A stretch of DNA of 56,203 bases, from positions 1-56,203 of the IMG/VR virus record IMGVR_UViG_2778260992_000008, one strand, 5' to 3'. Source of the stretch: a virus (lineage: Duplodnaviria; Heunggongvirae; Uroviricota; Caudoviricetes). Under the pieces are notes generated by a model, which was not told the origin of the DNA, searched no databases, and saw nothing but the letters and a program-made list of their open reading frames with translations. How positions within the stretch are numbered: the first letter of the stretch is position 1; each line of letters opens with the position of its first letter. The translations under genes and the position numbers were made by a program. This document shows positions 1 through 56,203 of this stretch, piece by piece.

Positions 1-234
1 TTACGTTTTATCAGTATCAGAAAGCAAGCCTACTGACTTAAAGAACTGCATTACATCTTGATAACGATATACAGGGCGCGACGTAGTTGATAATTCGTGA
101 AGCGGTTCAGGAAATGGGGTACCTGCCGCTTCCCATTTCATTTTCCATACTCTAAAGGTTGTCCTACTTATTCCGCCAAGCATTTCCCTGATCCGTGCCG
201 TAGTTAATAATAATGTCGCGGTTTTATCCATCAC
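1..234 (-). CDS. AlpA/Xis-family small DNA-binding protein (candidate excisionase or regulator)
   Basis: 77-aa ORF; HTH-like segment LLLTTARIREMLGGISRTTFRVW; last gene of the minus-strand arm. Confidence 0.45.
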   Translation of the reverse strand: MMDKTATLLLTTARIREMLGGISRTTFRVWKMKWEAAGTPFPEPLHELSTTSRPVYRYQDVMQFFKSVGLLSDTDKT

Positions 235-884
235 TCATCCCCGGTATATTTAGTTAGCGGGATATCCCCATTAATAATAAATTTTGCCATACCGCGATAA
301 TCACGCGAGTAGTCATTGTCGTGACCGAAATCAATTTCACTTGCCGCATCGAATCCGATAACGACGTTTGCCAGCGCGAACGCAATTTGTGCCAACGCTT
401 TTTCGCGCGGGTCAACGTGAATCCGGTAAGTGTATTGCGTCCATGCAATCGGTGTTTCTGCCTTACGCTCAAGTTTGCTTTGAGCAATGGCCCACTTGTC
501 ACCGATGAAACGGAACATAACCGTGTCGATTACGCAGCCGCTGGCTAAACCGTGACAATCAAGCCACACGCCGCACGGTGGTTTCTCCCCTACAATCCAT
601 TCCGTTTTCTCCGGTTTCGGATCACAGTCGTGGCGTTCGTCTTCGATCAGTTCATCAATAATTTCGCTTTCTTTATTCATGCCGTCATCATCCGTTTCAG
701 AGTAACGCACAAAGCGCCACGTATTAGCCATCAGCGTATAAGATTCACCGCCTACCTTAGATCCGGCGTAATACTCCGTCCCGAAATCGTAATAACTTAA
801 AAACGTAGTTACTTCAAAAGACGGAATATCGCCACGGAAGCGGTGAACCATTTTACCTATTGCAAAAGGGGTTTTCTTTGTCAT
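231..884 (-). CDS. hypothetical phage protein (217 aa)
   Basis: Long ORF whose stop overlaps the downstream gene start by 4 nt; no motif recognised. Confidence 0.45.
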   Translation of the reverse strand: MTKKTPFAIGKMVHRFRGDIPSFEVTTFLSYYDFGTEYYAGSKVGGESYTLMANTWRFVRYSETDDDGMNKESEIIDELIEDERHDCDPKPEKTEWIVGEKPPCGVWLDCHGLASGCVIDTVMFRFIGDKWAIAQSKLERKAETPIAWTQYTYRIHVDPREKALAQIAFALANVVIGFDAASEIDFGHDNDYSRDYRGMAKFIINGDIPLTKYTGDE

Positions 885-885
885 A

Positions 886-1074
886 TTACGCCACCGTTAC
901 ATTGTCAACCTGAATAAAATATTCAGGGTGGTTTTCTATTTCGTGCTGAAAGTGCGCGTGACACAATCGCCACTCCCGCGCCTGGTTGTGAAAGTAATAA
1001 ACGCATTCGCCATCAACCTTATACAAAATTCCGGTAGGTCTAGCCATATAATAACGCGCCATTATTGCCCCCAA
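886..1074 (-). CDS. hypothetical small Cys/His-containing protein
   Basis: 62-aa ORF packed between neighbouring minus-strand genes. Confidence 0.3.
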   Translation of the reverse strand: MGAIMARYYMARPTGILYKVDGECVYYFHNQAREWRLCHAHFQHEIENHPEYFIQVDNVTVA

Positions 1075-1493
1075 CGTTTTATGAATTCCTCGTTTAATTT
1101 CGTATCACCAGACCATTGAACATCATGTTCAGCACCGAACGAGTAAATCAATTCGATTAGTTCGCTGAATTCTGATTTACTCATCCGGCTTGTAGACGTT
1201 CCCAATACAACGAAGCCGGATTTATCCAGGTTAGGGACGACGCCATATTTCTTAAGCCCGGCAGTGAATACCGCTTTCCAGTCTTCCGGCGACAGCTTCT
1301 TACCGTACCAATTAACCTGATCGCTAATGTCGGTTAACAGCGCCCAAAGCAACGCATTTTGGCTTAGCGAGCGGGTTTTCTCCTGGATGGTAATTATCAG
1401 CGGGCTTTTGCTATCAGGCTGGATCTCTCTTATCTGCCTGATAGCATTTTCTTTCACTGCGTCGTTGACTATCTCAAATCTAATTTGCCTCAT
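1062..1493 (-). CDS. ninB: NinB-family recombination protein
   Basis: 143 aa; close match in order and motifs to lambda NinB (SQNALLWALLTDIS..., VVPNLDKSGFVVLGTSTSRMSKSEF...). Confidence 0.8.
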   Translation of the reverse strand: MRQIRFEIVNDAVKENAIRQIREIQPDSKSPLIITIQEKTRSLSQNALLWALLTDISDQVNWYGKKLSPEDWKAVFTAGLKKYGVVPNLDKSGFVVLGTSTSRMSKSEFSELIELIYSFGAEHDVQWSGDTKLNEEFIKRWGQ

Positions 1494-1687
1494 AATACAC
1501 CGTTGCTATTTTTCCATTGCGCCCGTGCGTACATAATCGCCTGCAAAGAAATTAGCCGCGAGCTTGTCATGAATGCGCCTTTTAAATATTTCATATCAAC
1601 CGTAACGGGCTTATCAGGATCATCGCCGCGCATGTACTCCGCGATAGTGCTTAAGTCTTCCACTGTTAAATCCAATTCCTTGTCCAT
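1490..1687 (-). CDS. hypothetical protein
   Basis: 65-aa ORF, 4-nt overlap with ninB start. Confidence 0.35.
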   Translation of the reverse strand: MDKELDLTVEDLSTIAEYMRGDDPDKPVTVDMKYLKGAFMTSSRLISLQAIMYARAQWKNSNGVL

Positions 1688-1696
1688 AATTCCCCC

Positions 1697-1903
1697 TTAC
1701 ACAATCCGCATTGTGTTTCGTAATTCCCCGCGCAGCGCCCGCAATGCATCGCGCATTGGCACAAAAACCCGGTTAAATTTTACGTGTTTATATTTACGCA
1801 TCAGTGGCGGTGTATACACCATTGCGTCGTATACTTCCCACGGATAATAAACGCGCGTATCGTCAACAAACGTTTCAACTGAATAAAAGATTACACGTCT
1901 CAT
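1697..1903 (-). CDS. hypothetical protein
   Basis: 68-aa ORF in operon context. Confidence 0.35.
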   Translation of the reverse strand: MRRVIFYSVETFVDDTRVYYPWEVYDAMVYTPPLMRKYKHVKFNRVFVPMRDALRALRGELRNTMRIV

Positions 1904-2457
1904 AATTCTAACCCCGTTTCCCCGTTAAGTTTTTCGATCTCAAATACTGGTTTATCCGGTAGTAGGCCGTTATTTTTCCGGTATTCGTTCAGGCGGCTGT
2001 CAAAGTCAAACGCGAGATCATTCGCGTGACCGAAGCGACCAGGTTTAAACAGTGAGTAAAAATTAAGGCCGTGTTTATTGGTATCTATGCAAAGCGTTTC
2101 ATCCAGCACCATTAAACGCAGCGTGCGCGAAAGGTAATTCCACGGAATGCCAGTTTCCGCGCTAATATCTCTCATTCGCTTTCTAACGTTGTAGTCAGTA
2201 AATAACGCGGCTACACGCTCGCGTCGTTGTTCGTATAAATATTTAATTCGATAGCCCAGCAAGCGGCGGCGCGGGCCAAAATATGTATACACCCGCTCAA
2301 CCAGATTAGTGTCGATCAGGTGTTTAACTGTTTCCGGCAAGCATCCGGCTTCGTCGTATTCCGCTGATAATCCTGTTTTCTGGCGTAGCTGGTGCATTGT
2401 TGCGATGCCATCAAGTTCAAGGATATTGATAATTTTTGCTTCAAGTTCAATGCTCAT
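1900..2457 (-). CDS. hypothetical protein downstream of helicase gene
   Basis: ORF 1900-2493; ATG at 2457 preceded by GAGG chosen over the upstream non-ATG start. Confidence 0.4.
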   Translation of the reverse strand: MSIELEAKIINILELDGIATMHQLRQKTGLSAEYDEAGCLPETVKHLIDTNLVERVYTYFGPRRRLLGYRIKYLYEQRRERVAALFTDYNVRKRMRDISAETGIPWNYLSRTLRLMVLDETLCIDTNKHGLNFYSLFKPGRFGHANDLAFDFDSRLNEYRKNNGLLPDKPVFEIEKLNGETGLEL

Positions 2458-2536
2458 TGTTTTTCGCCTCGTTTTAAGCGCGAAAACAGCCACCAGAAAG
2501 CGGTCAACTTTCCGGTAAGCCGTTTGCTCAAGTTAA

Positions 2537-3958
2537 TTAAAAAGATGCGTTGTTCTGGCTGTTTCGTGTGGAGAATCGACTTGCCGCCGGACGTTGTTGC
2601 ATTGACTGAATGCAAGCGGACGCCGCGCGGGCCTGGTCGCATGGGATGATGTTGCCGTTATCGTCAAACCGCTGGTAAACAGTCCCCGTTTTCCCGTGAC
2701 GGTTTTTTGAAACGATGATCTCCATATATTCGCGGGCAACCGATTGTTCGTTGTAGTAGCCGTCGCGGTAGACCATGATGATCCGGTCTGCGTCCTGTTC
2801 AAGATTACCGGAATCACGCAGATCAGAATTGTTCGGGCGCTTGTTCGGTCGTTCCTCAACGCGGCGGGATAATTGCGCCAGCGCCGCCACTGGCACGCGC
2901 AACTCTTTCGCCATCATTTTCAATGACCACGACAATTGCCCTACGGCGAGATCATGACGTTCGGCCTTAGCCAGCTTCATTAACCCGATGTAGTCAATCA
3001 TTACCATCCCCAGGTTAGGATGGTCCTGTTTCATCCGTTCGACGGTGGCGCGTATTTCCTCGACCGTTAACTGCGATGCGTCAACAATCCACACATCGAG
3101 ATCGGCAAGGGCACTCATTCCCTGGGCGACGTGCGCCCAACCTTCGTCATCCAGTTTTACCGGATTACGTAGGCAATCCGTTGATAAGTTCCCAGCGCCA
3201 GCGATAGCACGTTCAGTCATCTGATCGAGCGACATTTCAAGCGTGAACAGCAAAACGCCGACCCGTTGACCTTCGCCGCCAGGGTATGGACGTTCAGCCG
3301 CCGCGCGGGCAATTGCCAACGCTAACGCCGATTTACCAGACCCTGGGCGTCCGGCGATAAGCACCAGATCAGTAGCGTTAATGCCGCCTAACATTTCGTC
3401 GAGTGGTTCGATCCCTGTTTTGATGTTGTCAGAATTAACACCACATTCCATACGTTTGCTTAAGACTTCCGTATATTCCTGTACCGCGTCGCGCAACAGC
3501 ACCGGAATAATCTTGTCTTTCGTTGTCTTTAATTTTGAATAGCGGGAATCAAAATATTTCATCGTCTCCCTGACGGCTTCGAGCGTCCCGGTCTCCAGGT
3601 TGTAGCGGATATCGTCTATCAGTTCCAACATTTGCCGCCGCTGATATTCCTCCTGCAATAGAGCTGCGTACCCCTTAAGGTTGGCAGCAGATGGACACGA
3701 TCGCGCCGTTTGCATTAGCGGGACAAAATTTTCGTTACCGATTTCATCACCGACCATCAGCGCGTCAATAAGGTTTCTGTTTCTGGCTTGCGCCCGGATT
3801 ATCTCAAACGCTCGTTTATATAGTGGAATGGTGAAGACTTCAGGATCGAGCGTAGCAAGAACATCTTGCGCGTTAGGAGTAAGACCGCCCAACAGGAGGC
3901 CACCTATCACAGCCGCCTCCCGTTCCTGGCGTAATGAGTTTATTTGCTCAGTCACCAT
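2537..3958 (-). CDS. replicative DNA helicase, DnaB family
   Basis: 473 aa; Walker A GRPGSGKSALALAIA, DnaB-like N-terminal domain and RecA-like core motifs. Confidence 0.9.
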   Translation of the reverse strand: MVTEQINSLRQEREAAVIGGLLLGGLTPNAQDVLATLDPEVFTIPLYKRAFEIIRAQARNRNLIDALMVGDEIGNENFVPLMQTARSCPSAANLKGYAALLQEEYQRRQMLELIDDIRYNLETGTLEAVRETMKYFDSRYSKLKTTKDKIIPVLLRDAVQEYTEVLSKRMECGVNSDNIKTGIEPLDEMLGGINATDLVLIAGRPGSGKSALALAIARAAAERPYPGGEGQRVGVLLFTLEMSLDQMTERAIAGAGNLSTDCLRNPVKLDDEGWAHVAQGMSALADLDVWIVDASQLTVEEIRATVERMKQDHPNLGMVMIDYIGLMKLAKAERHDLAVGQLSWSLKMMAKELRVPVAALAQLSRRVEERPNKRPNNSDLRDSGNLEQDADRIIMVYRDGYYNEQSVAREYMEIIVSKNRHGKTGTVYQRFDDNGNIIPCDQARAASACIQSMQQRPAASRFSTRNSQNNASF

Positions 3959-3976
3959 TATGGTATTGCCTCCGGT

Positions 3977-5095
3977 TTACAAAATGGAATATTCAGGGTA
4001 ATAAACAAAGCGCCCAATTTCCCCATAATCCGGGCTGTAAATTATTACCGCTGCCAGCCGCCGCGACCGCCAGCCGCCATTTGTTGAATAAGCGTCTTTG
4101 CCCGCTAACGTGCCGTGATGTTCAACGATCCCTAACGATGTTTCTACGACAGATTGATGATGTAGGTGGCCCGTGTGAGCGTAAACCGCCGCCGACTTAC
4201 CGAAATCCTCCCGCCAGTCAGAAACGCAGGCAGCCAACAAATTTTCGGGTTTTTTGATAGTGTGCCCGTGGTGGTAAGCAAGGAATGTTTTTCCGTACTG
4301 TGTGTGGTGAACGATAGCAGGGGATACATCAACCGTCACGCGCGGTTCATCTTCATAAAAAGCCGCCAGCGCCGCACGTAGCCAAATCATCCCCGATTGG
4401 TCGTGGTTGCCGGATAATACCTGGATCTCGACATCCTTATGATTTAGTAACATCTTCCCGACCGCACGCCTGACCGACCGGATCGCCACATAAACAAGTT
4501 TTGCGTAGCGACTATCTTGATCAAGAATATGTCCGCTTGTCGGTGTAACCGGGATCATCCCATCAGAATGGAGTAGATCTCCGCCTAACAGCAAAACAGC
4601 CTTTTCAGACATTGGAGCAGCGCCTACAGCGTAGTCGAAGAAGTCATTTAGCACGCGTTCAGCGATCCCGGTGTCGTAGCTTTCGCCGCATTCCGCCCTA
4701 TGCGCAAGCGCCCCGATATGAAGATCGAATACCGGATAAAGGGCCAGGCTTTTTTGGAAATCAATCTCAGGAACTGGCACAGCCTCCGCGCGGGGTATCT
4801 CTTCCGTGAAAGCATCGCAAGCCGCTTGCATTAGCCTTTCCATTTCGTCTCGATCACGGGCCGTTTTAATCCAGCGCATAATCACATTGCCATCCTTATC
4901 AACGAGCAATGATTCACCGTTAACACCGAAGCCAGGAGCGCGACGCGTGGATATTAAACCGCGCTTCGCCAGCCGTGCGCCCAGGCGTTCGACGTTGCGT
5001 TTTGCCATTCCATATTCTTCGGCTATTTGCTTGTAAGTTTTCCCCTTATTGTATTCAGCGATCAGTTGTTCGTCGCTGATCTTTCTTTGTGACAT
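3977..5095 (-). CDS. HTH-domain protein fused to calcineurin-like metallophosphoesterase
   Basis: N-terminal HTH (KTYKQIAEEYGMAKRNVERL); phosphoesterase motifs FDLHIG, GGDLLHSDG, SGNHDQ, YHHGH, HTGHLHH; sits between replication organiser and helicase. Confidence 0.6.
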   Translation of the reverse strand: MSQRKISDEQLIAEYNKGKTYKQIAEEYGMAKRNVERLGARLAKRGLISTRRAPGFGVNGESLLVDKDGNVIMRWIKTARDRDEMERLMQAACDAFTEEIPRAEAVPVPEIDFQKSLALYPVFDLHIGALAHRAECGESYDTGIAERVLNDFFDYAVGAAPMSEKAVLLLGGDLLHSDGMIPVTPTSGHILDQDSRYAKLVYVAIRSVRRAVGKMLLNHKDVEIQVLSGNHDQSGMIWLRAALAAFYEDEPRVTVDVSPAIVHHTQYGKTFLAYHHGHTIKKPENLLAACVSDWREDFGKSAAVYAHTGHLHHQSVVETSLGIVEHHGTLAGKDAYSTNGGWRSRRLAAVIIYSPDYGEIGRFVYYPEYSIL

Positions 5096-5272
5096 AACGT
5101 TATTCCCTCCGGTTCACGGAATGAGTATTTATTCATAAATAACTATTTTTATTAACATGGATTTTCCGGTGACAAAAAAAGTCATCGGTGATAAATCAAT
5201 AACTTACGCAAATTAAAAATAACTACTTAATAAATAACTAATCGTATACATTATAGTTTACATTTTGTATAT

Positions 5273-6184
5273 TCATTGACAGCAAACAATCTCTTTATAT
5301 GTTTCTTCTACCATGTCGAAAACTTCAGGCCTGTAATAAAAAAATTCTTCGCTACCGCTAAATTTTACAGGAAAGTTAATTTTATAATTGCTAAAAGCCT
5401 TATGCATCGTTCTTTCTAATTCATATATATTTTCGGTTGGTCCATATAGCGTTTTCACGATATGCAAATCAGGAATTATAACGCCTGCTTTATGTGCGCT
5501 TCTTAATACCTGATTTCTTCGCTCGTTCTCCTTAACACTTACACCTATTTTCATTTGTGTAGGTACTTCCAGATCATCAACCATGATGTAAAGTTTTCCG
5601 TGATCGTGGGATAAAAAACCGCGTTTACCGCATTTCGGGCAACCGTGCCCGCATTTAAGGTGACTAGGCTTTGCTAACCACTTGTGATTACAAACTTTAC
5701 AGCGACACAATACCTTCTTCGCATCTCCGGTAATTTTCCCTAAAACTTCAACATCATGATTAGCCTTAACAATATTTGCAACTTGTTCTTTGTGTGTTAA
5801 TGTTGCTTTTAATCTCGCGCATTTCGGGCAACCGTGCCCGCATTTAAGGGCATTAGGTATAGACGACCATTCATGTCTACAAACCTTGCATCGACATAAC
5901 ACTTTCGTTTTGTCTCCTGTTATTTCTCCTGTAACTTCAACATCAGGATTAACCTTAGCAATGGCTACAACCTGTTCTTCGTGTGTTAACTTCGCATTTC
6001 CAGCGCATTTTGGACAACCCTGACCTCGCTTGAGGTTGCAAGGTGTAGGCGACCATTCATGTCTACAAACCTTGCATCTACATGTGACTTTTGTTTTATT
6101 GCCAGTAATTTCCCCGATCACTTCAACATCAGGATTGACGTCAGCAATAACTGCAACCTGTTCTTCGTGTGTTAACTTTCTCAT
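5273..6184 (-). CDS. triple zinc-ribbon repeat protein with C-terminal T5orf172/GIY-YIG-like domain
   Basis: Three ~47-aa repeats (LTHEEQV..NPDVEV.GEITG.KTKV.CRCKVCRHEWS...GCPKC); C-terminal KLYIMVDD...ENIYELERTMH...SGSEEFF; AT-rich; start 6184 chosen (ORF extends to 6226). Confidence 0.55.
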   Translation of the reverse strand: MRKLTHEEQVAVIADVNPDVEVIGEITGNKTKVTCRCKVCRHEWSPTPCNLKRGQGCPKCAGNAKLTHEEQVVAIAKVNPDVEVTGEITGDKTKVLCRCKVCRHEWSSIPNALKCGHGCPKCARLKATLTHKEQVANIVKANHDVEVLGKITGDAKKVLCRCKVCNHKWLAKPSHLKCGHGCPKCGKRGFLSHDHGKLYIMVDDLEVPTQMKIGVSVKENERRNQVLRSAHKAGVIIPDLHIVKTLYGPTENIYELERTMHKAFSNYKINFPVKFSGSEEFFYYRPEVFDMVEETYKEIVCCQ

Positions 6185-6324
6185 CGATCCAACTCCACAA
6201 AACGCACCAGACGCTATACAACGCAAAATTCCACCGCGTAACCCACTTGTAAGGGTGCAGTGTCTTTTTCGCGCCAGAGACGCTATCAGGTGGCTAATTT
6301 TCGATTTTTAAGGTGACAGGGTAG

Positions 6325-6426
6325 TTATGGATTAACTAGCAGATACAAACCGCCGAACAAAGCGACATTAACAGCGATAGCCATCGCGATCGCGAAAGCC
6401 AGGGCGAACATGCGTTTACCGTTCAT
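6325..6426 (-). CDS. small hydrophobic peptide (33 aa)
   Basis: MNGKRMFALAFAIAMAIAVNVALFGGLYLLVNP; RBS AGAGAGGA 8 nt upstream; not in track (<60 aa). Confidence 0.3.
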   Translation of the reverse strand: MNGKRMFALAFAIAMAIAVNVALFGGLYLLVNP

Positions 6427-6558
6427 AGCTAAATCCTCTCTCAATCGCTCTCTAACGAGCTAATCGCAAAAAGGTAAGAAGTGTAGCACCCCATGCGATT
6501 TAGCCCGCTGGTGAGCTTGTTTTGTGGGTAATTTTGGTTCTTTAGTGATGATGGATAG

Positions 6559-7668
6559 TCAAAGAGCGCCAGCGCGTGTATCACGTAGCGTTTTTGGTTT
6601 AAGCAGGAAATCAAGTGTCGCAGTAAAGCCATTGCCGAAGTAAAAATCTGAAGCCGTGTTTTTGAACGCCTCAAAGTAAGCAATAAAGCCAGTGATGCTT
6701 TTGTCTTTCAGGTAGTCAGTGAACGCATAGATCTTGCGTTCCAAATCCCGATCCAGTTCGGCAGGTGGTAACAGGCCGTCGAATGTCTGGTTAAATGCTG
6801 ATACCACGACAGCAGCGTTAACAGTAGCTGTAACTCTTCGCCATTGTTCAGCATCAGCCAGATACCCATCAAACTTAGTTACCCGGCAAATGTTGATAGG
6901 CTTAGGTACTCCACTCCGGCTACGCCATTGCGTTAAAGCCCATTCAATTACTAATGTGATCTCATCCTCCGTATATGCCTTACGTGTTTTTGTTTCTGTC
7001 AGTAGTTCGATGAATGGCTTCGTATCACGACATTTGCATCCTGCTTTTTCGTTGTAGAAAGCTAAGCAACGGTAAGCCGCCTCGCTTATCTGAAAGTCAC
7101 CGTCCTGATTGACCGTTTTTTGTCCATTTTCGCTAATACACGAAGTGTATATATCTTTTTCTATTTCTTCTTCTACTTCTTCTTCTACTTCTAATCCATG
7201 GCTATGACATGGTTGTGCCATGGCTGCATCATGGTTGTGCCATGGTTTTTCTTTTTCTGTATCTTGTGAATTATTTACTTCCACTAAAGGATTATCTAAC
7301 TTTTTATTTTTTTTGACGTTTAGCCTTTTAATTGCTTCCCTAAATTCGCTTTTTGATGAAGCCATTGATTGATCAAGTCTTTTTGCTAACGACAAGCATC
7401 TTACAACGCCATGCGAGCAATCGAACAAGCCAACTTCGATGAAGTATCTCATCATTTCTTCTACACGTTTCGGACTTGATCCGACATTACGGGCAATAAT
7501 TCTTGCGTCGTGTTTTAGTTCGAATGTCAGATTATGTTGATCTACTTCGTAGGCTATTAACTCGATGCAGTACCAATAAAGGCCGTATCCTTCCAGACCA
7601 TAATCAAGCAAAACGTTTTGAAGTTTTTCATCGCGGTTCGCATCGCTATCATGCTTAAACCACTTCAT
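6559..7668 (-). CDS. replication initiation / replisome organiser protein
   Basis: N-terminus MKWFKHDSDANRDEKLQNVLLDYGLEGYGLYWYCIELIA resembles phage replisome-organiser N-terminal domains; strong RBS AGGAGAAAAGCAA-ATG; first gene of minus-strand arm. Confidence 0.7.
   Translation of the reverse strand: MKWFKHDSDANRDEKLQNVLLDYGLEGYGLYWYCIELIAYEVDQHNLTFELKHDARIIARNVGSSPKRVEEMMRYFIEVGLFDCSHGVVRCLSLAKRLDQSMASSKSEFREAIKRLNVKKNKKLDNPLVEVNNSQDTEKEKPWHNHDAAMAQPCHSHGLEVEEEVEEEIEKDIYTSCISENGQKTVNQDGDFQISEAAYRCLAFYNEKAGCKCRDTKPFIELLTETKTRKAYTEDEITLVIEWALTQWRSRSGVPKPINICRVTKFDGYLADAEQWRRVTATVNAAVVVSAFNQTFDGLLPPAELDRDLERKIYAFTDYLKDKSITGFIAYFEAFKNTASDFYFGNGFTATLDFLLKPKTLRDTRAGAL
7160..7330. repeat. iteron-like direct repeats plus AT-rich tract inside the replication gene (candidate origin)
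   Basis: CATGGTTGTGCCATGG at 7208-7223 and 7230-7245; CTTCTTCTACTT x2 upstream; AT-rich run 7246-7330. Confidence 0.45.
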
Positions 7669-7975
7669 TTGCTTTTCTCCTATGGTTAAAATGAACGCGC
7701 GGGCGGGTATCCCATTAGCATTAGATAGCAGTGATTGACCGCTTAACAGATCCCGCCGTTGCGTGATATTTGTTTTTCGCTTCGCAGCGACACCGGGTTT
7801 TTAAAGAGCTTTAAGGTATGCGCCTTTTTGTGCTATTCCCTTATCTTTTTTCTTGCATCCTTGCAAGTCTGGCTTTACCTTGTCTGCAAGTTTACAGAAT
7901 GGCATTTACAGGTCAAGACTTGAAAAATACATTTTGTGACTTGCATCAAACTTTTTGGGGCGATAGGGTAGCGAC

Positions 7976-8623
7976 ATGAAAACAAAATGGTATGACTTAG
8001 CAAAACAACTCATGCGGGCGCAAGGTATGAGCCAGGATTCATTGGCGGACCTGATGGGGATCACGAAAGGCGGCTTATCGCACTGGCTGAACGGTCGCCG
8101 TGAGCCAAATCTTAATGATATTGCGCGGATCATGCGGGCGCTTGGTCGTCGGCAGTTTACGGTCACACATGATGGGATGGTTATTGATGATTCACTTTCT
8201 AATACACTGCCGGGAGCGCCACCGCTCGACGTAGGGCGTTATCCGGTGATTGACTGGAAAGACGCAGGAAACTACATGGAAGAAGCAAAACGCGCATCAT
8301 TACCGCACGTTAACACTAGCGTGATTTGTTCGGATGATAGTTATTGGCTGGTTGCAAAAGGTGAATCGATGAACGCGCCGCAAGGATTGAGCATCCCGGC
8401 GGGAACGATGATACTTGTTGATCCACACGCGCCAGCTATTGACGGCAAACTGGTTATAGCCCAATTGGAGGAAGGGCAAACGCCGACGTTTAAACAGTTG
8501 ATTATTGATGGAGGTCAAAGGCTTTTACGCTCGCTTAATCCGTTGTATCCACCAATCCCGCTAAATCCTGAATCAAAAATTATTGGCGTGGTGGTGGACG
8601 CGAAGATCGTAAACCTGCCATAA
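7976..8623 (+). CDS. cI-like repressor, HTH plus S24 LexA-type peptidase domain
   Basis: N-terminal HTH (SQDSLADLMGITKGGLSHWLNGRR); C-terminal GESM Ser and FKQL Lys dyad; divergent from replication genes. Confidence 0.85.
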   Translation: MKTKWYDLAKQLMRAQGMSQDSLADLMGITKGGLSHWLNGRREPNLNDIARIMRALGRRQFTVTHDGMVIDDSLSNTLPGAPPLDVGRYPVIDWKDAGNYMEEAKRASLPHVNTSVICSDDSYWLVAKGESMNAPQGLSIPAGTMILVDPHAPAIDGKLVIAQLEEGQTPTFKQLIIDGGQRLLRSLNPLYPPIPLNPESKIIGVVVDAKIVNLP

Positions 8624-8628
8624 ACATT

Positions 8629-8653
8629 AGCCGCCGGATGGCGGCTTTTCTTT
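8629..8653 (+). terminator. rho-independent terminator after repressor gene
   Basis: AGCCGCC-GGAT-GGCGGCT hairpin followed by TTTCTTT. Confidence 0.55.
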
Positions 8654-8732
8654 GCCCGGAAAACACCAAAACGTAAACCGAAAACGGGTTTTATCATTTG
8701 AATATCAATGAGATAGAAAATATTTTAAAAAA

Positions 8733-8775
8733 GTATACAAAATGGATTGACTCGACATATCACAGGGCGTATATT
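8733..8775 (+). promoter_or_regulatory. sigma70-like early promoter with upstream ACAAAATGG element
   Basis: TTGACT (8747-8752), 17-nt spacer, TATATT (8770-8775); GTATACAAAATGGA immediately upstream. Confidence 0.55.
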
Positions 8776-9098
8776 GCGAATCAAAGGAAGGAAGCAGGAA
8801 ACAAAAAGCACCTTCCAGGCACTTTAAAAATCAGGCTTAACACCTTGTCAACCGTGGAGTAACTCCCCGATGTGGGACCGAAAGCGGCACTGATAACAAG
8901 GCGCATGGGGTGTTTAAAGCGTTACATCCCCCACGAAACCGCACGCAAGGCGACGAGTCAGATCACTTGGATTGAGTGGTGTCACACCGGAAACGGCGAT
9001 GATTGCGGGATTAGTTGAACGATGTTAAGCCATTCTCTTTAACAATCTGGTCGCTACTGAAATGTAGCAAACATGATTTTAACTAAGGAGAAAAGATT

Positions 9099-9389
9099 AT
9101 GAATGCGAAGATCATTTACGGTAACTGTGAGAGCAAATTAAATGCACGGAAGCGCCGCCGGATGAAGCGGGCAGCCGAACAAGACGAAGGCCCGCACATA
9201 CAGAAGATTGATAAAGTGGAAAAAGCTATTCGCTTTGCAAATGAGGAAAGATGCAAATCAAATAGCGTTAAAGAACGTCGCAAGGGCGCGACAAAATGGT
9301 ATCAGGAAAATGAAAGCGGCAACTACTTCCACGCAACGCAGCCGCGCCAGCTTGGGGAGATCCCGTTAGATAAAGTTCGATACCATTAA
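9099..9389 (+). CDS. hypothetical basic protein (96 aa)
   Basis: Strong RBS AAGGAGAAAAGATT-ATG; first ORF after a ~320-nt leader. Confidence 0.5.
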   Translation: MNAKIIYGNCESKLNARKRRRMKRAAEQDEGPHIQKIDKVEKAIRFANEERCKSNSVKERRKGATKWYQENESGNYFHATQPRQLGEIPLDKVRYH

Positions 9390-9419
9390 TACAAAATGTA
9401 TACAATCGGAGGTGACATT

Positions 9420-9539
9420 ATGGTTATTCAGGCGCTTCAATTCAAACTGGCAGTAGCGGAAATGCTTCACGATGCCGAAATGTGGAGCGCCGCGAATAAA
9501 GCCTTATACGTAGTGTTAACAGCGAAGGAGATTAAATAG
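9420..9539 (+). CDS. small hypothetical protein (39 aa)
   Basis: RBS GGAGGTGA; stop overlaps the GTG start of erf. Confidence 0.3.
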   Translation: MVIQALQFKLAVAEMLHDAEMWSAANKALYVVLTAKEIK

Positions 9540-10174
9540 TGAAAACAGAGTTACACAAAAAGCTGTGGACGATTCAGCAAACGCTGAACGCGCCGAAAAA
9601 TCAGCGTAATAATTTTGGCGGGTATAATTACAGGTCGGCGGAGGATATTCTAGAGGCGGTTAAACCACTGCTTCAAAATATCACGCTGACTGTAAGTGAT
9701 GAAATTGTCCTGATCGGCAATCGCTATTATGTGAAAGCAACTGCAACATTAAGCGACGGTGAAGACGTAATAGCGGTAACTGCTTACGCCAGGGAGGAAG
9801 AAAGCAAGAAGGGTATGGATGCAAGCCAGCTAACAGGAGCGACATCAAGTTACGCGCGAAAATATGCTTTGAACGGCTTATTCTGCATTGATGACGCAAA
9901 AGATCCTGATACTGATGCTTACGCGAAACAGACAAATCAACAGCCGCGACAGCAGAAAAACCCGCCAAAACAACAGCAGCAGAAATCGCCGCCAAATCCT
10001 GATGAAGTATTAGCACGTTTCTGTGATGCAGCAGCAAAAGCGCCGGACGCTAACAAGCTGCGTGAAATATTTGGCAAATGTTGGAAATTACTACCGGAAG
10101 GATCGGAACATCGAATCAAGGCAAAAGATGTTTATGACATCCGGGTCGCAGAACTTAACGGGGAGATGGGTTAA
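9539..10174 (+). CDS. erf: Erf-family ssDNA annealing recombinase
   Basis: LNAPKNQ.N.FG.Y.YRS.EDILE..KPLL and IVLIGNRYYVKATAT...GATSSYARKYALNGLF match P22 Erf; GTG start. Confidence 0.8.
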   Translation: MKTELHKKLWTIQQTLNAPKNQRNNFGGYNYRSAEDILEAVKPLLQNITLTVSDEIVLIGNRYYVKATATLSDGEDVIAVTAYAREEESKKGMDASQLTGATSSYARKYALNGLFCIDDAKDPDTDAYAKQTNQQPRQQKNPPKQQQQKSPPNPDEVLARFCDAAAKAPDANKLREIFGKCWKLLPEGSEHRIKAKDVYDIRVAELNGEMG

Positions 10175-10590
10175 TGAGTTTAAATTCAATTACGCTGGGC
10201 GGGAATATCGGAAATGACATGGAAGTCCGCTACACGCAAAGCGGCAAAGCGATCGGTAGCTTCCCGTTAGCTGTAACGAATGGCTACGGCGATAATAAGC
10301 GGACAATGTGGATCACTTGTCTGGTATTTGGTGAGCGTGCGGAAAAATTAGCGCCGCATATCCGCAAGGGTGGAAAAATAGTGGTAAGCGGTCGCCTGGA
10401 TGTTCGGCAGTTTGACCGGAACGATGGCACGAAGGGGACGGCGGTCGAAGTGGCGGTTAATGAGTTCGAATTCATGAACGTTAACCAACAAGGCCAGCAG
10501 CAAGGCCAGCAGCAGAAAGCGCCGCCGCAGCAGCAGAATAATAACGGGAATAATCCGCCGATGGACTTCGACGACGATATTCCTTTTTAG
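10174..10590 (+). CDS. ssb: single-stranded DNA-binding protein
   Basis: OB-fold N-terminus, Gln/Gly-rich linker, canonical acidic tail PPMDFDDDIPF. Confidence 0.85.
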   Translation: MSLNSITLGGNIGNDMEVRYTQSGKAIGSFPLAVTNGYGDNKRTMWITCLVFGERAEKLAPHIRKGGKIVVSGRLDVRQFDRNDGTKGTAVEVAVNEFEFMNVNQQGQQQGQQQKAPPQQQNNNGNNPPMDFDDDIPF

Positions 10591-10597
10591 AATCAAT

Positions 10598-10885
10598 GTG
10601 TTAGCGATGAGTGATTATCTAAAACCGCCACCGCCACCACGAACAAAAGAGCAAGTATTAAAAGAAGCCCGTGATCAAATCGATCATGGGCTTTTTTTAT
10701 GCGGCACGGCAGCGGATCGGATGGCGAAAAGATTTAGTGACCTGTACGCAAAGCAAATATGGTTCGACAACTGGCAGGCAAGTTTTTACCCACTGCAAAG
10801 AAAACCGGATATGCATTGGCCTGAATATGTCGATCCACGTATGCGCAAATATCGCGGTCGTATGGGCCAGGTTATTAATGATTAA
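10598..10885 (+). CDS. hypothetical protein (Pro-rich N-terminus)
   Basis: ORF in track; non-ATG track start, in-frame ATG at 10607. Confidence 0.3.
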   Translation: MLAMSDYLKPPPPPRTKEQVLKEARDQIDHGLFLCGTAADRMAKRFSDLYAKQIWFDNWQASFYPLQRKPDMHWPEYVDPRMRKYRGRMGQVIND

Positions 10886-10898
10886 TGAGGTGTTAATC

Positions 10899-11150
10899 AT
10901 GACAGCTACAACATTAAGCGAAAATAACGGCAGAGGTTTTCAGAGGACTGCGGAAAGTCTTGATGATAGTGACGTATTTGTTGATTTCGGCGGCGGTAGC
11001 TATGAATTCGAAACATCGGCTGGATGGGTAGATAAATGGCCTTTCCCAACGCGCCAGGAATTAAGCGAACGTAAATCATTTGGCGAAGATGCCGAACGCC
11101 TGGCGAATAATAAATGGCTTGATAAATTCATTACGGAGGGTGGCAAATGA
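10899..11150 (+). CDS. hypothetical protein (83 aa)
   Basis: ATG 10899 with RBS GAGGTG; in frame inside track ORF 10671-11150. Confidence 0.4.
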   Translation: MTATTLSENNGRGFQRTAESLDDSDVFVDFGGGSYEFETSAGWVDKWPFPTRQELSERKSFGEDAERLANNKWLDKFITEGGK

Positions 11151-11260
11151 ATCTCGCAAAAATTGCCGCATTGCTTGCGGCTGTAGCGGTGGCGGTGCTG
11201 TATCTCAGCGTATCGCTTTATATTACGGTGGCGATCATCAAACTGATTACTAATATGTGA
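11147..11260 (+). CDS. small hydrophobic peptide (37 aa)
   Basis: MNLAKIAALLAAVAVAVLYLSVSLYITVAIIKLITNM; ATGA overlap with upstream stop. Confidence 0.3.
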   Translation: MNLAKIAALLAAVAVAVLYLSVSLYITVAIIKLITNM

Positions 11261-11268
11261 GGCTAATT

Positions 11269-11388
11269 ATGAAAGTCGGTAAGGATATTGTAACGGTTGC
11301 GCTTTGCGTTATTTGTTTCCTGTTTACGGTTGTGTTTTGCGGAGCACTGGCGGCGGTGATTGGCTTTATTGGTAAAGGGTGGATGTGA
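11269..11388 (+). CDS. small hydrophobic peptide (39 aa)
   Basis: MKVGKDIVTVALCVICFLFTVVFCGALAAVIGFIGKGWM; RBS GTGAGG. Confidence 0.3.
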   Translation: MKVGKDIVTVALCVICFLFTVVFCGALAAVIGFIGKGWM

Positions 11389-11675
11389 TGATGTTATGGG
11401 ATGCAAAGGCGGGTGATCTCGTTGTCTTGCCCGCATATCGTAGTGACCCTGGCCTGGTCGTGCTAAGTAAACCGGAAGATCAGAACGGGATTGTTGAACG
11501 TCCGGTGCTCGTAAAATACCTCGACGGGACACTAATCAAGCCGCGTTATTTTGATGCGGTCCAGCTTAAAGCGCGTAACGTGAAGTTTAAGCCGTTCCGC
11601 GATTACGCCAACAGATACTGGCGGCACTTGTTTGCCGGACTGAACGGAATGTTCGGGGTATTCTATGAATATTAA
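11388..11675 (+). CDS. hypothetical protein
   Basis: ORF in track; ATG 11388 overlaps upstream stop. Confidence 0.4.
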   Translation: MMLWDAKAGDLVVLPAYRSDPGLVVLSKPEDQNGIVERPVLVKYLDGTLIKPRYFDAVQLKARNVKFKPFRDYANRYWRHLFAGLNGMFGVFYEY

Positions 11676-11850
11676 GAAAGTGAAACACTTGAAAGGCGGT
11701 GAGCGAATAAGGGCGTGGTACGGCTACGAATTCACCGTGACGGCCTTCGATCTGCTGGCTGGCGGTGAGGTGGCTATTTACGATGAAGAATATCAGGAGG
11801 TGGGCCGCTGGCACCTGGAACAATATGTCGAGGTGTTAAATGAAAATTAA
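11665..11850 (+). CDS. hypothetical protein
   Basis: 61-aa ORF, overlapping tandem arrangement. Confidence 0.35.
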   Translation: MNIKKVKHLKGGERIRAWYGYEFTVTAFDLLAGGEVAIYDEEYQEVGRWHLEQYVEVLNEN

Positions 11851-12172
11851 ATTCCATAAAGCATATGATAGCGCGACAAATAAGCTATCACTATTTATCG
11901 AATTCGAACGCCGGATCGTGGTTGTACCTTATTCGCGGCGCTTCAATGACGCTGGCGGGCGGCGACAATTCGCGATCGATATGCTGTTACGCGGCTGCGG
12001 CCTTATGCGCCCGCTATCTGATTTGAAACGAATGATGCCTGGATCGTTCGGTCAGATTGATGAAATAGAAATAAGCCCGGAAGAACTGAAACGGGAGCGT
12101 GATTTATTCCTTTCAAGCGAAGGTATCCCGTTTAATTCAGAAACTGAAATGCGCTGGCATCACCCGTTATAA
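11840..12172 (+). CDS. hypothetical protein
   Basis: 110-aa ORF, overlapping tandem arrangement. Confidence 0.4.
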   Translation: MKIKFHKAYDSATNKLSLFIEFERRIVVVPYSRRFNDAGGRRQFAIDMLLRGCGLMRPLSDLKRMMPGSFGQIDEIEISPEELKRERDLFLSSEGIPFNSETEMRWHHPL

Positions 12173-12183
12173 GGATAAATATC

Positions 12184-12804
12184 ATGAACGACATCAAAAC
12201 AGCTTATTCACTTGGCAGCGAAGGCATGTTAATTACTCGCTACACAGAGGACGCAAGTTTTCACGAAGTGGAAACGAAGGACTATCACGAAGTCATTAAA
12301 GATATGGATGCAGGCGCGTATGACGGCGATTTAAACCTGGCCCTGCAAATTGCTGATCTTGTAATGGATGCGTCGATCCGCGATTACGTGTCTTTAAGCG
12401 CGGAAGAGAAAACATCGGTAGCGCGTTACGTATTCTGCCTCACTTTCGTAAAACGCATGGAAGAGGATTTCGGACGCGTGCCAGTACCGGAAGAACTGGA
12501 CCCGCTCGCATATGGTAGCGCGGTGATTGTCCCACTGGGGGACGGGGTGATGGGTAGCGCTTCGTTGCATACAGTCCGCGAACTGATGCGCACTATCCTT
12601 GAGGCTGGCGTGCTTCAGAAAGCGGTTGAAGATGGACACATCGAGAAAAACGCAAAAGAATTTATGCCGCTTATTTATGGCGAGATGGTCGGTAATGACA
12701 TGCGGGCTAATGATTTTGGCGTCCAGGCGGTGGCCTCAGTGCTGAATGAAGCGCGGAAACGTGCACAGCCAATGCCTCACCCGGAAAAACGTGTACTTCA
12801 TTAA
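12184..12804 (+). CDS. hypothetical protein (206 aa)
   Basis: ORF in track with upstream purine-rich RBS; no motif recognised. Confidence 0.5.
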   Translation: MNDIKTAYSLGSEGMLITRYTEDASFHEVETKDYHEVIKDMDAGAYDGDLNLALQIADLVMDASIRDYVSLSAEEKTSVARYVFCLTFVKRMEEDFGRVPVPEELDPLAYGSAVIVPLGDGVMGSASLHTVRELMRTILEAGVLQKAVEDGHIEKNAKEFMPLIYGEMVGNDMRANDFGVQAVASVLNEARKRAQPMPHPEKRVLH

Positions 12805-12807
12805 TCG

Positions 12808-12823
12808 TGTGACATCGTTCACA
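12808..12823. promoter_or_regulatory. perfect CRP-type palindrome TGTGA-N6-TCACA
   Basis: TGTGACATCGTTCACA; lies ~18 nt upstream of a candidate -35 (TTGTCC 12841-12846). Confidence 0.4.
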
Positions 12824-12903
12824 TAAATATACATTTTGTATTGTCCCGCTGTATCCGTTTTGTAAACTGAAGTTAGAAGGTATACAGAACGGAGGGCGGG
12901 AAG

Positions 12904-13086
12904 ATGACAAACTTTGAACGTAACCACAAAAGCAAAGTAAACCCGCATTTCATCATTGAGCGCACGTTAGGCGGACTATTCGCGATCCTGGTCCCGGCGG
13001 CGGCTGTAATGCTCGTTTACATGGTCATCGACCTGATCATTAAAGCCTTTAATAACGGGATCTGTATGTACGCGGTTTGCTATTAA
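12904..13086 (+). CDS. small membrane protein (60 aa)
   Basis: RBS GGAGGG; hydrophobic core LGGLFAILVPAAAVMLVYMVIDLII. Confidence 0.4.
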   Translation: MTNFERNHKSKVNPHFIIERTLGGLFAILVPAAAVMLVYMVIDLIIKAFNNGICMYAVCY

Positions 13087-13097
13087 CGGGGTGCGAT

Positions 13098-13316
13098 ATG
13101 GAACGGGAAATCATGCTGTATTGTGTCGAAGGTGGCGTAGGTCCGGGCGCTTACGTCGCCGGGCGGAAATATCCAGCAAACGAAGTGCTAAGCCATGAAC
13201 AATGGCGGGAGGACGCTTATCACGTAACTGTATGGGGCGCGGACGTCCAGGGCGTCGAGATGATCGGCATCGAGATGTATTTAGGGCGCTTCGATTACGC
13301 GGTTATGGAGGCTTAA
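13098..13316 (+). CDS. hypothetical protein
   Basis: ATG 13098 with RBS GGGGTG; inside track ORF 13077-13316. Confidence 0.4.
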   Translation: MEREIMLYCVEGGVGPGAYVAGRKYPANEVLSHEQWREDAYHVTVWGADVQGVEMIGIEMYLGRFDYAVMEA

Positions 13317-13318
13317 TC

Positions 13319-13417
13319 ATGTGGCTGATTGATTTAATCCTGGCTTGCTGGTTGATTGTTCTGGTTGGTTTTGTCGGGTATTTCGCTTGGGAAGAGGGAA
13401 AACACAATGGACGCTGA
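13319..13417 (+). CDS. small hydrophobic peptide (32 aa)
   Basis: MWLIDLILACWLIVLVGFVGYFAWEEGKHNGR. Confidence 0.3.
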   Translation: MWLIDLILACWLIVLVGFVGYFAWEEGKHNGR

Positions 13418-13496
13418 AATGATCTTTATGGCTTGTTGCTGTGGGATCGTCGCGGTTGGTCTGTTTCTCCGCTGGGTGATTGAAAAATATTTATGA
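13407..13496 (+). CDS. small Cys-containing hydrophobic peptide (29 aa)
   Basis: MDAEMIFMACCCGIVAVGLFLRWVIEKYL; RBS AGAGGG; overlaps the previous mini-ORF. Confidence 0.25.
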   Translation: MDAEMIFMACCCGIVAVGLFLRWVIEKYL

Positions 13497-13504
13497 GGCT
13501 GAAT

Positions 13505-13699
13505 ATGAAAAAGGTTGGCATCTATACATTGCCGGATAACGCTGAATTGGCCGGGATTGGTTTTCTCGGCTGTTATTACTACAACAGTGTAGGCGATATT
13601 TATCGTGTGCGTTTTGTTAATGGTGTGCAGTATTTTTGCAGATTACCAGACGTTACATTGATCGACCTTATCCGGGAGGTATCGTTACATGCGGTTTAA
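13505..13699 (+). CDS. hypothetical protein
   Basis: ATG 13505 preceded by GAGG; inside track ORF 13493-13699. Confidence 0.4.
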   Translation: MKKVGIYTLPDNAELAGIGFLGCYYYNSVGDIYRVRFVNGVQYFCRLPDVTLIDLIREVSLHAV

Positions 13700-13892
13700 A
13701 CATTACAGAGAATGGAAAATTCCAGAAGCAGCAACAAAGGCCGCACCTGGTAATTTTTCGGGCGTTTATTTTTATATGGATGGCAAATGGTATTTCGGCA
13801 GCAGGCCGGATCACTATTATCAAGAAATGTGTAAGCCTCACGTATGGGATATTAAAGAACGCGTGAAAGGCGGGGTAATTGAGGACGTTTAA
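13689..13892 (+). CDS. hypothetical protein
   Basis: 67-aa ORF, overlapping tandem arrangement. Confidence 0.4.
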   Translation: MRFKHYREWKIPEAATKAAPGNFSGVYFYMDGKWYFGSRPDHYYQEMCKPHVWDIKERVKGGVIEDV

Positions 13893-14114
13893 ATGTTAAG
13901 AGAAGTGTTTCACTTTTTTGGGGCGTGGCTTTTAGCCGCGCTTTTATTTTTCCTGGCGTGCGCCGTTGTTATTGCCGTCCTGATCGTCGGCGCAATGTTT
14001 ATCACATGGTCGCTTCCTGATGTTCAGTCGTGGGCGGAATTGCTTTTGGGTATACGCGTGCTATTCGCTTTTAGTGTTTTCGTGGGTTTTTTCTGGGTGG
14101 CCTCGACTTATTGA
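13893..14114 (+). CDS. small integral membrane protein
   Basis: 73 aa with two long hydrophobic segments. Confidence 0.45.
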   Translation: MLREVFHFFGAWLLAALLFFLACAVVIAVLIVGAMFITWSLPDVQSWAELLLGIRVLFAFSVFVGFFWVASTY

Positions 14115-14133
14115 GATGATCCGTGGTGATTAT

Positions 14134-14367
14134 ATGGCTTTATTCAACCTGTCAGAGCCGCAATTCAACGCCGTAAAAACTGCCGCACGCGCGGCGCTTT
14201 CTGCCTGCAAAGCAGAGGTAGAAAGAAACGGATATAGCGATAAAGCCACGCGGCTGATATTAGATAAGCATTATCGCAAGGTCGCCCCGCTAATCAGTAT
14301 TGAGCGTTTTGTGTGGTTGGTGGGATATCTGAATAACCGCTGGGGAGCAGATCAGGATTATTTCTAA
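14134..14367 (+). CDS. hypothetical protein
   Basis: ATG 14134 with RBS GGTGA (alternative ATG 14116); inside track ORF 14020-14367. Confidence 0.4.
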   Translation: MALFNLSEPQFNAVKTAARAALSACKAEVERNGYSDKATRLILDKHYRKVAPLISIERFVWLVGYLNNRWGADQDYF

Positions 14368-14376
14368 GGGGGCGTA

Positions 14377-14915
14377 ATGAAAAATGATTACGGCGGAAGC
14401 CATACGCCAAAAGAAATAAAGGACTTATGGCAAACGCCAAAACCCGTTTTTAGAGGAATGGATCGTGAATTCGAATTCGTCGCGGATGTGGCGGCAAACA
14501 AGGCAAACGCATTAGTTCCGCGATATATAACCGAAGAGATGGACACACTCCATTATCCGTGGGGAGCGGTAGCAATGCCTGGTGAGTATGTCTGGCTTAA
14601 TCCGCCATATTCGAATCCGGGCCATTCGTAGATAAGGCAGCGATGGAACATCACCGAAATCATATTGGCTGTGTAATGTTGTTGCCCGCTGATATCTCTG
14701 TTAACTGGTTTATGAACGGCCTGGAGACGGCAAGCGAATGTCGCTTAATCACGCGCGGGCGGCTGGCGTTTATTAATGCTGCGACGGGTAAGTCAGCAAG
14801 CGGAAACAATAAAGGGAGCTTGTTCTTGATCTGGCATCCACGGTGCAAACATGAATGTATTTTCACGCAGATAACACGTAAAGAGCTATACGCAAGAGGT
14901 GCAAATAATGACTAA
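14377..14915 (+). pseudogene. phage Dam-type DNA N6-adenine methyltransferase, reading frame disrupted
   Basis: ORF 14377-14631 has WQTP...WLNPPYS then stops; downstream frame 14643-14915 carries the VMLLPADIS...WF segment; a 1-nt frame change near 14610-14630 would join them. Confidence 0.55.
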
Positions 14916-15408
14916 GGCAACAGATTTATTGAGACTTGCGGCGGAAACCATAGAGCAAAGAGGTAAGCAAAACGGATACGACAAAAAAGAGGAAAAATCA
15001 GCGCCAAAAATAGCCGCTATTTACAACGCTAAGAAGGGGGCAAATTTAACCCCGCTTGATGTATGGGATCTACTAATTTGTCTCAAGGAGGCGCGATTAG
15101 AAGCTATTTTGAGCAATAATAGCAATCCGACAGACACGCTAATTGATTTGATTAGCTACAACGCGCTAAAAGCAGAACAAATATTAACGGAGCGGGAGGA
15201 AGAACAAAGAAAGAAACAGGCTGTTTTTGAAATGCCGCTGAATAGTGGATTTATAAAAGATGAAGCTATAACCAGTTGTAAGGGATTGCCGCCTTCTATG
15301 CTTAACCCTCAATGTGGTTGCATTTCAACTCGACTTGATTTGAAGTTTGATAGAGCTGAAGCTATTCGTGATAAGAGGTACGATCCAAATGAAAAGGGTG
15401 GTAATTGA
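14908..15408 (+). CDS. hypothetical protein (166 aa)
   Basis: ATG 14908 with RBS AAGAGGTG; no motif recognised. Confidence 0.45.
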   Translation: MTKATDLLRLAAETIEQRGKQNGYDKKEEKSAPKIAAIYNAKKGANLTPLDVWDLLICLKEARLEAILSNNSNPTDTLIDLISYNALKAEQILTEREEEQRKKQAVFEMPLNSGFIKDEAITSCKGLPPSMLNPQCGCISTRLDLKFDRAEAIRDKRYDPNEKGGN

Positions 15409-15892
15409 CAGGTTATTAGCCTGCGTTTATGTCGCCGTTTTCGTGATCATCAATCTTATTGTTAACCATTGCGGCCCGTGGGTAATTCCGATCACCACGG
15501 TAGCCGCCGTGTGTGTCAATATGATGATCCGTGACTTCCTGTTATATGACGGCGGCCTGAAATGGTCGGCTACCACATGCGCCATAGCTGGCGCGATCAC
15601 GGTGCTGATAAATTACGATGCCGGAATGGTGGCGATTGCGTCATTCGTCGCGGTTGTTTCCGGTGCGCTTATTTCTGGCGGTGTTTACCGGGTATTACCT
15701 GGTGACTTTGATTCTAAACGCTGGCCTGCAAATATAGCGTCCGCCATTGGTGATGCGTTAATTTTCCCCACGCTATCGTTTATGGCGTTTATGCCTGAAA
15801 TATCAGCTATGCAATTCATCTCAAAAATGGCGGCGGTAACGGTGATAACTATCATCATGCGCCGCTATTTCACGTTTGAGGGTAGGGAATGA
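15389..15892 (+). CDS. polytopic membrane protein, YhhQ/VUT-like (possible queuosine-precursor transporter)
   Basis: Several hydrophobic helices; resemblance to YhhQ-family segments judged by eye only. Confidence 0.4.
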   Translation: MKRVVIDRLLACVYVAVFVIINLIVNHCGPWVIPITTVAAVCVNMMIRDFLLYDGGLKWSATTCAIAGAITVLINYDAGMVAIASFVAVVSGALISGGVYRVLPGDFDSKRWPANIASAIGDALIFPTLSFMAFMPEISAMQFISKMAAVTVITIIMRRYFTFEGRE

Positions 15893-16677
15893 GCAGGGCT
15901 AAACATTGGTTAAATAAACAGCTTAGAAATTGGGTGGTGTGGTCGCTGTACGACGGCAGCGGGTACGCTGTTAAAGATTGGGCGGACGCTGGTTATAAAT
16001 GTTATTGCTTTAACTATGACGGCGCTAATCACGGCGATTATGACGGGGTAAAAATAATTCATCCAAATATTGAATATGTCAACGTCTGGATTGATAGCCA
16101 TTTCCTGGTAATGTTCTCCCCTGAATTGTCTGTATATCCAGATCCTGACATTATCCTGGGCTTTCCTCCGTGTGATGATCTTGCTGTGTCCGGCGCTCGT
16201 TGGTTCGCTGATAAGCGGAAGAAAGATCCTTACTTTCAGCAGAAAGCAGCGTACAACGCAAAACTGGTAGAAACGCTGGCGAGTATGTATAACGTCCCGT
16301 GGATGGTGGAAAATCCTGTGGGCGCACTGTCAACGTTATGGCGTAAACCTGATTTTATTTTCAATCCGTGCGCTTACGGTGGCTACCTGCCGGAAGATGA
16401 CAAGCATCCTGCTTTCCCGGAATACATCGCTGCCCGTGACGCCTACACGAAGAAAACTTGTATTTGGTGTGGAAATGGATTTAAGCAGCCGCTATTCCGG
16501 CCTGTATCGATGCCGGATGAATGGGAAGACAGTAAACAGCACGCTAAGTTAGGAGGAAAATCGAAACGCACTAAGATGATCCGCTCACTAACGCCGCGCG
16601 GCTTTGCCCGTGCTGTATTCCTGGCTAACGACCGGGCTATCACGCGGACGACGCTTAACCGTGTTTTACCGGATTGA
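15889..16677 (+). CDS. DNA C5-cytosine methyltransferase-like protein with atypical motif IV
   Basis: Motif I-like LYDGSGY; motif IV-like GFPPCDD (canonical PCQ); motif VI-like MVENPVG; only 262 aa. Confidence 0.45.
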   Translation: MSRAKHWLNKQLRNWVVWSLYDGSGYAVKDWADAGYKCYCFNYDGANHGDYDGVKIIHPNIEYVNVWIDSHFLVMFSPELSVYPDPDIILGFPPCDDLAVSGARWFADKRKKDPYFQQKAAYNAKLVETLASMYNVPWMVENPVGALSTLWRKPDFIFNPCAYGGYLPEDDKHPAFPEYIAARDAYTKKTCIWCGNGFKQPLFRPVSMPDEWEDSKQHAKLGGKSKRTKMIRSLTPRGFARAVFLANDRAITRTTLNRVLPD

Positions 16678-16699
16678 TGTTTACAAAATGGCGTCATTG

Positions 16700-16715
16700 T
16701 GTGATGAAGGTCACA
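16700..16715. promoter_or_regulatory. perfect CRP-type palindrome TGTGA-N6-TCACA
   Basis: TGTGATGAAGGTCACA, ~18 nt upstream of candidate -35 TTGTTC (16733-16738) and -10 TATACT (16755-16760). Confidence 0.4.
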
Positions 16716-16840
16716 TAATGGCGCTTTTTACTTTGTTCGGGTGTATCCATTTTGTATACTGCAATCAAACGAAATGCTCTTTAAAAATCCGGCCCCGCTG
16801 AAATGCGGAAACACATCACCTAACAGAATGAGATCAAATT

Positions 16841-17017
16841 ATGAACGATGACAGGTATGCGTGGCATGACGACTACGAGCGCGAATGCGTAATGCGGGCA
16901 ATGTGCAATTTGTGTAACCCCGACAAAGGAGACTGTAACGAGTGCAACAAATGCGTAGATCATTGGCTAAGGGCCGGAGCCGCCGCAAAGCCGAACGAAA
17001 TAGAAAATCGAAAATAA
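16841..17017 (+). CDS. small Cys-rich protein, NinF-like by position
   Basis: 58 aa with eight Cys (CNLCNPDKGDCNECNKC); immediately upstream of ninG; weak RBS. Confidence 0.35.
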   Translation: MNDDRYAWHDDYERECVMRAMCNLCNPDKGDCNECNKCVDHWLRAGAAAKPNEIENRK

Positions 17018-17031
17018 TTGGGGTGATCTTT

Positions 17032-17646
17032 ATGCAAAATCCCAAAAAACCCATAAGACGCCGTTGCAAGTGCTGCGGCGTTTTTTTTGAGCCTAAATAT
17101 CATAATCAAACGTGGTGCAGCGATGAATGTCTGGAAGAACTGAAGTTTGACCAGCTATGCCGCGACCGTGAAAAGGCTATGAAGGCGATGGAACGGAAGA
17201 AACGCCGCGATAGCCAGCGTGATGAACGCAACAGGAAGCGGAAACAGTTAAATCCGCGCAGTTATTGGTTAAAGCAGGCGCAAAACGTGTTTAACGCATA
17301 TATTCGCGAACGTGACGCAGGACAGCCGTGTATATCTTGCGGGACTTATTATTACGAACAATGCGGAATCGATGCGGGACACTGGCGCACAGTAGCGGCA
17401 GCCGGACACCTTCGCTTTAACGAGGATAACGTAAACCTACAATGCCGACATTGCAATCAGGTATTAGACGGCAATGTTGAGTTATACAGAATAAATTTAA
17501 TAAAAAAAATAGGATTAGAAAGGGTTGAGGCATTAGAAAATAATAACGAGACTCACAAATGGACGATCGAAGAATGCAAAGAAATAATAAATATATATCA
17601 GCGTAAATTAGACACATTAAGGAAGGAGAGAGCGCAATGCGCATGA
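17032..17646 (+). CDS. ninG: NinG/Rap-family recombination protein
   Basis: WLKQAQNVFNAYIRERD...CISCG...GH...LRFNEDNVNLQCRHCN...GN match lambda NinG; start 17032 with RBS GGGGTGA. Confidence 0.75.
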   Translation: MQNPKKPIRRRCKCCGVFFEPKYHNQTWCSDECLEELKFDQLCRDREKAMKAMERKKRRDSQRDERNRKRKQLNPRSYWLKQAQNVFNAYIRERDAGQPCISCGTYYYEQCGIDAGHWRTVAAAGHLRFNEDNVNLQCRHCNQVLDGNVELYRINLIKKIGLERVEALENNNETHKWTIEECKEIINIYQRKLDTLRKERAQCA

Positions 17647-17661
17647 TTGGGAGTGTATTGC

Positions 17662-18138
17662 ATGATGAATTGGCACGAATGGTTTTGTTACGATGGTATT
17701 AACCTGATATGGAAAAAGTCACGCGGTAGAATGAAAGCAGGGAGTATTGCTGGGTGTCCAAATGATACTGGTCGCATACGCGTTAGGCTTTTTGGTAGAT
17801 GGTATAAAGCGCACCGTATTATATGGGAAATGCACAACGGCCCTATCCCGGAAGGATACGAGATAGACCATTTAGATCATGACCCTAGCAATAACAGGCT
17901 TAATAATTTTAGATTGGTATTAGGTAAGGAGAACGCGAAGAATAGACCAAAAAATAAAAATAATACCAGCGGGTATACTGGTATCTCATGGGACAAAGGA
18001 AGGGGTAAATGGTCGGTAACGATAATGGTTAATTATAAAACCATTCATCTAGGTAGATTTGATAATTTAGAGGACGCAATAAAGGCAAGACAAGAAGCTG
18101 AAATTAAATACGGTTTTCATCCAAATCACGGTAAGTAA
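17662..18138 (+). CDS. HNH endonuclease with AP2 DNA-binding domain
   Basis: HRIIWEMHNGPIPEGYEIDHLDHDPSNNRLNN then GYTGISWDKGRGKWSV...HLGRFDNLEDAIKARQEAE; AT-rich insertion between ninG and rusA. Confidence 0.75.
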   Translation: MMNWHEWFCYDGINLIWKKSRGRMKAGSIAGCPNDTGRIRVRLFGRWYKAHRIIWEMHNGPIPEGYEIDHLDHDPSNNRLNNFRLVLGKENAKNRPKNKNNTSGYTGISWDKGRGKWSVTIMVNYKTIHLGRFDNLEDAIKARQEAEIKYGFHPNHGK

Positions 18139-18151
18139 GGAGAAAGGTAGC

Positions 18152-18571
18152 ATGAATGAATATTCTTTTAGTCTGCCTTACCCGCCGTCGAATAACCGAT
18201 ATTACCGACATTCACGCGGTTTTCACTATATCAGCAAGGTTGGAAAAGAATACAGGGAACAGGTAAGAGACATCATCGAGCTATTAAATTTAAATATTAA
18301 CCTACCTTGCCGACTGGCAATTGCCATTTACGCCGCGCCGCCGGATAACCGGATCAGAGATCTGGACAATATCCCTAAATGCCTTTTTGACAGCCTTACT
18401 TATGCCGGATTCTGGAAGGATGACGGGCAAATCGACTCAATAAAAATTGTTCGCTGCCGGAAGGTAAAAGGCGGACGCTTGTTTATTAAGATACGCGAGC
18501 GCGGCGACCTGCTACCGGATATTGACGAATACGCGACGAATATGTGGGGTGACAATGAAAAACGAAATTAA
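18152..18571 (+). CDS. rusA: RusA-family Holliday junction resolvase
   Basis: PPSNNRYY...RDLDNIPKCLFDSLTYAGFWKDDGQI typical of RusA. Confidence 0.75.
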   Translation: MNEYSFSLPYPPSNNRYYRHSRGFHYISKVGKEYREQVRDIIELLNLNINLPCRLAIAIYAAPPDNRIRDLDNIPKCLFDSLTYAGFWKDDGQIDSIKIVRCRKVKGGRLFIKIRERGDLLPDIDEYATNMWGDNEKRN

Positions 18572-18737
18572 AGATCTGCAAATTGATATTCAGCGTGATG
18601 AGCATGATTTAGAAACTGTCAGACAAATCCAGGCTTTTCACATGCGCGAATTGCTCGCATTAAAAGAGCTTGAGAGAAAGTTAGTCCAGGCTATTTCTGA
18701 TCGTAAACAACTGGCGGCGCGTTACGGGGGTAAATAA
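18555..18737 (+). CDS. hypothetical coiled-coil protein (60 aa)
   Basis: ATG 18555 with RBS GGGGTGA; inside track ORF 18522-18737. Confidence 0.4.
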   Translation: MKNEIKDLQIDIQRDEHDLETVRQIQAFHMRELLALKELERKLVQAISDRKQLAARYGGK

Positions 18738-19459
18738 TGAATTTAGAATCCATTCTAAAATTCCACTTCCCCAAATCGCCGCGATTATCAGACGAAAGCC
18801 GGGGCACGTCACCGGATGCGCTTAATACAACGGATGCGCTAACCGCTGCTGGTATGGCGCAATCGCGCGTAGAGCTTGGATATAGCGCTTTTTTAGGAAA
18901 GATGGAACTATCGCAAGCCGAAAAACACAGGGCCGTAGTTTTGCTTACAGAGCGTTTAAGAGCTATGGCAAAAGATTACGAATACGTGATGGAATTAAAT
19001 GAAGAACAACGCAATGATCTTATTATTCTTGTTGCCGTTTTCGCGTTTCGGGATTATTGCCAAAGCGCCGCGACGGAAAAAACTTGTATGGAGTGCGGCG
19101 GATATAAATTTACGTTTGACGACTACGGAGAAAAACACCTTTGCAAAAAATGCAAGGGGCATGGGAAAGTTCGCAATCATTGTAAACAATGCAAGGGGCG
19201 TGGCGAAGTACCGGATAAAGCAGCCAGCGAAGCGGCGGAAATGCCAGTTTTCAAAACGTGCCAGCACTGCGGCGGGCGCGGGTACTCGCGTTTCCCGGTA
19301 GATCTTGTCCGCCAGGCGGTTAATCAGCTTGTTTTCCCGGTAAGCCGATCAACCTGGTGGAAAAAATACCGGGTTTTCTATGAAGACGCCATAGCGGAGC
19401 TATTCAAAGAAGAGGCCCGCGCGGAAAGTGAAATCAAACGAGTGACACGGGGTGATTAA
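18737..19459 (+). CDS. DnaJ-type zinc-finger protein (CxxCxGxG x4), possible late regulator
   Basis: CMECGGYK, CKKCKGHG, CKQCKGRG, CQHCGGRG; downstream of nin/rusA where lambdoid phages often place Q. Confidence 0.4.
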   Translation: MNLESILKFHFPKSPRLSDESRGTSPDALNTTDALTAAGMAQSRVELGYSAFLGKMELSQAEKHRAVVLLTERLRAMAKDYEYVMELNEEQRNDLIILVAVFAFRDYCQSAATEKTCMECGGYKFTFDDYGEKHLCKKCKGHGKVRNHCKQCKGRGEVPDKAASEAAEMPVFKTCQHCGGRGYSRFPVDLVRQAVNQLVFPVSRSTWWKKYRVFYEDAIAELFKEEARAESEIKRVTRGD

Positions 19460-19659
19460 TGGATAAGCTGGAAATAAACGATCAGTTTGTCGTTCTCTTG
19501 TTTGAAGATAAAACAGGCGGCGCATGGTGTAAGAAAGTCACTGGTGCGGAAGCGCGTTTAATATTGGGTATGGCAAGCGCGTTAAATGAAGGCGAATTGC
19601 CTGCCATCCCTATTAAGCCTGTCAAAATTTACAAGCGGGGTGACGATGATGAAGCCTAA
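19459..19659 (+). CDS. hypothetical protein
   Basis: 66-aa ORF, ATGA-type junction with upstream gene. Confidence 0.35.
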   Translation: MDKLEINDQFVVLLFEDKTGGAWCKKVTGAEARLILGMASALNEGELPAIPIKPVKIYKRGDDDEA

Positions 19660-19918
19660 ATTAAAAGAACATCTATTTGCAAAGCTGGTTAATGACCTGA
19701 CATTATCCGCGCGGTTGTGCCGTGATACACAACAATTAAGGGCGTGGATAGCAAGGGATTTAAAAAAATATATTGAGCCTGGCGGGCCAGGTGGCGAAAT
19801 CACGATGGACGAAGCCATCAAGCGCCGGACGGCTGAATGGTCAGTGAGTAACACCGGATTAACCGGATACATTGAAGGATATAACGACTGTTTACAGGAT
19901 CATAATGATGACAAATAA
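19646..19918 (+). CDS. hypothetical protein
   Basis: ATG 19646 with RBS GGGGTGA; inside track ORF 19586-19918. Confidence 0.4.
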   Translation: MMKPKLKEHLFAKLVNDLTLSARLCRDTQQLRAWIARDLKKYIEPGGPGGEITMDEAIKRRTAEWSVSNTGLTGYIEGYNDCLQDHNDDK

Positions 19919-20207
19919 ACACTTACATTTAAATTTAAAAGGGGAATACTTTCACGCTATCCGGGCGGGAAAGAAAGTGGAGGAATACAGGCTTTATAAT
20001 GACTACTGGCGGAAACGCCTGGAAGGGCGGGAATACACAAGATTAATCATCAAATGGGGATACCCGGCTAACGACGAGAAGGAACGAATACTTATTCTTC
20101 CTTATATGGGATACACAATCAAGACAATTCAGCATCCTTTATTTGGCGACGATCCTGTTAAAGTTTTTGCTATCAAATGCGATATTTATTGGCAATATAG
20201 GTTTTAG
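19905..20207 (+). CDS. hypothetical protein
   Basis: ATG 19905 with RBS AGGA; inside track ORF 19872-20207. Confidence 0.35.
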   Translation: MMTNKHLHLNLKGEYFHAIRAGKKVEEYRLYNDYWRKRLEGREYTRLIIKWGYPANDEKERILILPYMGYTIKTIQHPLFGDDPVKVFAIKCDIYWQYRF

Positions 20208-20210
20208 AAT

Positions 20211-20423
20211 ATGAAAAGTAACCGCAAGCGCCTTGTAAGGGCATACGACAAAGCATTAAAGGCTTTTGATGATCTGCGACACAATAAACGCCAGCGCCGT
20301 AAATGGGCGCGAATGCTTGTTAGTGAGTGGCATGATGAGGATTTTTTCCTTGAGGCCAGACACATGACGCAGGATGACGCCGACTTATTAGCTGATGATA
20401 ACGTTTACTATATGATGTGGTGA
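20211..20423 (+). CDS. hypothetical protein
   Basis: 70-aa ORF in tandem array. Confidence 0.35.
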   Translation: MKSNRKRLVRAYDKALKAFDDLRHNKRQRRKWARMLVSEWHDEDFFLEARHMTQDDADLLADDNVYYMMW

Positions 20424-20427
20424 TAAT

Positions 20428-20793
20428 ATGCAAATAATCATTGATTATCTTTGCCATGCTGCAAATACGCTTTTCGGTTTCTATCAACAGCCGTTTCTCA
20501 GAGAATGGGATAACATGTTGAACGATATCCTCGACAAAGGATTAATAATGGAAGTCGGGGAACTAACAATCAAATTTAATTACGAAGGCGAAGAATATGA
20601 TATATGGGTAGGTAACAGATGGTATGCATACGCTCATATTTATTCAATTGGCGGTAAATACATTAAACGAAGTCAAGAATTCAGACCACGCTTCCGCACA
20701 ATGCGCCGCCTGCATGATCTGCATATGAAGTTATTCGAAGATCAGGAAGCACGGGAATTATTCAAAATTTACGGGGATAAATCATGGAGCTAA
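20428..20793 (+). CDS. hypothetical protein
   Basis: 121-aa ORF in tandem array. Confidence 0.4.
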   Translation: MQIIIDYLCHAANTLFGFYQQPFLREWDNMLNDILDKGLIMEVGELTIKFNYEGEEYDIWVGNRWYAYAHIYSIGGKYIKRSQEFRPRFRTMRRLHDLHMKLFEDQEARELFKIYGDKSWS

Positions 20794-21014
20794 AAATCTG
20801 GCAGGCTATCGACGTAGTTGATAACGAATTATCTATGTTCGCCACTGACGGAAAGCGCGTGGTGATCGCTACATGGACGCGTAACCATGATGATATCGCT
20901 TTTCGTCGCAAGGCTGCGGAGTGGCTTTTCTCTGATGGCGGCTACACGATGAACATCGCACAGCTTGCCAGAATGAAGGATGAAAAGCTGGTAGACAGCT
21001 ACACAACTGCATAG
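20784..21014 (+). CDS. hypothetical protein
   Basis: 76-aa ORF overlapping upstream gene end. Confidence 0.35.
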   Translation: MELKIWQAIDVVDNELSMFATDGKRVVIATWTRNHDDIAFRRKAAEWLFSDGGYTMNIAQLARMKDEKLVDSYTTA

Positions 21015-21024
21015 CGGGGGAAAT

Positions 21025-21258
21025 ATGCGTATCTATGAGCACAAGCGGGATAAAACCCGCTTTTTTGTTCGTGCTGGCGTGGCGTACCAGTATCACGACT
21101 GCGGATATATTGAGGCGCTTGCTTACGATCTGGACTTCGAACAAGAAAAAGAATGGTTCGATTTCAAAATTTACCGGAAGCGGAAACCAACGCGCGACGA
21201 GCGCCACGCTATCCGCGATTTTCTAATCAGCATTGACCGCTGGGAGGCAGAGGAATGA
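21025..21258 (+). CDS. hypothetical protein
   Basis: 77-aa ORF in tandem array. Confidence 0.35.
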   Translation: MRIYEHKRDKTRFFVRAGVAYQYHDCGYIEALAYDLDFEQEKEWFDFKIYRKRKPTRDERHAIRDFLISIDRWEAEE

Positions 21259-21548
21259 AAGCAAAGAAAGCAGCAGATCAGAAAGCGTTAGTTATCGCAA
21301 CAACGGATGTATCGTTATTCACGAAGGGAGAAGAAATAGATCTTAAATTGCTTTTTGGCATGTTTGAGCCACACGAAAGGCCGTGGTTTGTTCATGAAGA
21401 TAAACAAGGCAATATGCGCGTTGTAGTGCCGGACAGAAACAGCGACATATTTTTTGCTATTCCAGACCCGTTACATGACGAGGAAATGCTGGCGGTATTG
21501 TTGATCGCTGATGCTGTTACTTACAAGGGAAAGAAATATGAAAGTTAA
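21255..21548 (+). CDS. hypothetical protein
   Basis: 97-aa ORF, 4-nt overlap with upstream gene. Confidence 0.35.
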   Translation: MKAKKAADQKALVIATTDVSLFTKGEEIDLKLLFGMFEPHERPWFVHEDKQGNMRVVVPDRNSDIFFAIPDPLHDEEMLAVLLIADAVTYKGKKYES

Positions 21549-21765
21549 ATTCTTGCACGATCACGGCTACCCGTCATTAAAACGCGTAGTAGGGGAAGTG
21601 GTAGACGTTGTTCACTCTGATGATGTGACCTGCGTCATTTTGGGTAAAGACCTTATTGCTCACGGTGCTGATCAGAATTATATCAATCCGGCGTGGTCGT
21701 ACACGTTCAGTCTTGGGGACTTTGTAGGCGATAAGGGGCGCGGGCTGCAAGTAGTCGAGGGTTAA
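21538..21765 (+). CDS. hypothetical protein
   Basis: ATG 21538 with RBS AGGGA; begins MKVKF like two other array members. Confidence 0.35.
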   Translation: MKVKFLHDHGYPSLKRVVGEVVDVVHSDDVTCVILGKDLIAHGADQNYINPAWSYTFSLGDFVGDKGRGLQVVEG

Positions 21766-21769
21766 TATC

Positions 21770-21985
21770 ATGGATGTTTACGAAGATTTATACCTTCAAA
21801 CAAATACCCGCACTTTTTATTTTTTGAAAAACGGCGTCGTATATCGCAGCGATGATGGGGTAATAATGAAGGAGTGGTTATTTAAACGCAAAGACCTGAT
21901 TGATGACCTGGTTTTTGCCGGGATATTCCGTAAACGTCCGGCTAACCTGGAAGAAGAAATGTTGATCGATGAGGTATTAAAATGA
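21770..21985 (+). CDS. hypothetical protein
   Basis: 71-aa ORF in tandem array. Confidence 0.35.
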   Translation: MDVYEDLYLQTNTRTFYFLKNGVVYRSDDGVIMKEWLFKRKDLIDDLVFAGIFRKRPANLEEEMLIDEVLK

Positions 21986-22233
21986 AAGTGAAAGTGAATT
22001 ATTTCAGGGCAAAAGACAAGGCAACAGGGAAGCGTGTAGCCGTCCTGGTTAATGAGGCCAATTACATGTTTATCCTTCAGCCGTGGTGCATAGCTGATTA
22101 TAACGATGATTATCGACGTCATGCTGCGCGGCGGGCGGTTGGCATGAAAGGCTGGCAACCGCGCGACATGCTTAATTATTGCGATTGGAACCTGATAGCA
22201 AAATATACGGTCGATTATAAAGGGGTTTTCTGA
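21982..22233 (+). CDS. hypothetical protein
   Basis: 83-aa ORF, 4-nt overlap; begins MKVKV. Confidence 0.35.
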   Translation: MKVKVNYFRAKDKATGKRVAVLVNEANYMFILQPWCIADYNDDYRRHAARRAVGMKGWQPRDMLNYCDWNLIAKYTVDYKGVF

Positions 22234-22517
22234 TGGAAAGCTATTTTGATCGGATGTTTTGCCGCACAACTTGTAACGAATACAAATTCACTACGGGCCA
22301 GGCTTACAAAATTCACAGGCTGCGCAATGCGACCACTGATCCGATGGTGTTTATCATGGACGACAACGAAGGCGCGTTTTACCAGGTATTCTACTGCGGT
22401 GATCTTGATTATGCACTGGTGAAAAATATCACCGGACAATGGCTTGCGCAGTTTTCCAGATACCCGGCTGATGTTGACACGAAAAATTATTTAAAGGTGG
22501 CTGATAATGCAAGTTAA
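22233..22517 (+). CDS. hypothetical protein
   Basis: 94-aa ORF, 1-nt overlap with upstream gene. Confidence 0.35.
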   Translation: MESYFDRMFCRTTCNEYKFTTGQAYKIHRLRNATTDPMVFIMDDNEGAFYQVFYCGDLDYALVKNITGQWLAQFSRYPADVDTKNYLKVADNAS

Positions 22518-22719
22518 GTGTTCATATTCAAGCAATGACAGTGTTTTCACTCTTGGGCGTGTTTATGACGTTCATATCGTTTATGGCAATGAAGCACACA
22601 GAGTGAGTGATTGCCTTGCCTTGATTGATAATCATGATGAAATTTGGATATTCAGGCCAACTTATCGGGGTGGCGAAATATCCGGTATTGATTTTTCCGC
22701 CAGCTTCGAGCGTTATTAA
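22507..22719 (+). CDS. hypothetical protein
   Basis: 70-aa ORF; begins MQVKC. Confidence 0.35.
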   Translation: MQVKCSYSSNDSVFTLGRVYDVHIVYGNEAHRVSDCLALIDNHDEIWIFRPTYRGGEISGIDFSASFERY

Positions 22720-22728
22720 GGGGGCGAC

Positions 22729-22944
22729 ATGATTTTAACGTGTCACGGATCTGATCTTGATTGTTTCGAAGACGGTTGCCAGTACGAAGCGGAAAAGCCA
22801 GGTGGATTACCAAAAAACCCGTTTTTAGTCGTTACGGACACTTACGGGCACTTATGGTATGCAGCGCCCAGCAAGGCGCGCGGCTGGTGGTTGATTCAGA
22901 ATGAAGATCGCGCGGTTGTGGTGGCCTTTAGGCAGGATGAATAA
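22729..22944 (+). CDS. hypothetical protein
   Basis: RBS AAGGGGG; 71-aa ORF. Confidence 0.4.
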   Translation: MILTCHGSDLDCFEDGCQYEAEKPGGLPKNPFLVVTDTYGHLWYAAPSKARGWWLIQNEDRAVVVAFRQDE

Positions 22945-22968
22945 AACGTGATCTACCCCGCAAAGTTT

Positions 22969-23008
22969 ACAAAATGGCATTGTTCAGGCAGTGCCATTTT
23001 GTTATAAA
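22969..23008 (+). promoter_or_regulatory. inverted repeat ACAAAATGGCA/TGCCATTTTGT overlapping a sigma70-like promoter
   Basis: 11-nt arms at 22969-22979 and 22992-23002; TTGTTC (22980-22985), 17-nt spacer, TATAAA (23003-23008). Confidence 0.5.
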
Positions 23009-23043
23009 GAAGCTGAAGAGAGAATGATGCGGAGGGTAGAAAA

Positions 23044-23316
23044 ATGAAACGCTGGATTAACGAAGAAACAGAGTCCCGCTTCAATGCAATTTGGGATCTG
23101 ATTGAAAAAGAGGACGGCGTTTCTAGTCCCTACCTGAACAATCTTGAGTTCCACTATGTAGAAGCGATGAACGCAGAGCATGACCACGAAGGCGGTGCTG
23201 ATGAATTCGCTAAAAAATACGGCTTCGATGATGCAAACCATATGATTAACAACGTGGTGATGCAGGCAGAGGAAGACTACGAATGCAAATCACTTGAATT
23301 CGCACGCATGGCATAA
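23044..23316 (+). CDS. hypothetical acidic protein
   Basis: RBS GGAGGG; 90-aa ORF. Confidence 0.4.
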   Translation: MKRWINEETESRFNAIWDLIEKEDGVSSPYLNNLEFHYVEAMNAEHDHEGGADEFAKKYGFDDANHMINNVVMQAEEDYECKSLEFARMA

Positions 23317-23326
23317 GGGGGAAAAC

Positions 23327-23467
23327 ATGAACGCTAACGATAAATATCCGGCCTGGGTCTTTGAACTATACGCCCGCTATTTTGAAGAACTGGCACCAGG
23401 GGAAGAAGCATTGAGCATTGACGAATACGCGGAGTGTTTAGGATTTAAAGGGGGCAAAGAAGAATAA
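23327..23467 (+). CDS. small hypothetical protein (46 aa)
   Basis: RBS AAGGGGGAAAAC-ATG; not in track (<60 aa). Confidence 0.35.
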   Translation: MNANDKYPAWVFELYARYFEELAPGEEALSIDEYAECLGFKGGKEE

Positions 23468-23479
23468 ACACGGGGCCGG

Positions 23480-23761
23480 ATGGCCCCCATAAGGAGTGAA
23501 GCAGTGGTTGTTATCAGACTATGGCGCGGTAATAGCAAGTTAGACGGCGAATACAGCCGCGTTGTTGAAGTCGTCAATCTTAAACGGTTTTACGAACTGG
23601 CATACAGCGAAAAACGGGAGAGTGTTTATTTGGACGAATCAATCCCAACGTGGCGCAAGGTAGCAGGTTTGCAGTCGCTGGTTAAACATGGGTTTTGGAC
23701 TGACCATAACACCCTGGAAGATGCAGAACTGGTAAAAACATTCTATGTGGAAGGAGAATAA
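23480..23761 (+). CDS. hypothetical protein
   Basis: 93-aa ORF in tandem array. Confidence 0.35.
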   Translation: MAPIRSEAVVVIRLWRGNSKLDGEYSRVVEVVNLKRFYELAYSEKRESVYLDESIPTWRKVAGLQSLVKHGFWTDHNTLEDAELVKTFYVEGE

Positions 23762-23764
23762 ACA

Positions 23765-24085
23765 ATGGCTAAATTCATCATCATTAAAGTTATGCGCGGC
23801 ACTTTCCCGAACGACGAAAAAGCGTATGGCCCGTTCGCAGGCAAGCCGGGCGCTATCTTCCATGTTGAAACTGAGGAAGGGAAAGCGACATACATTCCGG
23901 TAAGCGAGCCGCCATTCGAAGTGGCACATCTGGAAGAACCGAACAGGATTAAAGCGTTTGTTTGCCTGTCACTGATGATGGGTAACGTGCTCGATAATCC
24001 GGTTGATCTTGAAAACGGGGAACAAGTAGCAGAGTTCCGCATGACTCCAAACGAAGATGGAAACGCAGAAATTGAACGTTTATAA
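23765..24085 (+). CDS. hypothetical protein
   Basis: 106-aa ORF; RBS GGAAGGAG upstream. Confidence 0.4.
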   Translation: MAKFIIIKVMRGTFPNDEKAYGPFAGKPGAIFHVETEEGKATYIPVSEPPFEVAHLEEPNRIKAFVCLSLMMGNVLDNPVDLENGEQVAEFRMTPNEDGNAEIERL

Positions 24086-24308
24086 AATCCGCTGCAAAGG
24101 CAGTTATGACGGATTCACCACGGGGAGCGAATACTTGGGCCATATTGGGTATGGCCCTTTCGGCAACCTGGGGATGAATACGATCGACGATGACGGCGAC
24201 GAGCGAACGTTGGATCTTGATTCTGATGACTTCGAATACATTCCGCCAGTTACCCACTACGCCGTTGATTGTTTCCTGGACGAACAAGAAGACGAGGACG
24301 ACGACTAA
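24057..24308 (+). CDS. hypothetical acidic protein
   Basis: 83-aa ORF with strongly acidic C-terminus. Confidence 0.35.
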   Translation: METQKLNVYKIRCKGSYDGFTTGSEYLGHIGYGPFGNLGMNTIDDDGDERTLDLDSDDFEYIPPVTHYAVDCFLDEQEDEDDD

Positions 24309-24439
24309 TGGACGAATGGTATCAAAATTTACTTATTCTATTCCTTGCTGAAAATTGGGCCTTATTCGAACGCTTTTGTGAACAGCACGGCGAAGACCCT
24401 GAGGATATTTATCACGATCTTGGGGGTGAGGATGATTGA
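24308..24439 (+). CDS. small hypothetical protein (43 aa)
   Basis: ATG overlaps upstream stop (TAATG). Confidence 0.25.
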   Translation: MDEWYQNLLILFLAENWALFERFCEQHGEDPEDIYHDLGGEDD

Positions 24440-24632
24440 GTGTCTTATAGCTGTGATTGTTCTCATTTATATCGCTGGCGCTGGCCTGATGGCTTGTTTT
24501 ATCAAATATAACGATCTCGACCCTAGAAGTTTTGAGATTATTTTCTGGCCTGTAGTGGTGTTTATCGCTTACGTCGAGGCCACGCACGCACAGATCAAAA
24601 GAGCTATTAAGGAGCGTAAAAATGGGAAATAG
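24432..24632 (+). CDS. small membrane protein
   Basis: ATG 24432 with RBS GGGGGTGAGG; two hydrophobic helices. Confidence 0.4.
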   Translation: MIECLIAVIVLIYIAGAGLMACFIKYNDLDPRSFEIIFWPVVVFIAYVEATHAQIKRAIKERKNGK

Positions 24633-24819
24633 CGACCATGAATATGATGGCGTTTATCAGTCATTGGCTACGCGAGCTTATTACCGCCTCGAAGGTGAAC
24701 ACGTTTTGATGCGACTTGGTAGTCTTGATCGGTGGCATGAGCCATTTTTACCTATGACAGCGAAAGAAGTTATCACGATGGTTAATCACAGATACTGGCG
24801 CAAGGTTGGTGATTTGTAA
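24622..24819 (+). CDS. hypothetical protein
   Basis: 65-aa ORF, last gene before terminator. Confidence 0.35.
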   Translation: MGNSDHEYDGVYQSLATRAYYRLEGEHVLMRLGSLDRWHEPFLPMTAKEVITMVNHRYWRKVGDL

Positions 24820-24882
24820 CCATAATCGCGCATAAAAAACAAATAGATTAAAATATTTCCTAACAATGCGAAATTGTATTCA

Positions 24883-24905
24883 CCCGGCATCGCGCCGGGT
24901 TTTTT
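24883..24905 (+). terminator. rho-independent terminator upstream of lysis cassette
   Basis: CCCGGC-ATCGC-GCCGGG hairpin followed by TTTTTT. Confidence 0.6.
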
Positions 24906-24925
24906 GCTTTGTTGGAGGTAAATCT

Positions 24926-25126
24926 ATGTTCGACAAAATACGGGAGGCGTGCGCGTATGTGACCGGGGCCGTAACTGCTTTTTTCGGCGCGATAACCATC
25001 AATGACGTTGCCGTCTTTGTGGGTATCTTATCAACCATAGGCACATTTGCCGTTAATTATTACTTCAAATCACAGGAGAACAAGCGAGCGCAAGAGGAAC
25101 ACGACGCGCGAATGGGGAATAAGTAA
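24926..25126 (+). CDS. holin (66 aa)
   Basis: RBS GGAGG; two hydrophobic helices and charged C-terminus; directly precedes endolysin. Confidence 0.5.
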
Positions 25127-25127
25127 C

Positions 25128-25619
25128 ATGATTAGCCAATCGCTGAAGAATAAAATTATTGCTGCGGCGGCTGGTGGGGCGATCGCTATTGCGGCGGTGA
25201 TGGTTAAACCATTAGAGGGCGTGGAGTACGATCCCTATCGTGATGTTATCGGTGTATGGACCGTTTGTTATGGTCACACCGGAAAAGACATCATGCTGGG
25301 TAAGACTTACACGCAATCAGAATGCGATGCTTTGTTAAACAAAGATCTCCACAAAACCGCAAAAGCGATTGACCCATATATTAAAGTCGAAATATCAGAT
25401 TTTACCCGCGCGGCGCTTTATTCATTCGCCTATAACGTAGGCGCTACCAACTTCAAAACATCAACCTTATTAAAACTACTCAACGATGGCAAGAAATCCG
25501 AAGCGTGCGCCCAGCTTAAACGCTGGATATATGCTGGTGGTCAAAAATGGCAAGGTTTAATCAACCGCCGTGATGTTGAATATGCCGTTTGTGAATGGGG
25601 GGAAACGTGGACAAGATAA
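25128..25619 (+). CDS. SAR endolysin, T4-type lysozyme family
   Basis: N-terminal signal-arrest-release helix [17 protein letters not shown] followed by [23 protein letters not shown] catalytic region. Confidence 0.75.
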
Positions 25620-26077
25620 AGGCGTTAATCATCGCCGTGATTGTTTGCATTGTTGCCGGACTCACCGCCGCGCTTTGTTACTACCAGTCAACCATAAACA
25701 CGCTACAGACTGAACTAACGACAACTCAAGGCGCATTAAAAACGGCAAGTAACACTATCCAGCAAATGAAGGATCGAAACGCCGAACTGTCAAAACTTGA
25801 TAAGAGGTATCACGATGAAATTAAAGCTATCAGGTCCGATATTGCCGATCTGCGCAGCGGTATTGATAGCGGCGCTATCAGGTTGCACGTCAACGCAATA
25901 CCCGTGCGAGTGCCCGACACCACCGGAACCGCCAGCAGCATTGATGGAGCCGCCTGTAGACTCACTTCCGACGCTGAATCGGCTTATCTATCCCTCAGAG
26001 AACAACTAAAAGAGAAAGACGCGAAGATTACCGGATTACAGAGCTACATCAAAACGCAGTGCTTACGCAAAGAATAA
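25595..26077 (+). CDS. i-spanin (Rz-like)
   Basis: N-terminal TM helix then coiled-coil periplasmic region; overlaps endolysin end (GTG at 25607 is an alternative start). Confidence 0.6.
25815..26009 (+). CDS. o-spanin (Rz1-like lipoprotein) nested in +1 frame of i-spanin
   Basis: Lipobox LSGC after signal [20 protein letters not shown]; Pro-rich mature part. Confidence 0.6.
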   Translation: MKLKLSGPILPICAAVLIAALSGCTSTQYPCECPTPPEPPAALMEPPVDSLPTLNRLIYPSENN

Positions 26078-26345
26078 CAGCGCGTGGACGTGTCGCCGTT
26101 TCCGCCAGCCAGCCATAACCGGGTCAATCCTTCCCGCGAGCGACGGCGGAATAGTCAAAAACACGTAATGCCGGATCATCCATCCCATTAACAGGTCGGC
26201 GCTACCTGGGCAGAAGAAAGTGCCATTCACCAATTTTATAAAATTCTGGAAACGGTACTGATGAAGCGCCGTTTTCAGTGTTTTATGTCATTCCTGCCGC
26301 TGTATAAACAGGAAGTAAAAGTAAACCAGACAGGAGATTATTCTG

Positions 26346-26888
26346 ATGGCTAAGGGTAAAGGCTTGAAATTGCCTCATTTCAAAGTACCGCTCTTTGAGC
26401 ATACAACAGTCTTCTTTTGCCCGACCCGCGAAATCTTCTATGAATTTTGCGAGCGTGCACATATTCCAATCGAACCTGATTTCGAACTGGCTGGCGGCCT
26501 GACTTTAACCTGTACAGGTGAGAACGGCGGCAATTTCTATGTTGTAGCTGTATTCGATCATGAGATGGGTACGCTAGTTCATGAATGCGCCCATAGTACA
26601 TTCCATGTATTAAGTGACGTGGGCGTACTGGCGACCACTGACGCAACTCATCCGGCGAATGAAACCTACGCCTACATGATTGGGCGCATGTTTGACACTT
26701 TCTTCCCGATCCTGGCTGAATCAAACGAAGCGGAAGTGGCAGCACAACAGGCGGCGGAAGTGGTAGAGCAAGCGTTAGAACAGGCAGAACAGCCGAAGGA
26801 AGAAGAAAAACCCGCGAAGAAAGGGAAACGTAAGCCGAAGGCAAAAGAAGCGCTTGTACCGCGCGTAATGAGCTTTAGACGGGGGTGA
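26346..26888 (+). CDS. hypothetical protein with HExxH motif and Lys/Glu-rich tail
   Basis: RBS CAGGAG; LVHECAHSTFH; C-terminus EEKPAKKGKRKPKAKE. Confidence 0.45.
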   Translation: MAKGKGLKLPHFKVPLFEHTTVFFCPTREIFYEFCERAHIPIEPDFELAGGLTLTCTGENGGNFYVVAVFDHEMGTLVHECAHSTFHVLSDVGVLATTDATHPANETYAYMIGRMFDTFFPILAESNEAEVAAQQAAEVVEQALEQAEQPKEEEKPAKKGKRKPKAKEALVPRVMSFRRG

Positions 26889-26890
26889 TC

Positions 26891-26962
26891 ATGGGCGACT
26901 TTCTGTTACTAATAGTTTTGTTATTTACTGGCCTTGCATTGCTCGATGTTATAACGAGGTAA
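26891..26962 (+). CDS. mini-ORF 1 of 7, single-helix hydrophobic peptide (23 aa)
   Basis: MGDFLLLIVLLFTGLALLDVITR; RBS GGGGGTGA. Confidence 0.35.
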   Translation: MGDFLLLIVLLFTGLALLDVITR

Positions 26963-26965
26963 CAT

Positions 26966-27061
26966 ATGGATGAGTGCATCATTGCCGGATTAATCGGAAT
27001 ATCTGTATTTCTGGTGGGCTTTGTTATTGCCGTGCTGATAACAGTAAAGAGTAAATTATGA
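26966..27061 (+). CDS. mini-ORF 2 of 7, hydrophobic peptide (31 aa)
   Basis: MDECIIAGLIGISVFLVGFVIAVLITVKSKL; RBS GAGGTAA. Confidence 0.35.
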   Translation: MDECIIAGLIGISVFLVGFVIAVLITVKSKL

Positions 27062-27132
27062 ACGCTTACGATCTCATCTGGTTGTTGGTGCTCATCGTAG
27101 GTATTGGCGTGAATATCTATAGATTATGGTGA
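27058..27132 (+). CDS. mini-ORF 3 of 7, hydrophobic peptide (24 aa)
   Basis: MNAYDLIWLLVLIVGIGVNIYRLW; ATGA overlap with mini-ORF 2. Confidence 0.35.
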   Translation: MNAYDLIWLLVLIVGIGVNIYRLW

Positions 27133-27136
27133 CGCA

Positions 27137-27211
27137 ATGGAGTTTTACGAAATTATAGCATGTGTAGCCTTTGCCTTTGTCCTGTATTTCTGGTGGAAGA
27201 ATGTTGTATAG
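27137..27211 (+). CDS. mini-ORF 4 of 7, hydrophobic peptide (24 aa)
   Basis: MEFYEIIACVAFAFVLYFWWKNVV; RBS GGTGA. Confidence 0.35.
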   Translation: MEFYEIIACVAFAFVLYFWWKNVV

Positions 27212-27219
27212 GTGAAAGC

Positions 27220-27300
27220 ATGAACGCATACGAAATGCTATTGCTGGTGGCTGTTATTGCAGTTATTGCCGTTGATTTTTATCGAGGGTTAAAAAGATGA
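27220..27300 (+). CDS. mini-ORF 5 of 7, hydrophobic peptide (26 aa)
   Basis: MNAYEMLLLVAVIAVIAVDFYRGLKR; RBS AGGTGA; paralog of mini-ORF 3. Confidence 0.35.
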   Translation: MNAYEMLLLVAVIAVIAVDFYRGLKR

Positions 27301-27365
27301 GAGAGTCAGATTTTATCTATATGGTTTTAGCTATTGTCTTTATCGCCCTGGCTTTCGCAATTTAG
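27297..27365 (+). CDS. mini-ORF 6 of 7, hydrophobic peptide (22 aa)
   Basis: MRESDFIYMVLAIVFIALAFAI; ATGA overlap with mini-ORF 5. Confidence 0.3.
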   Translation: MRESDFIYMVLAIVFIALAFAI

Positions 27366-27377
27366 CAGGAATAAGCA

Positions 27378-27461
27378 ATGAAAGAGCTATTCGACTGGTT
27401 GGAAGTATTAACATACTGCGCAAGTTTTGTAGCTTGCGTATATATCATCAATAGATATTGA
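27378..27461 (+). CDS. mini-ORF 7 of 7, hydrophobic peptide (27 aa)
   Basis: MKELFDWLEVLTYCASFVACVYIINRY; RBS AGGA. Confidence 0.35.
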   Translation: MKELFDWLEVLTYCASFVACVYIINRY

Positions 27462-27472
27462 GAGGTGACATT

Positions 27473-27958
27473 ATGGCCCGCACTAAAAAGGCAAAGGCTG
27501 ACGATAAAAAGCCAGCCGCTAAAAAGGTGGGCCGTCCGCATGGATATACCGAAGAGAAAGCATTAGAGATCTGCGAACTGGTAGCGGATGGTCAGAGTAT
27601 TAACAAAATATCGAAAATGCCTGGGATGCCGAACCGTTCAACGATTCTCAAATGGTTTCGGGACGTGCCGGAGTTTTCCACCATGTACGCGCGAGCAAAG
27701 GAAATAGGCTTTGAAGTATTGGCAGATGAAATCATCGATCTGGCTGATGCCGAAGTAAACACGGATAAAGACCAGTTGCGCCGCCATCAACTGATGATTG
27801 ATACCCGTAAATGGCTACTGGCAAAACTGCAACCGCGCAAATATGGTGAGCGCGTCACACAGGAGATCGTTGGTAACAAGGAGGAAGCGCCCGTCCAGAT
27901 TGAAGTCACGAAAGAAGAGATCGCCCGCATCGTCCAGGAAGTAGAAGATGAGGTGTGA
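27473..27958 (+). CDS. terminase small subunit
   Basis: RBS GAGAGGTGA; basic N-terminus with HTH (GQSINKISKMPGMPNRSTILKWF); directly upstream of large terminase. Confidence 0.6.
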   Translation: MARTKKAKADDKKPAAKKVGRPHGYTEEKALEICELVADGQSINKISKMPGMPNRSTILKWFRDVPEFSTMYARAKEIGFEVLADEIIDLADAEVNTDKDQLRRHQLMIDTRKWLLAKLQPRKYGERVTQEIVGNKEEAPVQIEVTKEEIARIVQEVEDEV

Positions 27959-27960
27959 TT

Positions 27961-29433
27961 ATGTTGACCATCAAAGAAAAGGTTATTCAGTCAAAATGCG
28001 AAAAAGATGGCCTGTTCTTCAACCGTTATTTCTACAAGCAGGCAAACGGTACGAAGATGTTAATATCAGGCCATCAAGTAGCCATCCATGATGCGCTACA
28101 ACGTGTTATTAATGGTGAAATTACCCGCCTCATCATTAACATCCCCCCAGGGTATGGTAAAACCGCGATCGCAACAATCAATATGATGGCGCGGTCCCTC
28201 GCAATAAGTCCCCGCACACGATTTCTTCACGTTTCCTATTCCGACAACCTTGCGTTACTCAATTCCTCGACAGTCAGAAACATGATTTGCTCGCAGGAGT
28301 ACCAGAAATTATGGCCCATGAAGATCCGTAATGACGCCAATTCTAAATCAATGTGGTGGACAGAACATGGCGGCGGGGTATATGCCGCATCATCACACGG
28401 TCAGATTACGGGTTTTCGTGCTGGTTACATGGAGCCAGGCTTTAACGGCGCGATGATTATCGACGACCCATTAAAGCCCGCTGACGCTTACTCTGATGTG
28501 ATGCGGGATAAAGTTAACACCAACTACAACGATACGCTTGCTTCACGTCTGGCTGTGCAAACAACGCCAGTCATCGTCATTATGCAGCGCATCCACTACG
28601 ATGATTTGTCCGGCTACCTGTTACGTGGCGGTAGTGGTGAGAAATGGCATCACCTTTGCCTGCCAGTGAAGATCGACAACAGTCTTGACTATTGGGATCT
28701 GTACCCGGAAAACGAATTCGCTATTCCTGTTCCTCACAACCTGCCGGACGGCTGGCTATGGTTGCATAAGCATAGTGATAAAGATGAATCAACTCTTAAA
28801 TCACATCGCCGAACATTCGAAGCTCAATATATGCAGCGTCCGCGCAAGTTCGATCAAGAGGGCGCATTGTGGTCGGAAGCAATGATAACCGCCGCGCACA
28901 GAATGCAGATAACGCAGGACAGGATCCGCACGGTGATAGCAATCGACCCGGCAACAACATCATCGGAAGCGTCGGACGAAACCGGGATCGTGGCGTGTTC
29001 CGCTTATGGTGGCGGCAAGTGCGCTCAGTATTCTGTAGACGGTGACTACTCAGGCCGCATGTCTCCTAACGAATGGGCGCAAGCCTCAATGAACGCTTAC
29101 AACATCCATGAAGCTGACGCGATAGTTATCGAAACCAACCAGGGCGGCGAAATGGCAGAGGCCACGCTACGTAACGCCGGATTCAAAGGCCGCATTGTTA
29201 AGGTGCACGCAAGCAAGGGTAAATTCGCCCGCGCCGAGCCAATATCAGCACTGTATGCACAAGGAAGGGTGGCCCACACAGGCAGCCTGTACATGCTGGA
29301 AAATCAAATGATGGAATACGTGCCAGCTACCGCCAAAAAATCCCCGGACCGACTCGACGCTATGGTGTGGGGCATCACTGAATTGAGTCAGCCTCAAGCT
29401 ATGGGCCTTATGTTACCGAAGCGCCTACGCTGA
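27961..29433 (+). CDS. terminase large subunit
   Basis: Walker A-like PPGYGKT, ATPase core and C-terminal nuclease-like region (IVIETNQGGEM); start ATG 27961 after GAGGTG. Confidence 0.85.
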   Translation: MLTIKEKVIQSKCEKDGLFFNRYFYKQANGTKMLISGHQVAIHDALQRVINGEITRLIINIPPGYGKTAIATINMMARSLAISPRTRFLHVSYSDNLALLNSSTVRNMICSQEYQKLWPMKIRNDANSKSMWWTEHGGGVYAASSHGQITGFRAGYMEPGFNGAMIIDDPLKPADAYSDVMRDKVNTNYNDTLASRLAVQTTPVIVIMQRIHYDDLSGYLLRGGSGEKWHHLCLPVKIDNSLDYWDLYPENEFAIPVPHNLPDGWLWLHKHSDKDESTLKSHRRTFEAQYMQRPRKFDQEGALWSEAMITAAHRMQITQDRIRTVIAIDPATTSSEASDETGIVACSAYGGGKCAQYSVDGDYSGRMSPNEWAQASMNAYNIHEADAIVIETNQGGEMAEATLRNAGFKGRIVKVHASKGKFARAEPISALYAQGRVAHTGSLYMLENQMMEYVPATAKKSPDRLDAMVWGITELSQPQAMGLMLPKRLR

Positions 29434-29517
29434 TTTTGAAATCTGCCTCACAATCCCTCACGAATTTTTCTATTTTTCGCGTAGCGACGCGTAAACGTGT
29501 ATTCAGGAGTAAACATT

Positions 29518-30891
29518 ATGCCTTCAAACCTTGAACTGGCGGTCAATGCTGCATTATCACAACGTCATGCGGCAATGGTCCGCTATGCTGCCGCTAACCC
29601 ATTCTCAATGGGTATTGATGCGAAACGTAACGCAGCATGGAGTGAATACGGATTCAAAGAAGAAATCACCTACACCGATTTATATAAGCTGTATCGTCGC
29701 GGTGGTATCGCTCACGGGGCCATCGAAAAGATAATTACCACTTGCTGGCGCACATCCCCGGTTATCATCGAGGGGACGGAAGATGAACGCGCCGAAAAGG
29801 AAACGCCCTGGGAAAAGGCGATTAAAAAGCAATTTGATAATCGTTTTTGGCGCACTATCTCAGAATGCGACCGTCGCCGCCTCATCGGTCGTTATGCCGG
29901 ACTATTAATCCACGTCAAAGATAACCAACCGTGGGATAAGCCCGTAACTAAGGGAACAGCGATCGAGAAGTTTACGCCTGTGTGGGCTGGCGCACTGACG
30001 CCGAAAGACTTCGAAGAGGATCCAGATAAACCGAACTATGGTCTGCCGACCTGGTGGGAGTACAAAGAACGCATCAACGGGAAGACCGTAGACCGGAAGA
30101 TCCACGCGGACCGGGTTTTCATCTTCGGTGACTATTCTGAAGACGCCATAGCCTTTCTTGAGCCGTCCTATAACGCCTTCGTTTCACTGGAGAAGGTGGA
30201 AGGGGGTAGCGGTGAGTCATTCCTTAAAAACGCAGCGCGTCAACTGGCTATCTCATTCGATAAGGAAATTGATTTTCGGTCCCTGGCTGCGACCTACGAT
30301 TGCGACGTTACGGAACTGCGCGAGAAGTTCAACGAGGCCACCGCTGAAATTAACAAGGGCAATGACGTGATGATGGCGTTACAAGGCGCTACCGTAAGCC
30401 CATTGGTCACAGCAGTAGCCGATCCCTCGGCAACCTATGACGTCAACCTGCAAACCGCCGCCGCTGGTATTGATATTCCTACTCGCATCCTCGTTGGGAA
30501 CCAGCAAGGTGAGCGCGCATCAACCGAAGATCTCCGCTACTTCAATAATCGCTGTATGACTCGACGCGAGGAAATCGGCGGTGAACTGGAAGACCTTTTC
30601 CGCAAACTGGCAGATCTTCGTCTGATTGCAATGCCTGCCGATATATCAGTGATATGGGACGACCTTAACGCCATGACTAAGGCCGAAATGCTGGAAGCGG
30701 CCCATAAGATGGCGCAAATCAATCAGGCGTGTTTAGCCACCGGGGAGCAAATATTCGACGGTGAAGAAATCCGCGAAGCTGCCGGATATGAAGGCCCGAC
30801 GCAGGAAGTGGAGCTGGAAGAAGAGGAAGACGAGGATGAAGATAAAGAAAATAATCAAAAAGATACCGCCGTCCGCAATAATGCCAAATAA
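29518..30891 (+). CDS. portal protein
   Basis: ~460-aa protein directly after terminase with acidic C-terminus; start ATG 29518 after AGGAG. Confidence 0.6.
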   Translation: MPSNLELAVNAALSQRHAAMVRYAAANPFSMGIDAKRNAAWSEYGFKEEITYTDLYKLYRRGGIAHGAIEKIITTCWRTSPVIIEGTEDERAEKETPWEKAIKKQFDNRFWRTISECDRRRLIGRYAGLLIHVKDNQPWDKPVTKGTAIEKFTPVWAGALTPKDFEEDPDKPNYGLPTWWEYKERINGKTVDRKIHADRVFIFGDYSEDAIAFLEPSYNAFVSLEKVEGGSGESFLKNAARQLAISFDKEIDFRSLAATYDCDVTELREKFNEATAEINKGNDVMMALQGATVSPLVTAVADPSATYDVNLQTAAAGIDIPTRILVGNQQGERASTEDLRYFNNRCMTRREEIGGELEDLFRKLADLRLIAMPADISVIWDDLNAMTKAEMLEAAHKMAQINQACLATGEQIFDGEEIREAAGYEGPTQEVELEEEEDEDEDKENNQKDTAVRNNAK

Positions 30892-31777
30892 CACCGAAGA
30901 CCCGACCATGACAGGTAAGTTACGGTCGGGGGCTGATAAGCGGTTTAAAGCGTGCTTAAAGAAAGTGGCGCAACCTTATATCGACATCCTGGACAAGATA
31001 CCCGCGCAAAAGTCACTGAATAAGAAATACACCTTTCAGATATACATGGATGAACTGCAAACATTGCTTGATGATGCTGGTCGAATGATTGATGAGATAT
31101 TCGAGCTATCTGATCCTGATTCATTCTGGTTTTGGCAAAACTATGTGAAGGCCGCTTATCAGCGCGGGACATCTCAAGAACACGCTAACCTGGCTAACCA
31201 GTCGGTCACATATGCCAGGGCTTATCCTGAAGTAGCGGACGTGTTAGCCAGTACACCTTATCGCACCAGGCTTGCACTGGTCCGCACCCGTGTCTTTGAA
31301 GAAATGCGCGGCCTCACTGCGCAGATCAAAAAGGATATGGCCCGCCGATTAACCGAAGGAATGGCCCGTGGTTTAAATCCGCTTGAAATAGCCCGCACGC
31401 TGGAGCAGGAAACAAAATTGCCGCTATACAGGTGCAAACGTATTGCCCGAACGGAAATATGCACAGCGTTGCGCACGGCGCGTATGGATGAGGCCGAAGC
31501 GGCGATAGAAGAATTCAATCTGCGCACTAAGCAATTGCATATTTCGGCATTATCACCAACAACCAGGCTATCACACGCGCGGCGGCACGGGAACACCTAC
31601 ACCATAGACGAGCAAAGGAAGTGGTGGAGTGAATCGCCCAACTCGATTAACTGCAAATGCACCACGATTACCGTATTGGTGGATGAAAACGGTAAGATAT
31701 TAAACAAACGAATCGAACAACGGGCGCAAGAAAATTACAAGGTGGCGCACGCTAAATATGGTAATGATTGGGAGTAA
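30881..31777 (+). CDS. head morphogenesis protein, Mu F / SPP1 gp7-like
   Basis: KRIARTEICTALRTARMDEA motif; ATG 30881 overlaps portal stop. Confidence 0.6.
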   Translation: MPNNTEDPTMTGKLRSGADKRFKACLKKVAQPYIDILDKIPAQKSLNKKYTFQIYMDELQTLLDDAGRMIDEIFELSDPDSFWFWQNYVKAAYQRGTSQEHANLANQSVTYARAYPEVADVLASTPYRTRLALVRTRVFEEMRGLTAQIKKDMARRLTEGMARGLNPLEIARTLEQETKLPLYRCKRIARTEICTALRTARMDEAEAAIEEFNLRTKQLHISALSPTTRLSHARRHGNTYTIDEQRKWWSESPNSINCKCTTITVLVDENGKILNKRIEQRAQENYKVAHAKYGNDWE

Positions 31778-33051
31778 AGACCGTGAATAAAGAATTAATT
31801 CAGGTTAATACCAAATTAACCGCTAATACCATCCGCCGGGAAACATACAACGGGCGGGAACATATTGTCGTCCCGTCCTACACATTACCCTTTAACATCG
31901 TTATGAATCGGGAATATTACCCGGAAGCTGAAATTATCGCTAATTACCAGTCACTGGAGGGCACACTCGCCCCGCTTGGTCATCCTACCGTAGACGGTAA
32001 ATTTGTTTCCGCATTTAGCCCGGAGGGATTAAACACGGGTTTTTGTGGAGCATGGAATAGAAACGTGGAATTACGCGGCAATCGTGTTTATGTGGAAAAA
32101 TGGGTGGACGTGGAAACCGCCAGCCATTCAGAGCAGGGCCGGGAATTATTAACCCGACTGGAAGCGCTGGAGAAAGGCGAAAGCAAGGATCCGATCTGGT
32201 CTTCCGTCGCTGTATATCGTCAACGTATGCCAGCTACTGAAGAGATGAAAGCCCAGGGTGCGGATCACGTAGTGAAAATTATGTCAATTGACCATGACGC
32301 TATTTTACTGCATGAACCGCCCGCCGCATCACCAGAGCAGGGCGTTGGCCTGATGGTTAACACCGACCAGGCGAAACCGTTAATGACGGTGGCGATGAAA
32401 GAAAATAGCTATCGCACCCTTGAAAAACAATTAACCGACGCGGCGCGGGAATTGTTCCCTGATGCCGATTATGTGTATGTGGTGGACTTCACTGATAAAG
32501 AAGTGACGATCGCTACTAATACTGAAAGTGCTCAAGTTTGCGCATATGAAAAACAGGCTGATAAAATTATTCTCAATAATGGCGAACTGCAAACTAACGA
32601 GGATTCCAAATCCTGGTTCGCTCAATTCGCTGAACATCTATCTGATTTATTCATCCTGAAAGAAAAAATCCAGGCCAATAAGAAAGAGGAAACCGACATG
32701 CCTTTGACCAAAGAAGAACGCGCCGATCTGGTAAAAGAAATTAACGAAGGTTTAGCCGCTAATATCGCTAATGCAGTAGCTGAAGCATTAAAACCAGTAC
32801 AGGCAAGCGTAGAAGAATTGCAGACCAACCAGAAAGCAATTAAAGAAGAAATTGCAGCAAACGCAGATAAAGAAGTCGAAGCAAAACGCGCCGCAGTAGC
32901 AAAAGTCCACGGCGAAATTGTTGCTAATGATTTGGGTCGTGAAGCATTAGAAGAAATGTTTAAAAACCTGGGCAAAGCCGCGCCGCTGGCAACCAATGCC
33001 GCCGAAGAAGGCAAAAAAGGCGAAGTGCCAGACTTTAACACTTATTTCTAA
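31768..33051 (+). CDS. capsid scaffolding protein (possibly with N-terminal protease-like domain)
   Basis: 427 aa; C-terminal half Ala/Glu/Lys-rich; positioned between MuF-like and capsid genes. Confidence 0.45.
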   Translation: MGVKTVNKELIQVNTKLTANTIRRETYNGREHIVVPSYTLPFNIVMNREYYPEAEIIANYQSLEGTLAPLGHPTVDGKFVSAFSPEGLNTGFCGAWNRNVELRGNRVYVEKWVDVETASHSEQGRELLTRLEALEKGESKDPIWSSVAVYRQRMPATEEMKAQGADHVVKIMSIDHDAILLHEPPAASPEQGVGLMVNTDQAKPLMTVAMKENSYRTLEKQLTDAARELFPDADYVYVVDFTDKEVTIATNTESAQVCAYEKQADKIILNNGELQTNEDSKSWFAQFAEHLSDLFILKEKIQANKKEETDMPLTKEERADLVKEINEGLAANIANAVAEALKPVQASVEELQTNQKAIKEEIAANADKEVEAKRAAVAKVHGEIVANDLGREALEEMFKNLGKAAPLATNAAEEGKKGEVPDFNTYF

Positions 33052-33067
33052 TTAAGAGGGGATCACA

Positions 33068-33439
33068 ATGTTTCGTTTTCGTCGTGTAAATATTGACGGT
33101 AAATCTATTACCGAAACCTACGCAGCAGGCGAGGAAGTTTTGCCGGGTAAACTGGTTTCCCTGGTTGATGGCGTGTTTATGAACGCTACCGACGCAACAG
33201 GTCGCCTGTATATCGTTAACCCTGCATATCATGAAGGTAAGGGTATTGGCGATGCTATCGCAGCAGGTGAAACCGTTGTAGCTGACTACGTGGAAGAAGG
33301 GCGTGAATTCGCCATGCGTCTTGATGCTGGTAAATACGTGAAAGACCAGGCTATCAAGCTGGGCGATGTAACCGTCGCATTCTGCCAGGAAAACGTCACC
33401 TTAGAAGACGTTGATTTTGTCCGCGTCCGCGTCGCTTAA
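33068..33439 (+). CDS. head structural/decoration-like protein
   Basis: 123-aa ORF with RBS AGAGGGG immediately upstream of major capsid gene. Confidence 0.35.
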   Translation: MFRFRRVNIDGKSITETYAAGEEVLPGKLVSLVDGVFMNATDATGRLYIVNPAYHEGKGIGDAIAAGETVVADYVEEGREFAMRLDAGKYVKDQAIKLGDVTVAFCQENVTLEDVDFVRVRVA

Positions 33440-33457
33440 TTTTAGAAGGGGAAAAAC

Positions 33458-34507
33458 ATGTACTTTACCAAAGAAAATTTAGCCGCTAATAGCCGCCTTC
33501 AGGCACATTGGGCTGAACTGTGGGCGCAACGTAACATTTACAACAACCAGCACAACGCCATGATTGCAGCCAATAAGGCAAACATGACCACTGAAATGCT
33601 GGCATGTAACGCCGTTGGCGGCTTCGAGAAGGAATTCTGGAAAGAAATTGATAACCAGATCATCGAACTGAACACCGAAGAGATCGGTATCGAGATCGTA
33701 AACGACTTGATGGCTGTACAAACCGTGCTACCTATCGGTAAAACTCTGAAAATGTATAGCGTCGCTGGCGATATCAACGATGAAGTGGTCATGTCTATGG
33801 ACGGTCAAGTTCCGCATGGCTTCGACCACACTGAATACGGTAGCGATGGCGACCCGATCCCGATGTTCGCAGCGGGTTACGGTGTTAACTGGCGTCACGC
33901 CGCTGGCCTGAATACCGTAGGTATCGACCTTGCACTGGACAGCCAGCGCCTGAAACTGAAAAAATTCAACAAAGCACGCGTAGATTTCTACCTGAACGGG
34001 AATGAACGCATGGTTGTTGACGGTCATAAAGCAATGGGTCTGAAAAACCACAAAAACACCCAACAACTAACCCTGACCATTGACCTGACTACCGCAGGCT
34101 TTGAAGAAATTATCGATTTCTTCACCGTTGGCGAGTTCGGCGTACTGGCACGCAATAACTTTGTTGCTAAGTATGATCGTCTGTGGGTATCCCCTGAAAT
34201 TATGGCTAACCTGGCCCGTCCGCACATCGTTAACGGCGCGATCGTTGGTAGTGTCCTGGATATCATCAAACCGTTTGCTCCGGTTGGTGAAATTACCCAA
34301 ACCTTCGCCCTGAAAGGCAACGAAATCCTGGGTTATCAACGTCGCAAAGATGTAGTCACCCCACTGATTGGTATGACTACTGGTGTTGTGCCGCTGCCGC
34401 GCATGATGCCGACCGACAACTACAACTTCCGCATTATGTCGGCTGAAGGTTTACAAATCACTTCCGACATGCTGGGCCGTTCCGGTGTCGTTTACGGTCA
34501 CGATTAA
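33458..34507 (+). CDS. major capsid protein
   Basis: 349 aa; RBS AGAAGGGGAAAAAC-ATG; followed by a strong terminator. Confidence 0.6.
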   Translation: MYFTKENLAANSRLQAHWAELWAQRNIYNNQHNAMIAANKANMTTEMLACNAVGGFEKEFWKEIDNQIIELNTEEIGIEIVNDLMAVQTVLPIGKTLKMYSVAGDINDEVVMSMDGQVPHGFDHTEYGSDGDPIPMFAAGYGVNWRHAAGLNTVGIDLALDSQRLKLKKFNKARVDFYLNGNERMVVDGHKAMGLKNHKNTQQLTLTIDLTTAGFEEIIDFFTVGEFGVLARNNFVAKYDRLWVSPEIMANLARPHIVNGAIVGSVLDIIKPFAPVGEITQTFALKGNEILGYQRRKDVVTPLIGMTTGVVPLPRMMPTDNYNFRIMSAEGLQITSDMLGRSGVVYGHD

Positions 34508-34527
34508 TCTAAATGTTTCCTGTAACT

Positions 34528-34555
34528 CCCCGGCGCGATGCCGGGGATTTTTTTT
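34528..34555 (+). terminator. rho-independent terminator after major capsid gene
   Basis: CCCCGGC-GCGAT-GCCGGGG hairpin followed by T8. Confidence 0.7.
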
Positions 34556-34573
34556 GTATGTGGAGCAAGCAAA

Positions 34574-34960
34574 ATGGTTACTACTGAACAGGCGCGGGAC
34601 TATCTCGACAGCCAGGGGATAGAGTTACCCGACATCATTCTGGATTTGATGGTGGAGCAAGCAAATAGCGTTAATGAATGTCTTGATGCTAACTATCCGG
34701 CCTCCACTGCAACGCTAATACAACTTTATCTGATCGGCCTGTTAGGACTCACGCAGGCGAATAAATATATTTCCTCACAGACAGGTCCGAACGGTGCAAA
34801 CCAGTCCTACCGCTATGTCGATTTCAACAAGAAACTGAAAGCGGCGCGGACGTTGCTTTATTCCGTTGATAAGCACCATTGCACGGCTGAACTGATTCCG
34901 GCAGATCCTGAAGCCACCGCGCACGCCGGGATCTGGATTGGTAAAAGCGGGAGGTTGTAA
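34574..34960 (+). CDS. head-tail connector/adaptor protein
   Basis: Position after capsid gene; ATG 34574 with RBS TGGAG. Confidence 0.4.
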   Translation: MVTTEQARDYLDSQGIELPDIILDLMVEQANSVNECLDANYPASTATLIQLYLIGLLGLTQANKYISSQTGPNGANQSYRYVDFNKKLKAARTLLYSVDKHHCTAELIPADPEATAHAGIWIGKSGRL

Positions 34961-34962
34961 CC

Positions 34963-35148
34963 ATGTGGAACGACCTAACGTTACCGGATCCGGTATTACC
35001 GAAGCCATTTACCCGTGTGTGGGTGAAGACTGACACCGGGCGACAGGTTGCCGCCTATCTCAATGATACTGGTCAATGGGTAATTCTTTGCCCGCGCGTG
35101 GCGAAAACCCATCCAAAAATCATCAAGTGGAGTTACGGTTATGAGTAA
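34963..35148 (+). CDS. hypothetical small protein
   Basis: 61-aa ORF in head-tail joining block. Confidence 0.35.
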   Translation: MWNDLTLPDPVLPKPFTRVWVKTDTGRQVAAYLNDTGQWVILCPRVAKTHPKIIKWSYGYE

Positions 35149-35527
35149 GATTGCCCGATTCAGTTACAAGGCATTAGCCACTATTTACCCCGTAACGTAT
35201 GACGACTGGAACAATTCGAAGGTATACGGGCAACCTTACCTGATTGATTGCGCCTGGACGGCGACGGAAGGTAAAGACGAAGACGAGCGCGGGAGTGAAA
35301 CCGATGTTAGTTACGTCATATTTACCGAACTGCTTTACAACCTGCAACCAGTGGAGCGCCCCCGGAAAGGGTGGATGATTGCCCCAGGTGATACCACGGC
35401 TTTTTCTGATCCGCTTGAGGCTGGCGCGAATGAGATCTCCGGTGTGGTTGAATGGGACATGAGCATGTTTAACGACACGCCGGATTATAAAATCATTACA
35501 GGTAATAGCGTGCAAAGTAAATATTAA
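35141..35527 (+). CDS. head-tail joining / head closure protein
   Basis: 128-aa ORF by position; overlapping starts. Confidence 0.35.
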   Translation: MSKIARFSYKALATIYPVTYDDWNNSKVYGQPYLIDCAWTATEGKDEDERGSETDVSYVIFTELLYNLQPVERPRKGWMIAPGDTTAFSDPLEAGANEISGVVEWDMSMFNDTPDYKIITGNSVQSKY

Positions 35528-35538
35528 AGGGGTTTTCT

Positions 35539-35973
35539 ATGCCTATTAAGGGTGTTAAGCGTGTACGCGAGCGTATAAAGCAAGAATTAAAAGAGATAGC
35601 CGATAAGAAGACCGCCAGTGTTTTATGGCGTGTTGGCATGATTGGCGGCGGATATGCGGCATTATTAACGCCAGTGGACACCAGTTTTCTAATTAATAGC
35701 CAATATCAGGAAATTGATAACACGCCAACCGGAATGCAATTGCGCCTGGGATATACGGCACGCTATGCGGAATGGGTGCATGATATGCCGGGTAAATTAA
35801 AAGGCCAACCGCGCGAAAACTTCGGGCGCACTAGTGACGGGGTGGAGTTCGGCGGCGGCACGGGGAATGGTGAATATTGGGATCCAAACGCGGAGCCGGA
35901 ATTCTTGCGCAAAGGTATTGACGAAAACTTAGGAGAAATTACGCGAGAGATTGAGCGAGGTTATCAAATATGA
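35539..35973 (+). CDS. HK97 gp10-like tail component
   Basis: GYAALLTPVDTSFL...YAEWVHDMPG...GEYWDPNAEPEFLRKG resembles HK97 gp10 family. Confidence 0.5.
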   Translation: MPIKGVKRVRERIKQELKEIADKKTASVLWRVGMIGGGYAALLTPVDTSFLINSQYQEIDNTPTGMQLRLGYTARYAEWVHDMPGKLKGQPRENFGRTSDGVEFGGGTGNGEYWDPNAEPEFLRKGIDENLGEITREIERGYQI

Positions 35974-36356
35974 AACGCAGCGAAGTCTACGACAATATAA
36001 GAGATTGGATTCAATCCCACGGCTATGATGAAGGTTATATCTTACAGGCCCGTTTCTGGAATGAGCGACCGGATACAAACAATGATCGTTATATCGTGAT
36101 CCAGCAAAACGGCGGCGCGGCGGGGGAAGAAGCTATCACCCGCGATTATTTCCGCATCCTGGTTATTTCCTCTCGCAATGATAAAAATATCAGTGAAGTG
36201 GAAGATCTTGCCGATGCTATCCGGCAAAGTATGTTAACTGAATTTAAAACTGATAAAATTGTTCACATGAAACCAACTGGCGCTATTCCGGCGATCATGA
36301 CGAAGGAAGGGCGCTATATATTCACAGTAGCTTTCCAAGCCATAATATCTAGATAA
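35970..36356 (+). CDS. tail completion / terminator-like protein
   Basis: 128-aa ORF immediately upstream of major tail gene. Confidence 0.35.
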   Translation: MKRSEVYDNIRDWIQSHGYDEGYILQARFWNERPDTNNDRYIVIQQNGGAAGEEAITRDYFRILVISSRNDKNISEVEDLADAIRQSMLTEFKTDKIVHMKPTGAIPAIMTKEGRYIFTVAFQAIISR

Positions 36357-36369
36357 GAGGTAAAAGAAT

Positions 36370-36876
36370 ATGTCTACAACTTGCCAGAAAGGCGCATTCA
36401 CAGGGCGCGACGTCGCGGTGTTTTACGCTATTGCTTGCCCTAACGCGAAGCCAGCGGATGAAGATTATTTAGAGCTTGGCATGATGCGTGCTAAAACGCT
36501 TTCCGTCGAATGGGAAACCGCAGACGCCACCGCTGACAAATCCGCTGATTACACCAAAGAATCACTGGTAACTTACAAATCTGTTTCTTTCTCCGGTGAT
36601 GGCGTATCCCGTACCGAAGAAATCTATAATCAGAAGGCATTGAAACGCCATACCATCAATCCAGGTGAAGCCACTGGCGGACAGCCTTATGTATGGTTGA
36701 AAATTGTTTCCCCGATGGACGTAACAGAGGGACCATTCCTTTGCACCAACTTTGAAGAAGACGATCCACACGATGACGTTTGCACCTGGTCGATCGAATG
36801 TTCCAGCGCCGGACAAGTCACCTCCGATGACCTCCCGGCGGAAGAAGTCGCCGAAGACGGAGTTCCTACTGAATAA
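36370..36876 (+). CDS. major tail protein
   Basis: 168 aa; RBS AGAGGTAAAAGAAT-ATG; followed by terminator and chaperone/tape-measure genes. Confidence 0.55.
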   Translation: MSTTCQKGAFTGRDVAVFYAIACPNAKPADEDYLELGMMRAKTLSVEWETADATADKSADYTKESLVTYKSVSFSGDGVSRTEEIYNQKALKRHTINPGEATGGQPYVWLKIVSPMDVTEGPFLCTNFEEDDPHDDVCTWSIECSSAGQVTSDDLPAEEVAEDGVPTE

Positions 36877-36884
36877 CATTTAAT

Positions 36885-36909
36885 GGGGCCATCCGGCCCC
36901 TTTTCTTTT
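36885..36909 (+). terminator. rho-independent terminator/attenuator after major tail gene
   Basis: GGGGCC-ATCC-GGCCCC hairpin followed by TTTTCTTTT. Confidence 0.6.
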
Positions 36910-36915
36910 AGGGTG

Positions 36916-37602
36916 ATGATTATGATTCATGTTCGTACCGGACAATTTGAAATTAAGGTTGATGGTCACGCATATATATTTAATCCATCCTTTGCAGCTA
37001 TGGCGCGAATCGGTGATGATTCCGAACTGGTGCGCTACTTTGCCATTGTTCATGGTGGAAGGTATCCGAAAATCTTCCCTATCGATCCAGACCTTCGCAA
37101 ACGGGTTTTAGCGCGGTGTTATGGTGAACTGGTGCAGACGGCTATTCACATTCTGAAATCATGCGCAGAAAGCGAAATAGGGCCGCTGGTGGGCGAGTGT
37201 AGATTTACTCCGGCGGGCAAATTACGGTTGCGCCCTGGCTTGCTGCCAACTCAGGACGTCATCACGCTGGCGCAACATTGCATGTACCACGGTTTAATCG
37301 GTGACATCCCCGGTAACAAACAACAAACTGATAAGCAGGAAGGGGAATATAAATCAACGTTCGATGTTCTTGATTACGTTTATTCCGCCGTTGCTCATCT
37401 TGGACTATCTGAATCAGAGGCGTGGGCCATGACCATGACCGGATATAGGGCCGCTGTACGCGCTAAAACGCCGCCAGAAGCGAAAAACGAGAAAAGACGA
37501 CCAGATGCCGCCATAGATAAAAAGGCTTATGACGATGGGATGCAGGCCGCAAGAAAGGCACTGGAAAGAATGAAAAAATTAAAACAGAAAAAAGCCCGGT
37601 AG
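36916..37602 (+). CDS. tail assembly chaperone (putative)
   Basis: Position between major tail and tape-measure genes; ATG 36916 (track ORF begins 36883 inside the hairpin). Confidence 0.4.
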   Translation: MIMIHVRTGQFEIKVDGHAYIFNPSFAAMARIGDDSELVRYFAIVHGGRYPKIFPIDPDLRKRVLARCYGELVQTAIHILKSCAESEIGPLVGECRFTPAGKLRLRPGLLPTQDVITLAQHCMYHGLIGDIPGNKQQTDKQEGEYKSTFDVLDYVYSAVAHLGLSESEAWAMTMTGYRAAVRAKTPPEAKNEKRRPDAAIDKKAYDDGMQAARKALERMKKLKQKKAR

Positions 37603-37614
37603 TTCCGGGCTTTT
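37593..37614. terminator. bidirectional hairpin terminator
   Basis: AGCCCGG-TAGTT-CCGGGCT with T-runs on both strands; sits between convergent genes. Confidence 0.55.
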
Positions 37615-37616
37615 GT

Positions 37617-38228
37617 TTAGTTCCAGTGGCAAGCATTTTTCACTTTGTTGATATGTTTTTCTAAGCCTTCGATGTTGAATGTTGCTTTTTCGATATAGCC
37701 CGCTTCCGGCAATGTTTCGATAATGAATTGTTTCTCGTTAAGCATTTTTTTAATCATCGGGATGGCTTTTTTGCCGTTCCATAATCCCAGGGCTTTATAG
37801 TTAGTTGCCCGTTGCCATTCTGCTTTCACCGCTTTATGTTCCCCGATCCGGTAGGTAACTTGGGTGGTATCGCCAGCATCCGCAATCATGTTATGCCAGG
37901 CTACAAACATTTTTGTTGTATTGGCTTTGCATTCGATAACTAATACCGGTTTATTTTTCTCTTTTGCTTTCAGTGCCGGGAAATCATCAAGCTGACCGTT
38001 AAATTTTACCGCTTTGACATGTAGCTGTACATTGGGTGTATCGTGCATATCGTCCTTACCTTCCCACACGGCCCACTGTTTCCCAATGTTATCCCGTTCC
38101 ATTTCTTGATGTTTTTCAGCTATTTCTTTTTCAAATTGTTTAATATTTTCAAGGCTTTTTGCTTGTTGTTCGCAACCAACCAGCCCAACCAGCGCCGCCA
38201 TTATTGCCACTTTCGCTAACCGTTTCAT
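37617..38228 (-). CDS. lipoprotein (accessory gene, opposite strand, inside tail module)
   Basis: Signal peptide plus lipobox MKRLAKVAIMAALVGLVGC; ATG 38228 with GGGG RBS; own promoter and terminator. Confidence 0.6.
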   Translation of the reverse strand: MKRLAKVAIMAALVGLVGCEQQAKSLENIKQFEKEIAEKHQEMERDNIGKQWAVWEGKDDMHDTPNVQLHVKAVKFNGQLDDFPALKAKEKNKPVLVIECKANTTKMFVAWHNMIADAGDTTQVTYRIGEHKAVKAEWQRATNYKALGLWNGKKAIPMIKKMLNEKQFIIETLPEAGYIEKATFNIEGLEKHINKVKNACHWN

Positions 38229-38276
38229 AAAACACCCCGTTTGCCTTGAATTACTAACCACTTCCTATAGCTTCTT

Positions 38277-38316
38277 TATACAAAATGGAGTCGTTAAAGC
38301 AAATCCATTTTGTATA
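38277..38316. promoter_or_regulatory. perfect inverted repeat TATACAAAATGGA-N14-TCCATTTTGTATA with divergent promoter elements
   Basis: 13-nt arms at 38277-38289 and 38304-38316; TATAAA-like hexamers at both ends, one per strand. Confidence 0.55.
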
Positions 38317-38354
38317 AAATAGTTACACAGATCACAAAAACGGAGATCAACGCT

Positions 38355-41237
38355 ATGGCTAAAAATGTAGGCGCGATTGAATACACGGTCGACGCCAAAA
38401 CCGGGTCGCTACTGGTTGCACAGAAAGAAGTAGACAAAGCAACCGGAGCGATGGAAAAAGACCTGCAACGGGTAGACACCGCCGCTGATAAGGTGAGTAA
38501 ATCCCTGGCTGGCTTATCCACGGTCGCCCGTGCGGTTGGCGCGGCACTGGTGACAAGAAAGATCATTGACTACGCCAACGCCTGGCAAGAAGTAAACAAT
38601 AAGCTGGTTAACTCCGTCCGGTCAAATGAATCACTGGAAGAAGTTACAAACCGGGTTTTTAAAGCCGCACAGAAATCAATGTCACCACTGGACGCCACCG
38701 CCGCGCTTTACTCCAAATTGGAACGCGCAACGCGTGACAGTGGACTAAGCGGGCGTGACCTGGCAAGCATCGTGGAAACGATTAACAAATCCTTTCAGGT
38801 GTCCGGTGCATCCGCAAGCGAAATGGAAGGCGGGATCAGACAATTGGCCCAGGCTTTGGGGTCTGGTGAATTGCGCGGCGATGAATTTAATAGCGTAATG
38901 GAGAACGCGCCACGCCTGGCGGAAGGTATCGCAAAATCAATGGGCGTATCCAGTACCGCATTACGTGAAATGGCGAAGGATGGCAAGATCACGAAAGATA
39001 TAATTATCGCAGCGGTCCGGGCGATGAAGTCCGAAGTCGATAAAGAATTCAGCAATATGGCGATCACCATGTCGGACGCCTTCACCGTCGCCACCAACAA
39101 CGCGACTAAGTATTTCGGTGAAAACTCCGTGATCCGTAGCGGGATTAACGCGTTTAACAGCACGCTGATTACCCTATCTGAAAACCTGGACGTTGTAACC
39201 GCCTCAGCCATCGCGCTTGGTGCTGTAATGGGTGGTCGGGCGTTGGGTGGCATTATCCAGGCAACGGCGGAAAACATCCGGCTGGCAGCCGCCAACCAGA
39301 AAGCAGCACAGGCCGCCGCGCAGCAGGCAGCAGCAGAAGCCAACCTGGCACGCCAGCAGCTACACACAGCCGCCGCCGGACTTAAAGCAGCATTGCAGGC
39401 AGAAGGGGAGGCCCGCGCCCACTACCAGGCCGCGCAGGGTACAAACGCCCACACCGCCGCGCTTGCTCGTCTCCGTGTAGCGCAAGCGCAAACCGCCGCC
39501 GCTTACACGGCTATGCGCACCGCTGCCACCACGGCTAACGCGGCAATCGTTGCTTCCGGTACAGCAGCAAAAGCCGCCAGTATCGGGATGCGGATCTTTA
39601 ATGGCGCGTTAGGGTTACTTGGTGGCCCCGCTGGCGCAATCATGACCGCCGCTATTTGCTTGGGTACGCTTATCCTTAACATGGAAAGCACCGAAGAGAA
39701 AGCCGCCAACGCAAAAGCCAAAATCGACGAATTGGCTATGTCGTTCGACGATATGAGCAAAAATGAACTGGAAGCGGCCTTAATTGAGATAAACAAACAA
39801 CTCAAAGACATTGAGGAAAACGCCCGGAAGGCAAAAGCCGAACTGGATCGTATGGTGAAAAACCGCGCTATCCTGGAAAAATTAGCACAGAGTGAGGATC
39901 CAGAAATTGCCGGGCCTGCAAAGGCGGCGTTAGGCATTGCCGATGACAATATGAAAACCTTAGAGGGTAAGGTTGACACAGCTAATAAAAACCTTGAAAA
40001 AGCCAACGAGAAAGCCGACGAAGCAAAAGCCCGCATTAATGGTACATACGTTCCGCCGAAACCTACCGGAACAGGAAGCGGCAGCGGTGGCAGCGGTGGC
40101 AAGGACGGGAAGGGCAAGAAACCGAAAAAATCTGATTGGGATAAGTTAGGCGATGAAGGCTTAAATATTTCCGACCAGTACAACAAAGACGCCGCCGCAA
40201 TGCGTAAACTTGGCGAAGAACAAAAAGCCCTGGATGCAGCGTACAAGCAAGGGAAGATCACTTATCTGGAATATACAGCCGCGAAGGAGGGCGCAAGCAA
40301 GGCACTGGCTGACACGCTGAAACAGTTACGCGAGGAAGAACAGCAAGCCAAATGGGACAGCCTTGTCTCTGATGAAGACAAGAAAAAAGGCCAGGTAGAC
40401 CCTATTCAGCAGTTGCAAAATGAATGGACTATCAGAAAGCAAATGCTCACTGATTTAGGCGCTACACAGGCCCAATTAAAAATGGAAGAGTTAGCCTATG
40501 AACAACAGCTAACCGCGCTCAAATGGGAACAATGGCAGGCACAAAGCGACACTAACGCGCTTATTGGTGATTGCGTCAACGGTTTAACAAGCGGCATGGG
40601 TAACGCCATTACCGGATTAGTCAATGGCACGCAATCCCTTAGCGAGATGTTTGCTAACCTGGGTAGTAACATCCTCGGCACGGTAGGTAACCGCTTATCT
40701 CAGATTGCAGCAAACTGGATAGCCGATCAGATCATGATGGAAAGCCAGAGCAAGGCAGCGCAAGCCAGTACCACGGCGGGCGCGGTAGCGGCGCAAGGTC
40801 AGATCGCAGCGGCAGCGGCCCCGGCAGCGGCGGCAACGGCGGCTTCAACTGGCGGTAGCTGGGCGGCGGCTGGTGCGGCGGCATTATCTGCGATCATGAC
40901 GCTGGCGACATCCATTTTTGGCGGCGGGCGTTATCATGGGGGTAGCGTAACTGGTGGCAACCTATACCGCGTGGGTGAGCATAACAAGCCAGAATTATTT
41001 CAGGCCACTAACGGGCGGCAATACATGATCCCCGGCGAAAACGGTCGCGTGGTAAGCAATAGCGCGATGGGTGGCGGCGGCATCAATATGCCTGTTAACA
41101 TCACAGTAAACACGACAAATGGTTTTGGCGAAGAAGACAGCAAGCGCCTACAACAGACAATCGAGAATACGGCAATGGGGATTATCAGGCGCGAAAGCCA
41201 ACGCCCTGGAGGCATGATCCAACCGCGCAAAAAATAA
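38355..41237 (+). CDS. tail tape measure protein
   Basis: ~960 aa, Ala-rich coiled-coil with Gly-rich C-terminal segment; ATG 38355 with RBS GGAG. Confidence 0.85.
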   Translation: MAKNVGAIEYTVDAKTGSLLVAQKEVDKATGAMEKDLQRVDTAADKVSKSLAGLSTVARAVGAALVTRKIIDYANAWQEVNNKLVNSVRSNESLEEVTNRVFKAAQKSMSPLDATAALYSKLERATRDSGLSGRDLASIVETINKSFQVSGASASEMEGGIRQLAQALGSGELRGDEFNSVMENAPRLAEGIAKSMGVSSTALREMAKDGKITKDIIIAAVRAMKSEVDKEFSNMAITMSDAFTVATNNATKYFGENSVIRSGINAFNSTLITLSENLDVVTASAIALGAVMGGRALGGIIQATAENIRLAAANQKAAQAAAQQAAAEANLARQQLHTAAAGLKAALQAEGEARAHYQAAQGTNAHTAALARLRVAQAQTAAAYTAMRTAATTANAAIVASGTAAKAASIGMRIFNGALGLLGGPAGAIMTAAICLGTLILNMESTEEKAANAKAKIDELAMSFDDMSKNELEAALIEINKQLKDIEENARKAKAELDRMVKNRAILEKLAQSEDPEIAGPAKAALGIADDNMKTLEGKVDTANKNLEKANEKADEAKARINGTYVPPKPTGTGSGSGGSGGKDGKGKKPKKSDWDKLGDEGLNISDQYNKDAAAMRKLGEEQKALDAAYKQGKITYLEYTAAKEGASKALADTLKQLREEEQQAKWDSLVSDEDKKKGQVDPIQQLQNEWTIRKQMLTDLGATQAQLKMEELAYEQQLTALKWEQWQAQSDTNALIGDCVNGLTSGMGNAITGLVNGTQSLSEMFANLGSNILGTVGNRLSQIAANWIADQIMMESQSKAAQASTTAGAVAAQGQIAAAAAPAAAATAASTGGSWAAAGAAALSAIMTLATSIFGGGRYHGGSVTGGNLYRVGEHNKPELFQATNGRQYMIPGENGRVVSNSAMGGGGINMPVNITVNTTNGFGEEDSKRLQQTIENTAMGIIRRESQRPGGMIQPRKK

Positions 41238-41242
41238 AATAA

Positions 41243-41270
41243 CCCCCGGCGAAAGCTGGGGGTTTTCTTT
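41243..41270. terminator. bidirectional hairpin terminator after tape measure gene
   Basis: CCCCCGGC-GAAA-GCTGGGGG followed by TTTTCTTT; T-rich on the opposite strand too. Confidence 0.6.
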
Positions 41271-41448
41271 ATTCAACTTCGTCATTTTTAAATTCGTTGT
41301 TTACATAAAGCTGTAATGCGCTTATCAGTTCGGCGGCTTGCTTTTTGTCTATGACGATTAATTCGCAGTCACTTTCAAGCCATAATCTTTCGTCATATTC
41401 AATGCTAAGATTAATCCGCCGACAACCTTCCGTTTCATGAATAATCAT
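41269..41448 (-). CDS. small acidic protein (59 aa)
   Basis: MIIHETEGCRRINLSIEYDERLWLESDCELIVIDKKQAAELISALQLYVNNEFKNDEVE; RBS GGGGGAAATA; ends at the bidirectional terminator. Confidence 0.35.
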   Translation of the reverse strand: MIIHETEGCRRINLSIEYDERLWLESDCELIVIDKKQAAELISALQLYVNNEFKNDEVE

Positions 41449-41539
41449 TATTTCCCCCTATAATCGACCATTCCGCGCAATATATCCCCTTCCGAAAATT
41501 ACCAACCAAATATTCCAGATCTCCCGCCATGTAAATTTA

Positions 41540-41689
41540 TCATCTTCCATATCTCACCCCATCGCGCTTATAAGGCTTGTTATCAGCAAACGGGATTAAC
41601 GCATCGTTTGCCACCTGGCGATTAAACCAATCTTTCAGGACAACCAGGGAAAACCGGATGCCGTAGCTATGTAATTCGTGCCATTTCAT
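41540..41689 (-). CDS. small hypothetical protein (49 aa)
   Basis: ATG overlaps stop of upstream 84-aa gene (ATGA). Confidence 0.25.
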   Translation of the reverse strand: MKWHELHSYGIRFSLVVLKDWFNRQVANDALIPFADNKPYKRDGVRYGR

Positions 41690-41940
41690 TTATGACACCC
41701 CCGCACGCCGCATAATTCATTGTATTTATGATGCTCAACAATCAACCAAACTTTTAGATCCTGGCTGTAAAGCCGCCAATCAGGGTTGATATCGAATTTA
41801 AAACCATAACCATCTCGTAACTTTTTGGGGTGGGCTTCTTTATTTAGGAAAGCATTTAATAAAGCCTTACCCTTTTTGATGATCCGGTCCTGCGCGTTTT
41901 TTTGTGCTTTCAAATTTTTATCAATCGCTACCAGTTTCAT
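41686..41940 (-). CDS. hypothetical basic protein (84 aa)
   Basis: ORF in track; second gene of a tightly packed minus-strand cassette. Confidence 0.45.
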   Translation of the reverse strand: MKLVAIDKNLKAQKNAQDRIIKKGKALLNAFLNKEAHPKKLRDGYGFKFDINPDWRLYSQDLKVWLIVEHHKYNELCGVRGCHK

Positions 41941-41958
41941 AGCCCACCCCCATCATCC

Positions 41959-42126
41959 TTAGTTGACCGCTTTCAGGTAAAAATCCCGGTATTCGTTTTC
42001 CTTCACGTTCATGTAGAATTGGCCCATTTTAAATGCATCGTCGAAGCCTTTAACGATCGCCACTTCCACTTGTTCGAATGCGTCGTTAAGCATCACGACC
42101 GCGTAGTGTTTATCGTTGCGTTTCAT
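41959..42126 (-). CDS. small hypothetical protein (55 aa)
   Basis: ATG 42126 preceded by AAGGAGG; track ORF 41959-42201 begins further upstream. Confidence 0.4.
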   Translation of the reverse strand: MKRNDKHYAVVMLNDAFEQVEVAIVKGFDDAFKMGQFYMNVKENEYRDFYLKAVN

Positions 42127-42295
42127 CTTGGGCCTCCTTTGTTGGTACTGCTTTTCTTCTTGCTTTCTGTATACATCTTGTTGCGTCCTGTGTGAAGCCA
42201 TTTTGTAAACTGGTTATAATTCTTGTGATGAAGTTCTCATTTTTCGCGTAGAAGCGCGTAAAGATGTACACAAAATGTAACTTATAGGGGGAATT

Positions 42296-42649
42296 ATGCC
42301 GGAAGTGTTTACCTGGACGCCGCAGCGTAGCTACAGCGTAACCAGGGAGCCGAACGTTTCAGTTATTAAGCTGGGTGATGGTTATGAACAAAGGCAGACA
42401 AAAGGGATTAACCCTTTGCTTGATAGCTATAGCCTTGTCTTTAAGGGTACAAGCGCCGGATGCGGTGACGCTGGCAATCCAGCGATCCAGGCGGAGGCGT
42501 TTTTACGGGCGCGCGGCGCGGTCGAGGCGTTTTACTGGACGCCATCAATGGATGGGGAGCAAAGGCTTTTTGTCTGCCGAAAATGGAACATGACAAAGGA
42601 TGGCCCTGTGTTCACGCTAACCGCGACGTTTGAGCAAGTGATGAATTAA
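42296..42649 (+). CDS. minor tail protein M (lambda gpM-like)
   Basis: GDGYEQRQ...YSLVFKG...EAFLRARGAVEAFYWTP...FTLTATFEQVMN parallels lambda M. Confidence 0.8.
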   Translation: MPEVFTWTPQRSYSVTREPNVSVIKLGDGYEQRQTKGINPLLDSYSLVFKGTSAGCGDAGNPAIQAEAFLRARGAVEAFYWTPSMDGEQRLFVCRKWNMTKDGPVFTLTATFEQVMN

Positions 42650-42659
42650 AGGGGGCAAT

Positions 42660-42845
42660 ATGTACGGGATGTGCGTTAAGACTGGCGATGAATCATTTAC
42701 GCTATTCGAAGACTATCAGATCGATAATCTCACGGTGATGAGTGATAAAGGGGATATCTGGTATTTGCATGACTACGGCGACGGGTATGTGGGATGCAGA
42801 TCTTACGAAGGGAAGGAATATTTATTCTTGATTGAGGGCGTTTAA
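42660..42845 (+). CDS. hypothetical small protein
   Basis: 61-aa ORF with RBS AAGGGGG. Confidence 0.4.
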   Translation: MYGMCVKTGDESFTLFEDYQIDNLTVMSDKGDIWYLHDYGDGYVGCRSYEGKEYLFLIEGV

Positions 42846-42846
42846 T

Positions 42847-42933
42847 ATGCTGGTTGATGGCTTAGTAATGGTATTTATTATCGCGGTAAGTATGGCTATT
42901 TTTTACGAAATCGATAGTCGGAACGACAAATAA
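42847..42933 (+). CDS. small hydrophobic peptide (28 aa)
   Basis: MLVDGLVMVFIIAVSMAIFYEIDSRNDK; ends just before terminator. Confidence 0.3.
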   Translation: MLVDGLVMVFIIAVSMAIFYEIDSRNDK

Positions 42934-42940
42934 AATAACA

Positions 42941-42961
42941 CCCCGCCGAAGCGGGGTTTTT
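42941..42961. terminator. bidirectional hairpin terminator
   Basis: CCCCGC-CGAA-GCGGGG followed by TTTTTCG; between convergent plus and minus genes. Confidence 0.6.
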
Positions 42962-42965
42962 CGTG

Positions 42966-43103
42966 TTAGAAGTTCATGTGCATCAAGCCCATTGGGTGAG
43001 CGTGCGCCATGTTCTCAGCTATTGCGCACCAATCCCAATCCGCAGCGTGCACGCCAAATACTATCAAGCCCATTGCGATTAGCGCTAAAACTTCGATTTT
43101 CAT
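42966..43103 (-). CDS. small secreted His/Met-rich peptide (45 aa)
   Basis: MKIEVLALIAMGLIVFGVHA signal-like N-terminus then ADWDWCAIAENMAHAHPMGLMHMNF; RBS GGGGTGAACC. Confidence 0.35.
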   Translation of the reverse strand: MKIEVLALIAMGLIVFGVHAADWDWCAIAENMAHAHPMGLMHMNF

Positions 43104-43114
43104 GGTTCACCCCA

Positions 43115-43186
43115 TTAATTCAGAAAGGCATAAACGATGGCAATCGCGCCAGCCACTACCAAAACATTTTCGATTACTTCATCCAT
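43115..43186 (-). CDS. small hydrophobic peptide (23 aa)
   Basis: MDEVIENVLVVAGAIAIVYAFLN; RBS GGCGGTGA. Confidence 0.3.
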   Translation of the reverse strand: MDEVIENVLVVAGAIAIVYAFLN

Positions 43187-43195
43187 AATCACCGC

Positions 43196-43444
43196 CTATA
43201 AGTTATCACGCAGATAATTAACGCCCTTGTCAGTGACGAATGAATGATTAACCTGGTTTTCATCCGTCATAATAATGAATAACTTTTCCTGTAAGTATTT
43301 TGCTTTTGGGTACAGCGTTAAACAGACCTGATACAGTATCCCGCGCTCAATCAGCAAATCAATAAATTCGTGCTCATGATAACCGATGAGACGGGCGGCC
43401 TGTTTCAACGTGTACACATAATCACCGTGATTGCGCCGCCCCAT
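43196..43444 (-). CDS. hypothetical protein (82 aa), possibly DNA-binding
   Basis: ORF in track; YTLKQAARLIGYHEHEFIDLLIERGIL has HTH-like character. Confidence 0.4.
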   Translation of the reverse strand: MGRRNHGDYVYTLKQAARLIGYHEHEFIDLLIERGILYQVCLTLYPKAKYLQEKLFIIMTDENQVNHSFVTDKGVNYLRDNL

Positions 43445-43452
43445 GTTGCCGC

Positions 43453-43806
43453 CTATTTATCAAAGCAACTTAAATTATCGATACAGAAGTCTTTAGCAGC
43501 ATTTTCGTATTCGCGTTTTGCTTCAGGATCGTCAGCCGGGAAGCCTTTTGCGTGGATTTCACCAGGGCAAGACTGATCCATAGAGTCTGCAAATTCAACA
43601 TTGACGTTAAAGTTAATATCTTTCGGGTTCATATCTTCCACCTTCTCGGCTATTTGTACCGGAGTTATTTTGAATTCCCTGGCGCGCCCGAAGAAGCGAA
43701 CAAGTTTTTCTCCTTCCTCGACTGCCATTTCGTAACTGTCATGTAAGCCGTAACCTTCCCAATCCTTACTGCCTGCCATCCATACATCGAGACGGTATTT
43801 TTGCAT
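43453..43806 (-). CDS. hypothetical acidic protein (117 aa)
   Basis: ATG 43806 four nt after upstream stop; track ORF extends to 43860. Confidence 0.4.
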   Translation of the reverse strand: MQKYRLDVWMAGSKDWEGYGLHDSYEMAVEEGEKLVRFFGRAREFKITPVQIAEKVEDMNPKDINFNVNVEFADSMDQSCPGEIHAKGFPADDPEAKREYENAAKDFCIDNLSCFDK

Positions 43807-43807
43807 T

Positions 43808-43975
43808 TTACTGATCCCCGCTTTTAATCGGTTTAATCCGGTAGCCCAGGACGCGATCATCTTTTTCCGATAGGTCGAGGGCCGTTTCTAGGGCGTCGCC
43901 AGGGTTATCGAATTCAGCCTCGATATCACGCCCGTTACTCATGAATAAGGTCAGTCGCCATAGTTTATCGTTCAT
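43808..43975 (-). CDS. small hypothetical acidic protein (55 aa)
   Basis: MNDKLWRLTLFMSNGRDIEAEFDNPGDALETALDLSEKDDRVLGYRIKPIKSGDQ; RBS AAGGGCGCGGG; first gene downstream of minus-strand promoter. Confidence 0.35.
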   Translation of the reverse strand: MNDKLWRLTLFMSNGRDIEAEFDNPGDALETALDLSEKDDRVLGYRIKPIKSGDQ

Positions 43976-44023
43976 CCCGCGCCCTTTTGTGCCATTTTGT
44001 TAACTGTGCTTCCGTTTGAGTAA

Positions 44024-44061
44024 AATATACATATTGTACAAACCGCGATCAATCCATTTTG
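44024..44061 (-). promoter_or_regulatory. sigma70-like promoter for minus-strand cassette, with upstream CAAAATGGA element
   Basis: On minus strand: CCAAAATGGA-TTGATC-N17-TATATT; same layout as the promoter at 8733-8775. Confidence 0.5.
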
Positions 44062-44106
44062 GTATGATTTGGCGTGACGCAGATCACAAAATCAGAAGGT
44101 GAGAAA

Positions 44107-44811
44107 ATGCGCAATATACCGACAGAGATGATTATTGATTCCGTGGACGCTGGCGTGGGCGCGGTGATTGACTTGTTCGAATTGGACTTGTCGCCCCTGG
44201 GTGGGGAAGTTATCCGCTTCCATTCTGGCACGAATGGTTATTACGGTGATGTAATTTGGAAAGGGATTGCATACAACAGCTACCCGATCGAGGTTAGCGG
44301 CTTTGAGATGAAAAACGAGGGCGTTTATTCGCGGCCCCAAATGGCGGTCGCCAATATGGGCGGCCTTGTTACCGGAATGAACAACGATTACAACGACCTG
44401 GTAGGAATGAAGGTAACGCGCCGCCAGGTGGCGGTAAAGTACCTGGACGCTGTTAACTTCCCTAACGGCAATCCCGATGCAGATCCATCTATCGAGGCCG
44501 TATCGGTTTACGTTGTCGAGGCAATGAGCGAAGAAACCGCCGACCAGGTGCAATATGAACTGGCAACGCCGATTGATGCAGATAAGGCCATCATCCCAGG
44601 GCGCACCATCCTTGCGGACGTTTGCCAATGGCAATACAAAGGCGATGGATGCGGCTACGCTGGCGGGCCAGTTGCCACCGACAAAGACACACCGACCAAT
44701 GACCCGACGCTGGACAAATGCAGCCACCGCCTAAGCGGTTGTCGCTTGCGTTTCCCGCGCCCAAATCCGCTACCGATTTCGTGCTTTCCTGGTTCGGGTA
44801 AGGTGAGCTAA
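44107..44811 (+). CDS. minor tail protein L (lambda gpL-like)
   Basis: GFE.NG....RP...V.N..G.VTGM and CQWQYKGDGCGYAG match lambda L; ATG 44107 with RBS AAGGTGAG. Confidence 0.85.
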   Translation: MRNIPTEMIIDSVDAGVGAVIDLFELDLSPLGGEVIRFHSGTNGYYGDVIWKGIAYNSYPIEVSGFEMKNEGVYSRPQMAVANMGGLVTGMNNDYNDLVGMKVTRRQVAVKYLDAVNFPNGNPDADPSIEAVSVYVVEAMSEETADQVQYELATPIDADKAIIPGRTILADVCQWQYKGDGCGYAGGPVATDKDTPTNDPTLDKCSHRLSGCRLRFPRPNPLPISCFPGSGKVS

Positions 44812-44813
44812 TT

Positions 44814-45545
44814 ATGGCGCTTGAAGATGAAATGTTTTGCTATGCCGCCGCTCGACCGTTTGAGGAAGTTTGCGGACTGGTGATAAATAACGAGCGTTTT
44901 TATCCGTGCAAGAACGTGTCTGAAACGCCGTGTAACAGTTTCAAGATTTCGCCGGACGATTACATCAAAGCGGACGGAATGGGCGCTATAACCGCCGTTT
45001 TCCACTCTCACGTTGATGATATTCCGGTATTGTCGGCACTGGATCGACAACAGCAGGTTATTTCCGGGCTACCGTGGTTTTTATATTCCGATGGCAAGAT
45101 CAGAAAATTCCGTCCGGTGGCGCACCTGTTAGGCCGAAAGTTCATACACGGAACGACTGACTGTTACACGCTTTTCCGGGACGCTTATCACCTTTGCGGT
45201 GTGGATCTGCCGGACTTCGAGCGCCTTGATGGGTGGTGGCTACGTGGTGAAAACCTGTATTTAAAAAACTTGCCTTTAAACGGGTTTTTCCAGGTTGACG
45301 CGCAAAACATCCAGCCGGGCGACGTGATCATCAGGCAACCATTTAAAGGCGCGGATCCGTGTCATGCGATGGTTTACCTGGGGAATAACACGGTTTTGCA
45401 TCATGACCATGCCGGACTATTGAGCCGCCGCGAGCAAATGCGGCCCGCGTATGTTCGACAAACGCATTCAATATGGAGATCTGACAAATGCTCAAATTTA
45501 GATTTACGGGCAATCTTCGAAGATATTACAGCAAAGTGTGTTTAA
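44814..45545 (+). CDS. tail tip assembly protein K (JAMM/MPN plus NlpC/P60-like domains)
   Basis: FHSHVDD metal-binding motif; C-terminal Cys/His region (TTDCYTLFRDAYH...); lambda K position. Confidence 0.8.
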   Translation: MALEDEMFCYAAARPFEEVCGLVINNERFYPCKNVSETPCNSFKISPDDYIKADGMGAITAVFHSHVDDIPVLSALDRQQQVISGLPWFLYSDGKIRKFRPVAHLLGRKFIHGTTDCYTLFRDAYHLCGVDLPDFERLDGWWLRGENLYLKNLPLNGFFQVDAQNIQPGDVIIRQPFKGADPCHAMVYLGNNTVLHHDHAGLLSRREQMRPAYVRQTHSIWRSDKCSNLDLRAIFEDITAKCV

Positions 45546-46018
45546 ACGTTGATACGCCCGCGCAAGGGCTTCGCTTATTGACCGCACAGAATAAGGAATT
45601 TAAGCGAGCGTTTTTAAGTACACCATTGCGCTTACGAATTGCCGGGAGGGATTACAACGAAGAAACCGCACCCGCCGCCGTTAATAACAAATATCCAGAC
45701 GGAACAACCATCATTATTGCCCCGGTGGTTGAAGGTGGTTTAACCGGGATCGGGTTAGCTGGTTGGATCTTAATTGGGATTTCAGTAGTTAGCGTGGCGT
45801 TTTCTATTTTCATGTCACTGAACATGAAAACGAAAACATCAGCCGAAAGCGCACAGGATAACAGCATAACGAATAACACTTACACCAGTGTAGAAAACAG
45901 AGTAGGCCAGGGCCGACCTGTTCCGATCTTATTGGGTGAAATGAAAATAGGTTCGAATGTTGGTTCTTTGGGTATTGACACAACCAATAATAAAGACGCC
46001 TTAGACGTTGTAAGTTAA
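45488..46018 (+). CDS. tail assembly protein I (lambda gpI-like)
   Basis: Overlaps K end as in lambda; hydrophobic middle segment; PILLGEMKIGSNV like lambda YGEMRVGS. Confidence 0.7.
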   Translation: MLKFRFTGNLRRYYSKVCLNVDTPAQGLRLLTAQNKEFKRAFLSTPLRLRIAGRDYNEETAPAAVNNKYPDGTTIIIAPVVEGGLTGIGLAGWILIGISVVSVAFSIFMSLNMKTKTSAESAQDNSITNNTYTSVENRVGQGRPVPILLGEMKIGSNVGSLGIDTTNNKDALDVVS

Positions 46019-46030
46019 TAGGGGGTTACT

Positions 46031-49000
46031 ATGGGCGGCGGTGGTGGTAAAACAAAAACACCTGAATTATTGAATGATAACTTATATCATAAACAGTTTT
46101 ATCGCGTGCTGGATATATTAAGCGAAGGACCGATTTATGGTCCCGTTAATACGACCGCGCCGTTAAACTGCGTGATGTTGAATGATACACCTATAACCGA
46201 TGAAGTGGGAAATACCAGTATTCCGGGCGTTAGTGTCGCCTGGCGGCCTGGTACGCTCGACCAATCCCCGATTAATGGTTTTAATGCCATCGAATCGACG
46301 GTAATGGTTAACGCAAAAGTAACGCATGACACCCCACTGGTTAGGACGGTATCAGACCCGAACGTGACGCGCGTCCGGTTAAATATTGGCGTGGACTCAC
46401 TAGTGGAAAGCGACAGTGAATCTAATCAGCACAATACAACGGTTATAATGGCGATCGACGTTAAGCCTTCGTCATCGTCTACCTGGTCGGCGGTTAAAGC
46501 CGTTTCTATCACTGGTAAAATTAGCGGCGAATATCTGGAATCACACATCATTGACGCGCCAAGTGAAAGCCCGTTTGATATTCGCGTCCGGCGCGTCACC
46601 GCTGACAGTGTAAGCGACTTATTGCAGAATGATACCCGCTGGAATAGCTACAGTGAGATCATCGACGATAACCTGGCTTACCCTTACACAGCCGTAGCAG
46701 GTGCGGTAATTGACCATGACCAGTACGCTGACACACCCACCCGCACTTATCATCTGCGCGGCCTGATTGTTGATGTACCGGATAACTACGACCCGGAAAC
46801 GCGTACTTATTCCGGTTTATGGCTGGGTGGCTTTAAAAAGGCGTACACCAATAACCCCGCGTGGTTGTTCCGCTACCTGATCAAAAACGACCGTTTCGGC
46901 CTTGCTCGACAGGCTGGTTATATTGATGTTGACGATGGCGCTTTATACACGCTTTCACAATATTGCGATCAGTTGGTTGATGATGGCTACGGCGGAAAAG
47001 AGCCACGCCTTACCCTTAACGCCTATATCACCGAACAAAAAAGCGCCCGTGATTTACTGGATAACATCGCCGGAATGTTCCGTGGCATCGCATTATGGGA
47101 CGGGCAGCGCCTTACCGTGATGATTGATGCGCCGCAAGACCCGATTGCAACCATCACAAACGCAAACGTCGTTGATGGCGCTTTCACCCGTTCAAGCATC
47201 GCCCGTGCCGAACGTTACAACGCGGTTGTTGTGTCCTGGACCGACCCGGAAAACGGCTGGGAGCAAACAAAAGAGTATGTATCAGATGATGAACTGATCG
47301 CCCGTGACGGTTACAACGAAACCACGCTGGAGGCGTTCGGATGCACATCACGCGGGCAAGCATACCGCGCGGGCAAATGGCTGATAGAAACAGCAAAACG
47401 CGAGCCGTCAAAATTCACGTTTAAAATGGCCCGTGACGCGATTCACTTTACGCCAGGGGATATCATCGAGATCCTCGACAATAACCGCGCGGGCGCTCGT
47501 TTAGGCGGTCGTATCGTGGCGAACAATGGCAAGGTGATAACGGTCGATAAGGTTGATTCAGAATACATTACCGCAGGTGACACCATCAGCTTACTCGATA
47601 GCGATGGCAAATTTAAAAAGCACCAGATTACCGGGGTGAATGGAAATGAGATCACCTTAGCGGCGGCCCCGGCATGGATACGCAACGGGACCGTTTTCGC
47701 TGTATCCACTGAAGCAGCAAAACCCGTTTTGTGTCGGATCACCAGTGTAGCCGAAACTGAAAATAACAGCGTGTACACCATCGAGGCCGCGCAGCACGAC
47801 CCAAATAAACAGGCGGTAGTCGATGAAGGCACAATCTTCGAAATCAGCAGCGACACGCTAAATCACTTCCGCGTGCCGAACATCGAAAATTTGAAAGTGG
47901 TAAACGTTGGATCAGAGACAGTTCAATGCCGCGCCACCTGGGAGACACAGACAACAACGCGTAGCCTGACTTTTGAGATCCGCATATACAACGCAGACGG
48001 GCGCGTGGTGGCAAGCTACGAAACGCAGAATTACCGATATGAATTTTTCGGCCTTGAATGCGGGAATTACTCGTTGGGCGTGCGCGGGCGTAATGATGCT
48101 GGCATGAAGGGTGCGGAAACGCTGGTAGATCTCATCGTTGGAGCGCCAGCCGCGCCGACTGGTGTTAATTGGGTGCCAGGTGTTTTCCAGGCAACCGTCT
48201 ACCCGATCAACAGCACCACACTAACGACCGATACCACTTACGAATTTTATTATGCCGGGGAAAACCAGATCACTGACTTCAGCCAGGTAACAACATCAGC
48301 GCAATTCACCGGGCGCGGGTATCAATGGACCTTCGGCGGGATGGCAACGGGGCACACGTATTACGTTTACGTGCGCACAAAAAACGCTTTCGGTGTATCT
48401 GACTTTATCGAAGCCAGCGGTAAACCTTCCGAAAACTTCGAAGAAATCACGGATGCCGTGCTGAATGAAGTTATGGAAGGCGAACAATTCCAGAACATGA
48501 TCAAGGACTCCATAGACGAAGTAACAGGCGGTTTAATGGGTGACGTGGAAGAACTGAAACAAACCACGGTAGACATTGACCAGGCTGTTACCGATCTGAA
48601 GGAATCAACCGCCGATCTGGAAGAACGTGTAAAAAACAATGAGGACGGAATTGGGGAGCACGAAAGCCAGATTAACGAAATCAGCGTAGAATTGACGGAG
48701 CAGGAAAACGAGCTAATGCAGACCCGCGCCAGCCTGCAAAACGCAGCCATTGCGCTTATGAATAACTCATTAGCCAACACCAGCACCCGCACCACGTTAA
48801 CGGCGCAATATAAGAGCCAGAAAGCGGAAACGAAAGCAGAAATTGAGCGCATTGATTCAGTTATTGCTACAGAGAAGGAGGCGACCGCGCAGGCGCTTAC
48901 CACGCTTGAAAGCAAGGTGAATGACGAAATCAGCGCCAACTTAACCGAAATGCAGCAGACGATCGCAACGCTGGAGGAATCGACAAGCCAATCAATCGAA

Positions 49001-50005
49001 AAACTGGAAAGCCAGGTAAACGAGGATATCCAGGCCAGCTTAACGGAGATTAACCAGACAATCACCAATCTGGAATCATCCACGGCTGAATCCATTAATA
49101 ACCTTGAAGCGAAAGTAGACGGCGATATCTCATCAGCGATCAGCAGTATGGATCAGGCATTAGCTACGCATGAACAAGCCAACGCTACACAGTTTGCCAG
49201 CCTGCAATCTCAGATTGATGAGAATGAAGCGGCAATCACTGAAACTAATCAGACGATTGCAACCAATGAGCAAGCGACCGCGCAGAAGCTGGAGCAATTG
49301 CAAGCCCAAATCGATGATGATGTGTCGGCAGCCATTACCGAAATGCAAACGGCACTTGCTACCCACGAAAAGGCCAACGCTACACAGTTTGCGGAGATTA
49401 GCGCATCACTGGAAGCAAACGAAGCAACGATCACGGAGTGGGGCGAAGCGTTTACATCTTACAAGGAATCAACCGCCACGCAGATCGAAAGCATCACGGC
49501 CTCAATCGACGGGCAATCGGTATCAATCGAAGAAAACAAAACCGCAATTGCCGGTATTGAAACAGATATGTCGGCAACGTGGAGCATTAAGATCGCTACT
49601 GACAATAACGGCATGAAGTATGCGTCCGGGATTTCGTTAGGTATGACCGGATCAGGAAGTAGCACACAATCACAATGCATTTTCCTTGTTGACCGCTTTG
49701 TGCTAATGACGGCGGCAAACGGCACATATACGACACCTTTCTATGTTACAAACGGTGCAATGTATGTGCGCGAAGCGTTTATTAAAGACGCATCAATCAC
49801 TAACGCGAAAATTGGATCTTACATCCAGTCCAATAACTATGTTTCCGGTAGCACTGGCTGGAAGCTGGATAAATCCGGTACATTCGAAAACTATGGCGCG
49901 GTGAGTGGTGAAGGCGCAATGAAATTAACAAATACCACTATTTCAGTAAAAGACGGTAACGGCGTTTTACGCGTCCAAATTGGGCGGATTACCGGATCAT
50001 GGTAG
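46031..50005 (+). CDS. host specificity / central tail fibre protein J
   Basis: 1324 aa; conserved gpJ N-terminal region; quasi-repetitive coiled-coil region ~48500-49500. Confidence 0.85.
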   Translation: MGGGGGKTKTPELLNDNLYHKQFYRVLDILSEGPIYGPVNTTAPLNCVMLNDTPITDEVGNTSIPGVSVAWRPGTLDQSPINGFNAIESTVMVNAKVTHDTPLVRTVSDPNVTRVRLNIGVDSLVESDSESNQHNTTVIMAIDVKPSSSSTWSAVKAVSITGKISGEYLESHIIDAPSESPFDIRVRRVTADSVSDLLQNDTRWNSYSEIIDDNLAYPYTAVAGAVIDHDQYADTPTRTYHLRGLIVDVPDNYDPETRTYSGLWLGGFKKAYTNNPAWLFRYLIKNDRFGLARQAGYIDVDDGALYTLSQYCDQLVDDGYGGKEPRLTLNAYITEQKSARDLLDNIAGMFRGIALWDGQRLTVMIDAPQDPIATITNANVVDGAFTRSSIARAERYNAVVVSWTDPENGWEQTKEYVSDDELIARDGYNETTLEAFGCTSRGQAYRAGKWLIETAKREPSKFTFKMARDAIHFTPGDIIEILDNNRAGARLGGRIVANNGKVITVDKVDSEYITAGDTISLLDSDGKFKKHQITGVNGNEITLAAAPAWIRNGTVFAVSTEAAKPVLCRITSVAETENNSVYTIEAAQHDPNKQAVVDEGTIFEISSDTLNHFRVPNIENLKVVNVGSETVQCRATWETQTTTRSLTFEIRIYNADGRVVASYETQNYRYEFFGLECGNYSLGVRGRNDAGMKGAETLVDLIVGAPAAPTGVNWVPGVFQATVYPINSTTLTTDTTYEFYYAGENQITDFSQVTTSAQFTGRGYQWTFGGMATGHTYYVYVRTKNAFGVSDFIEASGKPSENFEEITDAVLNEVMEGEQFQNMIKDSIDEVTGGLMGDVEELKQTTVDIDQAVTDLKESTADLEERVKNNEDGIGEHESQINEISVELTEQENELMQTRASLQNAAIALMNNSLANTSTRTTLTAQYKSQKAETKAEIERIDSVIATEKEATAQALTTLESKVNDEISANLTEMQQTIATLEESTSQSIEKLESQVNEDIQASLTEINQTITNLESSTAESINNLEAKVDGDISSAISSMDQALATHEQANATQFASLQSQIDENEAAITETNQTIATNEQATAQKLEQLQAQIDDDVSAAITEMQTALATHEKANATQFAEISASLEANEATITEWGEAFTSYKESTATQIESITASIDGQSVSIEENKTAIAGIETDMSATWSIKIATDNNGMKYASGISLGMTGSGSSTQSQCIFLVDRFVLMTAANGTYTTPFYVTNGAMYVREAFIKDASITNAKIGSYIQSNNYVSGSTGWKLDKSGTFENYGAVSGEGAMKLTNTTISVKDGNGVLRVQIGRITGSW

Positions 50006-50011
50006 AATTAA

Positions 50012-50040
50012 GGGGCCGACTTGTTCGGCCTCAGTTTTAT
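50012..50040 (+). terminator. weak hairpin terminator after J
   Basis: GGCCGA-CTTGT-TCGGCC followed by TCAGTTTTA. Confidence 0.35.
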
Positions 50041-50055
50041 TAAGGAGGTGCAATT

Positions 50056-50367
50056 ATGGCTACTTTCGGCGTAGCAACCTGGGACGCCAGCGGCAAAGCT
50101 AACAACTACGGGATCAAACCTTCAGTCGTGGTTGGTTATATTTCCCTATCCTCCGGGCAAGTATCCGGCACGTATACTTTTACAGTGCCGACCGGATGTA
50201 AATTATCCTACGGTATGACACTTGATTATGGCACAACGTCAACGACGCGCAGAAAGATCACTATTTCGGGTGGTACTGTTTCCATTTCCTCAGCAGGAAA
50301 CACGGTAGGCGCTAATATATGGCCCGCGTCACAGTGTGAAATTGTTATATTTGCGGAGGTGGCTTAA
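50056..50367 (+). CDS. hypothetical tail-associated protein (MATFG paralog 1)
   Basis: 103 aa; RBS AAGGAGGTG; begins MATFGVATWDASG. Confidence 0.45.
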   Translation: MATFGVATWDASGKANNYGIKPSVVVGYISLSSGQVSGTYTFTVPTGCKLSYGMTLDYGTTSTTRRKITISGGTVSISSAGNTVGANIWPASQCEIVIFAEVA

Positions 50368-50960
50368 TGGCAACCTTCGGAGCTTATTTGAGATTAAGTA
50401 ACGGGAATATTTTCGTTACACCGGAAGCGACGCCGCTTTGCTTATATAAACGGGTGGCATTAACATCATCGAATCAAACCGTCGCCGTGCCACCCGGAAA
50501 ACCCGTGATGGTATTTGTGAAAAGCACTACCGCCGCCGCTGTATTAGCTTATAGAAATAGTTCATCGACTTTACTGATCGGTGCTGGTTCGGGGTATGCG
50601 TATATTTTCAGTATTTTCCCGCCATCGCTGCCGAAATGGGGAATGGCTATCTGGAACGCTTCCGGGGAACTGGTGCTAACTAATGAATCAAGAATATTAA
50701 CAGACCTTGTAACCGTGGGGACAGCAGGATCAAGTGGCGGGATTTATATAGACCAGACGTTATCCGGTTCTTATGCTATTTGCCCCCAATTGTTAGGGGC
50801 GCTCGTTGGACAGGGTAGTGCCTCCATTTATGCGGCGGCTTATTACAACGGAAGCACGACCAGAATTTACGGTATCCAGGCGGGTAGCGTATATGCACCA
50901 ACTGGCTATATCAACCACGGGAACGCTATCACCGCCATTAAAACCGACGCCTATGATTAA
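50367..50960 (+). CDS. hypothetical tail-associated protein (MATFG paralog 2)
   Basis: 197 aa; ATGA overlap; begins MATFGAYL and shares WNASGE with paralog 1. Confidence 0.45.
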   Translation: MATFGAYLRLSNGNIFVTPEATPLCLYKRVALTSSNQTVAVPPGKPVMVFVKSTTAAAVLAYRNSSSTLLIGAGSGYAYIFSIFPPSLPKWGMAIWNASGELVLTNESRILTDLVTVGTAGSSGGIYIDQTLSGSYAICPQLLGALVGQGSASIYAAAYYNGSTTRIYGIQAGSVYAPTGYINHGNAITAIKTDAYD

Positions 50961-51196
50961 TTCAGTTCCGGGCAATCCGTTTTCTTGAAGTGGTCAACGC
51001 TTACCCATTGAAAATTAAACGGATACCCGGCCTTAACCATTTTATGACCGCCAACATCCGCGACACCGAAGACTGCAACCGCATATTCATTACCGCCAGT
51101 TTGATAAATTGCCGTGCATTCACGTTTAGGCATGTCAGCGCAACCAACCAGACCAGCAACCATTGCAACGATAGCGATATTTTTTAAGCCTTTCAT
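50957..51196 (-). CDS. Cor-like lipoprotein (candidate superinfection exclusion)
   Basis: Signal plus lipobox MKGLKNIAIVAMVAGLVGC; ATG 51196 with RBS GGAGGG; between J and side tail fibre, where cor sits in lambdoid phages. Confidence 0.45.
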   Translation of the reverse strand: MKGLKNIAIVAMVAGLVGCADMPKRECTAIYQTGGNEYAVAVFGVADVGGHKMVKAGYPFNFQWVSVDHFKKTDCPELN

Positions 51197-51355
51197 TGTC
51201 TTACCCTCCGTTGTTTCGTTGGTTGTAGTATCCACAAACTGTATTTTCTCAACATTGATATAAATCAACAAATACATTTTGTATAAACCAAAAATGTAAC
51301 ATAGATCACAAAATGGTAGAATTATTCCGTTAATTAACATAATGGAGTCATTGCA

Positions 51356-54300
51356 ATGATCTACACCATTGGAAATATTGCCGTATCCGGTAACACGCTG
51401 ACCGGGACGGGCACAAATTTTAAAGCACCCTTATCTATGATCCGCGTAGGGTGCACCGTTATTGTAAAAAGCGACCCTATCCAGATCTTTTCCATCACTG
51501 AAATTGTCAGTGAAACGGAATTATCTGTGACCCCGGCAGCATCACCGGATATTCCGGCGGGTACTGCTTACAGTATTTTATTGTGTGATTCGATCTCAGT
51601 TGATGGGCTGGCGCAAGACGTAGCGGAAGCATTACGGTATTTTACCGGGCAAGAGTCAGAGATCTATGCTGCCGTTGAATACTGGAAAAATTATGGTGAT
51701 GCCGCGCAGGTGGAAGCATTGTTAACCGCTATCCAGGCGGAAACAGCGCAATCAACCGCCAACGCCGCAGCCACCGCCGCAGACGTTGAAACAACCGCCG
51801 CAGCACTGAATGAAGCTGTAGCAGCAAAAGACGCAGCGGAAGCAGCAGCCGCCAACGCAGAGCAGCAGGCCGCCACCGCCACCACGCAGGCGACTACCGC
51901 TACCGAACAAGCTACCGCCGCAGCGGAAGCAGCAGCAGAAGCAAAAGATCATCGTGGCACGGCTTACATCTGGATGAATGAGGCTATCAGCCAGGCGACA
52001 ACGGCTACCGAGCAAGCGACCATCGCTACCGAAAAAGCAACGGCAGCGACCGATGCCGCCACCGCCGCACAGGAAGCACTGACGCTTACCCAGGAAGCCC
52101 GCGACACTGCCACCCAACAGGCAACCATCGCTACCGAACAGGCCACTATCGCTACTGACGCCGCCAACGCCGCCGAAACAAGCGCCGCCAACGTCGCAGC
52201 AGACGAACAAGAAATTGCAGCCAATGCAGCCGCAGCAGCAGAAGCAGCCACCGCCGCCGCATTATCAGAAGCTAATGCGAAAACTTACGCGGAGCAAGCA
52301 AAAGCACTATCAGAAGACTCATTATCCCTTATCGGCTTGGGCGCTGATCGCCGTGATTGGCCCGATTGCACGACTGATCCATCAGCCTATATTGGCTTTG
52401 TTCGTCTGGAAGAAGCCACCGCGACGGGTTTCCCGTCTATCGCTTCCGGTGAAGTCTACCTGGTAGGCTGGCTGGCACGCGGTGACGGCCTGTTCATCAA
52501 TGGTTGTTTCGTAGGTACGAATACTCGCTCGCTCTACACCTACATGTATAACAATGCCGATGGGACTTACGGCTGGACCCGTCACGCCCGGAAGGACGAA
52601 GTAAGTCGCTTTGTTCAGCGCGGCGGTGAATCGGAGGTGTACAGTGGCGATGGTCGTAAATATTTTTTCATAAACAACATGGACGGGACTTATCATTGGG
52701 GGGCTTACGATACAAGTACGGGGCAAACCGTTCCGTTACAAGTATCTTGCGGCGGTACAGGTGGGCGTAATGCCGGACAAGCCCGCACCAGCTTACAGGT
52801 GATGTACGAACAAAAAACTGACCTCGGAGATACGGATCTAAACACCCTGACTGGTGAGTATTCCGGTTTCTATCGCCAGAAAACCAACGCAAAAGCCACC
52901 ACTGAACATAATTACCCGTGCAACTATGCGGGCGCGCTTGTCGTGCTGGGGAATAGTGCTAATAGTGATTCGGGATGTACGCAAATTTATTACCCCTATA
53001 ACTATAGTGATTTGTATTATACCCGTTGGTGTAATGGTTCTGATCTTAATTGGTCCGACTGGTGCGAGCATCGCGGCTACTGGACAATCCTTAATAACAT
53101 TGGCTTAGGTGCATCACCTCGCCATTGTAATGATCTCACGGGTGATCCATTCTCTTATATTGGCTTCTTACGCCTGACTCCGGCGGGGACCACTGGCTAT
53201 CCTGACGTCGCAACAGAAGCGGGCGAGGGCGCTTTGAGTGGTTACATCTGCCGTAACGATGGTGAACCTTCATACTCCGGCTTATTTGTCGGTGCTACGA
53301 CTGGCGCGGCCTACACCTACCGCTATAGCTTAGGTGGTGGCGTTCAATGGCAAAGAATTCCGCGAGCTAATGACTTAAGCCGTTTTGTGCAAAACGACTC
53401 AACAACGCGCATGTATGGCCCGACAGGCGATCGCTTCTTTGAGATCCACACCAACGGTAATTGGGGTGTTTACAGTACCGCTGATTCCGCGTGGATACCG
53501 TTAGGTATTGCACAGGGCGGCACAGGTGCAACAGACGCAGCCACGGCCCGCACTAATTTAGGGTTAGGCACTACAAACGATGTGCAGCATCAGAATCTGA
53601 CGCTGACCCGTACAAGCGACGGGACAGATGGTTGGGTAGCTGGTGGTATGACCAAATCTAAACTTTTAGGTACTGACGGCACTGTACGCGCCGAGGGCTG
53701 GATGTATGCAGAATGCAACGCAAGTAGCCCAACGCAAATGACCTTTGCCATCCATTCAGCGACCGAAGGCTACAAATATTTGTCTTTCAATACGAAAGGC
53801 CAGATCCTGGCTGAAACGGCTATTTTCCGTTCAACCTACGTTAACCCGTTGGTTATTGAAAGCACTACCCCGACAGTCAGCTTTAACGAAACCGACCGCC
53901 CGGATGGCGCACCTTATTACAACTTTATTGCCGATGGCGGCAACTGGCGTATTCAGAAAAACGGCGACGGGTATGATGGTGAATATGTAATAAGTTATGA
54001 CTATAAACTCAACGAGATTCAAGTACCTAACTTGCTTGCTACGGCTATCCAGAAACCTTTAAACCTCGATCAGACCAAAACAAATCTGCAAATCCCTTAC
54101 ACCGGGGTGAGCCATTGGACCGACTACAACGCCCCGGAAGGCGCGGAAGCAACCAAATACTATCCGGTTATTATTTCTCAACCGTCATACTTCAACGGTG
54201 ATTTCTTTGTCGAAGTCGCTATGCGCACACGCTCAATACAGGGCGCTGAAGAACCTAACTGTAACGCCATTCACCTATGGATGCGTGATGGTGGCTGGTC

Positions 54301-56203
54301 TGATATGGGTCAAGGTTGTTTCGGTCATTATTGCGCTTACGCTTCCAACGAAGTAGCTATCCTTTGTGTGCGCGGTACTGACAAAGGCCAATATCCACAC
54401 AATGCAATCTATGTTCGCGGTGACGCTTTCCCTATTCGTCTTGCCGCCACGGTTGGCTGCACTGTAACAATACCTACAGCAGACTGGAAACCTTCAACCG
54501 CAAGCGATAGCCCGACTTATAAATGGGGTATCACTGATTCCGCCGATGGCCTTGATCTCGATACCTATGGTATCGCGGGTAACTTGCTTGATTTCACGCA
54601 TGGTAAAAGCGGTTTTTATTCTGACAAGCAATTCCGTCATGCTAATGGCGATGGCTATCTTTATAACCACATGACGGTTGGCGCTCTCAATATAACATCC
54701 ACGGAAGCGTTTAACTTCCGTGGCACGTCTAACTTTTACGGGACCGTTAATTGTGGTTATGGCTATTATTCTGTAAGCGATGATGTAACGAAATGCGCAT
54801 ACTATTCACGCCTGATTGACTCATCAGGGAACATTCTCGGACAAGGTGAATTCCGCGTAGGAGAATACGCCGCGCAAATTGTTGTACGCGATCTCACAGA
54901 TACCGCCGCGCATAAATTCTTTAACTTCAACAAAGACGGCACATTCCATGCGCCTAACGGTTGCGTTACCCACACTGGCGCGGACTGGAGCGGGCACACA
55001 TCCGATAACATAAACAAATTTAAGCCTATTGCTGGCAGCACTAACGGGCCATCAGATCCGACCGTTTTTGGTGGTTTCCATGTTAGTTTCAGCGGTAACT
55101 ATGCTACCCAATTTGCTGGGCGTTTATCCCAATTTTGGGCCAGAAGCATTGAAGCGGGAGTAGATCAAGGCTGGAAACGCTTATTGACTACAGATGACTT
55201 AAGCGCATCCACTGATTTAACAGTCAACAGCCTGACCACTACAACAGCCGTTAGATCTGGTGGTGGCGATCTGCATATTCTCGGTGATACCGCATACCGT
55301 GAAGCGATGAATTGCGGCCTTACTGGTTATGACTCCACCGGACAGAATATGAGCTGGTATCTCGGCACATATAAGAGCCAGGAATATAAAGTTTACTTCG
55401 AAGACTATTTAGGTTCCGAAGGTATCGAGCTTAACGGTGATAATGGTTCCGTTAAATTGTACACTGGCGGCCTGGCGACAGGAACACCAGCAGAGCTTAC
55501 GCTTTATGATAACCAGTGTTTATCAACTGTAAACTATACCATCAAACCCGCTTCGTCCTCATGGGATAGATATTTCACAATGGAAAATAGCGGCACAGCT
55601 TACCATAACGGCACTTATCAATTTTGGGGTAATGCTGTTTATGATGGTAGTAACATTACAGGTGATCGCTATAGTGTCTTTGAATGGAAGTTAGACACTG
55701 GTTATTTAGCCTATTTGGAACGTTCAGCCGATGGTTCTCAGAAGCTACAGGTTAACGGCGGCATACATTGCACAGCAGTTACTCAGTCCTCCGACCGTGA
55801 TTTGAAGGACAATATCGAGGTTATACCGGACGCCACCGCCGCGATCCGCAAGATGAACGGCTATACCTACACTCTGAAAGAAAACGGCCTACCTTACGCC
55901 GGGATTATCGCACAGGAAGCAATGGAGGCCATCCCGGAAGCGGTAGGATCTTTCATGTGGGAAGGTGAAGAACTGGAAGGCCCGACACAGGACGGTCGCG
56001 AACTACGCGAAACGGCACGTTACCTCAATGTTGACTATGCCGCCGTGACTGGTTTACTTGTTCAGGTGGCACGCGAAACAGATGATCGCGTTACCGCGCT
56101 GGAAGAAGAAAACGCCAGCTTACGCGCGAACATTGCTGTTATGGATGAACGCATCACAAAACTTGAAGCACTGGTCCAGCAGTTGACCGGAAGCGAAGAA
56201 TAA
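51356..56203 (+). CDS. side tail fibre protein with C-terminal intramolecular chaperone (S74-like) domain
   Basis: 1615 aa; Ala/Thr-rich repeats ~51700-52300; duplicated ~150-aa domain; C-terminal SSDRDLKDNIEVIPDATAAIRKMNGYTYTL; stop at window end. Confidence 0.75.
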   Translation: MIYTIGNIAVSGNTLTGTGTNFKAPLSMIRVGCTVIVKSDPIQIFSITEIVSETELSVTPAASPDIPAGTAYSILLCDSISVDGLAQDVAEALRYFTGQESEIYAAVEYWKNYGDAAQVEALLTAIQAETAQSTANAAATAADVETTAAALNEAVAAKDAAEAAAANAEQQAATATTQATTATEQATAAAEAAAEAKDHRGTAYIWMNEAISQATTATEQATIATEKATAATDAATAAQEALTLTQEARDTATQQATIATEQATIATDAANAAETSAANVAADEQEIAANAAAAAEAATAAALSEANAKTYAEQAKALSEDSLSLIGLGADRRDWPDCTTDPSAYIGFVRLEEATATGFPSIASGEVYLVGWLARGDGLFINGCFVGTNTRSLYTYMYNNADGTYGWTRHARKDEVSRFVQRGGESEVYSGDGRKYFFINNMDGTYHWGAYDTSTGQTVPLQVSCGGTGGRNAGQARTSLQVMYEQKTDLGDTDLNTLTGEYSGFYRQKTNAKATTEHNYPCNYAGALVVLGNSANSDSGCTQIYYPYNYSDLYYTRWCNGSDLNWSDWCEHRGYWTILNNIGLGASPRHCNDLTGDPFSYIGFLRLTPAGTTGYPDVATEAGEGALSGYICRNDGEPSYSGLFVGATTGAAYTYRYSLGGGVQWQRIPRANDLSRFVQNDSTTRMYGPTGDRFFEIHTNGNWGVYSTADSAWIPLGIAQGGTGATDAATARTNLGLGTTNDVQHQNLTLTRTSDGTDGWVAGGMTKSKLLGTDGTVRAEGWMYAECNASSPTQMTFAIHSATEGYKYLSFNTKGQILAETAIFRSTYVNPLVIESTTPTVSFNETDRPDGAPYYNFIADGGNWRIQKNGDGYDGEYVISYDYKLNEIQVPNLLATAIQKPLNLDQTKTNLQIPYTGVSHWTDYNAPEGAEATKYYPVIISQPSYFNGDFFVEVAMRTRSIQGAEEPNCNAIHLWMRDGGWSDMGQGCFGHYCAYASNEVAILCVRGTDKGQYPHNAIYVRGDAFPIRLAATVGCTVTIPTADWKPSTASDSPTYKWGITDSADGLDLDTYGIAGNLLDFTHGKSGFYSDKQFRHANGDGYLYNHMTVGALNITSTEAFNFRGTSNFYGTVNCGYGYYSVSDDVTKCAYYSRLIDSSGNILGQGEFRVGEYAAQIVVRDLTDTAAHKFFNFNKDGTFHAPNGCVTHTGADWSGHTSDNINKFKPIAGSTNGPSDPTVFGGFHVSFSGNYATQFAGRLSQFWARSIEAGVDQGWKRLLTTDDLSASTDLTVNSLTTTTAVRSGGGDLHILGDTAYREAMNCGLTGYDSTGQNMSWYLGTYKSQEYKVYFEDYLGSEGIELNGDNGSVKLYTGGLATGTPAELTLYDNQCLSTVNYTIKPASSSWDRYFTMENSGTAYHNGTYQFWGNAVYDGSNITGDRYSVFEWKLDTGYLAYLERSADGSQKLQVNGGIHCTAVTQSSDRDLKDNIEVIPDATAAIRKMNGYTYTLKENGLPYAGIIAQEAMEAIPEAVGSFMWEGEELEGPTQDGRELRETARYLNVDYAAVTGLLVQVARETDDRVTALEEENASLRANIAVMDERITKLEALVQQLTGSEE

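What the first reader, a model, noticed from the sequence alone, without database searches (positions are those of the whole stretch)
8733..8775. Recurrent ACAAAATGG / CCATTTTGT element in intergenic regions
The exact 9-mer occurs at least ten times (near 3979, 8737, 16683, 16747, 22969, 22994, 38281, 38305, 42198, 43992) against about 0.4 expected by chance in 56 kb on both strands. All copies are intergenic, often as inverted pairs. In three cases (8733, 22969, 44061 on the minus strand) it abuts the -35 of a promoter with 16-17-nt spacing. Variants (ACATTTTGT) occur before cI, at 9393, 12833 and 51273. This looks like the binding site of a phage-encoded regulator or a shared promoter element.
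Basis: seen in the sequence. Interest (0 to 1): 0.6.

Follow-up and report, generated by a model that had tools for sequence, protein, structure and literature searches.

The report
Dispersed operators of a prophage repressor
The recurring ACAAAATGG word is the core of a 13-bp binding site (ATAC-AAAAT-G[G/T]AT), most likely for this E. coli prophage's lambda-cI-like immunity repressor, and instead of sitting only beside the repressor gene it is repeated at about a dozen promoter regions across the whole genome.

Summary
ACAAAATGG occurs 13 times against 0.86 expected and is the most over-represented 9-mer in the window. It is the core of a 13-bp dyad, ATAC-AAAAT-GTAT. Three copies are perfect palindromes ("class B") and most of the rest carry ATAC-AAAAT-GGAT ("class A"). 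Twenty strong sites form about 12 clusters, and 18 of 20 lie outside ORFs (P about 1e-15). The window is an E. coli prophage of the mEp021/mEpimmI group, and the sites are syntenic in all relatives examined. The motif family is the only sequence shared by the two early control regions (PL/repressor promoter, and PR). The same site family fills the classical cro-cI and post-cI control regions of two unrelated prophages (Citrobacter, Serratia) whose repressors share the window's recognition helix. It is absent from a control prophage whose repressor has the same C-terminal domain but a P22-C2-type DNA-binding domain. I therefore read the motif as the operator of the CI-like repressor. Sites sit preferentially about 42 and about 17 bp upstream of predicted transcription starts, usually as pairs 25 bp apart that bracket the -35. 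What is unusual is the dispersal: 13-20 sites per genome. In concept this resembles P1 C1 operators or mycobacteriophage stoperators, but here the repressor is a lambda-type dimer. No binding has been tested.

The parts
7892..7904 (+). Operator O1 (TTACAGAATGGCA, one core mismatch). It covers the spacer and -10 of the leftward early promoter PL (TTGACC 7921-7916, 16 nt, TAAACT 7894-7889). It is centred about -42 from the rightward repressor-gene promoter (TTTACA 7905-7910, 17 nt, TACATT 7928-7933).
   Evidence: PWM 18.5 bits. Promoters called by the scan tool. Geometry. Conserved in all 7 genomes.
7926..7938 (-). Operator O2 (read on the minus strand: CACAAAATGTATT). It overlaps the -10 of the repressor-gene promoter and lies just upstream of the PL -35.
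   Evidence: (17.4 bits). In L026 the same position holds a class A copy.
7980..7992 (+). Possible operator O3 (AAACAAAATGGTA) within codons 2-6 of the repressor gene (M-K-T-K-W-Y). It may be conserved only because of coding.
   Evidence: 15.7 bits. One mismatch in L026.
7976..8623 (+). Gene for the CI-like immunity repressor (HTH_3 + Peptidase_S24, 215 aa), the proposed binder.
   Evidence: Pfam. Lambda cI is the best PDB match, E 1e-20. 91-99% identical to the mEpimmI repressors. Rep021 function shown in PMC11893012.
8735..8747 (+). Operator O4 (ATACAAAATGGAT), the finding's own site. It abuts the -35 of the early rightward promoter PR (TTGACT 8747-8752, 17 nt, TATATT 8770-8775) and is centred about -42.
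   Evidence: invariant in 6 genomes; 23.4 bits.
8760..8772 (+). Putative weak partner operator O5 (TCACAGGGCGTAT: 6 of 8 arm positions, G/C-rich centre), exactly 25 bp from the O4 centre, over the PR spacer and -10.
   Evidence: the same partner at d=25 in all 7 genomes (arms 6-7 of 8; chance 0.044 for an 11-position window). Missed by the PWM. Inferred, not shown.
9389..9401 (.). Perfect palindromic operator ATACAAAATGTAT between the N-like gene stop codon and the next gene.
   Evidence: 20.6 bits. Syntenic in mEp021, mEp010 and L026.
12829..12865 (-). Tandem operator pair ATACATTTTGTAT (12829-12841, perfect) and ATCCGTTTTGTAA (12853-12865), 24 bp apart, bracketing the -35 of a rightward promoter TTGTCC-16-TAAACT. 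A weaker third copy lies at 12882-12894.
   Evidence: Syntenic in the relatives.
16680..16757 (.). Cluster holding operator TTACAAAATGGCG (16680-16692), the strong intrinsic terminator 16690-16725, a degenerate copy at about 16711-16723, and operator ATCCATTTTGTAT (16745-16757). The last operator contains the -10 of promoter TTGTTC-16-TATACT (start about 16767), which is followed by nutR2 (16773-16811).
   Evidence: terminator with 16 pairs; I1.
22967..23004 (.). Inverted operator pair, 25 bp centre to centre, bracketing the -35 of rightward promoter TTGTTC-17-TATAAA (TG-extended).
   Evidence: Paralogous to the 38279 module (D17).
38278..38315 (.). Inverted operator pair ATACAAAATGGAG / ATCCATTTTGTAT (25 bp) between the leftward VasI-like gene and the tape-measure gene. 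Each operator is at about -42 of one divergent promoter and about -16 of the other.
   Evidence: The same pair with a 16-nt gap occurs in 17 IMG/VR contigs.
42196..42208 (-). Operator (minus strand: TTACAAAATGGCT) at about -42 of leftward promoter TTCACA-17-TATACA (accessory cassette) and inside the spacer of rightward promoter GTGAAG-17-TATAAT (minor tail gene).
   Evidence: (24.7 bits).
42267..42279 (+). Operator ACACAAAATGTAA just upstream of the ribosome-binding site of the minor tail gene (start codon at 42297).
   Evidence: (21.1 bits).
43991..44066 (-). Cluster of three sites at a divergent region. TAACAAAATGGCA (43991-44003) is at about +20 of leftward promoter TTGATC-17-TATATT. A weak GTACAATATGTAT (44027-44039) lies over its -10. 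A weak ATACCAAAATGGAT (44054-44066) is at about -42.
51272..51318 (.). Perfect palindrome ATACATTTTGTAT (51272-51284) upstream of the leftward Cor-like exclusion lipoprotein gene, and operator ATCACAAAATGGT (51306-51318) whose TGG forms the TG of an extended -10 (TGgTAGAAT) ahead of the tail-fibre gene (51356).
3977..3989 (+). Isolated operator TTACAAAATGGAA over the stop codon of the exonuclease gene, 18 bp before the DnaB-helicase gene in the leftward operon. No convincing promoter. Possible roadblock site.
   Evidence: (21.5 bits). Syntenic in mEp021, mEp010 and L026.
5258..5270 (-). Isolated operator (minus strand: ATACAAAATGTAA) in the 177-bp gap of the leftward operon.
   Evidence: 21.1 bits.

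Best explanation
The motif is the operator of the prophage's lambda-cI-like immunity repressor (HTH_3 + S24 peptidase, gene 7976-8623). The full site is a 13-bp dyad, ATAC-(A/T-rich 5 nt, here almost always AAAAT)-GTAT, presumably bound by a repressor dimer. The commonest form has one arm change (GTAT to GGAT or GGCx).

The recurring functional unit is a two-operator module. One operator is centred about -42, abutting the -35. A second, 24-26 bp away, is centred about -17 over the spacer and -10, where the arm GTATA doubles as part of the -10 hexamer. Two dimers bound cooperatively, as lambda cI binds at OR1-OR2 or OL1-OL2, would occlude RNA polymerase.

The module controls the three early promoters, each followed by a nut site: PL, PR, and a third promoter at about 16767. 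Unlike classical lambdoid phages, it is also copied to internal promoters and to the divergent junctions between tail genes and leftward accessory cassettes. One repressor would therefore silence roughly a dozen transcription units directly.

Shown here: the enrichment, the non-coding location, synteny, the geometry relative to predicted promoters, and co-occurrence with the repressor's DNA-binding domain in independent genomes. Inferred: that the repressor binds these sites, the stoichiometry, the cooperativity, and the sign of regulation at each site.
For: (1) Enrichment and location. 13 exact copies against 0.86 expected. 20 sites of at least 15 bits, 18 outside ORFs in a genome that is 89% coding, P about 1e-15.

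(2) Three perfect 13-bp palindromes ATACAAAATGTAT.

(3) Synteny. 13-16 strong sites in each of mEp021, mEp010, mEp515, mEp044, mEp554 and MagusPhagus, and 8 in 20 kb of the more distant L026 phage. At PR the operator is invariant while the promoter spacer varies.

(4) Elimination. The motif family is the only word shared between the PL/repressor-promoter region and the PR region. No Cro-like HTH ORF is present there in the window.

(5) Independent genomic backgrounds. In a Citrobacter prophage (L030, repressor 52% identical) and a Serratia prophage (L033, 41%) with classical cro/cI architecture, the cro-cI gap and the promoter after cI are filled with the same family. Examples are ATACAAAATGGAA, ATACATAACGTAC, ATACAAAACGTAT and ATACAATTTGTAT. 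An unbiased word comparison finds the same result.

(6) Co-variation. The recognition helix ITKGGLSHWLNGRREPN is identical in the 56%-identical repressor of L026 and near-identical across the clade. The control L034 has the same C-terminal domain with a P22-C2-type N-terminal domain. It has P22-style operators and no such sites.

(7) Geometry. The operator centre lies at -43..-40 of a predicted promoter for 8 of 20 sites (background 0.048, P 2e-6) and at -18..-15 for 12 of 20 (P 1e-11). Adjacent operators are 24-26 bp apart in the window, L030 and L033. PR has a conserved weak partner exactly 25 bp away in 7 genomes.

(8) Rep021, a close homologue of the window's repressor (which is 91-99% identical to the mEpimmI repressors), blocked infection by all six mEp phages tested (mEp021, mEp010, mEp013, mEp044, mEp554, mEp515) when expressed from a plasmid (PMC11893012). 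These phages must therefore share operators.
Against: - No binding experiment exists, and the assignment is by association.
- In this phage group the A-tract centre and the G at position 11 are more conserved than the outer right arm. That is unusual for a dyad operator read by a symmetric dimer, and it leaves room for asymmetric recognition or a second constraint.
- Arm-only matches (ATAC-N5-GTAT with any centre) are not enriched beyond the AAAAT-centred copies.
- The weak PR partner site is invisible to the weight matrix.
- The half-site centres are only about 9 bp apart, shorter than in lambda's 17-bp operators.
- Promoters are predicted, not mapped, and the -16 peak is partly circular because the operator arm resembles a -10.
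- A few sites (3977, 5258, 9389, 42267) have no convincing promoter.
Confidence: 0.78

Rival explanations
1. The sites are bound mainly by a different phage regulator, such as a Cro-like protein or another HTH protein that travels with the repressor gene, rather than by the CI-like repressor.
For: In L026, L030 and L033 a small HTH_3 gene lies divergently next to the repressor gene. mEp021 has gp14, an 81-aa HTH protein. By analogy with lambda (established knowledge), Cro and cI share operators, so a Cro-like protein may bind the same sites as well.
Against: The window has no such gene. The first leftward gene is a 369-aa Lin1244_N protein, and no small HTH ORF lies near PL or PR, yet it has the full set of sites. 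gp14 of mEp021 is annotated as MarR-like and so is a different kind of protein from the HTH_3 neighbours. The only DNA-binding protein common to all five backgrounds that carry the sites is the repressor clade.
Confidence: 0.08
2. The motif is a promoter element read directly by host RNA polymerase (a special extended -10, spacer or UP-like element) with no dedicated repressor.
For: On the opposite strand the motif reads CCATTTTG-TA(T/A)A(C/A)T and supplies a -10-like hexamer at PL, 16745, 22992 and 38278/38303. At 51306 its TGG forms an extended -10. At PR it lies where a proximal UP subsite would be.
Against: - The same word occurs at about -42, about -17, about +20 and at promoter-less positions, in both orientations.
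- Three copies are perfect palindromes.
- Polymerase elements are not conserved to 12-13 bp.
- The word tracks the repressor's DNA-binding domain in unrelated prophages and is absent from the P22-type control, which infects a similar host.
- Promoter-like sites overall are not enriched in the window.
Confidence: 0.04
3. The dispersed copies act mainly as elongation roadblocks ('stoperators') rather than as promoter operators.
For: Several copies lie in short gaps inside operons without a convincing promoter: 3977 before the helicase gene, 5258, 9389 directly after the N-like gene, 42267 before a tail gene, and 43991 at about +20. A roadblock after the N-like gene would help contain leaky early transcription.
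Against: - Most copies sit at fixed positions in promoters (P 2e-6 and 1e-11).
- Orientation is not tied to the direction of transcription. 3977 is antisense in the window, while the L026 equivalent is sense, and many copies are inverted pairs or palindromes.
- In L5-type systems orientation is essential and the repressor is a two-domain monomer (PMC9283540).
Confidence: 0.1

Closest known systems
Lambda cI with its OR/OL operators (and other lambdoid CI repressors such as 434 and P22 C2)
   Same: - The repressor has the same two-domain build, HTH plus S24 peptidase-like domain, and lambda cI is the best PDB match (E 1e-20).
- The operator is a dyad.
- Adjacent operators are about 24-25 bp apart.
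- One operator (O1) overlaps an early lytic promoter while sitting about -42 from the repressor's own promoter, like OR2 at PR/PRM.
- The acidic residues at lambda's positive-control positions E34 and D38 are kept as D21 and D25 (alignment; their function here is inference).
- N-like and Q-like antitermination are present (PMC11893012).
   Different: - The operator is 13 bp with a conserved A-tract centre, not 17 bp.
- Sites are not confined to two clusters beside the repressor gene but spread over about 12 clusters across 56 kb, including the tail module.
- The repressor gene is transcribed in the same direction as PR and is separated from it by a terminator.
- There are three early promoters with three nut sites.
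- The repressor reportedly lacks the Ala-Gly cleavage site, and the lysogens are not UV-inducible (PMC11893012).
Bacteriophage P1 C1 repressor and its dispersed operators
   Same: It is an E. coli temperate phage in which one immunity repressor controls many operators scattered over the genome (22 operators, PMC8546580). From my own knowledge, some of these are arranged as paired or overlapping copies at promoters of diverse, non-adjacent genes.
   Different: The P1 operator is a 17-bp asymmetric sequence, ATTGCTCTAATAAATTT. By my own knowledge, C1 is unrelated in sequence to CI/LexA-type repressors and binds as a monomer. P1 immunity also involves Coi, Lxc and the C4 antisense RNA. No sequence similarity to the present operator.
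Mycobacteriophage L5 / cluster A gp71 repressor with operators and stoperators
   Same: More than twenty 13-bp repressor sites are distributed through the genome, at promoters and in short intergenic gaps, silencing the whole prophage (PMC9283540).
   Different: L5 sites are asymmetric, their orientation correlates with the direction of transcription and is required for function, and the repressor is a monomer with two DNA-binding domains. Here the sites are dyads, or inverted or tandem pairs with no orientation rule, and the repressor is a CI-type protein with a dimerising S24 domain.

Membership tests
Operator of a lambda-type CI repressor (HTH + S24) | A CI-type repressor gene is present and the sites lie at the early promoters flanking or near it | tested here: met
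   Repressor with HTH_3 + Peptidase_S24. Sites O1-O3 lie at PL and the repressor promoter, and O4 at PR. The motif family is the only shared word between these regions.
Operator of a lambda-type CI repressor (HTH + S24) | Dyad-symmetric site compatible with a dimer | tested here: inconclusive
   Three perfect 13-bp palindromes, and fully symmetric arms in L033. However, most window copies are asymmetric (GGAT or GGCx right arm) with a strongly conserved centre.
Operator of a lambda-type CI repressor (HTH + S24) | Site specificity follows the DNA-binding domain across genomes | tested here: met
   The same site family lies next to repressors of the same recognition-helix clade in L026, L030 and L033. 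It is absent next to the repressor with a P22-C2-type N-terminal domain in L034.
Operator of a lambda-type CI repressor (HTH + S24) | Multiple adjacent operators spaced for cooperative binding (about 2.3 helical turns) | tested here: met
   Centre-to-centre distances of 24-26 bp in the window (12835/12859, 22973/22998, 38284/38309, 8741/8766), in L030 (twice) and in L033 (twice). Cooperativity itself was not tested.
Operator of a lambda-type CI repressor (HTH + S24) | Physical binding of the repressor to the site and repressor-dependent promoter control | not testable with these tools
   Needs EMSA, footprinting, ChIP or reporter assays. Only plasmid-borne Rep021 immunity is published (PMC11893012).
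Stoperators (L5/cluster A type) | Asymmetric site whose orientation correlates with the direction of transcription | tested here: not met
   Copies occur in both orientations within one operon context, as inverted pairs and as palindromes. The helicase-upstream copy is antisense in the window and sense in L026.
Stoperators (L5/cluster A type) | Monomeric repressor with two DNA-binding domains | tested here: not met
   The repressor is HTH_3 + Peptidase_S24 and aligns with lambda cI over both domains.
Stoperators (L5/cluster A type) | Many sites dispersed genome-wide in short intergenic gaps | tested here: met
   20 strong sites in about 12 clusters, 18 of 20 non-coding.
P1 C1-type dispersed operators | 17-bp asymmetric consensus ATTGCTCTAATAAATTT bound by C1 | tested here: not met
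   The consensus here is ATACAAAATG(G/T)AT. The repressor belongs to a different family.
Q-antiterminator binding element (QBE) of a late promoter | A single site between the -35 and -10 of the late promoter downstream of the Q gene | tested here: not met
   There are about 20 sites, including in the immunity region. In L030, which has a Q of the same Pfam family, no site lies near the Q gene, whereas the sites flank the repressor gene.

The most novel reading that the evidence does not exclude
The repressor is a genome-wide bifunctional switch. At each divergent junction it behaves like lambda cI at OR. It represses the lytic or structural promoter whose core it covers. From the -42 position it also activates the opposing weak promoter of an accessory (lysogenic-conversion) cassette, for example the Cor-like exclusion lipoprotein gene, whose weak promoter carries a perfect palindrome at about -42, and its own gene. 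If so, the prophage carries about half a dozen copies of an OR-like bistable module. The need to keep about 20 operators matched to one protein would then explain why 48 known members of this phage group share a single immunity type.
Probability: 0.25. Interest if true: 0.75.

Novelty: new variant of a known kind. Interest (0 to 1): 0.55.

Why it matters
- **Operator definition.** The mEpimmI phages were recently proposed as a new family of gut coliphages, and their repressor was shown to confer immunity, but the group's 2025 paper (PMC11893012, which I searched for operator, repeat, motif and palindrome) does not define operators. This analysis gives a concrete operator sequence, about 20 mapped sites, three early promoters matched to the three published nut sites, and a repeated two-operator promoter module. 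All of it can be tested directly with the existing Rep021 clone.
- **Regulatory architecture.** It suggests that a lambda-type dimeric repressor can be used in the dispersed, whole-genome silencing mode so far associated with unrelated repressors (P1 C1, L5 gp71).
- **Single immunity group.** It offers an explanation for the group's single immunity type.
- **Practical use.** The operator list predicts where virulent mutations should arise. The module is also a compact repressible bidirectional promoter part.

Tried and rejected
- **Generic dyad ATAC-N5-GTAT with any centre.** Not enriched beyond the AAAAT-centred copies, so the centre belongs to the site in this phage.
- **434-like operator ACAA-N6/7-TTGT using the -35 as second half-site.** The spacing varies (N6 or N7) and the right half is inconsistent, so I rejected it by inspection.
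- **Motif as a -35 hexamer (TTTACA).** No consistent -10 lies 16-18 nt downstream.
- **Host-factor sites recalled from memory** (IHF, Fis, DnaA, TyrR, LexA, CRP). None fits. There is no LexA box in the window. The P22-type control argues against a general host factor.
- **Q antiterminator as binder.** Rejected; see the membership test.
- **Alternative operator candidates CTTGCATC / TTGCAAG near the repressor gene.** Not shared with the PR region.
- **Weight-matrix search for a second operator over the PR core.** Nothing found. An arm-only search then found a conserved weak partner.
- **Repressor activation of the Cor-like gene as a conserved feature.** The palindrome is conserved, but the core promoter is not, so I downgraded it to the speculative case.
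- **Literature.** The mEp021 antitermination paper (Arch Virol 2023) is not held. Searches for the sequence strings returned only primers and unrelated genes.
- **Longer mobile cassettes.** Only about 31-38 nt of paralogy around three modules.
Full report
**Observation.** ACAAAATGG occurs 13 times on both strands of the 56.2-kb window, against 0.86 expected from dinucleotide-preserving shuffles (maximum 3 in 100). It is the most frequent 9-mer in the window. When the copies are aligned in one orientation, conservation extends to about aGT(A/T)TACAAAATGG(A/C). A second form, ATACAAAATGTA(T), recurs six times, and three of those copies are perfect 13-bp palindromes ATACAAAATGTAT. A weight matrix built from the intergenic copies finds 20 sites of at least 15 bits, and 27 of at least 9 bits against 8.75 expected. 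Eighteen of the 20 lie outside ORFs in a genome that is 89% coding (binomial P about 1e-15). One exception overlaps the first codons of the repressor gene. The other covers the last three codons and the stop of an exonuclease gene. The exact copy at 9291 inside the N-like gene has poor flanks, is absent from relatives, and is probably chance.

**What the window is.** The window is 81-86% identical to the mEp021 group of temperate coliphages (mEpimmI). Its immunity region is present in 35 of 5,426 complete E. coli genomes, with the best match at 99.7%. The group's 2025 description shows that the CI-like repressor Rep021 blocks infection by all six tested members, and it describes an N-like antiterminator acting at three nut sites. 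It does not define operators and does not mention this repeat (PMC11893012). In the window the repressor gene (7976-8623, HTH_3 + Peptidase_S24; best PDB match lambda cI, E 1e-20) is read rightward and ends at a terminator. The scan tool calls three promoters: a leftward one, TTGACC-16-TAAACT (7916-7889, 'PL'); a rightward one ahead of the repressor gene, TTTACA-17-TACATT (7905-7933); and a strong rightward one after the terminator, TTGACT-17-TATATT (8747-8775, 'PR'), which precedes nutR1 and the N-like gene.

**Conservation.** Every relative examined carries 13-16 strong sites at syntenic positions:

- before the helicase gene;
- around PL and the repressor promoter;
- at PR;
- after the N-like gene;
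- as a tandem pair in the early region;
- as a pair flanking the terminator before NinG;
- as a pair before the tape-measure gene;
- at the junctions between tail genes and leftward accessory cassettes.

At PR the operator and the A/T tract upstream are invariant, while the promoter spacer differs at about eight positions between phages. A scan of 2.9 million viral contigs for the inverted pair found 17 contigs. All are the orthologous tape-measure-upstream pair with an exact 16-nt gap.

**Who binds it.** Three lines of evidence converge on the CI-like repressor.

1. *Elimination.* The only words shared between the PL/repressor-promoter region and the PR region, on either strand, belong to the motif family. 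These two regions must share operators, because one repressor confers immunity. The window has no Cro-like HTH gene near these promoters, whereas mEp021 and L026 have different small HTH genes there.
2. *Independent backgrounds.* A homology search shows a gap between repressors of the same group (at least 91% identical) and the next relatives.
   - The 56%-identical repressor P0007 belongs to a ~53-kb phage with the same gene order (L026-L029). Its N-terminal domain is nearly unchanged, with a recognition helix ITKGGLSHWLNGRREPN identical to the window's, and most of the divergence is C-terminal. It carries the same motif at the same places.
   - The 52%-identical repressor of a Citrobacter prophage (L030) and the 41%-identical repressor of a Serratia prophage (L033) sit in classical lambdoid cro/cI arrangements in otherwise unrelated genomes.
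   - Their 98-104-bp cro-cI gaps, and the promoters after cI, are filled with ATACATAACGTAC, ATACAAAATGGAA, ATACGGATTGTAA, ATACAAAACGGAT, ATACGTTATGTAT (L030) and ATACATATCGTAT, ATACATATTGTGT, ATACAAAACGTAT, ATACACATCGTAT, ATACAATTTGTAT (L033). One of these is the window's motif exactly.
   - An unbiased word comparison of the two L030 control regions returns the same family.
3. *Co-variation.* A Salmonella-type prophage repressor (L034) has the same C-terminal domain (41% identity overall) but a P22-C2-type N-terminal domain. It has P22-style ATTTAAG...CTTAAAT operators and none of these sites.

The Q-family antiterminator (18737-19459) is not supported as the binder. In L030, which encodes a Q of the same family, no site lies near the Q gene.

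**Anatomy and likely mechanism.** The site is a 13-bp dyad, ATAC-N5-GTAT. In this phage group the centre is almost always AAAAT, and the commonest right arm is GGAT or GGCx. With an arbitrary centre the dyad is not enriched, so the centre is part of what is recognised or selected.

Relative to promoters predicted with a relaxed sigma-70 model, operator centres cluster at two positions. One is -43..-40: 8 of 20 sites against 4.8% of intergenic positions, P 2e-6. The other is -18..-15: 12 of 20, P 1e-11. The second figure is inflated because the arm GTATA resembles a -10 hexamer.

The two positions usually occur together, as a pair 24-26 bp apart that brackets the -35. The pair is inverted at 22967-23004 and 38278-38315 and tandem at 12829-12865. 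The same module forms the early promoters after cI in L030 and L033.

PR at first seemed to have only the -42 operator, since the weight matrix finds nothing over its core. An arm-only search then shows a partner, (T)(C/T)AC-rGGGC-GTAT, exactly 25 bp downstream in all seven genomes, matching 6-7 of 8 arm positions. By chance only 4.4% of positions give such a match anywhere in an 11-position window. I infer that two repressor dimers bind cooperatively, as lambda cI does at operators 24 bp apart (established knowledge), and occlude the promoter.

O1 (7892-7904) covers the PL -10 and spacer and is centred about -42 from the repressor's own promoter. That is the arrangement of lambda OR2 at PR/PRM. 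The acidic residues at lambda's positive-control positions are retained as D21 and D25 (alignment). Positive autoregulation is therefore plausible but untested.

**Why the dispersal makes sense.**

- There are exactly three boxA-plus-hairpin nut-like sites, each just downstream of an operator-bearing promoter: PL to nutL, PR to nutR1, and a third promoter, TTGTTC-16-TATACT (start about 16767), to nutR2. The third promoter follows the strongest terminator in the early region, so that cluster is very probably a genuine early promoter needing repression.
- In the tail module, leftward accessory cassettes interrupt the rightward structural genes. They include a VasI-like gene, two cassettes of unknown function, and a Cor-like exclusion lipoprotein gene, and they are bounded by terminators.
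- Each junction is a short divergent control region with one to four operators.
- Modules at 22968, 38279 and 51250 are about 77% identical over 31-38 nt, which suggests spread by duplication.
- A few isolated copies without a convincing promoter (3977, 5258, 9389, 42267, 43991) could act as roadblocks.

**Comparison with known systems.** Functionally this is a CI-type operator set, and the protein is a lambda-cI homologue. The genome-wide layout resembles P1, which has 22 dispersed asymmetric C1 operators (PMC8546580), and the L5-type mycobacteriophages, which have more than 20 asymmetric 13-mers, orientation-dependent, bound by a two-domain monomer (PMC9283540). It fails the defining features of both: a different protein family, a dyad site and no orientation rule. 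In the two classical relatives of the repressor (L030, L033), sites are confined to the immunity region within the DNA examined. The dispersal is therefore a feature of the mEpimmI lineage, and of L026-type phages, with 8 strong sites in 20 kb.

**Open points.**

- Binding, stoichiometry and the sign of regulation are all inferred.
- The strong conservation of the centre and of G11 is not explained by a simple symmetric-dimer model.
- The idea that the repressor activates accessory genes from -42 is attractive for the Cor-like gene in the window: a weak promoter TTGTTG-17-GAAAAT with a perfect palindrome at about -42. But in mEp021 the same palindrome lies inside the spacer of a TATAAT promoter, so the idea is only a minority reading.

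**Verdict.** The element is most probably the operator of the prophage's CI-like repressor, organised as a repeated two-operator promoter module and dispersed over the genome. It is a new variant of a known kind, of moderate interest, and immediately testable.

Noticed in passing
window 864, 8681, 14439, 21052, 22814, 32032, 37098, 38648, 45277, 47719: A second over-represented near-palindromic word, AAAACCCGTTTT: 4 exact and 6 one-mismatch copies against 0.67 expected. At least some copies fall inside ORFs (14439, 22814 and 47719 by the ORF list) and 8681 is intergenic, so it does not look like an operator. Unexplained.
   Followed up: partly
window 7774-7812(-), 9035-9075(+), 16773-16811(+): Three nut-like sites (boxA GCTCTTTAA plus a small hairpin), matching nutL, nutR1 and nutR2 described for mEp021. 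Each lies just downstream of an operator-bearing promoter, which implies three early transcription units rather than two.
   Followed up: partly
window 16690-16725: The strongest intrinsic-terminator-like hairpin of the early region (16 pairs) lies between two operators. Its 5' arm starts inside operator 16680-16692, and its 3' arm contains a degenerate operator copy, ACATAATGG.
   Followed up: no
window 5628-6178: Three tandem ~186-nt repeats (76-80% identical) inside the minus-strand gene 5273-6226, which encodes a protein with treble-clef zinc-finger (DUF4379), CapR and T5orf172 matches.
   Followed up: no
window 37617-38261(-), 41269-42126(-), 43196-43975(-), 50957-51196(-): Leftward accessory cassettes interrupt the rightward tail-gene module. 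They are a VasI-like protein, several proteins of unknown function, and a Cor-type superinfection-exclusion lipoprotein (lipobox LVGC). Each is bounded by terminators and an operator-bearing divergent region.
   Followed up: partly
window, whole: There is no LexA box (CTGT-N8-ACAG) anywhere in the prophage. The group's repressor is reported to lack the Ala-Gly cleavage site and its lysogens are not UV-inducible (PMC11893012), so the induction route is unknown.
   Followed up: partly
window 6559-7668(-) versus mEp021 gp14/gp13, and L026 9649-9876: The first gene of the leftward early operon differs among otherwise syntenic relatives. It is a 369-aa Lin1244_N protein in the window, an 81-aa MarR-like HTH protein plus a replication protein in mEp021, and a 75-aa HTH_3 protein in L026. 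Some E. coli prophages (for example STEC308) carry about 700 extra bp with an HTH gene here.
   Followed up: no
window 7982-7993 and 9291-9302: The same 12-mer, ACAAAATGGTAT, encodes T-K-W-Y both at the N-terminus of the repressor and inside the N-like protein. The second copy is absent from mEp021 and mEp010 and is probably coincidental.
   Followed up: partly
L026 10831-10870: In the L026 relative, the spacer between boxA and boxB of nutR1 reads GCTCTTTAACAAAATGGAACGCTGAAAAGCG, so it contains the operator core. Whether the repressor could bind nut-site DNA there is unknown.
   Followed up: no
window 51743-52270: Dense, degenerate 21-nt-periodic repeats rich in GCC/GCA (Ala/Thr-rich coding) lie near the 5' end of the 1615-aa tail-fibre ORF, which runs off the end of the window (D2-D5).
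   Followed up: no

What the first reader, a model, noticed from the sequence alone, without database searches (positions are those of the whole stretch)
8776..9098. Untranslated ~320-nt leader between a strong promoter and the first early gene
After the TTGACT-N17-TATATT promoter there is no convincing ORF with an RBS until 9099. The leader contains GC-rich complementary segments (for example CATGGGGTG and CATCCCCCAC) that could form stable structures. This could be an antitermination RNA, a riboregulator or a small RNA.
Basis: inference. Interest (0 to 1): 0.45.

Follow-up and report, generated by a model that had tools for sequence, protein, structure and literature searches.

The report
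Phage antitermination leader with structured RNA insert
The untranslated stretch is the early leader of an mEp021-type E. coli prophage: its last 40 bases are a known antitermination (nut) site for the N-like gene that follows. Its GC-rich middle is an optional, very conserved, folded RNA block of about 200 bases that has not been described and whose function is unknown.

Summary
A 10/12 sigma-70 promoter (8747-8775), invariant in more than 25 relatives, is followed by about 316 nt with no credible gene before the ATG at 9099.

The window is an mEp021-like (mEpimmI) prophage, and the gene at 9099 is the N-like antiterminator Gp17. The leader has two parts:

- **nutR1 (9034-9068), already known.** It has a boxA (CTCTTTAACAA) and a boxB hairpin (GCUAC-UGAAAU-GUAGC). 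It was described for mEp021. Here it is supported by two sister sites in the window (nutL, nutR2) and by boxB stem covariation across Gp17 types.
- **A block of about 200 nt (8834-9031), apparently undescribed.**
  - It is flanked by a second boxA-like repeat (boxA', 8819-8835).
  - It is absent from about a quarter of relatives.
  - It is about 10 times less variable than its flanks.
  - Its changes are in loops, are GU/GC switches, or are compensatory.
  - It is annotated as "gp16" in phage records but does not evolve like a protein.
  - It has no Rfam match and no homolog outside this phage group.

I read the block as a structured RNA expansion inside a nut-type leader. It probably acts in cis on Nus/Gp17 complex assembly or on gp17 expression, but that mechanism is inferred, not shown. 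The antitermination reading is partly right. Interest is moderate.

The parts
8733..8744 (+). GTATACAAAATG 12-mer abutting the -35 hexamer. Possible repressor operator or phage promoter element.
   Evidence: 11 copies in the window at up to 1 mismatch against 0.53 expected. Invariant at this site in all relatives. Function not tested.
8747..8775 (+). Early rightward promoter, TTGACT-17-TATATT.
   Evidence: 10 of 12 matches. Hexamers invariant in the relatives while the spacer varies.
8786..8816 (+). 5' stem-loop of the LONG-form leader (GGAAGG ... CCUUCC).
   Evidence: Predicted. In the L014-type relatives one top pair is lost (8811 C>A) and one bottom pair is gained (8817 A>T). Moderate support.
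8819..8835 (+). boxA' plus spacer: GCACTTTAAAAATCAGG, a fourth boxA-like element.
   Evidence: Matches 10 of 11 positions of the boxA consensus GYTCTTTAANA (PMC5725501). The pattern CWCTTTAAMAAYCNGG occurs exactly 4 times in the window against 0 expected: nutL, boxA', nutR1 and nutR2. It forms a 21-nt direct repeat with 9030-9050. By my count on the alignment, it sits 43-44 nt after the -10, the same distance as the single boxA of SHORT leaders. Invariant in LONG forms.
8834..9031 (+). Conserved structured RNA block, closed by P1 (GGCUUAACA 8834-8842 with UGUUAAGCC 9023-9031). Optional: absent from SHORT-form relatives.
   Evidence: Presence/absence seen. Diversity pi is 0.0065 (8826-8961) and 0.022 (8981-9031), against 0.06-0.09 in the flanks. 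The consensus fold has 61 pairs in 9 helices with 99.6% of cells paired. No Rfam hit. No homolog outside mEpimmI phages.
8907..8930 (+). Helix 5: GGGGUGU - 10-nt loop - ACAUCCC.
   Evidence: The 8927 T>C change in mEp021 turns G-U into G-C. The first and last loop positions (8914, 8923) vary.
8962..8980 (+). Helix 8: the variable hairpin, AUCACU-UGGAUUG-AGUGGU in the window and CUUGCU-UGGAGUG-AGCAAG in the mEp021 type.
   Evidence: Three pairs changed on both sides and one on one side, with 100% of cells paired. Only 7 of 500 shuffles reach 3 double-changed pairs, and slid controls give 0-1.
8981..9003 (+). Helix 9: hairpin with a GNRA loop (CCG-GAAA-CGG; GGAA in many relatives).
   Evidence: 8986 A>G turns an A.C mismatch into G-C. 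8988 C>T gives U-G, which is tolerated only on the + strand.
8905..9018 (+). ORF annotated as gp16 in mEp021 and mEp515 records. Judged non-coding.
   Evidence: About 11 non-synonymous against 3 synonymous changes; stop codon lost in L079; the changes cluster in helix 8, where they compensate each other. No PHROG or Pfam family. Not called by PGAP.
9034..9068 (+). nutR1: boxA (T)CTCTTTAACAA 9034-9045, spacer TCTGGTC, boxB GCUAC-UGAAAU-GUAGC 9053-9068.
   Evidence: Same architecture as nutR2 and nutL in this window. The boxB stem covaries among relatives: GCAC/GUGC, UCGC/GCGA, GCUC/GAGC, GCCGC/GCGGC. nutR1 lies upstream of gp17 in mEp021 (PMC11893012).
9084..9101 (+). gp17 translation start: SD AAGGAG 9085-9090, ATG 9099. 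9084-9092 can pair with boxA 9033-9041.
   Evidence: A 9-bp boxA:SD helix encloses boxB; dG -17.5 kcal/mol, z = -4.0, 0 of 200 shuffles as good. The equivalent helix is predicted for L131. By hand pairing of the L267 sequence, it also forms there, with different flanking pairs. Function is inferred.
9099..9389 (+). gp17 homolog: N-like antiterminator with the arginine-rich motif KLNARKRRRMKR.
   Evidence: PHROG 271, 'anti-termination protein N-like', E = 1.2e-8. Pfam N_peptide match is weak (18.1 bits, below cut-off). R17, R19, R20 and R24 are present, as in PMC11893012.
16776..16810 (+). nutR2, a sister site: GCTCTTTAAAAATCCGGCC + CCGC-UGAAAU-GCGG.
   Evidence: The mEp021 equivalent is shown.
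7775..7809 (-). nutL, a sister site on the - strand: GCTCTTTAAAAACCCGGTGT + CGCU-GCGA-AGCG.
   Evidence: The mEp021 equivalent is shown.

Best explanation
The region is the untranslated leader of the early rightward operon of an mEp021-like (mEpimmI) temperate coliphage.

Order of elements on the RNA:
1. A 5' stem-loop.
2. boxA' (8819-8835).
3. A 198-nt multi-helix RNA domain closed by helix P1 (8834-9031).
4. nutR1, made of boxA (9034-9045) and boxB (9053-9068).
5. The ribosome-binding site and gp17, the N-like antiterminator.

Shown for the close relative mEp021: host Nus factors and Gp17 act at nutR1, nutR2 and nutL to make RNA polymerase read through downstream terminators.

Shown here by comparison of relatives:
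- nutR1 is a real boxA plus boxB site.
- The 198-nt domain is an optional but strongly selected + strand RNA structure, not a protein gene.
- The domain sits between two boxA copies, at the position where the other three nut sites carry only a short boxB hairpin.

Inferred mechanism:
- The domain is a structured expansion of the nut leader. When P1 closes, boxA' ends up about 25 nt from boxB.
- The domain acts in cis. It tunes assembly of the Nus/Gp17 complex on the nascent RNA and, through that, gp17 translation or mRNA stability. The model here is phage lambda, where about 200 nt of highly structured RNA lie between nutL and the N gene and N/Nus binding represses N translation.
- boxA' recruits NusB/NusE early and protects the long untranslated RNA from Rho-dependent termination.
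- boxA of nutR1 can also pair with the gp17 Shine-Dalgarno sequence, which offers a way to couple Nus binding to translation.
For: Identity of the phage:
- 93% identity to mEp021 over 8600-9052, and 100% to a prophage of E. coli RM9245.
- Same gene order as mEp021: repressor, terminator, leader, gp17, Erf, SSB.

Gp17 is N-like:
- PHROG 271 match.
- The arginine-rich motif is conserved (PMC11893012).

nutR1 is real:
- The 16-nt boxA plus spacer pattern occurs 4 times in the window against 0 expected.
- Three of these sites are followed by stem-U-GNRA-U/A-stem hairpins.
- The boxB stem has five different complementary versions among relatives.

The block is a selected RNA:
- It is about 10 times less diverse than its flanks.
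- Inside it, helix 8 differs at 8 of 19 positions yet stays fully paired.
- Every other change is in a loop, is a GU/GC switch, or is a mismatch-to-pair change that fits the + strand.
- The ORF inside it has about 11 non-synonymous against 3 synonymous changes, and one relative has lost the stop codon.

The boxA duplication matters:
- There is a direct repeat flanking the block.
- boxA' is invariant, while the downstream boxA is degenerate in 25 of 29 unique LONG leaders and in 0 of 9 SHORT leaders.

boxA:SD helix: z = -4.0. It is also predicted for L131.

Lambda precedent for a structured leader and N/Nus translational repression: PMC5725501, Discussion.

boxA protection of long untranslated RNA: title and abstract of PMC7665894, as listed (the paper itself was not read).
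Against: - No experiment or transcript data were available for the block.
- Only one helix (helix 8) covaries. All its double changes trace to one split, window type against mEp021 type, so they may be a single event.
- The other eight helices never vary, so their pairing is neither supported nor refuted.
- The block alone does not fold better than shuffles (z = -1.54).
- About a quarter of relatives lack the block and still have Gp17 and nutR1, so it is dispensable for antitermination.
- The block is identical next to two different gp17 start regions. That argues against direct pairing with the gp17 start.
- In lambda the structured RNA lies after the nut site; here it lies before boxB.
- The core of the boxA:SD pairing (CUCUUU with AAGGAG) follows from the two consensus sequences. 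It is not predicted for L003, L134 or the mEp021 type.
Confidence: 0.6

Rival explanations
1. The block is an accessory non-coding RNA that is cut out of the early leader, for example at the A/U-rich single strands on either side of P1. It would then act in trans on a host or competitor target, as a moron-type or anti-defence RNA. Its position in the nut leader would only ensure early, strong expression.
For: - It is optional among otherwise similar phages.
- It is an autonomous fold closed by P1.
- Conservation extends to predicted loops and single strands, which suggests a sequence-specific partner.
- It is identical next to two different gp17/boxB types.
Against: - No terminator or known processing signal lies at its ends.
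- No complementarity beyond chance 10-13-mers to the rest of the phage.
- No family resemblance to known small RNAs.
- It occurs only in this one context.
- The flanking boxA duplication and the relaxed downstream boxA tie it to the nut machinery.
Confidence: 0.22
2. The block encodes the 37-aa protein annotated as gp16 in mEp021 (window 8905-9018).
For: - Annotated as a CDS in the mEp021, mEp515 and MagusPhagus records.
- The ORF is intact in 30 of 31 unique sequences.
Against: - About 11 non-synonymous against 3 synonymous changes.
- Five amino-acid changes cluster exactly where the RNA hairpin changes compensate each other.
- The stop codon is lost in L079.
- The only Shine-Dalgarno-like sequence is AAGG, 3 nt from the ATG.
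- No PHROG or Pfam family.
- Not called by PGAP in nine genomes.
- Conservation also covers 70 nt upstream of the ATG.
Confidence: 0.05
3. The block has no function of its own. It is a leftover of a duplication or insertion between two boxA copies, or it acts as a DNA site, and it looks conserved because it spread recently by recombination.
For: - It is flanked by a 21-nt direct repeat.
- It is present or absent as one clean unit.
- The family is narrow and recent-looking, all in E. coli.
Against: - Low diversity ends sharply at both edges of boxA'-P1 in several lineages. Hitch-hiking would not give sharp edges.
- Helix 8 inside the block has diverged at 8 of 19 positions, so the two block lineages are old. 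The remaining roughly 190 nt nevertheless differ at only a handful of positions.
- The GU/GC substitutions are specific to one strand, which fits RNA and not duplex DNA.
Confidence: 0.08
4. The block is a factor-independent antitermination RNA that binds RNA polymerase directly, like the put RNAs of phage HK022, or it is a giant substitute for boxB paired with boxA'.
For: - It sits just after the early promoter.
- It directly follows a boxA-like element, at the position where the other three nut sites have boxB.
- It is highly conserved.
Against: - The phage encodes an N-like protein and a normal nutR1 right after the block.
- By my recollection of the Valencia-Toxqui 2023 abstract (paper not held), downstream transcripts in mEp021, a LONG-form phage, need Gp17.
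- SHORT-form phages do without the block.
- It is much larger than put RNA, which by my recollection is about 70 nt with two stem-loops. No sequence comparison was possible.
Confidence: 0.05

Closest known systems
nutR1 of coliphage mEp021 (mEpimmI group): Gp17/Nus-dependent early antitermination
   Same: - Same phage group: 93% identity over 8600-9052.
- Same position upstream of gp17.
- boxA plus boxB architecture.
- Three nut sites per genome (nutL, nutR1, nutR2), all found in this window.
   Different: - This window carries a different Gp17 N-terminus (MNAKIIYG...) and a different boxB (GCUAC-UGAAAU-GUAGC, against GCCGC-UGGAAGU-GCGGC in mEp021).
- The accessible literature does not mention boxA' or the 200-nt block, which the mEp021 record annotates as the hypothetical protein gp16.
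Phage lambda pL-nutL-N leader (N/Nus antitermination and N autoregulation through a structured, RNase III-sensitive leader)
   Same: - A long untranslated leader (about 225 nt in lambda, about 316 nt here) between the early promoter and the antiterminator gene.
- A boxA about 35-45 nt from the transcript start.
- About 200 nt of structured RNA between a boxA and the gene.
- An arginine-rich protein that binds a GNRA-like boxB loop.
   Different: - No significant sequence similarity (local alignment p about 0.06).
- In lambda, boxB follows boxA directly and the structure lies between nutL and the N start. Here the structure lies between boxA' and a second, complete boxA plus boxB that sits 17 nt from the Shine-Dalgarno sequence.
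- RNase III cleavage was not tested. The longest helix is 17 bp and irregular.
boxA/Nus-factor complexes on non-coding or leader RNAs (rRNA operons, CRISPR arrays, suhB leader)
   Same: - A near-consensus boxA (10 of 11 positions of GYTCTTTAANA) lies directly upstream of a long untranslated structured RNA whose two ends pair.
- A boxA lies close to a ribosome-binding site, as in suhB.
   Different: - NusB/NusE binding to boxA' was not tested. Its one deviation is at consensus position 3 (T>A), and the effect of that change is unknown.
- This site lies in a phage N-type system with a boxB.
HK022 put RNAs (protein-independent antitermination RNA)
   Same: A structured RNA encoded just downstream of an early phage promoter.
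   Different: - An N-like protein and nut sites are present here.
- The block is about three times larger.
- The block is dispensable in relatives.
- No evidence of RNA polymerase binding.

Membership tests
N-type nut site (lambda-like boxA + boxB) | boxA matching the Nus-factor consensus (GYTCTTTAANA for gamma-proteobacteria; PMC5725501) | tested here: met
   9034-9044 TCTCTTTAACA matches 10 of 11 positions; only position 1 differs. nutR2 and nutL match 11 of 11.
N-type nut site (lambda-like boxA + boxB) | boxB: a short hairpin with a purine-rich GNRA-like loop a few nt after boxA, kept as a hairpin in relatives | tested here: met
   GCUAC-U GAAA U-GUAGC lies 7 nt after boxA. Relatives show five complementary stem versions with the loop UGAAAU/UGAAAA kept.
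N-type nut site (lambda-like boxA + boxB) | A cognate N-like protein with an arginine-rich motif encoded by the phage | tested here: met
   9099-9389 matches PHROG 271, N-like, E = 1.2e-8. The motif KLNARKRRRMKR has R17, R19, R20 and R24.
N-type nut site (lambda-like boxA + boxB) | Gp17- and Nus-dependent read-through of downstream terminators | not testable with these tools
   Reported for mEp021 (Valencia-Toxqui 2023, as cited in PMC11893012). Not tested for this variant boxB/Gp17 pair.
Any described RNA family (Rfam 15), for the 8834-9031 block | A covariance-model match at or near the gathering score | tested here: not met
   No match at gathering threshold in the whole window. At E up to 10 over 8600-9200, no hit falls in the block. 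No tRNA or tmRNA.
Structured functional RNA (generic), for the block | Base pairs maintained by compensatory substitutions | tested here: inconclusive
   Helix 8 has 3 double-changed pairs; 7 of 500 shuffles reach this, and slid controls give 0-1. Eight other helices are invariant. All double changes come from one lineage split.
Structured functional RNA (generic), for the block | Purifying selection beyond the local background that is not explained by coding | tested here: met
   pi is 0.0065 in the block against 0.06-0.09 in the flanks. The ORF shows about 11 non-synonymous against 3 synonymous changes and one lost stop codon.
Small phage protein (gp16) | Coding-type substitution pattern, a ribosome-binding site, and a recognised family | tested here: not met
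   PGAP makes no call here.
Lambda-type RNase III-sensitive N leader | A duplex of about 20 bp or more cleaved by RNase III, lying between the nut site and the N start, so that cleavage uncouples N translation from nut | tested here: inconclusive
   P1 plus its extension is 17 bp with a mismatch and a bulge. It lies upstream of boxB, not between the nut site and the start. Cleavage cannot be tested here.
Mobile repeat (MITE / REP-type element) | Many copies per genome in unrelated contexts | tested here: not met
   One place per genome in 35 of 5426 E. coli genomes, always in this leader. No hits in plasmids. A single hit in the window.
Minus-strand small RNA gene | A conserved promoter and terminator on the - strand | tested here: not met
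   The terminator-like hairpin at 8825-8805 loses two pairs in the commonest relatives (8811 C>A, 8817 A>T). The GU/GC substitutions fit the + strand.

The most novel reading that the evidence does not exclude
boxA' plus the 198-nt domain is a new kind of nut-like module. A large, sequence-specific RNA fold stands where boxB normally is and recruits a partner to the elongation complex. The partner could be RNA polymerase, a Nus factor, Gp17 through its GNRA hairpins, or a host factor. Helix 8, the only part that switches together with the Gp17/boxB type, could be a specificity element. This would add an RNA-based regulatory layer to N-type antitermination.
Probability: 0.15. Interest if true: 0.75.

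Novelty: new variant of a known kind. Interest (0 to 1): 0.5.

Why it matters
N/nut antitermination is a textbook system, but almost all detail comes from lambda and its close relatives. The mEpimmI phages are reported to be as common in human gut samples as lambdoid phages (PMC11893012).

This analysis shows that most of them carry an extra boxA and a strongly selected folded RNA of about 200 nt inside the N-like leader. Current phage records annotate that RNA as a hypothetical protein.

- If the block tunes Nus/Gp17 complex assembly or Gp17 translation, it is a natural, removable experiment on how nut-leader architecture sets the timing of early gene expression.
- If it acts in trans, it is a new phage non-coding RNA.

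Either way, the gp16 annotation should be corrected. The natural LONG/SHORT polymorphism provides ready-made isogenic comparisons.

Tried and rejected
**Searches that found nothing**
- Rfam, whole window at gathering threshold and 8600-9200 at E up to 10: nothing relevant.
- ARAGORN: no tRNA or tmRNA.
- Distant homologs of the block:
  - blastn against phages, E. coli genomes and plasmids.
  - Exact-word scans of IMG/VR, JGI metagenomes and GTDB genomes, filtered with nhmmer.
  - Only near-identical copies in mEpimmI phages turned up. The GTDB hits were a conserved Cytophagales coding sequence.
- Gp17-based searches for more distant leaders:
  - The protein family is narrow: 46 clusters, all at least 63% identical.
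  - A genome-contig scan with the protein found nothing.
  - The most divergent members have SHORT leaders.
- A trans target inside the phage: only chance-level 10-13-mers.

**Readings rejected**
- Minus-strand antisense RNA: the promoter-like site (9028-8999) and the terminator-like hairpin (8825-8805) are weak, and the hairpin is not conserved.
- gp16 as a protein.
- Mobile repeat: single copy, single context.

**Inconclusive or not meaningful**
- Homology with the lambda N leader: a few collinear 7-8-mers, but the local score has p about 0.06 and the global score p about 0.013 against mononucleotide shuffles. Not convincing.
- Link between the helix 9 loop type (GAAA or GGAA) and the boxB type: not consistent.
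- GGA (CsrA-type) motif count: by eye, no more frequent than composition predicts. Not computed.

**Could not be read**
- Valencia-Toxqui 2023 and Wilson 2002 are not held.
Full report
**1. What the window is**

The region 8600-9052 is 93% identical to coliphage mEp021 and 84-91% identical to five other mEp phages and phage MagusPhagus. The stretch 8700-9400 is 100% identical to a prophage of E. coli RM9245, and related prophages occur in 35 of 5426 complete E. coli genomes, once each.

Gene order matches mEp021:
- a LexA/S24-type repressor (7976-8623);
- an intrinsic terminator (8629-8646);
- the leader;
- a 96-aa gene at 9099-9389, followed by a small Kil-like ORF, Erf and SSB.

The 96-aa protein matches PHROG 271, "anti-termination protein N-like" (E = 1.2e-8). 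It carries the arginine-rich motif with R17, R19, R20 and R24. PMC11893012 reports these residues as conserved in Gp17, the experimentally characterised N-like antiterminator of mEp021. The same paper places nutR1 upstream of gp17, nutL upstream of the repressor gene and nutR2 several kb downstream.

**2. The observation**

The promoter TTGACT-17-TATATT (8747-8775) is the best sigma-70 match in the neighbourhood (10 of 12). Its hexamers are invariant in every relative examined, although the spacer varies.

No credible gene lies between it and the ATG at 9099, and PGAP annotates none in nine genomes. The leader as a whole folds better than shuffled versions (z = -2.97).

**3. The 3' end of the leader is nutR1**

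The sequence 9034-9068 reads (T)CTCTTTAACAA-TCTGGTC-GCTAC TGAAAT GTAGC.

- The boxA part matches 10 of 11 positions of the gamma-proteobacterial consensus GYTCTTTAANA (PMC5725501).
- The 16-nt pattern CWCTTTAAMAAYCNGG (boxA plus spacer) occurs exactly four times in the 56-kb window, with none expected by chance.
- Three of the four sites are followed by a short hairpin of the form stem-U-GNRA-U/A-stem:
  - nutL, 7775-7809 on the - strand (CGCU-GCGA-AGCG);
  - nutR1;
  - nutR2, 16776-16810 (CCGC-UGAAAU-GCGG).
- mEp021 has the same nutL and nutR2.
- Across relatives with different Gp17 sequences, the nutR1 boxB stem changes while staying complementary: GCUAC/GUAGC, GCAC/GUGC, UCGC/GCGA, GCUC/GAGC and GCCGC/GCGGC. 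The A-rich loop is kept.

This part of the leader is therefore an N-type antitermination site, already known for the group.

**4. The middle of the leader is a separate, optional block**

Aligning the repressor-to-gp17 interval from 19 genomes shows two leader forms.
- LONG forms are the window, mEp021, mEp515, MagusPhagus and most prophages. mEp010 has the block by blastn.
- SHORT forms are mEp013, mEp044, mEp554 and others, including the most divergent Gp17 types. They lack about 215 nt.

The missing piece is the block 8834-9031. It is closed by a perfect 9-bp helix, GGCUUAACA (8834-8842) with UGUUAAGCC (9023-9031).

Among complete E. coli genomes, 31 hits cover the whole query, consistent with the LONG form (eight of them were confirmed by alignment). 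Four hits cover only 59-64%, as the two confirmed SHORT forms do.

**5. The block is under strong selection as a + strand RNA**

I collected 46 LONG leaders (31 unique over 8700-9110) from GenBank phages, E. coli genomes and IMG/VR.

Diversity:

| Segment | Nucleotide diversity (pi) |
|---|---|
| Block, 8826-8961 | 0.0065 |
| Block, 8981-9031 | 0.022 |
| Upstream region, promoter spacer, first 50 nt of the leader | 0.06-0.09 |

The low-diversity zone begins at boxA' (8819-8820) and ends at the 3' strand of P1.

One hairpin inside the block, 8962-8980, differs at 8 of 19 positions between the window type (AUCACU-UGGAUUG-AGUGGU) and the mEp021 type (CUUGCU-UGGAGUG-AGCAAG). It is fully paired in both. 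Three pairs changed on both sides and one switches between U-A and U-G.

All other variable sites fall into a few classes:
- in predicted loops: 8869-8873, 8914/8923 and 8972;
- in predicted unpaired or unvalidated positions: 8863, 8948, 8955, 8991 and 9018;
- strand-specific wobble or repair changes: 8927 T>C (G-U to G-C), 8988 C>T (C-G to U-G) and 8986 A>G (A.C to G-C);
- breaking a pair in a minority of sequences: 9020, and 8873 in the window itself.

The formal count gives 99.6% of cells paired over 61 pairs, against 39-45% for slid controls. No shuffle out of 500 reaches the covariation score, and 7 of 500 reach three double-changed pairs.

Caveats:
- Eight of the nine helices never vary.
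- The double changes all come from one lineage split.
- The block alone does not fold better than shuffles.

The divergence of helix 8 shows that the two block lineages are old. The near-identity of the other roughly 190 nt therefore reflects constraint rather than recent spread.

**6. The block is not a protein gene**

mEp021, mEp515 and MagusPhagus annotate a 37-aa ORF here, called gp16 in mEp021 (window 8905-9018).
- Across the 31 sequences, about 11 changes are non-synonymous and 3 are synonymous.
- Five amino-acid changes lie exactly in the compensating hairpin.
- One sequence has lost the stop codon.
- There is no PHROG or Pfam family.
- There is no good ribosome-binding site.
- PGAP makes no call.

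**7. A second boxA flanks the block**

The repeat finder reports a 21-nt direct repeat, 8815-8835 (CCAGGCACTTTAAAAATCAGG) and 9030-9050 (CCATTCTCTTTAACAATCTGG), spaced 215 nt apart.
- The left copy, which I call boxA', is the fourth hit of the boxA plus spacer pattern. It aligns with the three nut sites and differs from the nutR2/nutL boxA only at consensus position 3.
- By my count on the alignment, it lies 43-44 nt after the -10, the same distance as the single boxA of SHORT leaders.
- Where the other three sites have a short boxB, boxA' is followed 3 nt later by P1 and the 198-nt domain. Closing P1 would bring boxA' within about 25 nt of the nutR1 boxB.
- boxA' is invariant in LONG leaders. 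The downstream boxA is degenerate in 25 of 29 unique LONG leaders (CTCATTAA or TTCTTTAA) and in 0 of 9 SHORT leaders. This suggests the two copies share the function, although the changes represent only about two independent events.

**8. Possible coupling to gp17 translation**

boxA (9033-9041, UUCUCUUUA) is complementary to the gp17 Shine-Dalgarno region (9084-9092, UAAGGAGAA). The resulting 9-bp helix encloses boxB (dG -17.5 kcal/mol, z = -4.0, 0 of 200 shuffles as good).
- The L131 relative is predicted to form the same helix. By hand pairing of its sequence, L267 can form it too. Their outer pairs (GGCUC or AGCUC with GAGCU) differ from the window's (UUCUC with GAGAA).
- The mEp021 type instead pairs the boxA-boxB spacer (AUCUGGUC) with GAUCAGAU just before the AUG.
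- The helix is not predicted for L003 or L134.
- Its 6-bp core follows from the two consensus sequences. I treat it as a lead, not a result.

The 3' strand of P1 can alternatively pair with boxA. The block's folding state could therefore influence boxA availability. This is speculative.

**9. Distribution and relatives**
- The block has no Rfam match.
- It is not tRNA-like.
- It occurs once per genome and only in this context.
- It has no homolog in 50,697 phage records other than four mEpimmI phages, and none in plasmids.
- Exact-word scans of IMG/VR, JGI metagenomes and GTDB species genomes found only near-identical copies.
- The Gp17 family itself is narrow.
- The lambda N leader shows no significant similarity.

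**10. How it most likely works**

Shown, here and in the literature on mEp021: transcription from the early promoter produces a leader whose nutR1 site, together with Gp17 and Nus factors, makes RNA polymerase resistant to termination.

Inferred:
- The LONG leader is a nut leader with a structured RNA expansion between a boxA and boxB.
- boxA' loads NusB/NusE early. This is the established way in which long untranslated RNAs such as rRNA and CRISPR arrays escape Rho. I cite PMC7665894 for that point by title and abstract only, and PMC5725501.
- P1 closure restores the proximity of boxA' and boxB.
- The domain modulates complex assembly and gp17 expression in cis. This is analogous to the structured roughly 200-nt lambda N leader, through which N and Nus factors repress N translation (PMC5725501, Discussion, citing Wilson 1997 and 2002).

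The main rival is an accessory RNA processed from the leader and acting in trans. The data cannot separate the two. The tight link to the boxA duplication and the relaxed downstream boxA make me favour the cis reading.

**11. Verdict**
- The nut site and gp17 are already known for this phage group.
- boxA' and the conserved structured block are, as far as the held literature and databases show, undescribed, and the block is mis-annotated as a protein.
- I rate the finding a new variant of a known kind, with moderate interest (0.5).

Noticed in passing
window 3975, 5261, 8733, 16679, 16748, 22965, 38276, 38306, 42199, 42266, 51275 (12-mers); related sequence at about 9396-9411: The 12-mer GT(A/T)TACAAAATG occurs 11 times at up to 1 mismatch, against 0.53 expected. 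One copy abuts the -35 of the early promoter. Two flank the region just upstream of nutR2. Three pairs are in inverted orientation 30-70 nt apart. These could be dispersed repressor operators (as in P1 or L5 'stoperators') or a phage promoter element.
   Followed up: partly
window 7775-7809 (-) and 16776-16810 (+): nutL and nutR2 of this prophage were located by the boxA plus spacer pattern and their boxB hairpins (CGCU-GCGA-AGCG and CCGC-UGAAAU-GCGG). They have the same sequences as in mEp021, although nutR1 boxB and the Gp17 N-terminus differ between the two phages.
   Followed up: yes
LONG-form loci, e.g. L013-L016, L001, L005 (equivalent of window 9035-9042): The nutR1 boxA is degenerate (CTCATTAA or TTCTTTAA) in 25 of 29 unique LONG leaders. 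It is consensus (CTCTTTAA) in all 9 SHORT leaders. The upstream boxA' is invariant. This suggests the two boxA copies are redundant.
   Followed up: partly
window 9276-9293 (- strand), inside gp17: A terminator-like hairpin on the minus strand (TGTCGCGCCCTTGCGACG followed by TTCTTTAA) lies inside the gp17 coding region. The same site is annotated as terminator T3 in mEp044 and mEp013. Promoter-like sites on the minus strand lie at 9445-9417 and 9676-9647. Together they could make an OOP-like antisense RNA against the gp17 3' end.
   Followed up: no
window 9420-9539 (+): The small ORF after gp17 (39 aa from the internal ATG) matches PHROG 34942 (E = 6e-29) and, weakly, the Kil septation-inhibitor family. 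Its neighbours in relatives carry a weak Lambda_Kil Pfam mark.
   Followed up: no
window 7976-8646 (+): The LexA/S24-type repressor gene points the same way as the early operon it presumably represses. It is separated from that operon only by an intrinsic terminator (8629-8646) and about 100 nt. Read-through from the repressor transcript would therefore enter the early leader. nutL lies upstream of the repressor gene on the opposite strand.
   Followed up: no
window 8962-8980 compared with 9053-9068, across relatives: Helix 8 is the only variable part of the block. It switches type together with the nutR1 boxB and the Gp17 N-terminus: 3 unique window-type sequences against 28 mEp021-type. Its mEp021-type loop UGGAGUG resembles the mEp021 boxB loop UGGAAGU. 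This could be plain linkage or a shared specificity.
   Followed up: partly

Follow-up and report, generated by a model that had tools for sequence, protein, structure and literature searches.

Conserved micro-genes in the early operon of an mEp021-group coliphage are predicted to encode single-helix membrane peptides

Comparative analysis of a viral stretch of 56,203 nucleotides (the window; IMG/VR record IMGVR_UViG_2778260992_000008) indicates that four very short ORFs of its early region, here called A to D, are genuine conserved protein-coding genes for single-helix membrane peptides, whose translation and membrane insertion we infer. On the same comparative grounds two outlying ORFs, G and H, are real genes of the same kind and are presumably translated as well. 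Taken as a whole, the explanation that we prefer, with a probability of about 0.5, is that these six are genuine translated genes and that they provide early-made inner-membrane peptides binding host or phage membrane proteins.

Genomic context

The window corresponds to an mEp021-group (mEpimmI) temperate coliphage, carried as an mEp021-type E. coli prophage. Its gene order agreed with those of mEp021, mEp010 and MagusPhagus, and both an N-like protein (phrog_271) and a CI-like repressor were identified. The early operon passes from the N-like gene through erf, ssb and abc2, and the phage's own lysis genes are found far downstream:

8747-8775: promoter-like site, start of the rightward early operon
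9099-9389: N-like antiterminator gene (phrog_271)
24866-26077: holin, endolysin and Rz spanin

In mEp021, nutR1 is located upstream of gp17 and nutR2 downstream of gp32 (PMC11893012). Synteny with this phage therefore places A-D in an early operon antiterminated by the N-like Gp17, which supports the early-region location originally proposed for them.

The four micro-genes

11147-11260, + strand: micro-gene A, 37 aa, ATG start, one TM helix, peptide MNLAKIAALLAAVAVAVLYLSVSLYITVAIIKLITNM
11269-11388, + strand: micro-gene B, 39 aa, ATG start, one TM helix, three Cys, peptide MKVGKDIVTVALCVICFLFTVVFCGALAAVIGFIGKGWM
13319-13417, + strand: micro-gene C, 32 aa, ATG start, one TM helix, peptide MWLIDLILACWLIVLVGFVGYFAWEEGKHNGR
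13407-13496, + strand: micro-gene D, 29 aa, ATG start, one TM helix, peptide MDAEMIFMACCCGIVAVGLFLRWVIEKYL

The original prediction had described hydrophobic ORFs of 29-39 codons with RBS-like sequences at 11147, 11269, 13319 and 13407; all four are present on the + strand, with lengths of 29-39 aa. An SD-like motif was found 6-8 nt 5' of every ATG (GGAGGG at 11135-11140 for A, GAGG at 11259-11262 for B, GGAGG for C and GAGGGA at 13394-13399 for D), and each peptide contains one hydrophobic helix of membrane length, reaching a Kyte-Doolittle maximum of 2.6-3.0 over 17 residues, the uncharged cores comprising 18-29 residues. Length, start and SD, a helix as long as the bilayer and selection at the protein level (see below) are the properties looked for in small membrane proteins of at most 50 aa, and A-D displayed all of them. 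A scan for ATG-initiated ORFs of 20-50 aa preceded by an SD and containing a TM-grade stretch found four in the interval 10598-14400; the expectation from 500 dinucleotide shuffles was 0.022, and no shuffle yielded as many as four. On the entire + strand nine were observed against 0.07 in the shuffle control. ORF 9422-9541 (39 codons) is conserved, but it is amphipathic rather than hydrophobic and was excluded from the set.

AF2 predicted a single helix for A (residues 3-35, pLDDT 95) and for B (residues 4-38, pLDDT 87). The likely topology is N-out/C-in for C and D, N-in for G and, weakly, N-in for A and B. A conserved helical face, as expected of a specific helix-helix interface, was sought, and no significant periodicity was detected (p = 0.13-0.54).

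The genes are tightly interlocked with their neighbors. The ATG of A and the stop codon of the 83-aa gene before it share nucleotides (ATGA), the SD of B overlaps the stop codon of A, and the stop codon of B in turn overlaps the ATG of the next gene (TGATG). C overlaps D by 11 nt and contains the SD of D within its 3' end. C itself is an 88-nt cassette inserted, with exact boundaries, between the shared SD/spacer GAGGCTTA and the ATG of D, and it is carried by few lineages, namely two IMG/VR contigs, E. coli RM9245 and E21845/O/A; KKa019 has a diverged copy (69% aa identity) that again shows the 11-nt overlap. In STEC308 a KilA-N gene sits between A and B (the gene parting the two measures 714 nt), B being intact with a different SD, and the front of C is deleted with D retained. 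Thus, B and D keep functional SDs through adjoining insertion and deletion events. The D peptide bears a Cys cluster, either ACCC or CCCW.

That C arose from D by tandem duplication is unproven; hhalign gave a probability of 10.5% for C versus D and of 0.8% for A versus B. Paralogy among A-D, G and H was rejected, as shuffle-controlled Smith-Waterman comparisons yielded z < 3.6 for all pairs.

Other membrane-protein genes share this operon, so that A, B, E, C, D and F all lie within 3 kb:

12805-12903, + strand: non-coding gap upstream of the cluster formed by E, a 72-aa gene, C and D, with the palindrome TGTGA-N6-TCACA
12904-13086, + strand: gene E, 60 aa, one TM helix, lineage-specific, dN/dS 0.065
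13893-14114, + strand: gene F, 73 aa, two hydrophobic helices, just 5' of the Ipe homologue

E was seen only in the two C-bearing IMG/VR contigs and in RM9245, where PGAP annotates it; it co-occurs with C in the closest relatives, but not in KKa019. F had a match in 41 of 43 loci, with an intact ORF in most and many variants, and its PGAP label 'cell division protein FtsK' is probably a naming artefact. Mean column identity in the gap is 87% among seven phages, above the approximately 80% DNA identity of the whole block, and none of the sigma-70 matches listed at a threshold of 9/12 or better falls within it. Among ten neighboring genes compared with NCBIfam and Pfam, the sole match was DUF7274, for 13689-13892, NCBIfam giving none. 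The neighbors of A-D are ORFans that provide no functional context, and PDB sequence searches with the two genes flanking A and B gave no informative match. For 11391-11675, neither HMM nor PDB searches supported the name 'toxin-antitoxin system toxin subunit' assigned by PGAP.

Conservation and selection

Conservation across related phages had been named at the outset as a check on these ORFs, and it was clearly present: A, B and D are intact in 42 of 43 related loci. Over these 43 loci A occurs as 17 peptide variants of 35-39 aa, B as 25 and D as 15 variants of 29-32 aa; size differences among intact copies are always multiples of 3, and the SD of A is conserved in 29/29 unique sequences. 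The exact A peptide was found in 451 contigs, under the invariable name 'hypothetical protein', and that of C in 124, and the D motif was recovered from 16 metagenome contigs, about half of them phage-genome-sized (40-55 kb). In the metagenomic locus L025 the A-run at the start of A is 1 nt shorter, which reflects either an error or a pseudogene.

The dN/dS ratios were low in the proposed frames and higher in the shifted ones: 0.20 vs 0.96 and 1.51 for A, 0.34 vs 0.77 and 1.30 for B, and 0.20 vs 0.83 and 2.14 for D; C gave 0.14-0.20 in frame, with shifted values of 0.49 and 6.4 in a first set and about 1.1 in a second. Over A-D, G and H the ratios span 0.10-0.34 in frame and about 0.5-6.4 when shifted; these are pooled pairwise estimates on related sequences, those for C and H coming from only 3-4 variants. 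The most variable sites are third-codon positions, invariant residues extend along the whole helix, and every variant keeps a TM-grade hydrophobicity.

The peptide families are restricted to one phage group and have no characterized homologue. Pfam and PHROGs profiles showed no significant match to A-D (best E-values 0.04-0.5), PADLOC gave no match, and neither did Rfam over the whole window. A phmmer search of 1.84 billion representatives with B retrieved two clusters only. Neither an alignment of a 206-aa neighbor nor the conserved motif of A had a hit in 185,579 species-representative genomes, which implies that this gene block is narrowly distributed. Lipoprotein exclusion proteins of the Lpp, Cor and Llp type, defined by the lipobox [LVI][ASTVI][GAS]C, have been described for mEpimmI phages (PMC11893012); by inspection, no Cys of B, C or D is preceded at -1 by G, A or S in a lipobox context, and A-D do not appear to belong to this type.

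Existing annotations have largely overlooked these genes. The RefSeq PGAP annotation of RM9245 leaves all four of them out, with gaps of 238 and 189 nt in their place, and the curated mEp021 record (MH706966) likewise leaves these peptides unannotated, with no CDS at A. Orthologues of A, B and D do exist as PHANOTATE/pharokka calls (mEp010_29, _30 and _37; MagusPhagus CDS0113, 0112 and 0106), but these are gene calls only, named 'hypothetical protein'. In the mEpimmI genome paper those ORFs go undiscussed and the word 'transmembrane' is absent (PMC11893012).

A hairpin inside gene A

11165-11181, no strand assigned: GC-rich hairpin GCCGCATTGCTTGCGGC, codons 7-12 of A, TERM_2 in the mEp021 record

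A T-run follows this hairpin on the minus strand, giving it a terminator-like form there; as the + strand has no U-tract, it is not a sense terminator, despite its placement as 'TERM_2' in MH706966. When codons were resampled with the peptide held fixed, the hairpin was expected in 9.3 of 24 unique A variants and its terminator-like form in 1.8; the observed figures were 23 and 20, respectively, and the stem exists in four different complementary versions among relatives. A weak antisense promoter-like site is present at 11294-11266. The best antisense promoter score opposite A and B did not exceed the codon-resampled null (a median fraction of 0.75 of the null scores equalled or exceeded the observed one), and the hexamers are not conserved.

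The outlying genes G and H

6325-6426, - strand: micro-gene G, 33 aa, single TM helix, downstream of a replication O-like gene
42847-42933, + strand: micro-gene H, hydrophobic, 28 aa, with an intrinsic terminator after it; located in the tail-region accessory island, within a lineage-specific insertion

G is intact in 39 of 41 mEpimmI-type loci, with a conserved SD (GAGAGGA) and dN/dS of 0.16 in frame against 2.05 and 1.53 when shifted. H was found in three IMG/VR contigs with amino-acid changes among them (dN/dS 0.10, from three sequences only) and was absent from its site in the mEp010 and mEp021 records. Both had originally been assigned to accessory insertions; this is correct for H, but G is a near-core gene on the minus strand. 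The idea of an unusually large repertoire likewise held in part. The window is enriched in TM mini-ORFs, with 2.14 per 10 kb as compared with 0.21 in lambda (one match in the scan) and 0.92 in about 98 kb of unrelated phage early regions; nevertheless, small hydrophobic ORFs are common in phages, and A-D represent an ordinary kind of phage gene.

Discussion

Each of the peptides is essentially one TM helix of 28-39 residues with flanks of a few residues, and under the reading that we prefer it would insert into the inner membrane and serve there as a helix-in-bilayer ligand, binding and modulating a specific host or phage inner-membrane protein. A-D would appear in the first minutes after infection or induction and remain silent in the lysogen, with their translation coupled to that of their neighbors through the ATGA, TGATG and 11-nt overlaps and the SDs in the 3' end of the preceding gene. 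Such ligands might contribute to host takeover or to the exclusion of superinfecting phage during lytic growth, presumably by a mechanism other than pore formation. Translation, membrane insertion, topology, timing of expression and target binding are, throughout, what we infer from sequence. Membrane depolarization is known to set off holins prematurely; given the early expression and the phage's own holin, a depolarizing role seems unlikely. A function as holin, antiholin or lysis peptide is disfavored, as the lysis genes are located elsewhere and A-D, in the early operon, have no PHROG or Pfam lysis match.

A reading of the four ORFs as fortuitous frames within regulatory, non-coding stretches such as terminators or spacers might be argued from the PGAP gaps in RM9245 and from the terminator drawn inside A in MH706966. 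This reading is effectively refuted by the comparative data: it fails on the conservation, on a dN/dS contrast confined to the proposed frame, on the in-frame length changes of intact copies, on the conserved SDs and on the translational coupling, to which the excess of four ORFs over 0.02 expected and the lack of a sense terminator in A can be added. The very tight coupling, with start/stop overlaps and the next gene's SD in the 3' ends of A, C and D, would also suit translated spacers, that is leader or coupling ORFs that set downstream translation and whose peptide sequence is irrelevant. We consider this highly improbable, as purifying selection acts on the amino acids (dN/dS 0.14-0.34, with invariant residues along the helix) and the hydrophobicity kept by all variants would be needless in a mere spacer.

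The two remaining alternatives accept the peptides as functional. They could be membrane-damaging toxins, either of a type I kind governed by an antisense RNA or Kil-like growth inhibitors that depolarize or permeabilize the membrane. Type I toxins are likewise shorter than 60 aa (IbsC has 19), consist of one TM helix and are prophage-associated (PMC12648545), and the minus-strand hairpin kept in A, together with the weak antisense promoter-like site at 11294-11266, would fit an antisense transcript. Of the features of a type I system, however, the small hydrophobic peptide is present, but an antisense sRNA with its promoter is not, the candidate promoter being no better than the null and Rfam silent, nor do A-D have promoters or structured leaders of their own, embedded as they are in a polycistronic early operon and showing no enrichment of promoters; besides, early depolarization would probably fire the phage's own holin too soon. 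We therefore hold the toxin reading to be unlikely. The peptides might instead be subunits or assembly factors of a phage membrane complex that includes E (one TM helix) and F (two), with a possible role in anchoring replication or recombination, or in keeping out superinfecting DNA. Early exclusion proteins do exist in T4 (Imm and Sp), and the clustering of the six genes in one operon, the adjacency of A and B in nearly all loci and the 11-nt C/D overlap in both diverged C-bearing lineages agree with such a complex. C and E are dispensable, though, missing from most relatives, a 714-nt gene can part A from B, and no known complex subunit turned up as a homologue, which makes this proposal rather unlikely too.

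A bolder extension of the preferred reading can be formulated, which we offer as speculation with the odds well against it. With A-D, G and H added to the seven-ORF array at 26885-27461, mEpimmI phages might keep a battery of 13 or more single-helix microproteins of independent origin, roughly one in ten of their genes. New members might be gained as self-contained cassettes placed precisely at a start codon and bringing along the next gene's SD, as the 88-nt C does; each might target a different host inner-membrane complex, and ORF A might be dual-use DNA that codes for a peptide and also holds a terminator hairpin selected on the antisense strand. If so, the mEpimmI group would constitute a natural library of transmembrane peptide inhibitors.

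Our analysis reveals several conserved genes that have escaped both RefSeq PGAP and the curated reference genome of the phage group, and defines six unrelated ORFan families of TM microproteins under purifying selection, at least four of them in the early lytic operon. If a single one of these peptides proved to have a defined target in the host membrane, in the manner of PhiNM1 Gp11, it would provide a compact peptide inhibitor of an E. coli inner-membrane machine. What the work offers is improved annotation and a set of candidates amenable to experiment rather than a new principle.

Comparison with known systems

The operon logic and neighborhood match those of lambda Kil/cIII and P22 kil/c3, host-modulating small peptides encoded next to recombination genes in an N-antiterminated early operon: the order is an N-like antiterminator, then erf, ssb and abc2, with small peptides of some 40-50 codons coming after. 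In contrast to A-D, the Kil and cIII peptides are not transmembrane but soluble or amphipathic, and we know of no detectable homology between them and A-D. The type I toxins Ibs, Hok/Gef, Ldr and TisB and those of prophage-borne systems share the small hydrophobic single helix and are often carried on prophages (PMC12648545), and A adds a hairpin and T-run on the antisense strand; unlike these systems, A-D are operon-embedded, translationally coupled genes with no conserved antisense promoter, Rfam antitoxin RNA, or promoter and leader of their own.

Among phage proteins, PhiNM1 Gp11 offers a close parallel: an early small membrane protein once called 'hypothetical', it binds host membrane-associated proteins and inhibits MurG and DivIC (PMC11237401). 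Gp11 acts in a Gram-positive host (Staphylococcus) and its function has been demonstrated experimentally, whereas A-D are known from their sequences; no sequence similarity was found between the two, Gp11 itself not having been directly compared. Bacterial precedents are found in KdpF (29 aa), AcrZ (49 aa), MgrB (47 aa), CydX and MgtS, the first three of which bind membrane complexes (PMC12648545). A-D differ from them in being phage-encoded in an antiterminated early lytic operon, with no adjoining gene for a known membrane target, no sequence similarity and a partner that we can only postulate. Even so, the bacterial proteins are built on the same plan, with 28-50 residues, one TM helix, minimal flanks and no enzymatic domain, and they too have often gone unannotated (PMC12648545).

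Four hydrophobic mini-ORFs of the early region

Four short ORFs with one predicted membrane helix each (here A to D) lie in the early region of the window, exactly at the positions that the original prediction had assigned to them, as confirmed when the coordinates were rechecked:

Hydrophobic mini-ORFs of the early region
ORF A: 11147-11260, plus strand, 37 aa
ORF B: 11269-11388, plus strand, 39 aa
ORF C: 13319-13417, plus strand, 32 aa
ORF D: 13407-13496, plus strand, 29 aa

All of them start with ATG, are preceded 6-8 nt upstream by a Shine-Dalgarno (SD)-like motif and include a hydrophobic run of 18-29 residues that carries no charge (17-residue Kyte-Doolittle maximum, 2.6-3.0). A scan was run for ORFs of 20-50 aa that begin with ATG and combine an SD with a stretch of transmembrane (TM) grade; 500 dinucleotide-preserving shuffles served as the null. 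The early block (10598-14400) gave 4 matches against 0.022 in the shuffles, none of which reached 4, and the whole plus strand of the window gave 9 against 0.07 expected. Two further single-helix micro-genes lie elsewhere: G, predicted at 6325, turned out to be a minus-strand ORF (6325-6426, 33 aa), while H (42847-42933, plus strand, 28 aa) has an intrinsic terminator downstream of it.

Over 10500-14200 the window shows ~79-83% DNA identity to seven GenBank temperate E. coli phages of the mEp021 (mEpimmI) group (mEp021, mEp010, mEp013, mEp044, mEp515, mEp554 and MagusPhagus). A prophage of E. coli RM9245 is 100% identical to window positions 13250-13560 and only 95% over 11100-11420; the window is therefore a mosaic relative of this prophage, and not that exact prophage. 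Matches to PHROG profiles placed the following landmarks:

Landmark genes of the phage
7976-8623: CI-like repressor
9099-9389: N-like antiterminator
24866-26077: holin, endolysin and Rz spanin
27458: small terminase subunit

The gene order is that of mEp021: N-like gene, a 39-aa ORF, erf, ssb, abc2, an 83-aa gene, A and B, then further genes, D, further genes, an Ipe homologue and a methyltransferase. The mEp021 N-like protein Gp17 works through nutR1, which lies upstream of gp17, and nutR2, which lies downstream of gp32 (PMC11893012). The top promoter match of the region (TTGACT-17-TATATT, 10/12) occupies 8747-8775 and closely precedes the N-like gene. From this synteny we infer that A-D would be delayed-early lytic genes, silent in the lysogen. 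The ORF between the N-like gene and erf (9422-9541, plus strand, 39 codons; mEp010_24) is conserved and encodes an amphipathic, non-membrane peptide, another micro-gene.

Evidence for coding

Loci were gathered through the flanking genes, without bias to the mini-ORFs, from the seven GenBank phages and 34 IMG/VR contigs, with later additions. Each of A, B and D was present behind a conserved SD in 42 of 43 loci, as 17, 25 and 15 distinct peptide variants, respectively, and the lengths of intact copies differed only by whole codons (35-39 aa for A, 38-40 aa for B and 29-32 aa for D). One metagenomic locus, L025, carries a 1-nt deletion in the A-run at the start of ORF A, which could be a sequencing error or mark a pseudogene. 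In the proposed frame, pooled Nei-Gojobori dN/dS was 0.20 for A, 0.34 for B, 0.14-0.20 for C and 0.20 for D, against ~0.5-6.4 in the two shifted frames, and variable sites were most frequent at the third codon position (positions 1/2/3: A, 22/17/34; B, 22/21/35; D, 18/9/23). G was intact in 39 of 41 mEpimmI-type loci (dN/dS 0.16), and H was present in three contigs (dN/dS 0.10).

Natural rearrangements in the E. coli STEC308 prophage (L050) further support the gene status of B and D, since both survive them. One is the insertion of a KilA-N domain gene (L050 169-882) exactly at the junction of A and B, which leaves B intact behind a different SD. In addition, a deletion removed E (12904-13086, plus strand, 60 aa, one TM helix), a 72-aa gene and the front of C and thereby fused the 3' half of C to the conserved element at 12805-12903; D persists, using an SD within the 3' end of C. 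The breakpoints of both rearrangements are at or near gene boundaries. AF2 without an alignment modelled A and B as single continuous helices (pLDDT 95 and 87). Together, these findings indicate, with a probability of roughly 0.9, that A-D are genuine genes encoding hydrophobic single-helix peptides, which we infer to be translated; the original reading of these ORFs as small membrane-peptide genes was largely right.

Gene junctions, cassettes and topology

The mini-ORF genes are tightly packed and coupled: the ATG of A overlaps the stop of the upstream 83-aa gene (ATGA), the SD of B overlaps the stop codon of A, the stop of B overlaps the ATG of the next gene (TGATG), the SD of C falls within the last part of the 72-aa gene, C runs 11 nt into D, and the stop codon of D is overlapped by the SD of the following gene. 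An SD/spacer motif, GAGGCTnAAT(n)ATG, precedes B, C and the gene at 13505 (positions 11259, 13308 and 13495, plus strand); over the whole window and both strands it was seen 4 times against ~1.7 expected by chance, and it could serve cassette exchange as a site of short homology. C itself is an exact 88-nt insertion between a shared GAGGCTTA and the ATG of D, for which it supplies a replacement SD. KKa019 carries a diverged C (69% aa identity) with the same 11-nt overlap beside the other D subtype. From this we conclude that C is a cassette both mobile and under selection.

Flanking charges predict an N-out/C-in topology for C and D and N-in for G, those of A and B being ambiguous with a weak N-in preference. 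The helices of B, C and D are Cys-rich, with three Cys in B, an invariant C10 in C and a CCC or CxCW cluster in D.

In the early block, just one non-coding gap is of any size (12805-12903); its column identity is 87%, against ~80% for the block. It contains a perfect TGTGA-N6-TCACA palindrome resembling the CRP consensus, in place of which relatives have GTGAT-N4-ATCAC, and it probably regulates the E, 72-aa, C and D genes that follow it. In mEp010 and mEp554, PHANOTATE placed a spurious TTG ORF there.

Size of the repertoire

Conserved hydrophobic ORFs of up to 45 aa comprise A, B, C, D, G, H and seven tandem ORFs of 22-31 aa at 26885-27461 (plus strand; subject of a separate finding), flanked by a 180-aa gene without assigned function and the small terminase subunit gene; the array ORFs at 27058 and ~27220 are clear paralogs (z = 9). 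A 45-aa ORF at 42966-43103 (minus strand), conserved in mEp021 and mEp010 (mEp010_107; dN/dS 0.16), specifies a signal peptide (…VHA|AD…) and, after it, a tail of 25 residues rich in Met and His (AENMAHAHPMGLMHMNF), which has the look of a metal-binding segment. The claim of an unusually large repertoire holds as an enrichment (2.14 matches per 10 kb in the identical scan, against 0.21 in lambda and 0.92 in ~98 kb of unrelated phage early-region DNA), but such ORFs are also common near the early genes of other phages. In a survey of intergenic smORFs of Enterobacteriaceae, the microproteins were mainly hydrophobic and only 5% had predicted TM domains (PMC11188072).

Distribution and annotation

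A-D had no significant match in Pfam, PHROGs or PADLOC, their neighbours none in NCBIfam, and Rfam none anywhere in the window; pairwise comparisons detected no relatedness among the peptides. The distribution of the mini-ORF peptides is narrow: phmmer with B against 1.84 billion representative proteins returned two clusters, the motif of A was not found in 185,579 species-representative genomes, the A-B block occurred in 35 of 5,426 complete E. coli genomes, and the motif of D in 16 metagenome contigs, of which roughly half had the size of a phage genome (40-55 kb). Exact peptides occur in public protein collections, named only 'hypothetical protein', for A (451 contigs), B (40), C (124), D (15) and G (152); that of H was not found there. 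Six phage records carry PHANOTATE/pharokka calls for A, B and D, RefSeq PGAP annotated none of the four in RM9245, the curated mEp021 record shows no CDS at their sites and places a terminator inside A, and the mEpimmI genome paper does not discuss them.

Two neighbouring names deserve comment. The RefSeq name 'cell division protein FtsK' for F (13893-14114, plus strand, 73 aa, two hydrophobic helices) is almost certainly an artefact of transmembrane-segment similarity. The 'toxin-antitoxin system toxin subunit' of PGAP and the mEp021 record (11388-11675, plus strand) found no support here in NCBIfam, Pfam, PADLOC or PDB, and the name appears unfounded.

Possible roles of the peptides

A second constraint acts on ORF A:

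11165-11181: GC hairpin inside ORF A, followed by a T-run on the minus strand; TERM_2 in the mEp021 record

Of 24 unique A variants, 20 keep its terminator-like form, whereas resampling the codons of an unchanged peptide gives an expectation of 1.8. Four different yet complementary versions of the stem occur. The hairpin may be a terminator for antisense transcripts or a structural element of the mRNA. Such a hairpin would suit a type I toxin, and a toxin-like, pore-forming or depolarising action was considered for the peptides. The best antisense promoter opposite A and B was, however, no better than the codon-resampled null and was not conserved, so that the hairpin is not evidence for an antitoxin RNA, and type I toxin features are missing from these genes. 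Moreover, the phage already has a complete, separate lysis cassette, and with the early expression suggested by gene order depolarisation would fire the holin. We consider a toxin-like role unlikely, and membership of a phage-encoded membrane complex slightly more doubtful still.

We favour, at about even odds, a model in which the peptides would be small inner-membrane proteins that bind other membrane proteins within the bilayer. A conserved helical face, expected of a specific interface, was not significant when tested, and the target-binding model thus rests on analogy and on the exclusion of alternatives. The analogy is with bacterial KdpF, AcrZ and MgrB, precedents for this mode of binding (PMC12648545), and, among phages, with Gp11 of PhiNM1, an early small membrane protein (PMC11237401). 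Our results add six uncharacterised, phage-group-specific families to this well-known type of gene; they introduce no new principle, and their value lies in better annotation and in candidates for experiment.
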